Shown in pieces: positions 1 to 64,000 of a stretch of 64,000 bases of DNA. The notes beneath the pieces were generated by a model. That model was not told the DNA's origin. It worked only from the letters and a program-made list of their open reading frames with translations, and ran no database searches. This stretch comes from Octopus vulgaris (lineage: Eukaryota). The DNA is taken from contig OX597823.1 in assembly GCA_951406725.2 (NCBI GenBank), forward strand, positions 64,542,001 to 64,606,000. The letters are read 5' to 3'. Numbering within the stretch: the first letter of the stretch is position 1; each line of letters begins with the position of its first letter. A program made the translations under genes and the position numbers.

Positions 1-459
1 TCGAAAGGTAAGCTACTATAAATCGGCACAAACCTTCCGGACAACCCAATAGTTACCTACTCATATCATCATCACCTTCCTATCCACTTCTTCCTCATCA
101 TCATTGCCATCATCAACATTATCATAACACATTTTAAAATGTTCATTGAATTGATATTAAATGACTCTTATATTTAAATCATCTTTTGAATTTCTTTTTT
201 CCTCATCTGTCATTGGTTAGGAAAATATACTTCTCCATCTTTTTTTATTTACCACCAATATATATATACTTCTTAAACCAGAGAGAAAGTTATCATATAA
301 ATTGAAATCATTAACAACATAAAAAATTAATTTAATTACCGCTTATAATCACCGCAACAGCTTTTGAAATGTTATGCTGATAACAAAAATCAACTAAATA
401 TGATTAGTTTCCTATAAATCAGAAATTAGTGACTTCAAAACCGTTAAAAAAAATTCAAT

Positions 460-609
<150 letters not shown>

Positions 610-1016
610 CAACGACAGTAATAAAAATAGGAATGATATTATTATTGTCATTGTTGTCGTCATCATCACCATCATCATCATTATTATCATTACTTTTTGC
701 ATTTTATTTCTTCCTTCAGTTCTATTTCCATTTCTTGCTGTGCATTTTCCTAATACCTTGAGCAAAGAAACTCACTGTACACATTGATAAGCCACAAAAA
801 TAAACACACCAGATTGTTCATTTATGAAACCAAATAAAGTTATTTAAAAAATATTTTTTTAATTTTCAATATCATCATCATCAACATTGGTAGTAGTACT
901 GGTAGTAGTAGTAGTAGTAGTGGTGGTGGTGGTGGTGTTGGTGGTGGTGGTAGTGATAGTAGTAGCAGCAGCAACATAGTTTTTTAGGATTTTGTATTTT
1001 AAGTTATTGTGAACAC

Positions 1017-1616
1017 AGGCACAGGAATGGCTGTGTGGTAAGTAGCTTGCTTACCACCCACAGGTTTCCAGGTTCATTCCCACTGTATGGCACCTTGGGC
1101 AAGTGTCTTCTACTATAGCTTTGGGTTGATCAAAGCCTTGTGAGTAGATTTAGTAGATGGAAACTGAAAGAAAGCCCATTGTATATATACATCTATATGC
1201 ATGTGTGTGTGTGTGTGTATATCTTTATATATAAAAGTGAGGTTGTGTGCTGTCTGTCTCCTACGATTTAGATTCCTAACTACTCCCACATTTTACGATG
1301 CAGTTTAACCAAAACCGGGTATCTTATAGTCATGATTCATATCGAGCCCTTCTGAGTATTAGCGCGCGTCTACGATGAGTCTATGATTTAAAAAAAAATT
1401 TACCATCAATTTTTCCCATTTTTAATGCATTTTTGGCATATATAAGGGAAGTAACTCTCTAAAAATTTATTATTAAATCTCAGAATGTAAAAAGCCACAC
1501 TAACACCCCCCCTTTGTGGTTAGCCATATTGAGATGGCTATTATACTTTACATTTCTAAAAAGGCTTATATAGTTATTTCCCTTACAAACCCGAGCAACG
1601 CCGGGTGATACTGCTA

Positions 1617-1652
<36 letters not shown>

Positions 1653-1950
1653 CGAGTTTACGAAAAAAAAACAAAAGATGAAGACAGGTGGTGTACAAAA
1701 CAAACAGATGTATTAGTATAATGCCCATATATATATGTATGTGTGTGTGTGTGCTTGTGTGTCTGTTTGTCTCCCCAACATCACTTGACAACCGACACTG
1801 GTGTATTTATGTCCCTGTAACTTGGCAGTTCGACAAAAGAGAGCAATAGAATAAGTACTAGACTTACAAAGAATAAGTCCTGGGGTTGTTTGCTCGACTA
1901 AAGGTGGAGCTCCAGCATGGCTGCAGTCAAATGACTGAAACAAGTAAAAA
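1017..1950 (+). mobile_element. tRNA-derived SINE family A (internal (TA)n(TG)n microsatellite), split by a Helitron
   Basis: Head ggctgtgtggtaagtagcttgct...ggttca.tcccactg (A/B boxes), body ccttgggcaagtgtcttctactatagc, tail gcagtcaaatgactgaaacaagtaaaa. Confidence 0.85.
1222..1617 (+). mobile_element. Non-autonomous Helitron-like element inserted in a SINE microsatellite
   Basis: 5' TC(tttatatataaaag), subterminal hairpin cccg-agcaacgc-cggg, 3' CTAG, inserted at A^T with no TSD. Confidence 0.75.
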
Positions 1951-2174
1951 AATAAATTTCTATAATATTTTCATGTTTTAATTACTATCACTCCTAAGAG
2001 GGAAATATATTAATGTTACTTTGTCAATGGTCAAGTTGCTGGGCAATCATTGACAAATATGGCTCTTATTTCATTTTTTAAAACTTTATACCTCTGTGGT
2101 AAGAAGTTTGCTTCAAACCATGTAGTTCCACACTCAGTCTGCATAACATCTTGAGAAAATGTCATCTACTATAT

Positions 2175-2372
2175 CAGTTTCTCAACTGGGGTTCTCCAGA
2201 ACCCTAGGCTTCTGCAAAAGGTTCCTAGGGGTTCTGTGAGAAAGAGTGGAATAAGCTAATAATAATTTCATGATCGTAATATTACTATGTATGCACAACA
2301 TATTATTAATTATTGTAATATATACATCATCCTATCTAACCTATTATGTTATCAAAGAAATACATATATAAA

Positions 2373-2416
<44 letters not shown>

Positions 2417-3803
2417 GACACCCCATAAGTTCTGTCCAAATTTTAAATAAAGAAAACAAGTGATCAAATGTTATATTTAATTGAAATTTAATCATCAATG
2501 TACTTTCCCTGATTATCTATTACTTTCTTCCATCTATTTACAAGCTTTTTAATTCCATCAATGTAAAACTCTTTTGGTTTCAAAGCAAAGAACTCTGAAA
2601 TGTCAGTTTTAATCGCCTTCTGGCTTGCAAAAGCTATTCCCCCAAATGATTCTGTAAACTACGAAGCAAATGGTAGTCTGAAGGAGCAAGGTCGGAAGAA
2701 TAAGATGGATGAGGATTTTTTCCCAACCAAGCTCTTCGATCCTCTGTGATGTGATCTTTGCAGTGTAGGGTCAAACATTGTCCTGATGAAACATCACTCC
2801 TTTTTGATTTACTAAAGTGGGTCTTTTTTTTTCATCAAAGCTTGGTTCAAACGCTCTACTTGCTGACAGTAGACTTGAGCATTGATTGTTGCATTAGGTG
2901 GTAACAGTTCAAAGTGAATTACTCCTTTGCAATCCCACCAGATAGAGAGAAGAACCGTTTTCCTATGAAGTTCCCTTCTCGGTTGTGGTTGAGCTTTTTC
3001 CTTTTTACCAAGCCACTGTTTATGACATTTAACATTTCGATAGAAGAATCATTTTTCGTCACCAGTCACAAGTTCATCCAAAAAGGCTGACATGAGTTCA
3101 CAAGAATGGAGAAAAGAGCAGATGTCAACTCAGGATTTGTGGTTGCTTTTGGACAATTCATGAGGCACCCATTTTCCAAGTTTAGGAACCTTTCCAAGTT
3201 GTCGAAGATGACAATGAACAGTTGTGTGGTTTGAACTAAGCTTTATTCAACTAATAATGCAGGATTTTCTTCAAGTAATGCCTCAAGGAGCTTATCATCA
3301 AACTCAACTAGATGTCCTGTTCGATCATCTTCAAGGCTGAAATCTTCACTTCTGAGTTTTGCAAACCATCTTCTGCAAGTTCTTTCATTCAGCATTCTTT
3401 CCCATAAACTGAATGTATGTTTTGAGTCACTTTCGCTGCAGAGTTTCCTTTTTTGTATACATTAAGCATTATGTGCCTCAAATGCTCATTGGATACTTCC
3501 ACGTTAGAAAGGGTTTTAATCAGAGAAATTTTAATTCTATTATTCTGTAAAATAATATTTAATTAGTTTAAATGTACACAAATGCATAAAAATAATTTTT
3601 AATTCCATTAGAGATTCTAAAATACTATTAAGTTTCATTCAATTTTAAAAAAGGTAAAATCAGACAGAACTTATGGGATGACATGATTTATGATATTTAC
3701 CATGTGAACTATGATGCAAAAAATATGAGAAAGATATAGTATATAATTTTTTTTTTGTGCTGGAGTTCCTTGAGACATGTAATTTATTTTAAGAGAAACA
3801 CTG
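2175..3803. mobile_element. hAT-type non-autonomous element hosting the mariner
   Basis: Ends cagtttctc / gagaaacactg. 8-bp TSD tactatat (2167-2174) / tactatag (3804-3811), splitting a SINE. Confidence 0.7.
2413..3686 (-). mobile_element. Mariner (DD34D) transposon, full length but inactivated
   Basis: About 24-bp TIRs (tcaggacaccccataagttctgtc / gacagaacttatgggatgacatga) with a TA flank on the left. Minus-strand WVPHEL, VTGDEK*, FHQDN and HPSYSSDLAPSDY motifs, with stops. Confidence 0.92.
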
Positions 3804-3903
3804 TACTATAGCCTTGTGAGTGGATTTAGTAGATGGAAACTGAAAGAAGCACACCGTATACATGCATATATACATGCACACACACACAGACACACACACA
3901 CAT

Positions 3904-3946
<43 letters not shown>

Positions 3947-4319
3947 TAACAATTGATGAACAGGTGTCAGTTCATTACAGCTGTTTCTAATGAATTTTTT
4001 AATTGATTGTCCATCAATCGTTACTTATATATTTTTATTTCACTTCACTGGAACCTGCACCACACGTATTCCAATGTATTTTATGGACAGTATATTTAAT
4101 AAAATGTAAAGTGTACATGTCTGAATAGCTCAAGAGCAGATTATATACTTAGTTGGGTTCAATTAATTGTTTACATTACCCAAATATCATTCTGCCAGTA
4201 CTTCTGTATCAAGGTTGGTATTCATCTATAATTGCTGTGTTTGCATTTTATCTTGACCTAACAAGTTGCATCACCTTTAAGTACCTTATTGAATTGAATC
4301 TTGTTATATTGTAATGCTA

Positions 4320-4383
4320 TATGTGTGTTTGTGTGTGGGGTATAAATATGTGTGTGTGTGTGTTTGTATGTATATATGTGTGT

Positions 4384-4452
<69 letters not shown>

Positions 4453-4545
4453 CATACATACATACATACATACATACATACATACATACATACATACATG
4501 CATACATACATACATATATACATACATACATACATACATACATAA
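4320..4545 (+). repeat. Compound (TG)/(TA)/(TAGA)/(TACA) microsatellite
   Basis: Direct reading. Confidence 0.95.
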
Positions 4546-5747
4546 ATACTTGCATATAAATATTTGAATCACAGTATATGGATTCAACTAGAAAATGCTC
4601 CTTAATATATCATCCAACGAAGCACATAGAATATATAAAATGATACAAAAATAAAATATAAGTAGTGTATAAAATTATAAATAGAGAAATATACTATGAT
4701 AAAATATATTTTACCATCAATATTCATATTTAGCAACAATTGTTTCACAGCTTAATAAACATATATAAATAATTTATTTTATTATATTTTATAATGAATA
4801 ACAAATTATTTACACTTCTGTATTGATATATGTACAATTTTTAAATTAATGCAGATATTAAGCTTGCTTGTCAGGTTAAAAGAACTCCCCATTTAAAATA
4901 ATATCTCAACATAACATTTCAAAATGCAGAGTCAACTTTTTAAAACACATTAAGATATGGTAAACCATATGAATAAAATTAATGGAAATTAATAAAACAG
5001 TTTTCTCTACAAAGAAGGAAAATTTTGTAAGGTATTAAAATGTAAATAGCAGATAATCTAGGTATCAAAGAAGGTTAGATATAAAAGAATGAATAGGAAA
5101 ATCATATATTTAACATTACTAACCTAGAAAATGGAAAGAATGATAAACATAGAGAAAAAATAACAAAGTGAAACTAAATTCTTAGCGACTATGTTTATGA
5201 CATATATGGATTGATATCAATGGAAAAAATATGAACAACATGAAATTAAAAATTTGAAGTTCAAAGATAAAGGCAAATAGAGAATAAAGTGTAAAAAAAA
5301 TAGGAGCAATATCATTTAATACTGTAGATGGGGATATATTGAAGTATATAAGGTAAATACACAGAAAAATAACATTGATATGTATTCATTAAAATAGCGT
5401 TTGAAAATACATAATTATTGTTATAATAGAGCTAGATATATTAAAAAAATTTATGCATAAATATCCTATAAATATTGTTAGTATCTATGTAAGGTCGAAA
5501 TTTGACTATCATTGTATTCAAAGTGACTGAATTGACTATATAGACAGTTAAATATTTTTATCAGGAGTGTAAATAATTATAATTAGTAATAAATGATAAA
5601 ATAAAGATAAAGCAGTAGAAAAAAATAGGCACATATATTTATATATATATGCATACAAATGTAAACAAACAAATATATATATTTTTTTATTTTGTTAGAA
5701 GTGTCAAAATTGTTGTTTGACAGAAATAAGATATTTTTTTGAATACA

Positions 5748-6320
5748 GAGTTGCTGTTAGAGCAGCAGAAATATTGGGTAAATTACTCTTACAAGGCAGA
5801 AAGATTTGTTTACAACCAACCATGGGACTCAAACCTATATCTCTCAAAGATGCTGGCTGAGTGTTTTACTATTAGGCTAAACTGCCTGCTGACGAATTCA
5901 ACTGACAAATTAGACACTAAATACTTTAGCTTTAGTGAACAACCATGTAAGGGTAATATACCCAGTGTTTCTGCTGTTCTAATGGCAACTCTGCATTTTA
6001 AAAAGTATCATCATCTTATTTGTGTCATACAATATACATTTTGATGCTTTGAATAAAAAACAAATATTTGTTTACCTTTATATGCGCATAGTTGTTCTAT
6101 GAAGCTAAAATATTTAGAGTCTAATTTTGCAGATTAATTTGTCAGTGGGCAGTTTAGCTTAATGGTAAAGCACTCAGACAGAGAATTTGAAGAATATGGG
6201 TTTGAGTCCCACAGCTGGTTGTTGGCAAATTTTTCTGCTTTGTAAGGGTGATTTATGCAGTATTTGTGCTGTTCTAATGGCACCTTTGCATTTGAAAAAC
6301 TTCACCTTCTTATTTCTATC
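5748..6320. repeat. Diverged fold-back with head-to-head tRNA-like segments
   Basis: 5748-5932 is the reverse complement of about 6100-6285. A tRNA-like segment lies at 6147-6220. A further direct partial copy lies at 5946-6020. Confidence 0.75.
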
Positions 6321-6322
6321 AC

Positions 6323-6381
<59 letters not shown>

Positions 6382-6599
6382 TTACGTAAATATACGTATA
6401 GATAGATATATGTATTGTTCTTTATGCTTACTATTTAAAATTTTTTAGGTTATTAACGTTAACTATATGATTAATGTTAAACATATGATTTACTTATTTA
6501 TTCTTTTATATTTAACCTTCTCACATACCAAACTATCAACTATTTACATTTCAGTATCCTACCAAATCTCCTTTCCCTTCGTATATATATATGTACATG

Positions 6600-6832
6600 T
6601 ATATATGTGTGTGTGTTTGTATGTCTGTGTTTGTCCCTCTAGCATTGCTTGACAACCGGTGCTGGTGTGTTTACATCCCCGTTACTTAGCGGTTCGGCAA
6701 AAGAGACCAATAGAATAAGTACTAGGCTTACAAAGAATAAGTCCTGGGGTTGATTTGCTCGACTAAAAAAAAAGGCGGTGCTCCAGCATGGCCGCAGTCA
6801 AATGACTGAAACAAGTAAAAGAGTAAAAGAGT
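6600..6832 (+). mobile_element. SINE family A, 3' half
   Basis: gcttgacaaccggtgctggtgtg...cagtcaaatgactgaaacaagtaaaagag. Confidence 0.85.
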
Positions 6833-6987
6833 ATATATATCATCATCATCATCATCAACTGGGGTCTGTGAAGCTGGAAGGCTTCGTCAGGCCCAGTCAG
6901 ATCTGGCAGCGTTTCTACGGCTGGATGCCCTTCCTAACGCCAACCACTCCGCGAGTGTTTATCATAATATATTTTTCCTAATGTATG

Positions 6988-7018
<31 letters not shown>

Positions 7019-8002
7019 GTATTTATGTATGTATGTATGTATGTATGTATGTATGTATGCATATATGCATGTATGTGTTTATCTATCTATCTTTATCTTT
7101 TACTTGTTTCTCTCATTAGACTGCAACAATGTAGGTTCAATTCCAGCTTGAGTTTTAGTTTTTGTAGTTACATCTTTTGACCAAGATTTCAAGCAGTAAT
7201 TCATATCCTTGATATACACCAGCATGATGTTAAACTTCTAGAAAGCTGTGTGTGCATTGCAAGTTTAATTCTTGCTTTTGCTTGATATTTAAAATTTATT
7301 TCGTATATTTATGATTACTGAGGAAAGTTAATTTTCTGGATGAATATAGGATTTAGTTAAATTTCCACCTTGCAAGCAGTATGTCCAATGTAGAACTAAT
7401 TTTTTGTTGAATTTTATAATTTCCCTTGAGTTTTATATCTATGATTTTCTACCAGTATAAATTGATAAGGAATCAGTGAGGTCTATTTTAGCTGACATAC
7501 CATTAAAACTCAATATGGAGACCAAGTTTTGTTTTGATTGTCATGCGATATTTTATTTATCATGGAATAGACTGATGGAAAGTTCAAATTCTGATGAATG
7601 CTCCTATCAAATCAATTGCCAATGTACATAAAACTTTTTTCCGCATACATACACAAGTCATTTGGCTGAATTTAATAGGTGTGACTGTGTGGTTAAGAAG
7701 TTCCATTGTCAACCACTTGGCTGTGGGTTCAGTCTCAGTGTGCAGCACCTTGAGAAAGTGTTTTCTACTATATAGCTGTAGGCTGACCTAAGCATTGTGA
7801 ATGTATTTTGTATATAGAAATTGAAAGAAGCCCATTGAATATATAGGTTTGCGTGTGTATATGTGTGTGTGTGTGAGTATATATGTGTATGTGTTTGCAT
7901 GCATGTGAGCATGTGTATCTATATATATGTATATTTATATGTATATATATTTATATATGTACGTATCTATATTTATATTTATATATATACATACACACAT
8001 GC

Positions 8003-8050
<48 letters not shown>

Positions 8051-8175
8051 GCACAATAAACATACACATATATACAAACATGTACATATATACATACACA
8101 TATACATATATATTCATGCACATACATATATACATAAACACACTCACACACACACATGTATACGCACACACATGT

Positions 8176-8206
<31 letters not shown>

Positions 8207-9199
8207 CACACACTCATATATAATACACACATACATATATACATAAATGTATTTGTAATATATATGTGTATGTGTTTGATATTTCTTATTACTTAATAGT
8301 TGTAAATGAGTGTCGCCATTATACAAGTGGTGTTGTTTGTTTCTTATCTTCTGTGAATACATTCCTGGACAAAGGAAACTATTAGCTTGCTTGGAAACAG
8401 GTGAGGTTTAGTATGAAGAAAAGAATCTAGCCATAGAAAATCTGTATCAATGGATTCCATCCAACCTCTTCAAGTAGGGGAAAGTAGACATTAAAATGAT
8501 GATGATGAAGATAAATTCAATGAAATATGTGACTCTAATTTGCAATTTGTAGAGTTTCAGATTAAAATAAATTTCAACATATTACTCTGCTTCATTGCAT
8601 TGTATTCTGTTTCTGGTAACTCATTGTTGTTGTTGCTGCTGCTGCTGTTGTTGCTGTTGTTGTTGTTGTTGTTTAGTCTGAAGTTATCCTGGTCAAGTAA
8701 ACCTATGATCAAAACTATTACAACCATGACCATCTCATCTTTGACCTGATGGTAAACGATAAACATACTTCAATCACAAGGCTTTATTCAAACCACTGTC
8801 CAGAGTATGGCTTGAACCCAGGACCACTGGAGTTACAAACCAAATTGGTTAATTATACAGTGTTGCCTGCACCTATAGTAAGTAATATTAGTTTTGTCTG
8901 CTGCTATTTAGACATAAATCTATTAGTGAGATGGTAGTTTTATTGAGTTAATTTTTGCTTCTAATGGCTTGATGCTGTATATTGATAAGAAGGATGGGAT
9001 GGAGGAAAAGCTAATATAACATCTTTAGAAGAAAATCCAATTTATAAAATTAGTTTTGAGAACTGAGAGCAAAACAGTTGAATAATATCTACAAAAAGTG
9101 TGAACATTACAAAGATGTGTGTGTGTATGTATGTGTGCATGTGTGTGTGTATGTATGTGTGCATGTGTGTGTGTGTGTATGTGCGTGTGCATATTAACG

Positions 9200-9860
9200 G
9201 AGAATGTAGACTTTGTTAATTACAGATGTGCTGGAGCAATAAATGCTAAGAACACATGGGAAACAGATTTTTCTCAAATGCCTCGGAGGATCCTTAGAAG
9301 TAACAGATAATATTTTGTTACCTGGTTAATCTTAATTGCAGTAGAGGAGGGTGTTGCTGAATACAAACCAGCTGGAGAAAGTTCAGAGAGCTATCACTCT
9401 GATTGATGATGACAGACAGACTTCTCTCACTCATGATGAATGTTGGTTTGTATGATGTTTGTACTGAAATGTGGGTGGTAAACGCAGAGGACATATGGAA
9501 TGTAGAAAGTAAATGAAGCTTAACAAGAACTGCTGGATGTGATGTGCAGCATCAGTGTACATGTACAAAAAGGTGCAAATGGGTCGAAAGAAGAGCTGGG
9601 CATAAGTGGCATCAGATATAGTATGGAAGAGGAAGAGGTCATTGCAATGCGTGCGGATGACAACAGCGGCACAAAGAACTGCCAATCACTAAATGTAGAC
9701 AGAACTTGTGGAAGGGTGAGACCAAAGAGGATGTAGGAGTAAGCAATGAAGGCTGACCTTCGGTTGCTGAACCTTAAAGAAGAGATGACAGGGAAACAGA
9801 AGGATTGACTATTTGCCATGCTTGAGAAAACCCATCTATCTCAGCAACAAAATAAGGTCC
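9200..9860 (+). mobile_element. Old RTE LINE 3' fragment
   Basis: Degenerate similarity to 47480-48100 (ctggatgtg...cagtgtacatg, gcatcagat, ggaagggtgagaccaaagagg). Confidence 0.65.
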
Positions 9861-9881
9861 TAAAAGCAAATTAGATGTTAA

Positions 9882-10003
<122 letters not shown>

Positions 10004-10084
10004 CGTAATCGAGAAATAAAAATATAAAAAAAACAAAATATAAGACATGAGTTAAAAGACGACAGAATTATTATGATGGTAATG

Positions 10085-10565
10085 GTGTTGAGCTGGGAGA
10101 ATTGTTAGTATGCTGGGCAAAATGCTTACCAGCATTTTGTCTGTCCTTACATTCTGAGTTCAAATTCTGCCAAGGTTGACTTTGCTTTTTCGTCTTTTTG
10201 GGGTCATTGGAATAAGTACCAGTTACACACTGAGGTCGATATAATTAACTAGTCCTCTCCCCACAAAACTTCAGGCCTTGCGCCTGCAGTAGAAAGGATT
10301 ATTACTACTATTATTATTAAAGTAGAAGAATTATTATTAAGGTGGAAGAATTATTATTATTTAGCTCGAAGAATTGTTAACTTGCTAGAAAAGGTGCTTA
10401 GCTGCATTTTATCCAGCTTTACATTCTGAGTTCAAATTCTGCTGCGGTCGACTTTGCCTTTCATCCTTTCAGGTCAATAAAGTAAGTACCAGTTGAGAAC
10501 TAGGGTTGATGTACTAAACAAGATGTGTCCCCCAAAATTTCAAACCCTGGGCCTATATTAGAAAG
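10085..10565 (+). mobile_element. Two copies of tRNA-derived SINE family B
   Basis: gagctgg.agaattgttag...ctgagttcaaattc...gactttgcctttcatcctttc...aagtaccagtt. The central domain is reminiscent of Meta-SINE-type domains (not verified). Confidence 0.8.
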
Positions 10566-10568
10566 AAG

Positions 10569-10624
<56 letters not shown>

Positions 10625-10650
10625 GATAATGATACACACACACACGCACA

Positions 10651-10681
<31 letters not shown>

Positions 10682-10997
10682 CTATATAAATATATATGCC
10701 TGTATACTTCGCTGTCGCATTCCACCTCCTACCTTGTCCTCCAAACTTCTTAATTACTATAAATCTTCATCAAGGTATTTTCTCTTATGATACGTCCAAA
10801 CTGAACAAATTCTTTTTGTCTGACCAACACTGATCGTAGAATCATCAAATTGTTGGCTTTTGAGTATTTTTGAGTGTTGTGATTCATGTATTTACCCGAT
10901 GAAAGCTGTTTTTTTCTAATAACGTAGTGTCTCCATTAATCAATCAAAAACTCATTGGAAGCAGCTGTAGTGGAGTAACACATTATCCATCTGTTGT

Positions 10998-11051
<54 letters not shown>

Positions 11052-11144
11052 CACAATAAGGGTGAAAAAATTGAATATTAATTAATAACATCAATTTAAA
11101 ACACCAAGCGGCCTAGCATATAAAGATTGGGATACAGTAAAAAT

Positions 11145-11464
11145 TATTAATACAAGTAATGAGAGAGAGTCCACATGTGGTCACTCTAATGCTAGATATA
11201 GATGCACAAGGGAATCCACCACTAAAGAATTGTTCTCAAGAATTAATTCAACGCGCCAAGAATGTAAGCAAGCAGGACAAATGAAAAATAATGAAAAAAT
11301 AGAATCTATTTTTTGTTATTTTTCATTTGTCCTGCTCGCTTACATTCTTGTGCGTGTTGAATTAATTCTTGAGAACAATTCTTTAGTGGTGGATTCCCTT
11401 TGTGCATCTATATCTAGCATTAGAGTGACCACATGTGGACTCTCTCTCCTTACTTGTATTAATA
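11145..11464. repeat. Near-perfect 320-bp palindrome
   Basis: Arms 11145-11303 and 11305-11464 are reverse complements with only a few mismatches; centre at 11304. Confidence 0.95.
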
Positions 11465-11524
11465 TATATATGTATATATATATGTATATATATGCATGTG
11501 TGTGTGTGTGTATATATATCTATC

Positions 11525-11557
<33 letters not shown>

Positions 11558-12360
11558 ATATACATACACACACACATATATGTATATATATATTTTTTGT
11601 ATGATATTTTATATGAAATTTTTTATAATGACAATACAAATAAATTATAATTTATTTGTATCGTCATAATAAAAAGTTTCAACATCTCCATATCATATAA
11701 ATAAACTATTCATACATCCATCTTTCTTCATTTTCTTTCTTTCAACATTAATAATATGTATTACTATAATAATCCCTAACATATCATCAAGACATTCTCA
11801 TTATACGACAATGATTAACCAGTGGAATTTTTTTTGGATTATATAATCCCTAATGTGGATTTATCATCCTTGAATTGACCATATATATATATAAAATCCG
11901 CCCTGTCTGACTGTGTGTGTGTATTCTAGGATCTCGGGCATCCTCCATCAAATTCGATATGTAGATACCGACAGTATCAGGGCGTGTATAAGTCTTGAAA
12001 AAATTACAGAAATCGATTCCAAGTGATAATGCGATCGATAAAGTGAATAAAATCGTTTTTCTTTGGAATAGAAAAAAAGTCTATCTTTATTTCTTCTTTT
12101 GCTGGTGTCTCAAATTTAGGTTAAATCAGTGTTTTGCAAAGGGGAGGCCTATAGGACGGTCGGACAAGTTGTTTTGTATATACATGTATATATATGATAT
12201 ACATATGTGCATATATGCACATTTACATCAACATATGTACGTATGTATGGATGGCTGTATCTATGCATGTATTCGTATCTATCACGCTATCTGTTTATCT
12301 ATCTATGCATTTATAATATACATGTATACATACACAAACACAGAAACATTCACATATATA

Positions 12361-12938
12361 CAGGGTTTTCAAAAAGTCTCTTTGCAGTGAATTCTTTTCA
12401 TCCTGTGCATGCACAACTTGGCTATCACTGCATGGCTGGCCGTGTGTCAGCCATTGTGGACCCTTCAGCGTGTTGACATGCTAACCATTGAAGAACGTAC
12501 GTTTTTTGTTGAATGTTGAATGTATTTGGAAACAAATACACAGATACTGTGAAACAGAAGTTCATTGAAACTTTTCCAAATATTGTTGTTCCACATCGTG
12601 ACACTGTGCAGGATTTGATAAGAAAATTTAGAAACACAGACTCAGTGGAAGACACACAGCAAGAAGTGGTAGGCCAACTGTTCTTTCAGATGAAACACTC
12701 TCAAATATTTCTGATAAACTGTTGGCAAGCCTGTCAAAGTTCTTACAAAAACTGTCACATAAAACAGAAATCAGCCTAGGAAGTGCTCACACAGCAGTAA
12801 AAAAGAAATTAAATTTCAAAACCTCTTATAAAGTTTTTTAAAGTCTTCTAAAGTCTAAAGTATTCTTTTGTAGTCTGAAACCATTTTATATTTATTTTGC
12901 AATAAAATATTTACTGCGGAGTGACGTTTTGAACACCC

Positions 12939-12940
<2 letters not shown>
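12361..12940 (+). mobile_element. Internally deleted Tc1/mariner-superfamily element with a DUF4817-like HTH remnant
   Basis: TIRs cagggttttcaaaaagtctctttgcagt / actgcggagtgacgttttgaacaccctg with TA on the left. ORF 12513-12779: TVKQKFIETFPN..PHRDTVQDLIRKFRNTDSV. Confidence 0.75.
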
Positions 12941-13004
<64 letters not shown>

Positions 13005-13143
13005 TTTTGCCATTTCAATATGGCTAATAGGGTGGATGCTACTGTAGTTTTTAGCCTCAGGAGGACACACTCCTCCAGCTGGCCATAGACACACTTTCTG
13101 TGTCCTGTCAGTATTTGCAAAGGGAAGTCATCCTTCCCGTCTT

Positions 13144-13213
13144 CAACTTATGATACACACGGACTCGAGTTTCGAGGTATTGACCTCTCGTCAGCGTGTG
13201 ACAATCATAGTTG
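13144..13213 (-). ncRNA. Type I hammerhead ribozyme, copy 1
   Basis: Minus strand CACACG-CUGACGA-GAGGU(CAAU)ACCUC-GAAAC-UCGA-GUC^CGUGUG: complete core, stems I/II/III and a GUC cleavage triplet. Stem I extends (caacuaugau / aucauaaguug) past an internal loop. Predicted cut between 13162 and 13161. Confidence 0.92.
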
Positions 13214-13496
13214 TCGCCGAGAATTAGATCTCCTTCACAAATACTTATACTTTTTCCAGCGTCCACTGTCGCTGATATTGAAAAAGTGAAATCAAACAAT
13301 GATAAATATCAATGTGAGTTATATACAGTAGCGGTAACACAACGTGACGTATTTTTGCCATTTCAATATGGCTAACCCCTAAGGGTGGATGCTACTGTAG
13401 TTTTTAGCCCCAGGAGGACACACTCCTCCAGCTGGCCATAGACACACTTTCTGTGTCCTATCAGTATTTGCAAAGGGAAGTCATCCTTCCCGTCTT

Positions 13497-13566
13497 CAAC
13501 TTATGATACACACGGACTCGAGTTTCGAGGTATTGACCTCTCGTCAGCATGTGACAATCATAGTTG
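13497..13566 (-). ncRNA. Type I hammerhead ribozyme, copy 2
   Basis: Same as copy 1 except CACAUG in stem I (a U-G wobble keeps pairing). Predicted cut between 13515 and 13514, 353 nt from the copy 1 site. Confidence 0.92.
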
Positions 13567-14254
13567 TCGCCGAGAATTAGATCTCCTTCACAAATACTTA
13601 TACTTTTTCCAGCGTCCACTGTCGCTGATATTGAAAAAGTGAAATCAAACAATGATAAATATCAATGTGAGTTATATACAGTAGCGGTAACACAACGTGA
13701 CGTATTTTTGCCATTTCAATATGGCTAACCCCTGTGTATCTGTGTGTATATATATTTAGTTTTGTTCTCTTTGTGATTATTTATTTAAAATTAAAATCAG
13801 ATTTTCATTTAATGACAGAACTAAATCCAATTAATCAAAAGCATATAATGAGATAAAAAAGATAATTCAAGTAGACCAATAGTGTGAATTTAGGTAGATC
13901 AGTTAAGGAAGTAATGTGCAGAATGATGATTGCAAAGAACTCTAAATTAATATTATTTTTCCTTTAACTTCAAGAAAGAAAACAAAAAATCTTAGCAATA
14001 AATCTTAGCATCTTTGAAAGTAAAGTGGTGTTAATTCCAAAATGTTGAAAATTAATTTCACAGAATTAATTCAAATGCTTTGAGGAAAATCTCATCTTCG
14101 TTTGCAGGTAAAGAGTGGGGTTACAACTAGATACATGTTTTGGCATTATTGGGCCTCATCAGCATGGCATAGTCAAACACAAACCTGTTTGGTCAGTCCA
14201 AAAGTATTTTCACTCTTTCATTTTGCATTCATCTTTCCATGTTATTATATTTGT

Positions 14255-14468
14255 TTCTTTATAACCCACAAGGGGCTAAACATAGAGGGGACAAACAAGG
14301 ACAGACAAACGGATTAAGCCGATTACATCGACCCCAGTGCGTAACTGGTACTTAATTTATCGATCCCGAAAGGACGAAAGGCAAAGTCGACCTCGGCGGA
14401 ATTTGAACTACGAAATACAGCTATGCATTTCGCCCGGTGTGCTAACAGTTCTGCCAGCTTGCCGCCTT
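14255..14468 (-). mobile_element. SINE family B, young copy
   Basis: Reverse complement ggcggcaagctggcagaac...gaggtcgactttgcctttc... Confidence 0.85.
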
Positions 14469-15574
14469 TAATGTGTTACCAGATGGTTTCTTGACAAATA
14501 AATGTGACAACGTTGTCTGTAGCTCAGCAGTTCTTCACATAGTTGCAGAATATACACATTCACACAAACATACTCATATCTGCATACACACACACACACA
14601 ACAGTGACCTATAACAATTTGCATATGTAAAAATAAAAATGCAAAATATTGACCAAAACTCTGTAAATATTTTTCTAGATGATAATGATGATGGTGATGA
14701 TGATGATAATAATCACCACCACCACCACCACCACCACCACCACCACCACCACCACCACCACCACCATCACCATCATCATCATCAGCAGCAGCAGCAACTG
14801 TATTTCCCATGCTGGCATAGGTTGATAGGATTTTTATAGTCTGATTTTTTATTTCTTGTTGGGAGCTGCTGTTCTCATAAACTAGTACTTCTGCATGTCT
14901 TTTGGTTTGGTTTCTACAGTTGGATGGTTTTCCTGTCACCAACCACCCTACAGAGTGTACTGGGTGCATTTTCTTATGACGTCAACACTAGCTAGGTTAA
15001 ATAGTCTTCACTGTGACAGGACTAAAGCGTCCTCACAACACTACTCTTCCATCTGTTCATTTCTCTGTAACTTTCTTTGTTCATCAGCAAACTATCTTAA
15101 AATTGATATTAAGGACATTTTTCATATCACCAGCATCAGAGATGTTGCCTTTCTCACTAATCACTACTCCTGAGAATGGAGTAGAATTCTTAGGTTGGGT
15201 TATCATTATTATCAACATTTTGTGACCACTTCTTATGCTGGCATGAAATAGATGGGCTATCATGGCCAAAGTAGTTTTTAATTTTGTGTAGCTACTCTCA
15301 TAAACTAGTGCTCATATATGTCATCTGGCTGGATGCTCTTCCGATCTCCAACCACTTTACAGAGTGTGCTGGATGCATCTTCTTATGACACAAACACTAG
15401 AGTACTCTGTAATCTAAGGCATGTAAACTGAGGAGGAGAATAGAAGATGAAACAATGACAGAAGAATGGCCCGAAATAGAGTTTTGAGGTTAACAGTGGT
15501 GTGAGTTTCGAGAGTGTGCATTAGCATAGGGCTTGTACGTTTACTCCTCCTCTTTCTCTTTCTTTCCTGTTTCC

Positions 15575-15742
15575 TTTGTACTCTTTACTTGTTTCAGTTA
15601 ATTGACTGCGGCCATGCTGAAGCACTGCTTGAAGGGTTTTAGATGAACAAATTGACCCCATGATCTATTATTTTTTTAAAGACTGCTACTTATTCTAATG
15701 GTCTCTTTTGCTGGACCACTTAGCTATTGGGGGACAAACACA

Positions 15743-15789
<47 letters not shown>

Positions 15790-16100
15790 GCGCACATACA
15801 TATGATGGGCTTCTTTCAGTTTCTGTCCTCCATATCCTCTCACAATGCCTTGTCAAGTGATGTTGGCGGGACAAACACAGATACACAAACATACACACAC
15901 ACACACCCATAAATATAATATATATATATACACATATATACGACGGGCTTCTTTCAGTTTCCGTCTACCAAATCCACTCACAAGGCTTTGGTCAACCTGA
16001 GGCTACAGTAGAAGACACTTGCCCAAGGTGTCACACAGTGGGACTGAACCCAGAACCATGTGGTTTGGAAGCAAGTTTCTTACCACAGCCACACCTTCGC
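15575..16100 (-). mobile_element. SINE family A (composite copy)
   Basis: Reverse complement of family A, with a duplicated internal segment. Confidence 0.8.
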
Positions 16101-17001
16101 TTTGTAGATCACTTTCCTAATCTTAAAATCTCAGTGAGTAACCAAGTATGCTGAAGCTTTGCGATGCTCTCTCAGCAAGTTCCAGAATGAATAAATCTTG
16201 TCTCTAGCTGTCATTTTCCATGCAAATGAAGGTCAGATTTTCCTCTAAATTTGGAAATTAATTTTATGCAATCAATTCTCCAATTTCTGTGAATTATCTT
16301 CCCTTTTTCAGTTTCAGAGTCACTAATGATTACTACTTGATTTATTTTGTTTTGCTTTTTTTGTTTTCTTTCTCTAACTAAATGGAAGATTTCAATAGAA
16401 ATTTCTTTTGATTCCTTTCCTTTACATTTCTTTTAGTTCTTTTTGTCTGTGTCATTCAGTCAATTGCTGCTTACCTTATTTAATCTCCATAGTACACCAT
16501 GGATTAGGAAATAGTGTCAACAGAAGACTCTAAAAATTTTTCTACACAAAAATAATCTCTTACATGTGACACCTTAAAGTACAAAACAAAAAATGATAAA
16601 AAAATAAGATAATACTAAAAAAAAATAAATTTTATTGTGATTGTGTGAGATGTCGTGAAGAAATGATTTATAACCAAATTAAGCTAGTGTAGTAGTTAGA
16701 TACTGTTATTTAGTTATTTATAATTATTCCTTTGTTTGTTTATACCATTGTGAGATAAATAATGTTGAAGCATGAAGAAAAAGTTTCTCTGAGTAGTAGT
16801 GGGAGGAGGGGGTAACTCTTCTTAATACAGAAAAGTGCATTTGTGTAAAAGTTGCCTTTAAGCGTTAAGTAGTGACTTCTGAAAGATTAAGGTATTTTTT
16901 GGTTTTTAAGGAAACGAACATGAATAGCACCCAAACATTCACACACACAAATTTTTATAATACGTGGGTGTATGTGAGCATGCACGCACATGTGTTTGTG
17001 A

Positions 17002-17052
<51 letters not shown>

Positions 17053-17170
17053 TGCTGTATGTGTGAGTGCGTGTTTGCATGCACGAGGATGTTGAGTATA
17101 TATATGTGTGGTTATAGGTTTTATTCTAACAGCTTATAAAATTATGAAGTAAAAAGAGAGACCTTCTTAA

Positions 17171-17390
17171 CCCTTTTGTTACCAACCCGGCTGAAACCAG
17201 CTCTGGTTCTGAGTACAAATGTCTTGTTTTCATAAGTTTTGAATTAAAATCTTCCACCAAACCTTAGTCACAATTTATGTCCCTAACACAAGCTTAATGA
17301 TAACGATGTTATTTTACTTAATTTTTTGTTATATTTAAAATAATTAGAAGAAACACAGAGCATCTCAAAATAAATACAGTAACGAAAGGG
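17171..17390. mobile_element. piggyBac-type MITE
   Basis: TTAA TSD on both sides; TIR cccttttgttac / gtaacgaaaggg. Confidence 0.85.
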
Positions 17391-18399
17391 TTAAACTTAA
17401 AAGTGAATGTTTTAACTTACTATGAATATTATTAGGAAGAGAAACTGCAAAAATTAGGTATTATAAAATTAATATTGAGCTATTTTAGTGTAATATTTGT
17501 TCCAAAAATACAAGTTTCATTTTCGAAAATATATTTTTTATGATAAAGATGTAAACATTCAAAGGTATTATTAAAATGAAATTTAGCTTGTATTTAAATA
17601 CAATATTTACGACATTTGTATTTTAATTAAACTTTCAATTTAAGCTAATTAAAAGTAAAACATACTTTAACGAAAATTGTTTGTGTTACTAGGGGTAAAG
17701 AACAAACAATATATTTATTAGAGAAAAAAATAAATGACCACATGAAATCTCATTTATTTTTTAGATGAAATGAAGGACCAAGTGAAACATGTCTCTTACT
17801 GATAGGTGTAGGCTTAGCTGTGTGGTTAAGAAGCCTGCTTTACAACTATGTGATTTCAGGTTCAGTCCCATTGTGCAGCACTTTGGGCAAGTGTTTTCTA
17901 CTCTAGTCCATAGTTGACCAAAACCTTATGAGTCAATTTAACGCTAAGACTGACCTTGCCTGTGCTGGTGCCACGTAAAAAGCACTCAGCCCACTCTACA
18001 GGTTGGTTGGTGTTAGGAAGGGCATCCAGCTGTAAAAATCATGTCAAAAGTGACCTCACTTGTGCTAGTGCCAGATAAAAAGCATTTGGCCCACTCTACA
18101 AAGGGATTGGGTTTAAAGAAGGGCATTCAGCCATAAAAACCATGCTGAAATAGACACAGAATGTATGGCGCAAGCCCCTGCCTGGCCAGCTCCCGTCAAA
18201 CTGTCCAACCCATGTCAGTATGGAAGATGAATGCTAAATGATGATGATGATGATCCATGTTCCTTGATGATACAGTATTATATATAGCAGTTTGTCAAAA
18301 GAGACTGATAGAATAAGTACCAGACTTTAAAAATCAATACTAGGATCAATTTATTCATCTGAACCTTTTTTCTTTCCCCATGAACACCTCTAATTACTG

Positions 18400-19615
18400 T
18401 TAGGTTGTCCAGAAAATTCTGAGCATTTTTTAATATGCAAAAAGGGATATAAATATTTGATCTTTCAATCAATTTTATTCAATGAAATAATTTCCATTAT
18501 TATTAATGACCTTTGCCCATCTATCAGGCAATTTAAATATTCAGTTCTATATTTAAGAGATGAGGAATTATGTGCATTATTTACATTATTTACATTATTT
18601 ACATTCAACGGATATTTGTCCTCATCTTGTTTGTTGTTAACATGTTTTGGCTGATATACTCTCCAGCCTTCTTCAGGTGTCTTGGGGAAATTTGGAACCT
18701 GGGTTCTCATTCCTAAGTTATTTTACAATGTTATTATTATTATTATTCAGGTCACTGCTTGGAATCTACAGAGTTAGTTCTTTGATTTTTTGGTTCAAAT
18801 TAGCCAGTTGATGACAGAACACATCAGAATGATCTGATTTTGTGGGAGAAGCCCATAATAAATAATACCTTTATGATCCCACCAAATGCAAAGCATGGAT
18901 ATTCGTCTTTGGTTGCTGTTTTGGGGGATCCTTCATAAACTCCAGGATCTTTTTTGCCCTGCGTTTTTGTACACAATCCATTTTGTATCTCCAATCACAA
19001 GTTGCTTTAAAAAAGTTTGCTTTCATTGCATTTCAAAAGTATATCACAAACAGAATACTGGTCCAAGCAATTCTTTTCTAAGAGTTTGTGAGGGATCCAT
19101 ACATTATAGCAGAAATGCATCCTAGCTTCACTAAGTGCTCATAAGCCATACTTTTTGAAACTTCTAACTCCTCTGCAAGTTCTCTGGTCATGATATTTGA
19201 GTTCTCTTCAATTTTTGCCTTCATCTAATTTTGAATGTCTTCCACTGTAACTGCCATCTCCCAAATTAAACTCCCCAGCTTTAGATTTTGCAAACCACCT
19301 TCAAACAGTTGATTCACCTACCACATCATCACCATAAACTTCACGAATGTTTTTGCAAGTCTTTGCAGCATTTTCTCCTTTTTAGAGAAAGGAAAGCATT
19401 ATAACATGAATATGAAATTTTTGGTTATCCCTTTTAAATGTCATTAAAGGGTAACCAGAATGAGAAGATATATCTACTTTTAGTCAAGAACAAAGAAGAG
19501 ATGCACTACCTCTTCAAGCAATGTCAAAGTTTTAACTGTGTTACATTGCAGGTGTGTTCAATGAAGCATTAAAAGATTTAGCTTAAAAATACTCAGAACT
19601 TTCTGGACAACCTAA
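18400..19615 (-). mobile_element. Second mariner family copy, decayed
   Basis: TIRs ttaggttgtccagaaaattctgag / ctcagaactttctggacaacctaa. Minus-strand GENAAKTCKNIREVYG, VIGDTKW and MLCIWWDHKGIIY. Confidence 0.85.
18543..18766 (-). mobile_element. Second copy (3' part) of the tRNA-headed hammerhead element, inserted in a mariner
   Basis: Minus strand gacac-CTGAAGA-A-GGCTG(N10)CAGCC-aAAAC and the same tail (aacaacaaacaagatgaggacaaatatc...tctcttaaatatagaac) as 61560-61697. Confidence 0.75.
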
Positions 19616-19769
19616 TATTTTATTCTGGTGGACCTCCAGAGCCATTTGATGCTTAGAAATTAATTTTATTGATACGTCTTTCAAAATTCGTATTTTGTTT
19701 TTTACACATTCTCCCATTTAGGTTTGCAATAGAATTCTGTGAGAGAACATGTTTTAGTGGCTGGAAACA

Positions 19770-20085
19770 TACTCTTTACTCTTTTTACTCTTTTACTTGT
19801 TTCAGTCATTTGACTGTGGCCATGCTGGAGCACCGCCTTTAGTTGAGAAAATCAGTTGTCAAGTGATGTTGGCAGGGACAAACACAGACACACAAACATA
19901 TATACATACATACATATATATATATACATATATATGACGGGCTTCTTTTCAGTTTCTGTCTACCAAATCTACTCACAAGGCTTTGGTCAGCCTGAGGCTA
20001 TAGTAGAAGACACTTGCCCAAGGTGCCATGCAGTGGGACTGAACCCAGAACTATGTGGTTCATAAGCAAGCTACTTACCACACTC
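19770..20085 (-). mobile_element. SINE family A (internally deleted)
   Basis: Reverse-complement head and tail motifs. Confidence 0.8.
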
Positions 20086-20509
20086 TGAGTGAACAATGCA
20101 TCACTCGTTCCAGGAATCGAAGCCACAATCTTATAATCATGGGTCCAACACCCTAAGCACTAAACCACATGCCTCCACTGCTTCTATGTACCCACCCCCC
20201 AATCTTATATGGGTAAATAATTCAGCCATACCCACACATGTGCTTGCACACACAAGCACACACATATGCATATATGTAAATATCAGATATATATTATTAT
20301 GGACATTTGGACATATTTGAGATGTGTAAATTTCCATAAAACTGAACAGAATGTCGGTGGCTGATTGTGAGATAAGAAACTTATGTAAGTATATGATTTA
20401 TGATAGAATTTGACATGATGCCACCAACAAGACCTCTAACAGAAATCTTTTGCTTCATCTCTGTGTATGCATATGTGTATGTGTGTGTGTGTAAATACAC
20501 ACACACACA

Positions 20510-20560
<51 letters not shown>

Positions 20561-20626
20561 GTATCTATGTATCTATGTATCTATGTATCTATCTATCTAT
20601 TTATCTATCTATCTATCCATTTACCT

Positions 20627-20685
<59 letters not shown>

Positions 20686-21039
20686 TTATATATGTACATA
20701 TATATATATGTACACTGTATTAAGCTAAAAGCTACTAATAGTCTCTTGTTATTAAGACATGAGGTTAGGCAGGTTTTTATAATGTGCTTTGTGTCTCCAG
20801 GCTATCTTCAAGCTCTGACCTCATGCTTTGTTATATTTGAAAATCAGTACAATGGTACATGAGAAACAATGAGAAAAACTCGAAGTTTGATGCAGAAAGT
20901 AAAATGAGAAGATAAAGGGTGAATAAAAACGGAAAAAGAAAGGAAATTAGAATTAAAATCTCCTTTGACTGCAGAAATCATAATTAAACTAGTTGTTATA
21001 GAATAACTCAGTGGAGAGGGGTCCAAAGTTTTGAGACAA

Positions 21040-21720
21040 TCACTTAATTTCGGGAGGTGGTGTCCTCCACTTCACCTAAAGGAATTTGTCCATATGCTTG
21101 CATTTGCTGAAAATTTCATATTTGAAATTAAGAAGTGTTGTGGAATTTTTGGATCTAAAAAGAATATGCAATCTTTCAATGGTGCATAAGTTGCATATGT
21201 TAGATCCATTTATATGTTGCTTGGATTTCTCCATGATTCTTCACTTGATATTGTATGTGATGTCTAGTTGGTCTCCAAACCCCATAAATGACAAGCCAAC
21301 TTAATGAATTTACTTTTGTTTATGTGCTGAAAACAAAACTGGTGGTTTGCAAAATAGCTTTTAAAATTGCTTTCACATTAAATATATATAATTTTTCCTT
21401 TCAGTTATGTTCTCTTGAAGCATTGTTGTAATTTCTACCTCATATGTGACAGAGATATCATCATACATGCTTGGTCAAGTGGGCAAACTTCAGAGTTTCA
21501 ATTGTTGCAAATGGGAGTAGGCTCTTCATGAAGTTTACAAGTGATATGAAGCAGAAGTCACAACAACGTTTCAAGATTATGTAACCGAAACAAAAAGTAC
21601 ATCAGTGTATGTGAAAGCAATTTTAAAAAATGTTATACAAACCACCAGTCTTCTTTCAAGCACATTGACAAAAGTAAAGCCCCTAAGTTGGCAAGCCACG
21701 TTCGAAGCATCCTCTAGGCA
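21040..21720 (-). mobile_element. Degenerate Penelope-like retroelement (GIY-YIG endonuclease C-terminus) with an inverted partial copy
   Basis: Minus-strand pieces ESNFKSYFANHQFCFQH..KLACHLW, INGSNICNLCTIERLHILF and LLNFKYEIFSKCKH* resemble the PLE endonuclease end. The + strand at about 21590-21700 carries an inverted copy, KKYISVCESNFKKCYTNHQSSFKH. Confidence 0.65.
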
Positions 21721-22289
21721 GACTGATGGATGCGTGCATTTTGAAATACTTATCTCCTCTTCAGCATCAGACACTTAAAGGGGAAAGCATGACGGACTGA
21801 CCTGAAATAAATCTCTCTTATATTCCAGCTAACATTCAGTGAATGGTTGCACTATTCGGCAGGTCTGCTATAATGAAATACAAAATTGAAGTACTGAGCA
21901 GTGTTGCACTGGCATATTTGAACCAATTAAAATGCCATTCAATGTACTATTTCATGGAGAAAATTTCTTGTTGTAGGTGTAAACACATGAAGTCAATTTT
22001 ATACACACACACACACACGCACATGCACACATACACACATGCACACACAATTTGATTGATAACTTACTTTTACAGCAGAGAATACTTTGCCCCAGCATGG
22101 AAGAAGAAAACATCAATAAATATTTTTCACATTTACATTTCCAGAGAGGGTTTCTAGTGGGAGAATTAGATTTTGTTTTAGATATTTTCATCTTCATAAT
22201 CCTTTCTGTTATAGGCATAAGGCCTGAAACTTTTGGGGCATTAGGCCAGCCAATTACACTGACTTTAGTAATCATTTCTATTTTGTTAT

Positions 22290-22504
22290 CATATCTATTT
22301 TGAGATGCTCTGTGTTTCATTCAATTAATTTTAAATATAACAAAGAATTTAGTAAAATAACTTAGCTCTTATTAAGCTAGTGTTGGAAACATAAATTGTG
22401 ACTAAGGCTTGGTAGAAGATTTTAATTCAATACTTATGAAAGCAAAACATTTGTACTACAGAGCCAGAGGCAGTTTTGGCCCTGTTGATATCAAAAAGGT
22501 TAAC
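22290..22504 (-). mobile_element. Degenerate copy of the piggyBac-type MITE
   Basis: Reverse-complement similarity to 17171-17390. Confidence 0.65.
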
Positions 22505-23514
22505 TGGTGCTTATTTCATCAACCCTGAAAAGATGAACGACAAAGTTGACCTCAGTGGCATTCGAACTCAGAATGTACAGACAGACGAAATACCACAAAG
22601 CATTTAGTCTGTTGTGCTAGTGATTCTGCCAGCATGACACCTTTATTTGCACCTTCATAATATTATAGTTGGAAGGTTGGAAGAATGTTTCCAATATTTG
22701 TAGTGAATACATCAAGGTGTGCAAGGTGTGTCATGAAGATTCATTATCAAAAATGCCATTAATAACATAGTGACACTCTGCTAGAAATTTGTCCAGAATT
22801 ATTTTTACAGGCGTTCTGTAAATCTGGTAACAGCATGGAACCAAGTGTGTGAGAAAATTGGTGTGTACTACTAAGTATATTAATATAATAAGTAAACAGT
22901 GTTTGAATAAATAGAACTGTGGGTAAACTTAGAGCTGTGTATTTTTAGTGAACACATAATTTTAACCTTGCTGTGAACATAAATGGTGTGGCTAGACTAA
23001 TGTATTTCATTTTGTGACCAGGATAAAAGCAGTGGATTGGACAAGTTTCAGTGTATCACATGACCTTGTCAGTGGTTGCAAACTTACCTTATTTAAATTT
23101 TACTAATGTTTGCATTACTATTATGAAAATTAAGACAAAAGAATTTAGTCCTGTCTATATTGTGTATTCTATAAACAGCTATTTGTTAATAGTCTGTCTC
23201 TGGTTGGGAAAGTTAGTAATATATTTTGTGACCTGATGGTAAAAAGCATTGATACTACTACTCATGTTGATCTCTGTTTTCTAGCTTGATTTGGAATGGG
23301 GATGACTGAATTGGACACACTGCTGATAGACTGCATATTTATTAGTGGGTAGGGTAGCTTTATACTTTAAATCTGCTTGAGTCATGATAAGTTATCCTCT
23401 TGTTCTTAGCATCATGGGTAGCCTCCCTAACTTTCTTCTGTATTTCAGTCTGTGGAATATTATGTAAATCTTTATAGACATAGAAGACGGATGGGAGTTC
23501 TGAGCATACCTAGT

Positions 23515-24050
23515 CTGTACTTACTTGTACTTGTGACGGTGTTCACCCAGGGTGGGTTGAGCCGGATTCTTCTCTGGTCCTGACGGCATCATGAACCAAG
23601 GCGACCCACGCTCAATGGTCCTGTGCAAGGTCACTGGAGATAGCAAGCCATTCGCAGTTCCATCTGCGCAGACCGACCACCTGCGGACCTGAGAGTTCGG
23701 AGAGGTCCTCCTTTATCATCATTGCCCAGGTCTTCAGCTGCCCACCTGCGCATTTGCACCAGTTGGGAAGTGGAGGTGGGAGGAGGACATCGCGAATCAG
23801 CTCACCCTCTGGACACCAGGCCACATGACCTAACCACCTTAAGCGCCATTGTAGAAGCACTGAAGGGAGGGGCCAGAGATTCTGGTGATGACAAAGACCA
23901 GCTGTAGGAATCCAATCAATGTGTCGGCAGTGAAGAATGTGGTGGAGACAGCCATTGTCAAACACCTCCAGCCTTCGCTGATTGACTACTCTCATAGGCC
24001 ATGTTTCACAACCATAGAGGAGGATAGTACGAACGACGGCCTGGTCTGTG
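23515..24050 (-). mobile_element. RTE-type LINE 3' fragment of a different family
   Basis: RRLEVFDNGCL..IL...RLRWLGHVA...GGQLKTW...DLAQD, with a short (caagta)-type tail at about 23517-23533. Confidence 0.8.
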
Positions 24051-24787
24051 ATACCGGTTTATATTCTTCTTTATTGTTGTTGTTATTTCATCTCAATTTA
24101 GTTTTGATTAAGCAAACCTATGATGAAATTTATTCTCACCATGAGCTACCTACTCACTCCACCAAGGAATTAAACTAAGAGTTTACATACATGTGAACCC
24201 TTAATTTAATTCCCTTGCAGAATCATCAGCATGACACAACAAATGATAAAGCTCTACCTTTGAATCACAGGTGCAATCCAGTGAAGGGGCCACCACACAG
24301 TTTTAGACTACACAGTTTCACTTACAAAGCTATGGTATTAGAAGACACTCCTTCATGGTTATGAAATAGACCCCTCAAGCACTCAACTATATCATATTCA
24401 CATTAGCAAAATATCAAACATCTTGTATCTAGAGCTATATTAGATAATGTATCCATCACTTAGTAGAGTGTGAATTGCAGAAAATTTGGCTGCTACTTCT
24501 GCTTGGTCAAGTATTCATTTTAAAGGCATTTTCTCATTAGCTCTTAGCATTCTTGATGCTGGTGCCATGTAAAAATTACACAGTGCACTTTGTTAAGTGT
24601 TCGGTGTTAGAAAGGGCATCCAGATGCAGAAATCATACCAAAGCAAACATAGAAACTGGCAGAGCCTTCTGGCTTGTCTGTTCTTGTCGAACCATCACAT
24701 CCATGCTGGCATGGAAAAAGAGATATTAAATGATGATGATGATGCAGCTGATGATGATGATAGCAACAACAATGATGATGACGACAA

Positions 24788-25115
24788 AGAAGAAGAAGAA
24801 GAAGAAGAAGAAGAAGAAGAAGAAGAAGAAGAAGAAAAGGAAGAAGAAAACGAAGAAGAAAAAGAAGAAGAAAAGAAAGAAGAAAAAGAAGAAGAAAACG
24901 AAGAAGAAAAAGAAGAAGAAAAGGAAGAAGAAGAAGAGGAAGAAGAAGAAGAAGAAAAGGAAGGAGGAGAAGGAGGAGAAGAAGAAGAAGAAGAAGAAGA
25001 AGAAGAAGAAGAAGAAGAAGAAGAAAAGGAAGAAGAAAAAGAAGAAAACGAAGAAGAAAACGAAGAAGAAAAAGAAGAAGAAAAGGAAGAAGAAAAGGAA
25101 GAAGAAGAAGAGGAA

Positions 25116-25150
<35 letters not shown>

Positions 25151-25237
25151 AGAAGAAGAAGAAGAAGAAGAAGAAGAAAAGGAAGGAGGAGGAGGAGAAG
25201 AAGAAGAAGAAGAAGAAGAAGAAAGAGGAGAAGAAGG
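24788..25237 (+). repeat. Long (GAA)n-type purine tract, about 450 bp
   Basis: gaa repeats with gaaaag/gaaaac variants. Confidence 0.98.
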
Positions 25238-25589
25238 ATGATGATGATAATAATGATGATGATGATGATATGATACCAGAACTCTTCAGGTGCAGAAAAT
25301 CCTGGTTCACAATGGTAAAACTATTATCTGGGGTTGATGAAGAGTTGAATTTAATCTGAATAAGAAGACAAAGAATAAGTCGAAGAAGAAGAAGAAGAAG
25401 AAGAAGAAGTCTGTCACATTAATTCCAGTCTGTGTTGTAGTTTGGAAAAGTCTGAATGTGAATTGCTGAAGTGTTCATTTCTGTGATAAATTTAACATCA
25501 TGTAAATTCCAACACAGATTTGGTTACGTAAAAAGTTTTAAAGAGTATGTGTGATGCATGTGTGTGTGTGTGAGTGTGTGTGTGTATGT

Positions 25590-25646
<57 letters not shown>

Positions 25647-25698
25647 CATACATATACACAGAACTAAATGAATAATTTTTTGCTTTTTCTCTCTTTAG

Positions 25699-25784
25699 GT
25701 TCCAGTTGTGCATTTACTGTAATCCCACTCAGTATTGAAATCCCAAGCAACAAATCAGCAACAGTGAAAATTATTTTCACTCCT
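25699..25784 (+). CDS. CFAP65: Internal coding exon of CFAP65-like (CCDC108) ciliary ASH/MSP-domain protein
   Basis: Polypyrimidine tract and AG acceptor (ctctttag|gt), GT donor (cct|gtaagt). Open frame (x)SSCAFTVIPLSIEIPSNKSATVKIIFTP, an ASH/PapD-like motif. Ends in phase 0, compatible with the next exon. Confidence 0.8.
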
Positions 25785-25800
25785 GTAAGTAAAAACATGT

Positions 25801-26680
25801 TATAATAATAATAATAATGAAATTATTGTATACAGTGCTCAGGTGCACTACAACTTGTCAGAAAGTGCATATAAAGTACATGCAGTAATGTAGAAATGTC
25901 TGGAAAGTGAACATGCTTGTGTGTGTATGGAGGGGAGAAAATCAAGTGTAGTGTTGGCGAATCTCAGGAAGCATGGAAGTTTTGAAGGATGCAGTGCTCC
26001 GACAACTAACAACCGATGCCGGCAGTTTGTTCCATGCTTCAGCAACTCTCAGCATGAAAAAATGTTTCCTGAAGTCATGGGAGCTGTGCTGTTTTCTTAC
26101 TTTGTAAATATGTCCATGGGTGTTAGATGGGTGGAGTTTGAAGAGGTGCTCAGAGTTATTGTTTGTGCGATGGTTGATAATTTTATGGGTGTCTGCCAAG
26201 TCAGCTGCCAGACGTCGGAGTTTCAATGTGTCCATGCCCAGGGAAGTAAGGCGTTCAGGATATGGCAAATGCCTGATGGAGGGTATTCTTTTGGTTGCAT
26301 GTCACTGAACAGCTTCCAGACGATTGATATCCTGGGCAAGATAGGGGTTCCAGACCGGTGATGCAAATTTCAGGTGAGGTCTTACCATAGCTATATAAAG
26401 CTGCAGATAGATAGCCGGAGAGCGGCTCACAAAGGATTTGGTGAGTGATGCCAAGACACCCTCAACCTTTCTTGACAATTTTAGTGATGTGTTTTGTCCA
26501 ACGCAAATCACTGTCGACAATAACACCCAGGTCACGTTCACTTGAAGACTTTTTGAGACTAGTGTTGTGGAGGGAGTAGGTGGACGCTGGGTTTCTCCTC
26601 CCAAAATGCATGGTGGTACATTTGTCCACAGCCAGCTTGAGTTGCCAGTCCATGATCCACTGCTGCATTGTTAATTCGAT
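25801..26680 (-). mobile_element. CR1/L2-clade LINE 3' fragment
   Basis: KSSSERDLGVIVDSDLRW, VRPHLKFASPVWNPY..DINRLEAVQ, YPERL..LRRL..DL and FFMLRVAEAWNKLP motifs. An (ATT)n tail lies about 17 bp downstream of the exon donor. Confidence 0.9.
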
Positions 26681-26862
26681 TGATATAAATTTGATTGAGT
26701 AGATTGTTTGAGGTATTTTCATTTATGCATGGAAAGTAGAAGGTTGATAAAACTCACTACACAGTGCAATTTGTAGGGAACAAATTAATTGGCATGCCCT
26801 AATTGTGAGCAGAGAAATTTGGAAAAAGTCAAGCTGAAAGAAGCAAAGTTTTTTTTTTTAAA

Positions 26863-27261
26863 CTAGCAGTATAGCCCAGCGTTGCTTGGGCTTGTTTTCT
26901 TTTCAACCCTTTAGAATTGGAATTTTTGAAAAGTAAAAATTTTGCATTATGTAGCTTGTTATTCTCTTTAAGCGAACATTTTTCTGGTTGAAATACACCG
27001 TAAAATGGTGACACAGCAGTCAAAAAATTGTAAAAAAATAGGGATTTTCATAGAAAAAAAGCACCTTTTTGATGTAAATAATTTTTGGTGTTAACATGGT
27101 CCGATTTGAATTTTTTCTTCTATGGAAGGAAGAGCAAGCCTTCTTCTATCATACTCTCAATTTTGGTCAACTTGCACTGCAGGGTCTCGGAGGAGATAGT
27201 GTTAGTTGAAGGCTACCAAACCTGCCATACACAGACAACTTCAGCTTTATATAGAGAGAGA
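26863..27261 (-). mobile_element. Non-autonomous Helitron-like element
   Basis: Minus strand TC(tctctctatataaag)...cccaagcaacgctggg-ctatactg-CTAG, with the same terminus design as 1222-1617. Confidence 0.75.
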
Positions 27262-27529
27262 TAAAGCCTTAATTACTGAGACGTTCAATATAGGTGCAGG
27301 CAACAAGAGGATATCTATGAGTGTGGTGTAGGACCATTTGATGTGCTAGAAACGGCAGCCAAATCCGCCTCAAGTCAAATCGTTGCTGTCATAGAGAGAG
27401 AAGAACACACTTGGATGTTGTAGTCCTTGTGTTGGTAACGGTGGTGGTGGTGGCGTGACCTGCAGTTAAACAACAATGTCGTGAGCAACAACAGCAACAG
27501 CAACAACAACAGCAACTCCTCCTCCTCCT

Positions 27530-27570
<41 letters not shown>

Positions 27571-28189
27571 AGTATAGCAAGGTTAGATGAGCTGTAATAT
27601 TCAAATCAGGCAATAAACCATTGCCATGTTCATGGTCACTGTTAATTTGTGGTTATAGAATTTTAATATATATTGATTTCTAACATTGGCACAAGGTTAG
27701 AAATATTGGTGGTCAGTCATGTCTGTTCTGTTCTGTTCTGTCCTGCTGCCTGGTCAGTTAAGATTTTTTCCCCATTTTCCTTGCACTAGCTTACTACACT
27801 CATACAAGGTGTTTCATAAAAGCTTCAAGTTAAAAGTAACAGAATTCAGTACATAAAACTGTGACTGTCCAGTCCACAGGTCATTCACCAGTCTCAAAGA
27901 TGCTGTCATATAGCTTAGTGATATCTTTATCATCTCATTATTTGTTAGCATTACATCAACAGGAAGGTTGTTGACACCTACTGCTTTGCTGCTGGGAAGA
28001 TGTTTCTCTCATGTTGGCTTCCAGAATTTCTGGTAAGCAGCATGACATGTTACTGTCACTATTCAACTCATTACCAGACTAGGCACCCTAGCAGAGACAC
28101 TCATCATATTTCTTCTACATCTTCAGGGTGTCTTTCATTCTTGTCAGGACTTGGCCCTCCTCAGCCTTGATATTGCATTGGTAAAATTA

Positions 28190-28413
28190 TTCTTTTATTC
28201 TTTTACCATTTTACTTGTTTCAGTCATTTGACTGTGACCATGTTGGAGCACCACCTTTAGTCAAATCAAATCAACCCCAGGACTTATTCTTTATAAGCCT
28301 AGTACTTATTCTATTGGTCTCTTTTGCTGAACCGCTAAGTTACGGGGACGTAAACATACCAGCATCAGTTGTCAAGTGATGTTGGGGGGACAAACACAGA
28401 TACACAAACATAC

Positions 28414-28448
<35 letters not shown>

Positions 28449-28659
28449 CACACACACACATAAATATAATATATATATATATACACATATATACGACGGG
28501 CTTCTTTCAGTTTCCGTCTACCAAATCCACTCACAAGGCTTTGGTCAGCCTGAGGCTATAGTAGAAGACACTTGCCCAAGGTGTCACACAGTGGGACTGA
28601 ACCCAGAACCATGTGGTTGGTAAGCAAGCTACTTACCACACAGCCACTCCTATGCCTAT
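28190..28659 (-). mobile_element. SINE family A, full length
   Basis: Complete reverse-complement copy, in the left arm of an inverted duplication. Confidence 0.9.
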
Positions 28660-28983
28660 GATATAATAGCTTTTCTTTCTCATGTGCTGCAGCCACACAG
28701 TTCTTTGGATCCCTGATGTAGCTTTGAATTCCTGAGGATGTTCGCCTGTAAATAGATCGGAGGGTCTCAATCAGGGCTCTATGTTTTCCTTCGGAGGAGA
28801 ATGAGTAGACATACAAAGAGACTCCCATAGTAGTACGTAGAAAACCAAACCAGGTTAAGACAAAGCCACATGGTGGGAAAGACAATGAAGAGAGGCAGAA
28901 AAAAAGGCCTTCAACATAGCTTCAGTGTCATAACAGAAAAATAAAAATTAGAAGAATTTGCCATTTTACAAAAGCAACATCAA

Positions 28984-29397
28984 GGCATAGGAGTCGCTGT
29001 GTGGTAAGTAGCTTGTTTACGAACCACATGGTTCCGGGTTTGGCCCTACTGCGTGGCACCTCGGGAAAATATCTTCTACTATAGCCTCGGCCTGACCAAA
29101 GCCTTGTGAGTGGATTTGGTAGACGGAAACTGAAAGAAGCCCGTTGTATATATGTTTATATATATGTGTGTGTATATGTTGTGTATCTGTGTTTATCCCC
29201 CTAACATCACTTGACAACTGATGCTGGTGTGTTTATGTCCTTGTAACTTAGTAGTTTGGCAAAAGAGGCCGATAGAATAAGTACTAGGCTTACAAAGAAT
29301 AAGTCCTTGGGTCGATTTGATTTGACAAAAGGTGTTGCTCCCACATGGCCGCAGTCAAATGACTGAAACAAGTAAAAGAATAAAAGAATAAAAGAAT
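28984..29397 (+). mobile_element. SINE family A, full length
   Basis: Complete copy, in the right arm of the inverted duplication. Confidence 0.9.
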
Positions 29398-29914
29398 AAT
29401 TTTACCAATGCAACATCAAGGCTGAGGAGGGCCAAGTCCTGACAGGAATGAAAGACACCCTGAAGATGTAGAAGAAATATGATGAAGGTTCTTACTCTGG
29501 TAATGAGTTGAATAGTGACAGTAACATGTAACACTGCTTACCAGAAATTCTGGAAGCCAACATGAGAGAACCATCTTCCCAGCAGCAAAGCAGTAGGTGT
29601 CAACAACCTTCCTGTTGATGTAATGCTAACAAATAATGAGATGATAAAGATTTCTCTAAGCTATATGACAACATCTTTGAGACTGGTGAATGACCTGTGG
29701 ACTGGACACTCACAGTTTTATGTACTAAATTCTATTACTTTTAATTTAAAGCTTTTATGAAAGACTTTGATGGAAATTTTGAAAATGAAATTACAATGCC
29801 ATGTACAGAACTCATACATTTAAGCAATACATAGTTTTAGTATTTAAATACTGCAATAAAACTTTGACTGTGAGTAACTTATGATGATTGTTAATCCGTT
29901 ACTGTAGATATCTG

Positions 29915-30134
29915 GGGGAGTGGCTGTGTGGTAAGTAGCTTGCTTACCAACCACATGGTTTGACTAAAGGCGGCCACAGTCAAATAACTGAAACAAGTGA
30001 AAGAATAAAAGTATAATTTGACCAATGTTCAGTCCCACTATGTGGAACCTTGGGCAAGTGTCTTCTACTATAGCCTCAGGCCAACCAAAGCCTTGTGAAT
30101 GGATTTGGTAGACGGAAACTGAAAGAAGCCCGTC

Positions 30135-30194
<60 letters not shown>

Positions 30195-30425
30195 GTGTGT
30201 GTGTATGTTTGTGTGTCTGTGTTTGTCCCCCTAACATCACTTGACAACTGATCATGGTGTGTTTATGTCCCAGTAACTTAGTGGTTCAGCAAAAGAGACC
30301 GATAGAATAAGTACTAGGCATCCAAAAGAATAAGTCCTGGGGTCGATTTGCTCGACTAAAGGTGTTGCTCCAGCATGGCCACAGTCAAATGACTGAAACA
30401 AGTAAAAGAGCAAAGAGTAAAGAGT
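29915..30425 (+). mobile_element. SINE family A with an inserted tail fragment
   Basis: Head interrupted at about 29960-30026 by a SINE 3'-end piece. Confidence 0.85.
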
Positions 30426-31459
30426 ATCTAATAACTGTTGCTTCATTTGATACAAACTACATTATCCTGTCTTGCCTTGCTTTGCTTTGCTTATTACTTA
30501 GGCATCAGTTACGAGTTTGCTGCATTCTGGATGAATTACTTTAAAAAGACGTTGATAGTCTTCAGTTTTACAGGAAATGTTGATTCACTCAGATAATGTC
30601 GTTCAGGAAATCGTTCATGTTGAGCTTCATAGAAACATGCAAAGAACTAGACAGACATTGGCACAAACATGGCAGTGTGGTTATGAAGTTTTCTTTGCAA
30701 CAGCATGGTTTTATGTTCAGTCCCACTCCAGGGTACCTTGGGTGAGTGAGTTTTATTATAGCTCTGAGTTGATCAGTGCCTCGAATGTGAATGTGTGTGT
30801 ATGTGTGTAATTAATATGTCGTTATATTTGTGATTGTTTCTCTCTTAGTGTTTGATGACTAGTGTTGGTTTATTTATGTCCCTGTAACTCAGTGCTTCAA
30901 GCAGAAATGAAACTGATAGAATAAGCACCAGACTTAAAAATGAAGAAATATAAGTACTGGGTTTGATAAGATTAACTGAACTTTTCAAAGAGATGCTTCC
31001 ATATGTTCAGAGTCTGATAAATGAAACCATTAAAAGCATAAATGAAAATAGAACTTAAAATACAATTTTACTCAAAACTTTTTAGTTTTTCCAAGAAAAA
31101 AAGAGCAAAACTTTTCTTTACTTTCAAAATACTGTACTAATTAACAAAGTTACTCTAAATAAATTATTTTGCTAATCAGTAATTTTTTTCCAATGCTTAT
31201 TTCAGTGTTTTGAAAGATACAATATTCATAGCTTATCTACAAGTAAATGAAATATCAGAAAAAATAATATCTAATGAACTTCTTGAAAATAATAATAGCT
31301 AATGAACTTCTTGAAAAATGCACCCGCTGCAATATTTCAGCTACCCTGGGGTAACATTCTGGTTTACAACTTGGATATGCAAACCTTCACTTATATCTTT
31401 TGTTCCTCATTTTGGCACAAGGCCATAAATTCTGAGACGAGAGGGTTACTTGATACATA

Positions 31460-32085
31460 TTTCTTTACTACCCACAAGGGGCTAAACACAGAGGGGACAA
31501 GCAAGAACTGACACATGGATTAAGTCAATTACATCGACCCCAGTGCGTAACTGGTACTTAATTTACTGATCCCAAAAGGATTAAAGGCAAAGTCGACCTC
31601 GGCGGAATTTGAACTCAGAACGTAATAGCAGACAAAATACAGCTATGCATTTCGCTCGGTGTGCTAATGTTTCTGCCAGCTCGCCACCTTAAGTTAGTTG
31701 ATACCACTGACCTCAGCACTTGACTGGTATGGTATGTTATCAATCCTGGAGGGATGGAAGAATCTCTGCAGGATTCAAACTCAGAATATAAAAAGCAGGA
31801 AGAAATACCACAAGGCATTTTTTCTCCCATCACTCTAATGATTATGCCCATTGGCAGCATTTTATATACTGGTTTCAAATTTCGGCACAAGTCCAACAGT
31901 TTTAAGGGAAGGGGAAAGTTGATTACATTGATCCCAATGCTCAACTGGTATTTATTTCATCAACCCTGGAAGGAAGAAGAGCAAAGCTGAATACGGCAGA
32001 ATTTTAACCCATTACATAAAGATGGATGATATGCTGCTTAGCATTTTTCCTGGTGTGTTAATGATTCTGCTAGCTTGCTGCCTTG
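31460..32085 (-). mobile_element. Cluster of about 3 SINE family B copies
   Basis: Repeated accccagtgc.taactggtactta...aaagtcgacctcggcggaatttgaactcag motifs. Confidence 0.8.
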
Positions 32086-32549
32086 GCTTTTTATATACTA
32101 ACAAAACAAAAAAAAAGAAAAAAATATTACTCACTGATGTTTCTTTTATGGAAGACCTTGATAGAGAACTTCACTCTCATATTCTGACAGCTGTCAAGAT
32201 GCCTTATAACTGTAAAGTCTTCCATATTAATGAACTACATAACTGTAATGCATATATGCAACAAATGAAAGCTACTGTATCATGTAAAACTTGTTATATT
32301 TCTATGTTTTTTCACTGAAGCGGTTTATTCAGACCGATGAGATTTTTTTTTTGGTAATGGTGAAACCAACATCTGTTATGCAGTAGAATTAATCAACCAA
32401 ATAGCCAGGCCCCATTAATGATTAACTGCCAAAGGCTGTTTATAGTCTTAGATGGCAGCAGACATTGACTTTTTAATTCTTGATTCAGAAGGATGTCTAA
32501 CATTTTCCTATCAATAATATAGTATTTAATTTTTTTAATTTTTCTATTA

Positions 32550-32890
32550 TTTGCATGGGATGTTATTGCAAAAGCAATCATTGCGTCTGAACTTACAGCA
32601 CACTGGGAGGACAGACACGACGTTTCTCACCATCTGAAAAAGAACATTAAAAAAAAAAAAGGCAAATATCAGAACTTAGTCAACGAGACCCTTATCAAAG
32701 GATAGCAGTTTCATTCCTTACTGAAGTTAGCTGCATTATTGTATTATGTTATTTTCTGCAGAAGATATCTCTGGAACTGAGACAAATGAAGAAAGCCACC
32801 AAGAAGCTAGACATAGAAGCTGAAAGCAGCTCAAAGTGGCTGTGGATGACAAAAGACCCCAGGTGGAACCTTTCTGTAGGTGAAGACTAA
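32550..32890 (+). mobile_element. HERO/NeSL-type (restriction-like endonuclease) LINE relic
   Basis: WDVIAKAIIASELTAHWEDR...KGKYQNLV...KKATKKLDIEAESSSKWLW resembles the ELTVPWE...KY..LV...AE.SS.WLW C-terminus of RLE-type elements. Confidence 0.6.
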
Positions 32891-33185
32891 TTAAGTCCTT
32901 CTTACTCTACTCAGATGAAGCATACAGCCTCAAGGGCTGAATGTTTGTGACACTTAGGAACTTGCTGATGATGTCAAAGTGATTCCAGTAATGCAATGGA
33001 TTCAGAAGAACCTGCAATACATCTGTGGAGCTCTTGCTATTTCTGTGTGAGGCAAAGCATCTGCAAAGCTTGTTTCACCTTATTTTCCTGACTGTCTCCA
33101 TTTTGTAGTCCAATTTAATTTGTTTACTTTTCCATGAAACAGTAATTATTTGTTGCTGATTGTAAGTGATAGACTGGATGTTTAA

Positions 33186-33406
33186 CCCTTTAGCATTCAG
33201 ATTAATTTGTCAAAAGTAATCCTTATTTATTCACATTTAAAAAAATTTATCTGATATTATTTTGTAGCTTCAAGATAGGAAAGATGTAATTGCTTATTTT
33301 TAAAATGACATTGCAGGGTAGGTGTGAGATGCTGGTTCTAGCCAGTTTGAGCATAAATTGTGTAGAATATTTGGGCTGGATACAGCTGGTTTAAACACTA
33401 AAGTAT
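33186..33406. mobile_element. TTAA-flanked MITE (piggyBac-like, related family)
   Basis: ttaa-ccctttagca ... cactaaagta-ttaa. Confidence 0.5.
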
Positions 33407-33869
33407 TAAATCTAGTTAAAGTTTACTGTTCTGTATTTTATTCATAGCAAGAGATTTTCTCCCGTCAGTTTGCACCAGTAAACTCAACTACAAATACACT
33501 CATGCACACTCGTTCACATATGTTATATGCTTACACTCACACACACACATTCCTACACAATCCAATACAAGAAAGCAAATGTAAAAGGATGATGATGATG
33601 ATGACAATGATGACAATGACGATGAGGATGATAATAATGATACACACATACACACACGCACACAGGCACACACACACAATATGATGGCTTCATGCACACT
33701 TTCTACTTGATAGCTCTCCACTTAATAATAAGGTATTTATCAAAGCCAGGCTATGGTAGAAGCCACTTACCTGAAGCATTACAGAATGGCATTAAGCAAA
33801 AATAAAAACTACACGATTAGGAAACTAGATCCTTTACCAAAAAGCCTCACCTGTATCTGCATTCAAATC

Positions 33870-35400
33870 ACCATCAGCTCGCAGGATGCATGGCTGCTCT
33901 TAAATACAAAGATCCTCCCTGGTGACCCTCCCTTAGTAAGTAGAAAGGTTGACAACTCACAAATCCCTTCAGGTAAATAGCCCTGCTCGATCTGTAGAAA
34001 AAGTGTAGGTAGTAACTCTGTAAGATGTACCCGGTGTAAGCTTTGGCCTCATAAATAGTGCAGTAATATCAGAGGAAGGTTAACAGAGAAAATAGCTTTT
34101 GTGTTTGGTAGAAGCACAAATACAATAAACACTGAAAATGTGCAGAAAATAGACTCCATCATCTGTTGTAGAGGTAAGCTAGAGGTAGTAGACAGCTTCT
34201 GTTACCTAGGTGTTCAAGTCAGTACCAGAGGTGGATGTTCCAAAAGCATAGCTGTCAGAATAAGATTAGGCTGGGCAAAGTTTAGAGAGCTCCTGCCTCT
34301 GCTGACAACAAAGGGCCTCTCTCTCAGAGTGAATGGCAGATTTTATGATGACTGTGTGTGAACAGCTATGCTACATAGCAGTGAAATATGGGCTGTGACA
34401 GCTGATGGCATGCGTAGGCTTGAAAGAAATGAAGCCAGTATGTTTCGCTGGATGTGCAATGTCAGTGTACATGTTTGACAGAGTGTAAGCATCTTTAGAG
34501 AAAAGTTAAGCAGAAGAGGCATCAGATGTGGTGTGCAAGAGAGACAAATGCATTGGTATGGTCATGTGATGCATATGGATGAGGGCATCTGTGTAAAGAA
34601 GTGCTGATCCCTAACTGTGGAAGGAACTTGTGGTAGAGGTAGACGAAGGAAGACATGGGATGAGGTGGTGAAGCATGATCTCCAAACTTTGGGCCTCACA
34701 GAGGCAATGACTAGTGACTGAGACCTTTGGCAATATGCTGTGCATGAAAAGACACATCAAGCCAAGTGAAAACAGAGTCTTGGCTGATGCTGGTGTCACG
34801 TAACCAGCCCCCATGCATGTGGAAGGTAAAATGCACTTTTCAAGCATTGAGCCTCATGGAGGCAACGTGGTTGAGCTCCTTTTGAGCGTTGGGCCTCACA
34901 TAGGCAATGACTGAGACATTTGGCATTATGTTCTGCTTGAGAAGATCCACCGAGCCAAGTAAAATGGCAGTCATGGCAAATATCAGTGTCATGCGAATAA
35001 CACCCATGCTGGTGGCACGTAAAAGCACCTTTCGAGCATTGGGCCTCATGGAGGCAAGGACCGAGACCATTTGATAGTATGCTGTCCTTCAAGTGTTGGG
35101 CCTCATAGAGGCCCTGACTGAGTCCATTTGACATTATACTGTGCTTGAGAAGAAGACCCATCATGCCAAGTAAAACCACAATTGTGGCAGATACTGGTGT
35201 TCTGCAAATGGCTCTTATGCTGGTGTCACATAAAAGCACCCATTACACTCTTGGAGTGGTTGGCATTTGGAAGGGCATCCAGCTGTAGAAACCATGCCAA
35301 AACAGACTGGAGTCTGGTGTAGCCTTCCAGGTTGCCAACCCTGGTCAAAGCATCCAATCCATGCCAGCATGGACAGCAGATGTTAAATGATGATGATGAT
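33870..35400 (+). mobile_element. Degenerate 5'-truncated RTE LINE with repeated 3' segments
   Basis: KLEVVDSFCYLG..RIRLGWAKFRELLPLL is homologous to 47520-47700. The motif gggcctca..gaggcaa recurs several times in 34690-35130. (GAT)n tail at about 35390. Confidence 0.85.
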
Positions 35401-36179
35401 ACAGTGTACTCTATTGAAGGAATGAATGAAACAACAAACACACTTGTATTACACAAAGAACACCAACGTCCATTTATGTGTTCTGCATTAAAGGACACCT
35501 GGATTTGAAAGCAGCATCCTTTAAGAATAATTGCAAAAGCTGGAAATATACAGAAGTATATTGAAGTGAAGGTTTCTGTTAAAGCTTTCAATAATAACAT
35601 TGGCAAATTACATATTAAAGAAACAGAATGGAATAGGTTTCTGTAACTGCAGGTTAAAAGTGCTGGGAATTTCTTGACTGTTGGAAGCTTATTGCAAGAG
35701 TTTAACACAGCAGCCCATCCATCTCAGCATTTCTATTTCTTTTATGCTAGTGTTTGAGCTGTTTGCTATCCAGCTCACATTTCTAATTCACATTTCAGAT
35801 TAGGGCCTGTTAAATTTGACATCTTGAACAAATATAATAATTTTTTTCCCAGGCTTTGTATCAATGCATCTCAGAAGGACACTTAATCTTACATACTCAA
35901 GATTCCTAGCTGTCAATGACAATAGATGTGTATGCCATATTTGCTAGTATTCAAATGATGGATCAGGGCAGTTATAGGGAGTGCTTTATTGAAGCAGCAG
36001 TTCTCTACAAATGAATTATCTTGAAAAATGAGAAACCAAATGGATACAGATGTTCTTCAAATGTTTAAATTTTGGATTAGTTTTCTTATGGTAAAGTATA
36101 AAACAAAACCTACAAGTCTGATTATAAATTTTATATCAACATTGGAGTGAAATGGGGAGCAGAGTGCTGGGTTAAGAGT

Positions 36180-36755
36180 GAAAAATTACCTCCCTGAGTC
36201 ATGCTGACTCACAAGGGCCAATTTCCTGGTTTCCATCATGTATAAATTCTCCACCTGCATGGCACACCAGTCCGCCACAGGATTACTAATTCATGTTGCA
36301 GGTCCAGGAATTGAAACCACAATCTTACGACCATGGTCTAACACCCTAAACACTAAGCCATGTGCCTCCACAGTGTGTTTGGTAATATGTCTTTGTATAT
36401 TTGGTTATGTTCTTTTATGTTCTGAATTAATGTTTCACCCTGGTTGACTTAGCTTTTCTTTCATGCAAAATTAATAAAACAAAATTTCCAGTTCAGTCAA
36501 GAATTGTAAAGCAAATTAAGTAGTCTTGAATCCTGGGTGTCACAGGGACCATTACTTAGTTTCCATGGCGTATAAATAACTGAGTTCACAACATTTTCCC
36601 TCAACTGGACACTTGTTTACAACTGGGTGGACTGGAGCGATGTGAAATGAAGTGTTTTGCTCAAGAATGCAAGGGACCACTAAGTCCTGTAATTGAAACC
36701 ATGAGTTTGTGACTGTGATTGCAACACCCTAACCACTAGACCATCCACCTTCACA
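36180..36755 (-). mobile_element. Two tRNA-headed SINE copies related to family C
   Basis: Minus strand gtggaggcacatggcttagtgtttagggtgtt...ggtttcaattcctgg. A similar head occurs at about 20090-20178. Confidence 0.6.
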
Positions 36756-36848
36756 GTAATGTATTGAGGTTGATATATGATTAACTGTACTGTTGAAGGA
36801 AGTGCTCCATCATGACTACAAGAAACACTGCCATCACTACCACTGAGG

Positions 36849-37264
36849 CTGGTGGATTAACCATTAAGCAAAATAAGCACCTGCTTAGGGCATCAAGGAA
36901 AGTAGGGGGCACCACAGAAATGGTAAATGGTTTATGGCACAAAAGAAATAATTTTAAACTTGCTAAAATAACATTTAGGATGTCTTTATCTCTACTAAGT
37001 ATAGATGTAGATATGTTACCTAAGATTAATTTTGAAGATCTAATCAAAGACTTTGCAATTCGAAAAAGTAGGAGGAAGCTTTTCAAATATAAATAAAATG
37101 GAAGTATAAAAAATAAATTCCCTCTTACTGTTTTGTTTCATTTTGAAAAATAAAAATTTATTTTATGCTTTGTTATTATTTATATTTTGAATTACATAAT
37201 CTTTTATGGGGGCACCAAAATCTTTTAAGTGCTTAGGGTCCTGATGGGTCTTAATCCAACCCTG
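36849..37264. mobile_element. Probable hAT-type MITE
   Basis: Ends ggtggattaa / ttaatccaaccctg; internal gcttaggg and gggggcacca repeats. Confidence 0.5.
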
Positions 37265-38239
37265 CTGGTCAGACAGCAAAAATTGCACTATTTTGATGAC
37301 ATTATCTGGGTACAAAAGCATTTATACTAGGGGCATATATTCTGGGTGTGTTATGAGTGCTCCACACACCTATCGAAAATGGTAAATTCATCATAAATGT
37401 TAACCTTACTCATTAATTTAATCACAAATCTTAATGGAAAACTTTTGTTATATCCCTGCTTAAAATTTGGTGGCACTGTTTTGTGCCCAAATTCTTGAGG
37501 GCTAAAAGAATGGAAAATGAGGTCCCAAAAAGAAATGTAAATTTAATTTGCACTATATTGTTTAGTAATAAACTTGGAACCCTGGCACAATGACATACTA
37601 TATATATAGCAAATTATACTGAATATGAAACCGCATGATATGGGAATTCCAACATGCCAGTCAGTAACCCAAATATAACCAAAACAGAGCTGTAGTGTAT
37701 AGCTGAATTTATTGTGGAAACATTTATAAGAGCGTTAAGTAAATTCACTGTTTGTGTATTACTATTGTTATTAGATTGTGGTATTGGATTATCTAGAGTC
37801 CTATCATATCTAGTGGTTTGCAAATTTTGAAATATACGGTTATTATAATTTTGTTGAGATTCAGTTAATGTTTATAGCATTGTTGTATATTCTCATAATG
37901 CTACCTCTTGAACTAGTTTTATATTGAGTATTATTTGGTGCTTCTATGACTGTTCTGTATTTCTATACTAGTATTACTATTATTTGAGTGTGGCCATTGC
38001 CAGTACCGCCTGACTGGCCCTCGTGTGCTGGTGAAATGTAAAAGCACCCACTACACTCTCGAAGTGGTTGGCATTAGGAAGGGTATCAGATCAGATTAGA
38101 GTCTGGTGCAGCCATCTGGTTCACCAGACCTCATTCAAATCGTCCAACCCATGCTAGCATGGAAAGCAGATGTTAAACGATGATGATGATGATGATGATG
38201 ATGATGATATATTTATATTTATTAAGTTTTTGTCTATTA

Positions 38240-39940
38240 GAGCTGGCGATAATTGATCCTATGTTTGGCAATGTGGAAAAAGAAATTTTAATTGTTGATC
38301 TATTAAATTTATGATGCAAGAATATAGGCTTTATCAGGAATAGTTCAAGAAGACAGTAATCTTTGTATTATATTTGATAAAAATATTAATGATAGCAGAA
38401 ACAAGCGGCTCAAATATTCTGAGAAAGCCTTGGCAATTATATGGTGCACTAAAAGAACTTTGTATTTTCTGCTTGAGGACAAATTTATATTGGAGTCAGG
38501 TCAAAAGTTACCAGAATTTACTTCCAGCAACAATTTTGGTTTATCAAAATTAACATCTGAATGTATCATAAAGAGGCTTTACAAAGAACATCATTTGATT
38601 ACAAAATATTTTATGTAAAGTGATCTGAAATACCACATACTAATGCATGCGTTGGTGTGAATTTATTAATTTTGGTTCATATAATTGTAACTATAATGAT
38701 GATGATGATAATTTTCTTTCTGTCCATCTCTTTTAAAAACTGTTATGAAATATGAAAAGATATATAAAATTGAAAACTACTAGAGATAATATTTTATCTG
38801 GCACATTGAAAAGAATTTTTAATAACAACTGAACCAATTGTTTTGTTGTTGAAAGACTATTTGCACTATTGAAAAATAAGTTGGATGCTGAAGGTGGCAT
38901 CTTATGTAATGGAGAAATACATGTTCTACTAACCTGATTGAGTACATTCATAAAATCTGTGTATGTGATGTGCATTGTGTATCAGATGCAACAAGGAATT
39001 GATTGAAATTAAAAGCATTGTGGTGAGATTGCTGTAAAGATGTGGAATGATATGTAAGATTCTAATGTGTTTAGAATAAAACCAATGTTATCTCCTTTAG
39101 AGCACAAACAACCTGAAAAAATACAAAACAGTTGGGTATATGTGCATATAAATCATGCTTTATGCGAAGAATTTAGGACTATTCTCACTTATTGATGCAT
39201 ATTCTAGGTGGCTAGAAGCAATAAGAGTTATGAATAAGGAAGCAAAAAAGTTAAAGAGATTTTAAGAAATGTGTCCTGCGGAATTGGTGTATTGGAAACA
39301 TTAATTTTTGACAATGCCTGGGAATTTCATATTAGCTTATGTACATAGTTTAATAAGATTATATGACTCCATGAAAACATCTCCATAACATTCAGAATCA
39401 AAGGGAATTGCTGACAGAACGGTCACAAGTGTTAAAATGGGATTAGAGCATATTTATCAAATAAAGGTTTTATTAATGCGTATTTGAGCTGCATGCTTCT
39501 GAGTTATTGGAAAATCCCTCACTTAGGAAGACATCTTAGTCCATCTGCTTTGATGGGCATACAATAGCGATCACTAATAACAATGTCTTATGAAACTGCA
39601 GCTCAATTTTGGTATCGATGCAGAAGAAATGATGAGCCATAACAAGCAGGATTTATATCTCAAGCAGGTAATAATGTGGCCGTAATTGTTAAGGGTGAAC
39701 AGGGTATGCTGGTTCGTTCAGATCAAATAAACAACAATGACACAAATATTGATTGTGAACAAAATGTAGAATCGGTCCCTGCAGCTTTAAATAATAATCT
39801 GGATTCTATGAATAATTGTTATTTGATAACTGAAACAGGAGCAAAGATTGCAGATGGTATTAGATGCAGTTCTCAAATAATGAAAGGAATTAAACCAGTT
39901 CATTTCCCTGGAGATGTGGTTTTGTTATTATGCTAATAAT
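38240..39940 (+). mobile_element. Decayed Ty3/Gypsy-like LTR element (integrase relic)
   Basis: WVYVHINHA..IDAYSRWLEAI (about 39134-39225), LETLIFDNAWEF and HSESKGIADRTVTSVK resemble an rve integrase core. LTRs were not resolved. Confidence 0.6.
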
Positions 39941-40219
39941 ATTGTAGCATTGCATGCATATTACATGCTTACATGTCAAGGTAACTGTTTAACATGGTTA
40001 CTAGTTTAATGCCAGGGAGCTTAGCCACTCAACTGAATAATGCTTCTGTTGGTAAATTTTAGAGAGCAGCTGATTTACTTGGATAAACACCTTAAACCTA
40101 ACATATAATTATATATGCACTACACAGCGTTTTTAAGGTAATGCAAAATGTAAGTTAAAAATTTGTTTTAGTAAATATATCATTTACTAAATTCTTTAGA
40201 AATTTACTAATTTTTTAGG

Positions 40220-40389
40220 AAACAGGTATGGCTGTGTGGTAAAAAGCTTGCTTCCTAACTACATGGTTCCCAGTTCAGTCCCACTGCATGGCAGCTTGGG
40301 CAAAAGTCTTCCACAATAACTTTGGGCCAACTAAAGCCTTGTGGATAGATAGGAGGAAACAGTAAAACGTCCATCATATACAGACATAT

Positions 40390-40438
<49 letters not shown>

Positions 40439-40830
40439 TGTTAAGAAGCTTGCTTCCCAACCACATGAATCCAGGCTCAGTTTCACTGCATGGCACCTTG
40501 GGCAGGTCTCTTCTACTATAGCTTCGGGCTGACCAAAGCCTTGTGAGTGAATTTGGTAGATGGAAACTGAAAGAAGGCTGTACTATATATACTTATGTGT
40601 GTGTGTGTCTGTGTTTGTACCCCAAACATCACTTGATGACCGATATTGGTGAGTTTACATCCCTGTAAGTTAGGGGTGTTTGGCAAAAGAGACCTACAGA
40701 ATAAGCAGAAAGCTTACAAAGAATAAGTCCTGGCGTCGATTTCTTTGACTAAAAGACCCCTTTAAGGTGTGCTCCAGCATGGCCATAGTTAAATGACTGA
40801 AACAAGTAAAAGAAAAGAATAAAAGAATAT
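40220..40830 (+). mobile_element. Two tandem SINE family A copies (one partial, one near full length)
   Basis: Heads at about 40225 and 40440; tail at about 40790-40830. Confidence 0.8.
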
Positions 40831-40934
40831 AATTAAATAAATCTATAATTAAAATATAAATGACATGGTAAATAAAATTGTTTCCCTAAGGTGTTTATTT
40901 TTCATTGAGTAAAAAAATTAACCAATCTATAAAC

Positions 40935-41279
40935 CAGTGGTTCTCAACTGGAGTCCATATGGACCCTCAGGTTCAATATAAGATTTTGGGGTGTCCGTGC
41001 TGCAAAATAATAAATTGGGGATCCACAACAATATTTTAAGGGCTCCTGAAACATTTTTACTTTAGCTGTATGTATTGCAAGAAACAGAGAGGTTTCTTTC
41101 TCTACCATTGTACTTAGTTCAAACTACACAAATGAATATGTGAAAAACCCAATAGGAATTTTGGAAGAAGTTTCTATAAAACTAGTTTTTAAACATGAAA
41201 TGGCTAGCGGGGTGGGGGTCAACCGGAATAAAATAGTAATCAAAGGGGTCCATAGATAAAAAATGTTTGAGAACCTCTG
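40935..41279. mobile_element. hAT-type MITE
   Basis: TIR cagtggttctcaa / ttgagaacctctg; ggggtcc subterminal motifs. Confidence 0.7.
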
Positions 41280-41399
41280 ATCTAAATAAGGCTTTGGTAA
41301 ATTTCCTCTCTGGCTGAAGAGTTCTCAATTTTGGCATAAATGCTTCCTTATTTGCAGAATTTTGAACTGTGTCTTCAGATGGTGGTTAATTTTTTAACA

Positions 41400-42510
41400 T
41401 GCACTTTGGAATGTTAAGACTTCAAATTTAGGGAGGGAGTTTAGTCAATTAAATCAACCTCAGTCCTTAATTGGTGCTTCATTTTACTGACCATTTCTTT
41501 AAAGGCTGAGTTGATTTCAGTGGGATTTGATCCCAGAACATAATGGTTTACATATAACTTCATACTGGCTTCATATTTTGGTTTCAAATTTGACACAAGG
41601 TCAGCAATTTTGGGGTAGGGGAGAAATTGATTACATCAACCCCAGGGTTCAACTGGTAATTATTTTATTGACCCTGGGAGGATGAAAGGCAAAGATGGCC
41701 TTAGAGGAATTTGAACTTAGAACATATAGATGGATGAAATGCCACTAAGCATTTTTCCCAACAAGCTAACAATTCTTCCATCTCACCATCTTACATGTAA
41801 CTAAATATTGATTTCAAATTTTGGTACAACGCCAGCAATTTTGAGAGAGGGTTAATTCAATTACATACACTCTAGTACTTGACTGGTATTTATTTCATTG
41901 ACCCCAAAAGGATGTTAGTCAAAGTCAACCTCAGCAGAATTTGAAATCAGATCGTAGAGATGGACAAAATGCTGCTAAGCATTTGGTTTGGCATGCTAAT
42001 GATTCTGCCAGCTTGCTGCCTTACACATAACTAGATATTTCAAGGTATTTTGTCCAATATTCTATCAATTCTGCCAATCCAGCATTCGATTTTTATTTTA
42101 ATGTTAATCATGGATTATCTCTGTCTCTGTAAAAAAACCATCATCACCACCTCCACCACCGCCACCACCAACCACCAACAACAACAATAGCAATAGTTAA
42201 AAAGAAGGAATAAATTCTATACACGTGACTGCTTACCAATGAAGGAAGATGACAGATGGACAAGAGATAACAATATAGGTACTGGCAGTATAACTATTAA
42301 CTCTCCATCAAGGGAACCAATTTAACAAAGTCATTTCTCGAACTTTCAAATAATGATGCTTTTTAATTTAGCCACAAAGCTAGAAATTTTTGAAAGAAAG
42401 GGCTCACTTGATGACATCAGGCTCAGTACTTGAACAGTATTTCATTTTATTAATCCTTGAAGAATAAAAAGCAAAGCTTACCTCAGAGGGATCTGAACTT
42501 GGAATGTAAA
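41400..42510 (-). mobile_element. Head-to-tail cluster of about 4 SINE family B copies
   Basis: Repeated caactggta...gacccc...aaagtcaacctcagcagaatttgaa motifs. Confidence 0.75.
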
Positions 42511-42519
42511 CAGCTTTGT

Positions 42520-43106
42520 CACATGAATTTTAGGGGCCCCTACAAATTTTTGATTCAAGGCCCCATCCCTTCAATCAAAATTCATAATCTACACACCTTT
42601 TATTCATAGCTATATTTCATTTTATTCTATCTGAAGTTCAATATTTCATGTTATCCTAAAGAACATCTTTAAAAGTACAAGTTAAATTCATTTAGGTCTA
42701 TTACAAATTTCAATAAGTAAGACTTCCAGATATGAATAAAAGAGCAATTTTATAATCCAGGCAACTTTCAAAGACAAACACGGTGCACTTTTCACTTCAT
42801 GAAATCATAGATCAATTCAGAATAATCAAGCTGAGAGCTAAGTTCATGTTCAAAAGATATCATAGATAGTCCATAGTCTGGTATATGTTCATGTTACAAT
42901 GTAATATTTTTACAGGAAGTTTTGTAGGTACAATGTATTTCCATTTCATTTCTTTAAATTTTCAGTTAACATACTTTAATTCTTGTTCAACATCTTAACC
43001 AAGGTAAATAGATGACTCATCTCCGTACTTTGATCTTAACATGGGGCCCCTCAACCGCAGAGGCCCCGTGTGAATGCAAGGGTTGCAGGGGCTTAGCAAC
43101 ATCTCT
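42520..43106. mobile_element. Probable hAT-derived non-autonomous element
   Basis: ggggcccc subterminal motifs at both ends; TIRs and TSD not resolved. Confidence 0.4.
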
Positions 43107-43398
43107 AAATGTAAAAGTTGCAATAAATACCACAGGGCATTTCTTTTTCTTTCTGATGCTGTCTAGCTGCCACCCAACCACCACAAGTTATATCAAACTA
43201 CCTAAGCAGGGGAGACTGGCAAGAATTGTGGTTGCAGTTGTGGCTGTGTGCTTAAGAAGTTTGCTCTTGAAGTACATCAGTCACATGGTTTCTAGTTCAA
43301 TTCTTATGTTACGCTGTAAAGTCACTGGCAGTGTCATTAGAGTGTTGGATATACTGTCTCACAGTGTTTGCTCTGACTTTGCATTATCTGGTTTCAAA

Positions 43399-43543
43399 TC
43401 CCCTCAGCCCTGTCCCCTATCTCACTGCTGCTGCTGCTGCTCTTGAACCAGACATTTTGTACCATGAGTTACAAGACCAGTACAAAAAGTTGGGTTCAAG
43501 GGCAACAGCAGTGGTAACAAGATAGGGGACAGGGCTGAGGGGA
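43399..43543. repeat. 145-bp hairpin (MITE-like)
   Basis: Perfect 24-bp inverted repeat tcccctcagccctgtcccctatct / agataggggacagggctgagggga, plus inner pairing. Confidence 0.85.
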
Positions 43544-43862
43544 GAGTCATAGTGCTACTAAGAACAATCATTCACACACACACACACAAACACATGCATG
43601 TACACATGTACACACAAACACAGACACATGTGCATATAAAGAACACATAGAAGAACAGAATGGAATAAGTGGAGCAAGAGCACTCACAAAGACAGAAAGT
43701 GTCCTTGAGGAGGTCACAGATGAGTGACAGAAGATTTCCAGACAATGGACATGAGTTGGAATAAGAACAGTAATAAATGACTGAAGAATGAACTTATAGT
43801 GCGTGTGTTTATTTGGCAAAAAAAAAGACAACAAGAAACAAAAATGTTCATTCCGAAATACA

Positions 43863-43894
<32 letters not shown>

Positions 43895-44075
43895 CTGTGT
43901 CTGTGTGTATGTGTATATATATATTTATACATGTATATATATTTGCATGAATAATATATAACATACACACATGCACACACACACATCATAAAATATATCT
44001 AAAGAATTTGAATGAAACAGCTGCCTATTTTCAATGGCATCAACTGGCTTATACACAGACACACACATGCACGCA

Positions 44076-44153
<78 letters not shown>

Positions 44154-44760
44154 GTGTATTTTACTGAATGAATCAAGGTAAGATAGAAAAAGAAAATTAG
44201 TTGTGCAAAAACAAAAACAAAAAAAAAAGGCAAAGAACAAGGAAAAATCTGATAAAAACTTATGGGAGAAAAGATGTTGATGTCAAATTAGTTAATTTTA
44301 GCACAAGCTGGAGATAGATAACACATTAAATCAAGTCACCAGTCTGATGAAACAAAATTCTACTGGTTTTCATTGTTATATTCCTTTTTTTGTATCAGAA
44401 GCTTTTAAGAAATTCGTTATCTGCAACATTGTCTAAGAATTATGAGAAGTTTATCAGTTTTCAAGAAATTTCCAGTGTTTGTTTGTTACCTTTTTTTTAA
44501 TTTTTATATGTAACTTTCTTGTTCATTTTTAGTTTTCCTCCCATTTATTTTTGGTTCATGTTCTTAAATATATATATAGATATATCATCATCATCATTGT
44601 ATATATATGTGCATATGTACACATATATATATATATACACACACACACACATACATATATACATATATATATAAGTTAGGATTAATATTCCCTCAAATAA
44701 TTATTATATATATACATATACATATAATTATATATGCATATATATATATGTACATATATA

Positions 44761-44789
<29 letters not shown>

Positions 44790-44791
<2 letters not shown>

Positions 44792-47700
44792 TCCCCTATA
44801 TTACCCGCACCCTCTACTATCTCTCCCTCTCTTTCACTGGTGAAACCTTTCTCAACTGGACCGCCCCCTCCCCAACTCAACTCTAGAATATCTGTATTTC
44901 TTTCCTCTACCTAATTACGTTACTCAGTGACGATAACGAATGTCCACTGCTAACACCAGCTCCTGCCCACGGCGTGGTCAGGTTGGAAGAGAGATCAAAA
45001 GAAAAATACCACGAAAACTATCACCACCACAACAACCCTCCTCTTCTCAGGTGCCGAATCCCCCCCGTCCCCCCCACATCTCCTTCCCAGTTTTCAGAGT
45101 TGACACTATCAATGTTGGTACATTGAGAGGCAAGTCTAGTGAGATTGTAGAGATGCTAGAGAGAAGACAGGTTGATGTATGCTGCATACAAGAGGTAAGA
45201 TGGAGAGATGCTTCGGCTAGGGTCCTCACGGGCAAGGCACTTAGGTACAAACTCTACTGGCAAGGTAACACGGAAGGTGTAGGGGGTGTAGGCATTCTCC
45301 TTGCGGAGGAATGGGTGGATAAGGTCATAGAGGTTGTCAGGGTTTGTGATAGAGTGCTTAAGCTCAGGTTGGTCCTACAGAGTGGCACAGCTATGATTAT
45401 CTCAGCCTATGCCCCACAAGCGGGACTACCAAATGATCAGAAGGACAACTTTTATGATACCCTTCTGCAGGCTACTTCAAAGACTAGTAACAAGGACCTC
45501 ATCTTTGTAGGTGGAGATTTTAATGGGCATGTTGGGCGGGAATCAGGTATCTTCACTGGGGTACATGGTGGCTATGGTATTGGCACCAGAAATGATGAGG
45601 GAACTAGACTGCTGGAATTCTGTGATGCATGTAACCTTTCAATCTGCAACACTAACTTCAAGAAGCCAGTCTGCCACCTTATAACTTATCAGTCAGGAGA
45701 CTCCGCTAGCCAAATAGACTTCATCCTCACCAGACAACGGGATGCAGGGTTGCTCTTGAATACAAAGACCCTCCCGGGTGAAGAATGTATCCCTCAGCAT
45801 AGACTAATCATCAGTGACTTTAAGCTTGAGGCCAGAAGGACTCCAAGAAACAAACCAATCCAGAAAAGAAGGATTTGGAGGCTAAAGAACCCTTCGCATG
45901 GTCAGAAATTTAGGAACATACTCATCAAGAAATTTGATGAGAGGGAGGAGGAGCTTCAGACGTCAGACATAGAAGGTAGCTGGGAATTCCTACGGGACAG
46001 CTTGCTGAGTGCCACAGACCAAGTCTGTGGTTGGTGCAAAGTCCCTTCCAGACCTAGAATTACGTGGTGGTGGAATAGTGCAGTAGATAAAGCCATCTGT
46101 GAAAAGAGACGGGCCTGGAAAGCCTGGAAGGATGGGGGCAGCAGGGAACTGTACCAGATAGCCAAAAGGGAGGCTGGGCGGCAGGTATACATTGCCAAAG
46201 ATGTAGCAGAAAAGAAGAAGTTTGCCAATGTCCAGCGTCGCGAGGATCAAAGAGCTGAAGTATTTCGGATTGCCAGACAGTGTGTCAGAGAAAATAGCGA
46301 TGTTATAGGAGAGAAATGTGTCCGCATGGATGATGGGGCACTTGCTTTTACTACTAGTGAAAAGAAAGAGGCTTGGAGAAGCCATTATGAAAGACTGCTG
46401 AATGAGGAGAATGAATGGGAGGAGGAGAGCCTGCAAAATGTTGACCCAGTAGAGGGACCAGCTACACGAATAGACAGCTCCCTTGTAGATAAGGCAATTA
46501 AGGATATGAAACCAGGCAAAGCCCCTGGCCTATCAGGAATCACTGCTGAGATGCTTAAAACAGCTGGCTATGTGGGCTATGCCATAGTCACCCGCATTGT
46601 AAACCAGGTAGTTCACAATGGAGTCATACCCAATGACTGGTGCAGCAGCACCATAGTCAACTGCTACAAGGGTAAGGGTGATGCTCTAGATAGAAATAAC
46701 TACAGAGGTATCAAACTGTTGGACCAGGTGATGAAGGTCTCAGAGAAGGTCATAACCAATCTCATTAGGGAGAGAATTTGTTTAGATGAAATGCAGTTCG
46801 GTTTTGTACCAGGTAGAAGCACCACTGATGCTATATTCCTGGTCCGACAACTGCAGGAGAAGTACCTAGCTAAAGATAAACCCCTCTACATAGCTTTTGT
46901 AGACTTGGAGAAAGCCTTTGACAGGGTTCCCCGTTCCCTTATCTGGTGGTCGATGAGGAAACTGGAGATTGAAGAATGGCTAATAAGGGCTGTACAGGCT
47001 CTATACAGAGAGGCTGTCAGCAAGGTTAGGATTGGCAACGAATATAGTGAAGAATTCCGGGTAGAAGTAGGTGTGCACCAGGGCTCAGCCCTCAGTCCCC
47101 TTTTATTCATCATAGTCCTTCAGGCAATAACAGAGAAATTCAAAATGGGATGCCCCTGGGAGCTCCTCTATGCCGATGACCTAGCTCTCATAGCAGAATC
47201 ACTACCGGAACTAGAAGAGAAATTTCGGGTGTGGAAGCAAGGGTTGGAATCAAAGGGCCTTAGAATAAATGTAGCAAAGACCAAAGTATTAGTAAGCAGC
47301 AAGAGGTACTCAGCACACACCCCTCGGGTAGGTGGCCCTGCTCAACCTGTAGGAAAGGTACAGGTAGAAACTCCATAAGATGCACCCAATGTAAGTTATG
47401 GACACATAAGAGGTGCAGCAACATTAAAGGGAAATTAACAGATAAGATAGCTTTCATGTGCGGCAGATGCACAGGGACAATAGACACAACAGACACTCAG
47501 AAAACAGATTCCATCACACTCCAGGGAGAGAAACTAGAAGTAGTTGATAGTTTCCGCTACCTGGGTGACCAAGTTAGTAGCGGAGGTGGATGCACAGAGA
47601 GTATCACCACTAGAATACGAATAGCCTGGGCAAAGTTCAGAAAGCTCCTACCCCTACTGGCAACAAAAGGTCTCTCCCTCAGAGCAAAAGGTAGATTGTA

Positions 47701-48481
47701 TGATGCATGTGTGCGAACTGCCATGCTTCACGGTAATGAAACATGGGCTGTGACTGCAGAAGACATGCGTAGACTTGAAAGAAATGAAGCTAGCATGATC
47801 CGCTGGATGTGTAGTGTCAGTGTGCACGCAAGACAGAGTGTAAGCATCCTGAGAGAAATGCTGGATATAAGAAGCATCAGATGTGGTGTGCAAGAGCGAC
47901 GCTTGCGATGGTATGGTCATGTGCTGCGGATGGATGAAGAGAGATGTGTGAAGAAGTGCCACTCCCAAACAGTTGAAGGTATCAGGGGAGAGGTAGACCC
48001 AGGAAGACATGGGATGAGGTAGTCAAGCATGACCTCAGAGCATTGGGCCTCACTGAGGCAATGGCGAAGGACCGAGATCTCTGGAGATATGCTGTGACTA
48101 CAAAGACCCGGGCTGCTTTCTGCAGCAATTCCACATACCCCCTACCCATTCTAAGTACCCCGGATCCCCAAAGTACCCTGGATCCCCAAAGTACCCCGAT
48201 CCCCAAAGTACCCCGGACCTCGTTGCCCCCGTGCCGCTGACACGTTAAAAGCTCGAACCGATCGTGACCTATGCCGGACCCTCCGGCCCCTGTGCAGGTG
48301 GCACGTAAAAAGCACCCAATCCACTCACGGAGTGGTTGGCGTTAGGAAGGGCATCCAGCCGTAGAAACTCTGCCAGATTCAGACTGGAGCCTGGAGCGGC
48401 CCCTGGCGTCCCAGACCCGGTCGAACCGTCCAACCCGTGCTAGCGCGGAAAGCGGACGTTAAACGATGATGATGATGATGA

Positions 48482-48486
<5 letters not shown>
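44790..48486 (+). mobile_element. Near full-length RTE-clade LINE (APE + RT), with two frameshifts in the 3' part
   Basis: ORF 44940-47378 has APE motifs (NVGTL, IQE, GDFNGH, IDFIL) and RT motifs (QFGF, FVDLEKAFD, GVHQGS, YADD). It continues in other frames to about 48240. The 3' UTR ends in (GAT)n. Confidence 0.95.
44940..47378 (+). CDS. RTE LINE endonuclease / reverse transcriptase ORF, truncated by a frameshift near 47310
   Basis: 812-aa ORF with AP endonuclease and RT domains. Confidence 0.9.
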   Translation: MSTANTSSCPRRGQVGREIKRKIPRKLSPPQQPSSSQVPNPPRPPHISFPVFRVDTINVGTLRGKSSEIVEMLERRQVDVCCIQEVRWRDASARVLTGKALRYKLYWQGNTEGVGGVGILLAEEWVDKVIEVVRVCDRVLKLRLVLQSGTAMIISAYAPQAGLPNDQKDNFYDTLLQATSKTSNKDLIFVGGDFNGHVGRESGIFTGVHGGYGIGTRNDEGTRLLEFCDACNLSICNTNFKKPVCHLITYQSGDSASQIDFILTRQRDAGLLLNTKTLPGEECIPQHRLIISDFKLEARRTPRNKPIQKRRIWRLKNPSHGQKFRNILIKKFDEREEELQTSDIEGSWEFLRDSLLSATDQVCGWCKVPSRPRITWWWNSAVDKAICEKRRAWKAWKDGGSRELYQIAKREAGRQVYIAKDVAEKKKFANVQRREDQRAEVFRIARQCVRENSDVIGEKCVRMDDGALAFTTSEKKEAWRSHYERLLNEENEWEEESLQNVDPVEGPATRIDSSLVDKAIKDMKPGKAPGLSGITAEMLKTAGYVGYAIVTRIVNQVVHNGVIPNDWCSSTIVNCYKGKGDALDRNNYRGIKLLDQVMKVSEKVITNLIRERICLDEMQFGFVPGRSTTDAIFLVRQLQEKYLAKDKPLYIAFVDLEKAFDRVPRSLIWWSMRKLEIEEWLIRAVQALYREAVSKVRIGNEYSEEFRVEVGVHQGSALSPLLFIIVLQAITEKFKMGCPWELLYADDLALIAESLPELEEKFRVWKQGLESKGLRINVAKTKVLVSSKRYSAHTPRVGGPAQPVGKVQVETP

Positions 48487-48529
<43 letters not shown>

Positions 48530-48593
48530 ATATGTATGTATATCTATGTATATATATATACATACATATACATAGATATACATACATATATAC

Positions 48594-48639
<46 letters not shown>

Positions 48640-48704
48640 ATATATATATATACATACACATATACATATACATATATACATATCTATTTTTTTCTTGTCT
48701 TTAG

Positions 48705-48831
48705 AATCTACCTCACCTATTCTATGAAAATGAGTTGGAATGTTTTGTGTATTTCAAGTGCTTACGAAGCTACCACATAGCAAAGGATAACACCATGTGT
48801 CCACCATTCTGTGTAACTCTAAATTGTTCAG
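48705..48831 (+). CDS. CFAP65: Internal coding exon of CFAP65-like protein
   Basis: cttgtctttag|aat acceptor, cag|gtaagt donor. 127 nt, [42 protein letters not shown](G), resembling the recalled vertebrate CFAP65 segment (LY..ELE.F..YK..........TMCP.WC.T). Phase 0 to phase 1. Confidence 0.85.
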
Positions 48832-48958
48832 GTAAGTTATAAATGTATATGTGTCTATATGTTGCTTTAACTGTTGATGTCTTTGGTGGTGTTGTTTTAG
48901 GTGTTGCAGTTGAAGTTCTTGTTGCTCTTGTAGAAATTTACTTCTTTATCTACAGCAT

Positions 48959-49130
48959 AGGCGCAGGAGTGGCTGTGTGGTAAGGAGCTTGTTAACCAAC
49001 CACATGGTTCCGGGTTCAGGCCCACTGTGTGGCACTTTGGGTAAGTGTCTTCTACTATAGCCTCGGGCCGACCAATGCCTTGTGAGTGGATTTGGTAGAC
49101 GGAAACCGAAAGAAGCCTGTCATATATATG

Positions 49131-49161
<31 letters not shown>

Positions 49162-49385
49162 ATATGTTTGTGTGTCTGTGTTTGTCCCCCTAGCATTGTT
49201 TGACAACCGATGCTGGTGTGTTTATATCCCCGTCACATAGCGGTTCGGCAAAAGAGACCGAAAAAATAAGTACTGGGCTTACAAAGAATAAGTCCCGGGG
49301 TCGAGTTGCTCGATTAAAGGCGGTGCTCCAGCATAGCCGCAGTCAAATGACTGAAACAAGTAAAAGAAAAAAAGAATAAAAGAAA
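48959..49385 (+). mobile_element. SINE family A, young full-length copy
   Basis: CpG-rich complete copy. Confidence 0.9.
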
Positions 49386-49724
49386 AAATATATTTTCATC
49401 AGTATGTCTAAAACAAACATAGGTAACCCTTTGCAAGAAGCAGGCTGCATTAGATGTGGTTTATTATCAGGTGAGTTTCTCTATTAAAAGTTTTCTAGGA
49501 ATCTCTTCATGTAGGCATGCCATTCAGAAAGTCCTGTGTGTTACAAGTTACCTATGGCTGATCTAAAACCTGCCCTGCATCAGTTTGGGTTGATCATGTA
49601 TTTCCAAAGTAAAAGCTTCATTCCATGATGCAAGGGTCAGTGAAATATATCATAAGGAAAAACCAATAGTTGTCCATGCAGACAAGTCCCCATCTCTATG
49701 CCTTAATCTTGTCAAAAAGATTAA

Positions 49725-49881
49725 CCCTTTTGTTACCAACCCGGCTGAAACCGGCTCTGGCTCTGAATACAAATGTCTTGTTTTCATATGATTTGAATTA
49801 AAATCTTCCACCTAACTTTAGTGGCTGACCAAAGCCTTGTGAGTGGATTTGGTAGATGGAAACTGAAAGAAGCTCGTCGTA

Positions 49882-49924
<43 letters not shown>

Positions 49925-50260
49925 ATATGTTTGTGTGTCTGTGTTTGTCCCCCCAACATCGCTTGACAATTGATGCTGGTGTGTTTATGTCCCTGTAACT
50001 TAGTGGTTCAGCAAAAGAGACCGATAGAATGAGTACTAGGCTTACAAAGAATAAGTCCTAGGGTTGATTTGCTCGACTAAAGGTGGTGCTCCAGCATGGC
50101 CACAGTCACATGACTGAAACAAGTAAAAAATTAAGTAAGTAAATATATGTTCCTAACACTAGCTAAATGACAACTAAGTTATTTTACTAAATTCTGTGTT
50201 ATATTTTAAGTAATTGGAGGAAACACAGAGTATCTCAAAATAAATACAGTAAAGAAAGGG
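49725..50260. mobile_element. Same piggyBac-type MITE, interrupted by a SINE (about 49822-50145)
   Basis: TTAA-cccttttgttaccaacccggctgaaacc ... aagaaaggg-TTAA. Confidence 0.85.
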
Positions 50261-50684
50261 TTAAAAAGACATGAAAGGCTGATAAAACTTAGCACCAGTG
50301 TCATTTCTGTCAAACGATAATGCCTAGGGTATTTGGCTCATGATCATAAGTTCATGAGCTTGATTCCCACAGGTGCATTGCATCCTTGAGCAAGACACTT
50401 TATTTCTCATTGATCCAGTTCACTCAGCTGGTAAAAATGAGTTGTACCTATAATTCAAAGGGCTAACCTTCTCACAGTCTGTATTGTGCGGAATCAACTA
50501 TGTTAAGTGTATGCATGTCTCTGGAACGCTCAGCTACTTGCACGTTAATTTTCATAAGTAGATTGCTCTGTTGATCATATCAACTGGAACTCTCATAATT
50601 GTAAATGGCAGAGAGCAAAGCAATTCTGGTAGAATGAAAACAGAGTAGAGCATGGTAGAATTTTAAATCAAAATATAATAAGCT

Positions 50685-51097
50685 CTTTTACGCTTTTACT
50701 CTTTTACTTGTTTCAGTCATTTGACTGTGGCCATGCCGGGGCACCGCCTTTAGTCGAGCAAATTGACCCCAGAACTTATTCTTTGTAAGCCTAGTACTTA
50801 TTCTATCGGTCTCTAAAGCTGAACCGCTAAGTTATGGGAACATAAACACACCAGCATCAGTTGTCAAGCGATGTTGGGGGGACAAACACAGCCACAAAAA
50901 CATATACACACTCATACATATATATATATATATATATACATATATATGACGGGCTCTTTTCAGTTTTGGTCTACCAAATCCACTCACAAGGCTTTGGTCG
51001 GCCCAAGGCTATAGTAGAGGACACTTGCCCAAGGTGCCACATAGTGGGACTGAACCTGGAACCATGAGACTGGTAAGCAAGCTACTTACCACACACC
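50685..51097 (-). mobile_element. SINE family A
   Basis: Complete reverse-complement copy. Confidence 0.85.
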
Positions 51098-51146
51098 CAA
51101 CAAATTCTACAAGGTATTTTTTTCCTGAGATTTTAATGGTATCATA

Positions 51147-51522
51147 GGAGGCGCAGTGGCCCAGTGGTTAGGGCAGTGGACTCATGGTCGTAGGATCACG
51201 GTTTCGATTCCCAGACCGGGCGTTGTGAGTGTTTATTGAGCGAAAACACCTAAAAGCTCCACGAGGCTCCGGATGGTGGTGATCCCTGCTGTACTCTTTC
51301 ACCACAACTTTCTCTCACTCTTACTTCCTGTTTCTGTTGTACCTGTAATTCAAAGGGCCAACCTTGTCACTCTCTGTGTCACGCTGAATATCCCCGAGAA
51401 TTACGTTCAGGGTATACGTGTCTGTGGGGTGCTCAGCCACTTACACGTTAATTTCACAAGCAGGCTGTTCCGTTGATCGGATCAAGCGGAACCCTCGTCG
51501 TCGTAACCGACGGAGTGCTTCC
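51147..51522 (+). mobile_element. tRNA-derived SINE family C, young, with a 12-bp TSD
   Basis: TSD aatggtatcata (51135-51146 / 51523-51534); A box tggcccagtgg, B box ggtttcgattccc. An older relative lies at about 50320-50615. Confidence 0.88.
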
Positions 51523-52209
51523 AATGGTATCATAATTCTGTTAATCCAACACCTTTTACAGCATTTCAAAATGTATACATGTGAGCTAGTGAGTAGGATG
51601 TGGTACTCATGATCATAACATGTTTTTAAGACCACATTTCTTCTTATTTTCTCCTAAATTAGCTAAATTAGTTATTCTGACATAACATGGTATAACATAT
51701 GTATTATTTGTTTATAAAATAAACTCCCTTTTAAAACTGTAAAAGGCTATTTTTCATATTTCCTCCTAAAACATTTCAAAATTTGGTATTCTGAATCTTC
51801 AGGGTTTTCAGTTGTTATTTTGATTTGTAGGTCAGTTGAAATTTGGCCTTCTGGCACTTAGCCTTATGCTATGTTTGTGTGCATATGTGTGTGTGTTTGT
51901 GTGTTTTGGGGGTGAATCATGTTCCTTGGGATAAGAATACTGGGCCTGTAACAAATAATTCATGGAGTGAGTTCCTGGACTGGGAGATGCAAAAATGAAA
52001 ATTGGTACCAGTAAACTGTTGGTGCAGTCCTCCTTCCCACCAGTCATCATGTCCTTGATATTCCACTGGTTCAAGGCAGTAAAGTCATAAGGAGAAGGCT
52101 GAGAGGGTGACCGTGCCATATATGCGCACCTAAAACAATTGGCAAAAGTTTGGTAGAAACTACTCGGTTATACTTGTTAAGTGTGCGTGTGTGTGTGTAT
52201 GTACACATA

Positions 52210-52361
52210 CAGGCATGGTTATGTGGTAAAATGTTTGTGTCCAAGCCATATGGCTCCAGGCTCAGTCCCACTGCATAGTACTTTGGGCAAATGTCTTTTA
52301 CTATAGCCCCAGGCTGACCAAAACATTGTGAGTGAATTTGGTTGATAAAAAAAGCCTGTTA

Positions 52362-52393
<32 letters not shown>

Positions 52394-52590
52394 TGAGTGG
52401 ACTGTGTGTCTGTGTATTTGTGTTTATCCCCCACCACTACTTGACAACCATTGTTAGTTTGTTTACATCCCTGTAACTTAGCAGTTTAGCAAAAGAAACT
52501 AACAAAATAAGTACTGGGGGTCAATTAGTTCAACTAAAATCCCTCAGTGCCCCAGCATAGCTGCAGTCTAATGACTGAAACAAGTTAAAG

Positions 52591-52595
<5 letters not shown>
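52210..52595 (+). mobile_element. SINE family A, diverged
   Basis: Head, body and tail motifs recognisable. Confidence 0.75.
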
Positions 52596-52651
<56 letters not shown>

Positions 52652-53109
52652 GTTAAATTTCAAGTTTGTATACAGACTAATCAGAGGGTTTTTGTGACCT
52701 TTATGACATCTAAAAACATTGATTAAATTCACATGAAAAATAAACAACCAATTCTTGAAAAGTCAAGAAACGAATTTCCATTTCTTATCAATTTTATTTC
52801 AGTGAAACATATTTCGTAACATTCAATAAATTTAATGGAATAATAGATCTGTTCTAATAATGCCTTAGAGGGATTAGATTTGTAAATGTAATTTTATATT
52901 ACATATTTCTAGTATAGTCTGTTTTTTGTTTATTTCCTTTTATTTTGTTTTCGTTTTGTTTTCCTATTTTTTTGTCTAACTAAAACATTTGTATAATACT
53001 TAAATATATATAATTCTTTTGAATTTTGATTTTCTTTTAGTTTAAAACAATCTTTTGCTTATTATTGTTGGAATTATTTTTTTTCCTTGCTTTAAGAATA
53101 TGAAAGATG

Positions 53110-53196
53110 ATAATGAAGATGATGATGATGATGATGGTGAGGGACATTATCATCATCACCATCCTCATTGTCATCATCAACACCATATAATAGTAA

Positions 53197-53244
<48 letters not shown>

Positions 53245-53422
53245 CAACAGCAGCTGCAGTAACAGTAGCAGTAGTGGTAGAAATAGTTTTAGTAGTAGTA
53301 GTAGTAGTAGTAGTAGTAGCAACATCAGCTACAGTAGCAGCAGTAGTGGTAGTGTTAGTGGTAGAAATAGTTTTAGTAGTAGTAGTAGTAGTAGTAATTG
53401 TTGTAGCAGTAGCAGTAACAGT
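53110..53422 (+). repeat. (GAT)/(CAT)/(AGT)n compound microsatellite
   Basis: Direct reading. Confidence 0.95.
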
Positions 53423-53429
53423 GGTTTCA

Positions 53430-53851
53430 TATTTCAGCACAAGGCCAGCAAATTCTGGGGTTGAGTGTAAGTTGATTACATTGACCCCAGTGCTCAATTG
53501 GTACTTATATTTTACCGACCCCAAAAGGCTAAGGGGCAAAGTTGACCTTGGTGGAATTTGAACTCAGAGCATGAAGACAGACGAAATGCCATTAACAATT
53601 TTGCCAGCTTACCAGCATAATAATATCGATGATTATGATAATCCTTTCTACTATGGGCAAAAGGCCTGAAATTTTGGGGGAGGGAGCTAGTTGATTACAT
53701 TGACTCCAGTATTTCACTGGTGCTTAATTTATCAACCTCGAAAGGATGAAGATGAAAGACCTTAGTGGAATTTGAACTCAGAACGTGAAGAGGGATGAAA
53801 CACTGCTGAGCATTATACTTGGTGTGCTAATGATTCTGCCAACTTTCCACC

Positions 53852-53928
<77 letters not shown>

Positions 53929-53941
53929 CATAATAATAATG

Positions 53942-53972
<31 letters not shown>

Positions 53973-54195
53973 TAATAATCTTTTTCTGTTATAGACAGAA
54001 GGCCTTGAATTTTGGTGGGGGAGGCCAGTCAGTTACGTTGACCCCAGTGCTTGACTGGTACTCATTTTATCATCACCAAAAGCATGAAAGGCAAAGTTTA
54101 CCTTGGTGGAATTTGAAATCAGATTGTAGTGATGTGTGATATACCGCTAAGTATTTTGTCCAACATGTTAATCATTCTGCCAGCTCGCCGTCCCA
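53430..54195 (-). mobile_element. Three SINE family B copies separated by (AAT)n
   Basis: Same family B motifs. Confidence 0.8.
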
Positions 54196-54242
<47 letters not shown>

Positions 54243-54904
54243 CATAATAATAATAATAATAATAATAAAATAATAATAATAATAATAATAAAAATAATAA
54301 ATGTCCTGATGCAGTACCAGGCAATGGCTTTCATGGCTTATCTTAACTGATTGGAAGTGTTATCATATACGTTGTTTTGTCTTGGTATAAAAGATGGGAT
54401 ACAGCAAATATTCTGCTCAGTACCACAGATTTGCTTGTCAGTTGTTTGACCTTAACCAGTTGAGCATGTCCCTTAGTGGCTGATGATATGTGCATCTCTG
54501 ATCACAAGCAGAAGTAGTGGGGGAGCATCATAGCCATGTGTCAAGAGGAATTCTTTGGGGTTTGGATAATTCACCTCTGGAACCATGTGTGTTTTGTTCA
54601 ACATCCTTAAACAACCCTTATTCAGGGATCTTTTGAGCAGGATGGGCTATTCGACCAGAAGAAAATTCTAACTGGGCCCCACCTGCAAGGTCATGCACTG
54701 ATAATCTTGATATGAGATCACAATGTTGTGCACATATTGTTGTGATGCATGTGCCTGGTCTACCGTTATCAGGCAGGTAGTCATGATTTATACTGGGCTT
54801 CGTATATTTTACCCAGTGTCACTTTGATTGCATGCACAGCTCTCTCACTGAAAAATAATAATAAAATAATTATTTGTTTTTTTTTCTTTGGCTTCATTTT
54901 TCAG

Positions 54905-55076
54905 GAAATACTTACCCAGTTCAACACCAAATGTTTGTACCACAGTATACCCTCCAAGATTCAGCAGTCATAAGGTTTCCTTCAGTTGACATGCAAAGCT
55001 CAGGCTACAAGACACTGATAATTAGTAATAATGGTTCTTCACCTTTACTGTATCAGTTTGATAAAGACCCGAATGG
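54905..55076 (+). CDS. CFAP65: Internal coding exon of CFAP65-like protein
   Basis: ttttcag|ga acceptor, tgg|gtaagt donor. GNTYPVQHQMFVPQYTLQDSAVIRFPSVDMQSSGYKTLIISNNGSSPLLYQFDKDPN continues the previous exon in frame and is collinear with recalled CFAP65 (G.SY......IPQYSL.....FPAV......Y+SL...N). Confidence 0.85.
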
Positions 55077-55577
55077 GTAAGTTCGTTTAATTTCTTTTCT
55101 GTTCATTTACGCTGAGTCTGACCTTGCCTTTCATCCATTGAAAGTCGATAAAATATGTACCAGTGAAACACTGGGATCGCTAGAATTGACTTACTCTCAC
55201 TCCTGAAATTGCTGGCCTTGTGCCAAAATTTGAAACCAATATATATAAGAACTCGTAATAATTAGTGTAGGTGTGGCAGTGTGGTAAGAAGTTTGCTTTT
55301 CAACTATATGGTTCCAAGTTCAGTCCTACTGCATGGCACCTTGGACAAGTTTCAGACTAACTAGAATCTTGTGAGTGAATTTAATAGACAGGAATTGAAA
55401 GAAGCACATTGTATGTGTGTCTCTTCTATTTTATTTTTTTAATTATTATAAATCTTCCCCTGAAGAGGGAGCTGGTTTCCGACAAAGATACAAAACTCCA
55501 TCTTTGAGTTGTAGTTAACACAGACAAATTCACATTTGGAACTTGAGAAATGTCTTGCATATTTTTATTTATTTATG

Positions 55578-55611
<34 letters not shown>

Positions 55612-56496
55612 TGTATGTATGTATGTATGTATGCATGCATGCATGTATGTGTGTGTATGTATGTATGTCTCTCGCATGCACTCTCATGCACACATGTAAA
55701 TATATCTATAAAGCATGTATGCATGTGTCTGTGCCTATGAGAGTGTGTCTGTGTGAGTGTGCCTGTGTGAGTGTGTCAGTGTGAGTGTGTCTGTATGAGT
55801 GTGTCTGTGTGAGTGTGTCTGTATCTTTATGTTCATGTTGGTTCCATGTCACAAGGTCATCATTGTGGGCTTGTTTATGTTCCTGCAACTTATTTCAGCA
55901 AAAAAGGATTAGTAGAATAAGTACCAGATTTAAAAACTAAGTATAGGGGTCAATTTGATCAATAAAGCCCTTCAAGACAGTTCCTGAGCACAGTTGCAGT
56001 CCAGTGAGTGAAGCATGAATAAATACAAATAAAAGAATATTAAAAAAAAAAAGAATATAAGATTATCATTTGTTTGACTACATGCCCACAACAAAGTTGA
56101 TATAATAGAAATTGGTAAAGCTAGAATTTAATTGCAATTAAGTTATCTCCCCTTTGCTTTGAAGGTTACGCTAACAATTTCCGCTAAGTTTTTGTTTTCT
56201 TCCTTCTCCTGAGAATTAAGTTTTAGTTCATTAGGAACTTTTGTGTGCATAGATAATTCAGTACATCAAGACCTACTTGATGCTGAAGAATATGATGAAC
56301 AAATATTGAAGGTGTAACAACTAATTAAAAATGTGTATATGTATAATCAAGAAGTGAGAAATTAATTAACAGAAAATTTTATTTGACAAACAAACAACTA
56401 CGACTTATCCCAACATTCAGCATTTCCTTCTGCAGAGTATTCCATTTGCTGAATATATGTATGGAACAGAATTAGTTATGAAATTTAAATTTTTAG

Positions 56497-56903
56497 ATGC
56501 AGGCCTGCCTGTGTGGTAAGAAAATTGCCTGCCAACCACATGGTTCTGGGTTCAGTGTGGTCCCGTGGGCAAGTATCTTCAGCAACAGCCCTGGGTTGAT
56601 CAAAGCCTTTTGAGCAGATTTGGTAGACAGAGACTGAAAGATTTCCATTGAATATACATATATAAGTATGTGTGTACATGTGTGTGTGTATGTATCTATG
56701 TGTGCGTTTTTGTGCCTTTGTTTGTCATCCACCACCATTTGACAACCAGTGTTGGTTTGTTTACATCCTTGTAACTTAGTGGCTTAGAAGTAGCAGGCTC
56801 TAAAAATTAAGTTCCAGGATCGATTTGCTTGGTTAAACCCTTCATGGCAGTGCCCCAGCATGGCCAAAGTCCAGTAACTGAAATAAGTAAAAGATGAAAG
56901 ATA
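56497..56903 (+). mobile_element. SINE family A, diverged
   Basis: Head, body and tail motifs recognisable. Confidence 0.75.
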
Positions 56904-57381
56904 CTTATCAATTTCTCTTTCCATTCACTGGTTCTTAATTTAACTGTGTGTAATGCTTGCAATGACACTGATGCCAAGCTGTATCAATCCAAGTTGTCTG
57001 CCCTTCGCTCAGATAAACATTGTTGATACGGAGAGGGACAACTTTCCCGCATAGCCAACTGCCAGATTTTTTCAAAATGTCTTGTTCAGGCTTGTGCATA
57101 CATGTGCAGATGTATGGATAAGCTTTGACTGATGAAGGCCCATATATAACAATGCAATATGTCCTTCATATCCTTAAGATAGTATGGTGTTCTTTGAGGG
57201 AGAGTTGGGAACTCCTATTTCAAATAGGAGGAATTTTGCAATGGTTTTCAGTGTATTTTTGCTTTAATTTTAATGTTAACACAATAAAAAAAAAAGCAAT
57301 TTCCATGCAATGCATACCAATTACTTTTAGCTTGATCTCCTGCAGACTAGGAAGTTAAAAACATTGTTATACAATATACAA

Positions 57382-58435
57382 AGGCAGTAAGTTGGCAGAA
57401 TAGTTAGCATGCTGGACAGAATGCTTAGTGGTATTTCACCTGTCACTACATTCTGTGTTCAAATTCCGCTGAGGTTGACTTTGCCTTTCATCCTTTTGGG
57501 GTCGATAAATTAAGTACCAGTAAAACACTGGGGTTGATATAATCGGCTTAATCCCCTACCCCAGGCTGCCCTTGTGGGAAAAATTTTAAATCATTATTAT
57601 ACCATATAAACAAATAGCAGGGATGGTATAGTACTAGAGGTTATGGTGCCTTGAGGTGACTGTTGTAAGCCAGGAGCTGTAGCTTATGATATTCAATGTA
57701 TAATGCTGTCTCAGTTGTTTCCCGGTTATAATTCGATTTTCCGATACTACAAAAAGCATTGTTCAAATATCACCAGATATGAGATAGTAAAATTTAAACT
57801 GAAAAAACTATTTTTTCTCTTGTTCTTTGTTTTCTTATTTCATGTCTTTTGAAAATCCATGCTTTTAGTTAGAATAAGAAATTTTGTTGAAGTTGTTCAA
57901 ATTTCTGTGATGCTCATATATTTTTAGCTCCTCCCTTAGGCAACTACATGGTTGCCTAGTGCAAAATTCTAGTTGTTTGTCTACCATCCTTAATATATGA
58001 GCCAGTCTTAAGGCAGCAAGCTGGCAGAATTGTTAGCATCCTGGGCAAAATGCTTAGTAACATTTTGTGTTCAAATTCTGCAGAGGTTGACTTTGTCTTT
58101 CATCCTTTCAAGGTGGATAAAATAAGCACCAGTTGAGGACTGGGGTCAATGTAATTTGCTTGCCCTTCCCCCATGAACTTGTTGGCCTTGTGCCAAAATT
58201 TGAACCCAATATATGAGACCACCTTTGTGTGATCAGTGAAACCCAGAAGAAAGGGAAGCTAAATTTCTCCCAAATAACATTATTTATTTGTAAAGTAGCT
58301 TGCTAACTAACCACATGGCTACGGGTTCAGTCCCACTGCATGGCACCTTGAGTAAGTGTCTTCTACTATAGCCTCAGGCTGACCAAAGCCTTGTGAGTGG
58401 ATCTGGTAGACGGAAACTGAAAGAAACTCGTCGTA

Positions 58436-58485
<50 letters not shown>

Positions 58486-59000
58486 CACATATATATATAT
58501 ATGTATGTATATGTGTGTATATGTTTATGTGTCTGTGTTTGTCCCCCCAACATCGCTTGACAATTGATGCTGGTGTGTTTACGTCCCAGTAACATAGCGG
58601 TTCAGCAAAAGGGACCGATAGAATAAGTACTAGGCTTACAAAGAATAAGTCCTGGGTTCGATTTGGTTGACTAAAGGCGGTGCTCCAGCATGGCTACAGT
58701 CAAATGACTGAAACAAATAAATAAATAAAAAGAGTAAAGAGTAAATAAGTAAAAGAACTATATTAAATAATGTAGTCTTACACTTAAGAGTGGTGATATG
58801 GCAGAATTGTTAGCATGTCAGGCGAAATGCTTTATGGCATTTCACCTATCTTTATGATCTAAGTTCAAATTCTGCTTAGGTTGGCTTTGTGTTCCATACT
58901 TTCAAAGTTGATAAAAGAAGTACCAGTTGAACACTGGTTGTGATATGTTCGACTTATTTCCTCTCTTGAAATTCTTGGCCTGCCAAAATTTGAAACCAAT
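57382..59000 (+). mobile_element. Three dispersed SINE family B copies (about 57382-57590, 58010-58210, 58790-59000)
   Basis: ggcag.aag.tggcagaat.gttagc heads. Confidence 0.75.
58290..58750 (+). mobile_element. SINE family A
   Basis: Near-complete copy. Confidence 0.85.
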
Positions 59001-59375
59001 ATAGTTCTACAGTCTGCAGTCATCATCAATTAATGTCCACTGGCATAAGTTTGATGGTTTCACATGGAGCTGGCTATCAGGGAGTTTCCCAGACTCCAAT
59101 TGTCTGTTGTGGCATGGTTTCTATGGCTGGATGCCATTCCTAATGCCAACCACTTAACAGGGTGTGTTGGCTGCTTTTAATGTGCCACTGGCATGGGTGC
59201 GTTTACATAGCACCAGCATGGGTGCTTTTTATGTGGCACTGGTACCTGAAAGGGCAAGCCTGTATGTGTGACAGGCCCGTGGTTTTACTTAGCTTTATGC
59301 ATCTCATCAAGTACAACAAATCAAGTGTTCATAAAATACTGCAAATCTCCCATCTCTTATATCTAATATGAAAAA

Positions 59376-59490
59376 ATGGTGTAGTGGTTAAGAGCACTGG
59401 CTACTAACCCCAAGATTCCAAGTTCAATTCCAGGCAGTGACCTGAATAATAATAATAATAATAATAATAACAACAATAACAACAACCTTG
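59376..59490 (+). mobile_element. Head fragment of the same tRNA-headed element
   Basis: atggtgtagtggttaagagcactggctactaaccccaagattccaagttcaattccaggcagtgacctgaat(aat)n matches 61380-61470. Confidence 0.7.
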
Positions 59491-59867
59491 ATAACGGTAG
59501 ACTTCAGGGCTAAATAACAACAGCAACTTTTTATTGCTGATTTCTGACATTTTAATTGACCCCCAGAGGGATTAGAAGTAAAGATGACCTCTGCAAGATT
59601 ATTTGAATTCAGAATGTAAAATACTATTATTAAGTATCATAATGTATTTTGTCTGACACTTGATTCAGTTCTCTTAATTCACTGCCCAAATTGATGCCTG
59701 CAGAATATTTTAGTGTGCATCTCTATCCAAGTTTCAAACAGCTGGCTGAAAGAGGAATTTTTAATGACAAGAAATATAATATAATAAAATAATTGCACTC
59801 ACCTAAAATTGTTGGCTTCGGACATGGGGGAATTCTCAGAACCTCTAGTAAATTAATTGCATAATTA

Positions 59868-59870
59868 TGC

Positions 59871-59921
<51 letters not shown>

Positions 59922-59933
59922 TATATACATATG

Positions 59934-59967
<34 letters not shown>

Positions 59968-59970
59968 TAT

Positions 59971-60007
<37 letters not shown>

Positions 60008-60008
60008 A

Positions 60009-60059
<51 letters not shown>

Positions 60060-60235
60060 CATATGTAAACATATATATATATATACACACTGACATCTAT
60101 ATATATATATCTATCTATCTATATATATATATATTATGTCTTATGTTTGTATATATGAATGTATGTATATGTATGTGTGTGTATACATTTATATATATAT
60201 GTATGTATGTATGTATACACACACACACGTGTGTA
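59868..60235 (+). repeat. (TA)/(CA) compound microsatellite
   Basis: Direct reading. Confidence 0.95.
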
Positions 60236-60843
60236 TATTGTCTTTCGACTAATAATTCTGTGTCCATATTGACAAATTGCTGTGTTATTTTCTTGTGTGG
60301 CGAATTTATATATTTATTTAACTCTTCTCTGCTTGAAGAGATTTAGTGAGAAGTATTTAGGAAAGACAAATATTTTGCTAATTTGCCAAATTTTTAATGG
60401 TATGTAGGTGAAATTTAATTAAACAACCAACCATGGCACTTAGCTTATTTTCCAAAATACGAATTTTGTATGGCAAATATACAAAACACCCATTTGGTTA
60501 CTTAGATTAGATTAAATTATTTATTTGAATTACTTAATAGAATACATTCTGGAATCTTTAAGAACCCTGCTACAATAAAGCCTCTTAGTCTTCCACAACA
60601 TATGTATTTCTGAATGTATGTTTATGTATGAATTTACATGTGTGTGTGTGCATATGCGCATGTGCATATGTATGTGTGTGCTGACATTTATCAATTTTTT
60701 CTTCCATTGTGTTGATGGGTCATTTTCTATTATTAATAAGACTATTGGCATTTATAGGATATGTGAAAACTTGAGAGAAATGAAGCCAGTATGCTTCTCT
60801 GGATGAGTAATATCAGTGTGCATATATGACAGAGTGTAAGTGA

Positions 60844-61697
60844 ACATTATTTATATTATTTACATAATATAGGAGTGGCTGTTTGGTAAGTAGCTTGCTA
60901 ACCAACCACATGGTTCCGGGTTCAGTCCCACTGCGTGGCATCTTGGGCAAGTGTCTTCTGCTATAGCCCCGGGCCGACCAATGCCTTGTGAGTGGATTTG
61001 GTAGACAGAAACTGAAAGAAGCCTGTCGTATATATGTATATATATATATAAGTGTGTGTGAATATGTTTGTGTGTCTGTGTTTGTTCCCCTAGCATTGCT
61101 TGACAACTGATGCTGGTATGTTTATGTCCCCGTCACTTAGCGGTTCGGCAAAAGAGACCGATAGAATAAGTACTGGGCTTACAAAGAATAAGTCCCGGGG
61201 TCGAGTTGCTCGACTAAAGGCGGTGCTCCAGCATGGCCGCAGTCAAATGACTGAAACAAGTAAAAAGAGTAAAAAGAGTAAAAAGAGTATTATTTACATT
61301 TGCTGAATATTTGTCCTCATCTTGTTTGTTGTTAACACAACGTTTGTTGTTAACCAGTATGCCATATGCCCATGGGCATATGGTGTAGTGGTTAAGGGCA
61401 CAGGCTACTAACCCCAAGATTCCGAGTTCGATTCCAGGCAGTGACCTGAATAAAAATAATAATAATAATAACAACAACAACAACAATAACAACAACAACA
61501 ACAATAACAACAACAACATCGAAAAATATCTTAGGAATGAGAACTCAGGTTTGAAATTTCCCCAAGGCACCTGATCAAAGCTGGAGGGTATATCAGCTGA
61601 AATGTTGTGTTAACAACAAACAAGATGAGGACAAATATCTGTCAAATGTAAATAATGTAAATAATGTACATAATTCCTCATCTCTTAAATATAGAAC
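60844..61697 (+). mobile_element. Fold-back tRNA-headed non-autonomous element with a degenerate minimal hammerhead (Penelope-like tail), interrupted by a SINE
   Basis: Flanked by the direct repeat acagagtgtaagtga (60829-60843 / 61696-61710). Inverted tail arm at the left end, tRNA-like head at 61374-61446, (AAT/AAC)n, hammerhead-like motif at 61566-61611. Confidence 0.7.
60866..61288 (+). mobile_element. SINE family A, young copy nested in the hammerhead element
   Basis: Complete CpG-rich copy. Confidence 0.9.
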
Positions 61698-62035
61698 AGA
61701 GTGTAAGTGATTTGAGAGAAAAACTGGGTACACGTAGCCTCAGATGTAGCATGTGAGAGAGAAGACTGCACTGGTGTGGACATGTAATGTGTATGAATGA
61801 AGACAGTCGCAGCAAGAGGCACTGATCTCTAATTGCGGAGGGGACATGTGAGAAGGTAGACCAAGGAAGATGTGGGACAAAGTGGTGAGAAAGGAACTAC
61901 AGATGCTGGAACTCACCGAGTTGATGACGGGAGACCAAAATTCCAGGTGATTTGCTGTGCTTCAAAAAACACATCAAACCAAGTAAAACCATGGTTGCCC
62001 TTGCATACAGGCTTGTTTCTTGTAGCTCTCTCCAG

Positions 62036-62150
62036 CTTCTTCTTCTTCTTCTTCTTCTTCTTCTTCTTCTTCTTCTTCTTCTTCTTCTTCTTCTTCTTCT
62101 TCTTCTTCTTCCGCCTCTTCCTCCTCTTCCTCCCTCTACCCCTCCTCCCT
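62036..62150 (+). repeat. (CTT)n pyrimidine tract
   Basis: Direct reading. Confidence 0.95.
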
Positions 62151-63119
62151 CCTTCCATTTATGTTGCCTCCTCACAGACACACACACATGCACACATGCA
62201 TATCATACAGCTTGCCATACAAACATACCTACAAACGCACATTTGTGCGTGCACACAAATGCACCTGCATGCTTGTATGTGTCAATATATAAATATAGCC
62301 GGTTATTTGACACATTGAACCACCTACATATACAAAAAAGCAAGCATGTAAACAACAAATATATGAATACACATCCATAGATCTATCGTATCTGCTATAT
62401 ATATATATATATATGAAAAAGTTAAACCATTTTCTGAATTATGATTTTAGGAAAAGATAGCATTAAACTTTTAATACGTTTCCTTTTGGCTTAACATTCT
62501 TTTATTCTTGCATCCTGCCTTTATTCTCGCCGGAATATGGAACCAAATATCAATAAAGTGATGCTGCAAATTTTTAGCTTAGTGTGTGCTGAAAAATTCA
62601 GCAGCTTTTGCTAATAATAGTCAAAAAAAAAAAAGAAGAAAGAAGATAGCAAAAAGCTAACAAATGAACAAACTGCCCTCAAAACTTTAAAATTATCTAA
62701 ATTCTAGAATTTTCTTAAAGTATTATTATTAACTTTCATCATCAAAGTTGAGTGAAATTAGTATAAAATCATGGAATTTTATGACTAGATTATTCCATAA
62801 CAAAATAATACAGTGAAGAATTTGGTTAGCTTTTCTTCAGTTAATTTTTCTCATAACTTTAATAAAAAAATAAAAGCTCATCAAATCTTTTTTGAACTTT
62901 TCTGTTCTATTCTATACAAAGGCAATTAGATTATAAAATGCACTGTTTGATATGCAAATACAGATGCGTATATCTATGTATATATGTGTGTGCATGTGTG
63001 TGTATGTGTGTATGAGAATAGATAAAAGATAATAGGAAGGAAGATACACACACATGTATATTATATACTATATATATATATTTATACATGTGTGTGTATG
63101 TGTGTGTGTGTGTGTGTAT

Positions 63120-63329
63120 ATTCTTTTACTTATTTCTGTCATTTGACTGTGGCCATGCTGGAGTGCCACCTTTAGTCGAGCAAATCGACTTTGGGACTTA
63201 TTTTTTGTAAGCCTAATACTTATCCTATTGGTCTCTTTTGCTGAACTGCTAAGTTACGGGTATGCAAACACACCAGCATCAGTTGTCAAGCCATGCTTGG
63301 GGGACAAACACAGACACACAAACATATAC

Positions 63330-63340
<11 letters not shown>
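63120..63340 (-). mobile_element. SINE family A, 3' half
   Basis: Reverse-complement tail. Confidence 0.8.
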
Positions 63341-63378
<38 letters not shown>

Positions 63379-63419
63379 GGTACATATATATATATATACA
63401 TATACATATATATATATAT

Positions 63420-63960
63420 ATCATCATCATCATCATCATCATTTAACGTCCGCTTTCCATGCTAGCATGGGTTGGACGGTTTTGACTGAGGGCTGGCAAC
63501 CAGATGGCTGCACTAGGCTCCAGTCTTGATCTAGTAGAGTTTCTACAGCTGGATGCCCTTCCTAACGCCAACCACTCCAAGAGTGTAGTGAGTGCTTTTT
63601 ACGTGCTACCTGCACGGGGGCCAGTCAGGTGGTACTGGCAATGGCCACGCTTGAATCTTTTACATGTGCCACCGACACAGGTGCCAGTGAAGCGACATTG
63701 GTAACGATCACGCTCAAATGGTGCCCTTTTACGTGCCACGGGTACAGAAGCCAGTTAGCTGCTCAGGCAACGATCACGCTTGGATGGTGTTCTTGGCACC
63801 CTACTAGCACAGGCATAAGTGCCAGTAAGGCGACGCTGGTAACGATCATACTCGAATAGCCTCTCTATCAACAATCACACTTGTATGGTGCTCTTTGCAC
63901 CCTGCTAGCATGGATGCCAGTCATCGAATCGATTTTGATTTGATTTCACTTGCCTCAACA
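63420..63960 (-). mobile_element. RTE 3' UTR-derived fragment
   Basis: (CAT)n followed by the reverse complement of the 48300-48465 3' UTR. Similar tails occur at about 17950-18253, 24555-24745, 37985-38208 and 59020-59250. Confidence 0.8.
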
Positions 63961-64000
63961 TGTCTTTACAAGTTTAGTGACCAAAGAAGGAAAAGCTATG

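Follow-up and report, generated by a model that had tools for sequence, protein, structure and literature searches.

The repeat locus and its hammerheads

The window examined here, the whole stretch of 64,000 nt from Octopus vulgaris (contig OX597823.1), contains a tandem repeat at 13002-13733, identified by TRF with a period of 353, 2.1 copies and 97% matches. Its units measure 348, 353 and 31 nt (2.07 units overall; GC content 42%), and between the two full ones there are a 5-nt indel and four substitutions, in agreement with a first-pass annotation, made from the letters alone, that had described two near-identical units and a partial third. On the minus strand, both full units match the Rfam model Hammerhead_1 (RF00163) along its full length, at 13156-13200 (32.2 bits, E 6e-6) and 13509-13553 (29.5 bits, E 5e-5). 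Both scores lie below the Rfam gathering score of 34 bits, and a default whole-window Rfam scan therefore missed the two hammerheads; the annotation had itself proposed this covariance model as a check. A type I hammerhead descriptor run over both strands of the 64 kb found these two sites and no others, each with the core CUGANGA / GAAA / UH, stems I-III and an open stem I. The features are collected in Table 1, in which unit positions u1-u353 correspond to window positions 13702 down to 13350, with predicted cleavage at u188/u189.

The predicted cleavage sites are 353 nt apart and the sole difference inside the ribozymes (13549) preserves pairing as a U.G wobble, both as annotated. The second helix said to extend the 6-bp stem I was likewise recovered, as an upper stem I helix that covaries among relatives. 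Two descriptions had to be qualified. Each full unit does carry a type I hammerhead with a full-length Rfam match, but its stem III consists of just 2 bp, around a palindrome, with a pairing probability of 0.00 in the monomer. The copy had also been called intact, which holds for the hammerheads of both full units but not for the whole element: one stem I carries the minority allele, and the 3' end falls short of the family end site A by 6-9 nt, within (TA)n, leaving the copy slightly worn.

Other repeats occur nearby. A long MITE-like inverted repeat lies at window positions 11118-11491 (arms 11118-11212/11397-11491 and 11208-11256/11352-11400). Directly left of the target, a relic at 12361-12937, which we take to be Tc1/mariner-like, has similar inverted ends and broken transposase-like frames. 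The right flank (13733-13755) combines TG/TA repeats with similarity to the end of that relic; duplication of the target, with 4-nt microhomology, is a possible origin. A tRNA-like sequence at 6147-6221 on the plus strand (Rfam 36.9 bits; tRNA-Leu with an odd anticodon according to ARAGORN) is probably a tRNA-derived repeat.

Table 1. Features of the retrozyme insertion (window coordinates)
Feature	Position	Strand	Remarks
Whole single-arm insertion	13002..13733	-	2.07 units; 5'-truncated at u323; 3' end u353
Type I hammerhead 1, stem I with one U.G wobble	13509..13553	-	predicted cleavage 13515/13514
Type I hammerhead 2, majority allele	13156..13200	-	predicted cleavage 13162/13161
Predicted 353-nt monomer between cleavage sites	13162..13514	-	predicted fold -123.1 kcal/mol, z -5.8
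Palindromic stem III strand	13514..13523	-	8 nt = 13516-13523; twin at 13163-13170
Internal copy of end site A (u6-9)	13341..13344, also 13694-13697	-	putative reverse-transcription start 1
Internal copy of end site B (u50-57)	13293..13300, also 13646-13653	-	putative reverse-transcription start 2
(TA)n tract, target site	12947..13001	.	at 3' end of element

A young family of non-LTR retrozymes

A search of the 2.8-Gb genome with the unit gave at least 158 matches from the best 40 of 2265 candidates. An exact 33-nt core is present in 439 genome copies and the next 33 nt (u189-221) in 827, against 0 for either control; the excess consists mostly of older subfamilies of 83-93% identity, and still older subfamilies lie at about 75-84%. 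Most young copies are 96-99% identical, and the ribozyme varies less (0.2-0.8%) than the remainder of the unit (1.4%). Copies are dispersed and range from monomers to multimers, the longest arm seen having about nine units. A young sister family of period 355 (L185-L214, e.g. L191, L194), about 69% identical, has A and B ends alike; its core begins with U instead of C3, the two central letters of stem III are both changed with the palindrome retained, and stem I and the upper helix are altered in pairs. This sister family was reached through a 73% relative in L059 that had been considered, and rejected, as a Penelope-like element (PLE).

The ribozyme structure was assessed on an alignment of 34 rows, comprising the two window copies and 32 of 39 dereplicated relatives (seven junction chimeras or cut copies were left out). 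Pairing was found in 92% of cells, against 30-49% in slid controls. Two-sided changes occurred in 14 of 39 pairs and the covariation score was reached by 0 of 500 shuffles, counts that reflect a few lineage events and not 34 independent ones. Stem II alternates between AU and GC across relatives, and its closing pair is unpaired in 23 of the 34 rows. The earlier claim of a young, multicopy non-LTR retrozyme is thus borne out by the 439 exact cores, the identity of the copies and the covarying stems.

Newt satellite 2 and Schistosoma SM-alpha are among the non-LTR retrozymes of metazoans. Others, from coral, mussel (350-390 nt) and axolotl (Rtz_331/Rtz_353), likewise consist of tandem non-coding units of 170-400 nt (PMC7229834), and non-LTR retrozymes have thus already been described in a mollusc. 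The octopus element shares with them a GC content below 50%, one canonical type I hammerhead per unit with a 2-bp stem III and a palindromic loop, the lack of LTR, PBS and PPT, a highly paired monomer and duplications of more than 4 bp (PMC7229834). In older octopus subfamilies the base of stem II is mismatched, as in axolotl HHR_Amex2. The assignment of the window repeat to this known kind of element is supported. Unlike those of metazoan non-LTR retrozymes, however, the octopus arrays are short and dispersed. The element has no open reading frame and is non-autonomous. Flank follows both arm ends, and no PLE-like frame encoding RT and GIY-YIG was attached to the arms in the loci examined; one locus that resembled pLTR-ORF-pLTR (L031, contig 2, cores 3.25 kb apart) proved to be a single copy split by a low-complexity insert.

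Literature searches, covering mostly work other than subscription papers and key supplements, found no cephalopod retrozyme. The giant squid genome has 235 Rfam hammerhead hits, given in the accessible text as a count without analysis (PMC6962438). The octopus genome itself seems rich in hammerhead-like motifs. Unrelated ones occur in random flanks (L088 near 690, minus strand; L089 near 200, plus strand), and a third hammerhead element (L215-L244), about 330 nt long, ORF-less and non-tandem, gave 954 first-look candidates. This element targets (TA)n, shows a recurrent 5' start and has its own pair of 3' ends, separated by about 90 nt; its far end has an AT-rich motif in common with retrozyme site B. 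A piece of it lies inside the junction of one retrozyme insertion (L011:2203-2312); this was rejected as proof of shared packaging, as the best copy is 10 kb away and local capture is equally likely.

Predicted folding of the unit

The 353-nt monomer is predicted to be stable and highly paired, with 0 of 100 shuffles folding as low. The zero pairing probability of stem III was obtained in five of five spans and in the circle, so that a single unit is not a ready-folded ribozyme. However, the palindromic stem III strands of neighbouring units can pair and form a double hammerhead. This was the MFE structure in two of five spans (inter-unit helix P about 0.57) and was not favoured in the other three, the whole 732 nt among them. 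Dependence of cleavage on a dimer is known behaviour of such motifs (PMC4209133; PMC7229834), and in a 2026 preprint eight of nine Xenopus dimers tested failed to cleave (bioRxiv 10.64898/2026.07.22.740005). A hairpin is also predicted at site A in the young unit; it is missing from the alignment consensus of relatives.

Insertion ends, arms and targets

The main locus set comprised all exact-core loci of contigs 1-3, 58 after removal of one segmental duplicate, and leaves out the window itself and one contig-4 locus. L014 and L028, both on contig 1 and separated by about 1 Mb, carry one insertion with identical, inverted flanks and represent a segmental or assembly duplicate. Arms ending at the cut escape selection by the core. 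A second set was therefore added, namely the 29 loci from contig 1 and a portion of contig 2 that contain u189-221 but lack the exact core.

Of 87 3' ends, 49 lie at site A (u6-9), 32 at site B (u50-57) and six elsewhere. The two sites are about 46 nt apart, internal to the unit and distant from the cleavage site. Half of the main-set insertions (29/58) are head-to-head and in 27 of 58 there is only one arm, which ends at A or B. Every main-set inversion with both outer ends fixed joins an A end to a B end (25/25; four more have one end off-site), as do 9/9 in the second set (four inversions with off-site ends) and 8/8 in the sister family (30 loci read by eye, one off-site). One site per arm is thus the rule in all 42 of 42 two-fixed-end head-to-head insertions. 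Arms are of unequal length and do not share either end point, with 5' ends spread along the unit; in the main set, 54 of 87 arms exceed one unit, 18 exceed two and five exceed three. Multimeric copies, which the first-pass annotation had suggested seeking elsewhere in the genome, are therefore common, and its proposal of spread by retrotransposition agrees with dispersed insertions that have fixed 3' and variable 5' ends. Each end site is a pair of alternatives separated by 3 nt (u6 or u9; u52 or u55), and which of them is used at one end of an insertion looks independent of the choice at the other.

A (TA)n tract touches 78 of the 87 3' ends and is the target at 77 of 87 loci. Among ten loci outside (TA)n, four have target duplications of 11-13 bp, a fifth in an AAT repeat being discounted; the cross-locus control reached a maximum of 7 bp (n=90; 0/90 at 9 bp or more). 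Two simpler schemes were rejected. A linear cleaved monomer as the usual template would give an excess of 5' ends at the cleavage site, and there were none at u189 (0/129) and three in u183-195 against 4.8 expected, a check that included the 29 core-less loci. Fold-back copying of one arm is contradicted by the fact that either arm can be the longer.

Local growth at the DNA level was also considered, with the repeat as a minisatellite or MITE-like element and the hammerhead as a relic. Inverted arms do look like terminal inverted repeats, Tc1/mariner also uses TA targets, some arrays (L020, L140) show local duplication patterns, and local amplification of PLE termini has been proposed (bioRxiv 10.64898/2026.07.22.740005). 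Terminal inverted repeats would not, however, differ in arm length and both end points, nor explain the 27 single arms ending at A or B; with the scattered 5' ends, the 11-13-bp duplications and an RNA structure that covaries, this explanation is highly improbable.

In LINE twin priming, one true 3' end is combined with a second, variable internal priming point. Mobilisation of the element by a LINE (RTE, CR1 or similar) in the manner of a SINE, with inversions produced by twin priming, would draw on LINE-like RT fragments in the fetched loci, and fixed 3' ends with variable 5' ends fit any target-primed process. The two fixed sites used strictly one per arm (42/42) are unlike twin priming, however, and a poly(A) or own repeat tail is absent, the 3' ends being internal to the tandem RNA. 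The unit gave no tRNA match that would mark the tRNA-derived head of a SINE; it has a D-arm-like hairpin, and by eye no conserved B box. LINEs were left open in PMC7229834, but the tail signature described below is unique to PLEs according to PMC11167929. LINE mobilisation is largely excluded, and we give it very little credence.

The insertion anatomy matches the 'tail' signature of PLEs. Their insertions consist of partial tandems with an inverted 5'-truncated partner and a 30-40-bp tail on one end, and their (TA)n bias has been tied to a CX2-5CxxC linker (PMC8557442). In vitro, a PLE protein nicks and extends both strands of AT-rich DNA, and initiates reverse transcription from two positions within the RNA, which delimit the tail and lie downstream of the hammerhead (PMC11167929). 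The octopus family resembles endonuclease-bearing PLEs (Neptune/Nematis, Poseidon PAc, Naiad; PMC8557442, PMC11167929) in its partial tandems, inverted 5'-truncated partner, one-end tail, AT-rich or (TA)n targets and hammerhead upstream of two starts. It differs from them in having no ORF, a canonical hammerhead with extended stem I instead of the minimal form, and a tail of about 46 nt as against 30-40. This Penelope-type anatomy, missed in the first-pass annotation, names the likely mobilising machinery. Two fixed 3' ends, strict A/B inversions and (TA)n targeting do not appear in the accessible parts of the retrozyme papers, and no report of a tail or A/B rule in retrozymes was found in the literature searches, which had the coverage given above.

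Templates of the insertions

Haplotypes were compared in 76 loci (260 monomer-phase segments), 22 of which had been chosen by likeness to the window copy. At eight subfamily-diagnostic sites, discordance was 2/809 within arms and 12/668 between arms of one insertion, as opposed to 29% between loci (26% among pattern-found loci only). Among 128 locus-private substitutions at multiply covered sites, 18 occur in two or more units where about one was expected, and all 12 repeated variants with cover in both arms are present in both. Haplotypes and rare variants common to both arms indicate that one RNA template, or one source locus, probably serves both. In addition, 14 private variants are present in every covering unit, including two in 5/5 units (L050) and one in 6/6 (L059). 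Variants in all units of an array point to a monomer step, most simply a circle, although a homogeneous source array could explain any single case, with the monomer step merely one generation earlier.

Other loci require more than one unit of template. L059 has two unit-specific variants in register across both arms, and L037, L080 and L043 share unit-specific variants one unit out of register; for these a single monomeric circle is insufficient and multi-unit templates are needed. The same PLE machinery might then spread the element from uncleaved multimeric transcripts, or by end-to-end jumps between cleaved monomers, with circles a side product or absent and the ribozyme of little weight. 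These four loci argue for such templates, as do the patchwork differences between units of the nine-unit array L140 and the finding that PLE ribozyme mutants insert normally, cleavage being dispensable and unprocessed RNA the main substrate (PMC11167929). However, the 14 all-unit variants require a monomer step somewhere in the lineage, jumps between molecules would mix haplotypes where arms are 99.8% concordant within themselves, and the ribozyme covaries down to 69% identity and is the less variable part of the unit. We therefore regard spread from multimers alone as rather unlikely, though a serious contender. Circles and uncleaved multimers probably both serve as templates.

That the unit RNA is circular is plausible by analogy with known retrozymes. 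In two runs guessed to be RNA, from different organisms of one study, contigs of 383 nt (353+30) were found on the unit. This length is expected from a closed one-haplotype path, but multimer RNA or tandem DNA gives the same, and the contigs are a hint only. At least half of the unit's words are contained in 20 runs of ten studies, none recorded as RNA, and none of the three runs guessed to be RNA covered the unique right flank, a result uninformative on expression. Runs X3 and X5 also contain contigs of 351 and 367 nt whose match is confined to the region immediately beyond the cut site, after which they continue into another hammerhead-like sequence; they probably represent further retrozyme families.

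Resident Penelope-like elements

Among 150 scored GIY-YIG matches (of 6136 candidates), 16 fall in a 781-aa frame with RT and GIY-YIG domains. This family (L144-L152) is very young and intact, has the CX2-5CxxC linker and (TA)n targets, and shows the A/B inversion with two end sites 40 nt apart (L149, L151). Its label as Neptune/Nematis is suggested by the linker motif only, since a homologue search with the protein returned 565 relatives, none named as a PLE clade. In two members (L147, L152) a second frame of 400-479 aa, lacking any significant match in Pfam, lies separately upstream, and by eye the pLTR holds only a degenerate hammerhead-like motif. In a second resident PLE family, a hammerhead variant is located about 130 nt upstream of the 3' end.

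No terminal repeat resembling the unit was found in 59 GIY-YIG loci (41 + 18, from the 150 scored), the unit being unlike any resident PLE terminus examined, and the helper is thus named by kind. The only match in these loci, beside a PLE in L154, was rejected as a parent: it is an old retrozyme fragment in its own right, with TA-rich ends that belong to it, and is located 600 nt beyond the end of the PLE. PLEs had already been named as likely retrozyme helpers (PMC7229834; PMC7761336; PMC11722881); in the accessible text of PMC7761336, retrozyme repeats show no motif that reveals the helper. A July 2026 preprint deduced a PLE origin in vertebrates from co-occurrence and pLTR homology, its main text containing no analysis of insertion ends. 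It relates Xenopus retrozymes to PLE pLTRs (bioRxiv 10.64898/2026.07.22.740005) and arrives at the same conclusion as ours, namely non-autonomous dependants of PLEs. However, the Xenopus case rests on co-occurrence, homology and a tree, and the octopus case on insertion anatomy and haplotype phase; the homologous pLTR that is the basis of the former was not found for the octopus family in the 59 loci. MRC1-type elements of Chlamys are also non-autonomous, multicopy, head-to-tail dependants of PLEs (PMC8557442), but they differ in being described without canonical hammerheads and in having 3' sequence in common with autonomous families.

Proposed mechanism

Taken together, these findings suggest that this non-LTR retrozyme is in effect a free-standing Penelope terminal-repeat module, spread through PLE machinery, a reading to which we assign a probability of about 0.8. 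The module would comprise a hammerhead followed by two internal reverse-transcription starts about 170 and 215 nt downstream. After transcription of tandem copies, neighbouring hammerheads may dimerise through the palindromic stem III, as in known families, and free 353-nt monomers, which a host ligase would circularise by analogy with PMC7229834. An endonuclease-bearing PLE protein, probably Neptune-like, would then nick both strands of AT-rich or (TA)n DNA about 11-13 bp apart. Both nicks would prime reverse transcription inside the same RNA, using site A in one case and site B in the other, as the end pattern and haplotype sharing suggest; two-site initiation is known from PLEs themselves, and its extension to a PLE dimer priming both nicks on one retrozyme RNA, with the circle a frequent template, is our proposal. 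Synthesis may continue through the cleavage junction to differing extents, so that an arm comprises between 0.1 and 9 units. The two cDNAs would be joined head to head, or one retained as a single arm as in the window, and the A-to-B interval would be the Penelope-type tail. That the family records precisely this, a Penelope dimer nicking both strands, priming A and B on one RNA and rolling round a ribozyme-made circle, we advance tentatively, at slightly short of even odds.

Implications

As just another mollusc retrozyme the family would be ordinary; the new part is insertion-level evidence on mechanism. The identity of the enzyme that mobilises animal retrozymes, and the role of the circle as template, have been in question since 2020. 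The origin of PLE inverted repeats and tails is likewise a question, for which PMC8557442 calls for mechanistic work and PMC11167929 provided the first in vitro PLE system. A short young family with hundreds of copies and internal variants makes the mechanism readable from the genome, and the one-site-per-arm rule and shared haplotypes are constraints rarely given by a long 5'-truncated autonomous PLE. With this family, the RNA, the two start sites to be expected and a set of candidate enzymes from the same genome are defined. It may also offer a compact natural cassette for circular RNA production or RNA-templated insertion. If the circle-rolling reading is true, it would provide direct insertion-level evidence that animal retrozyme circles are PLE transposition intermediates, explain the PLE inverted repeat and tail by one model, and supply a 353-nt minimal substrate mobilised without recognisable sequence in common with its helper.
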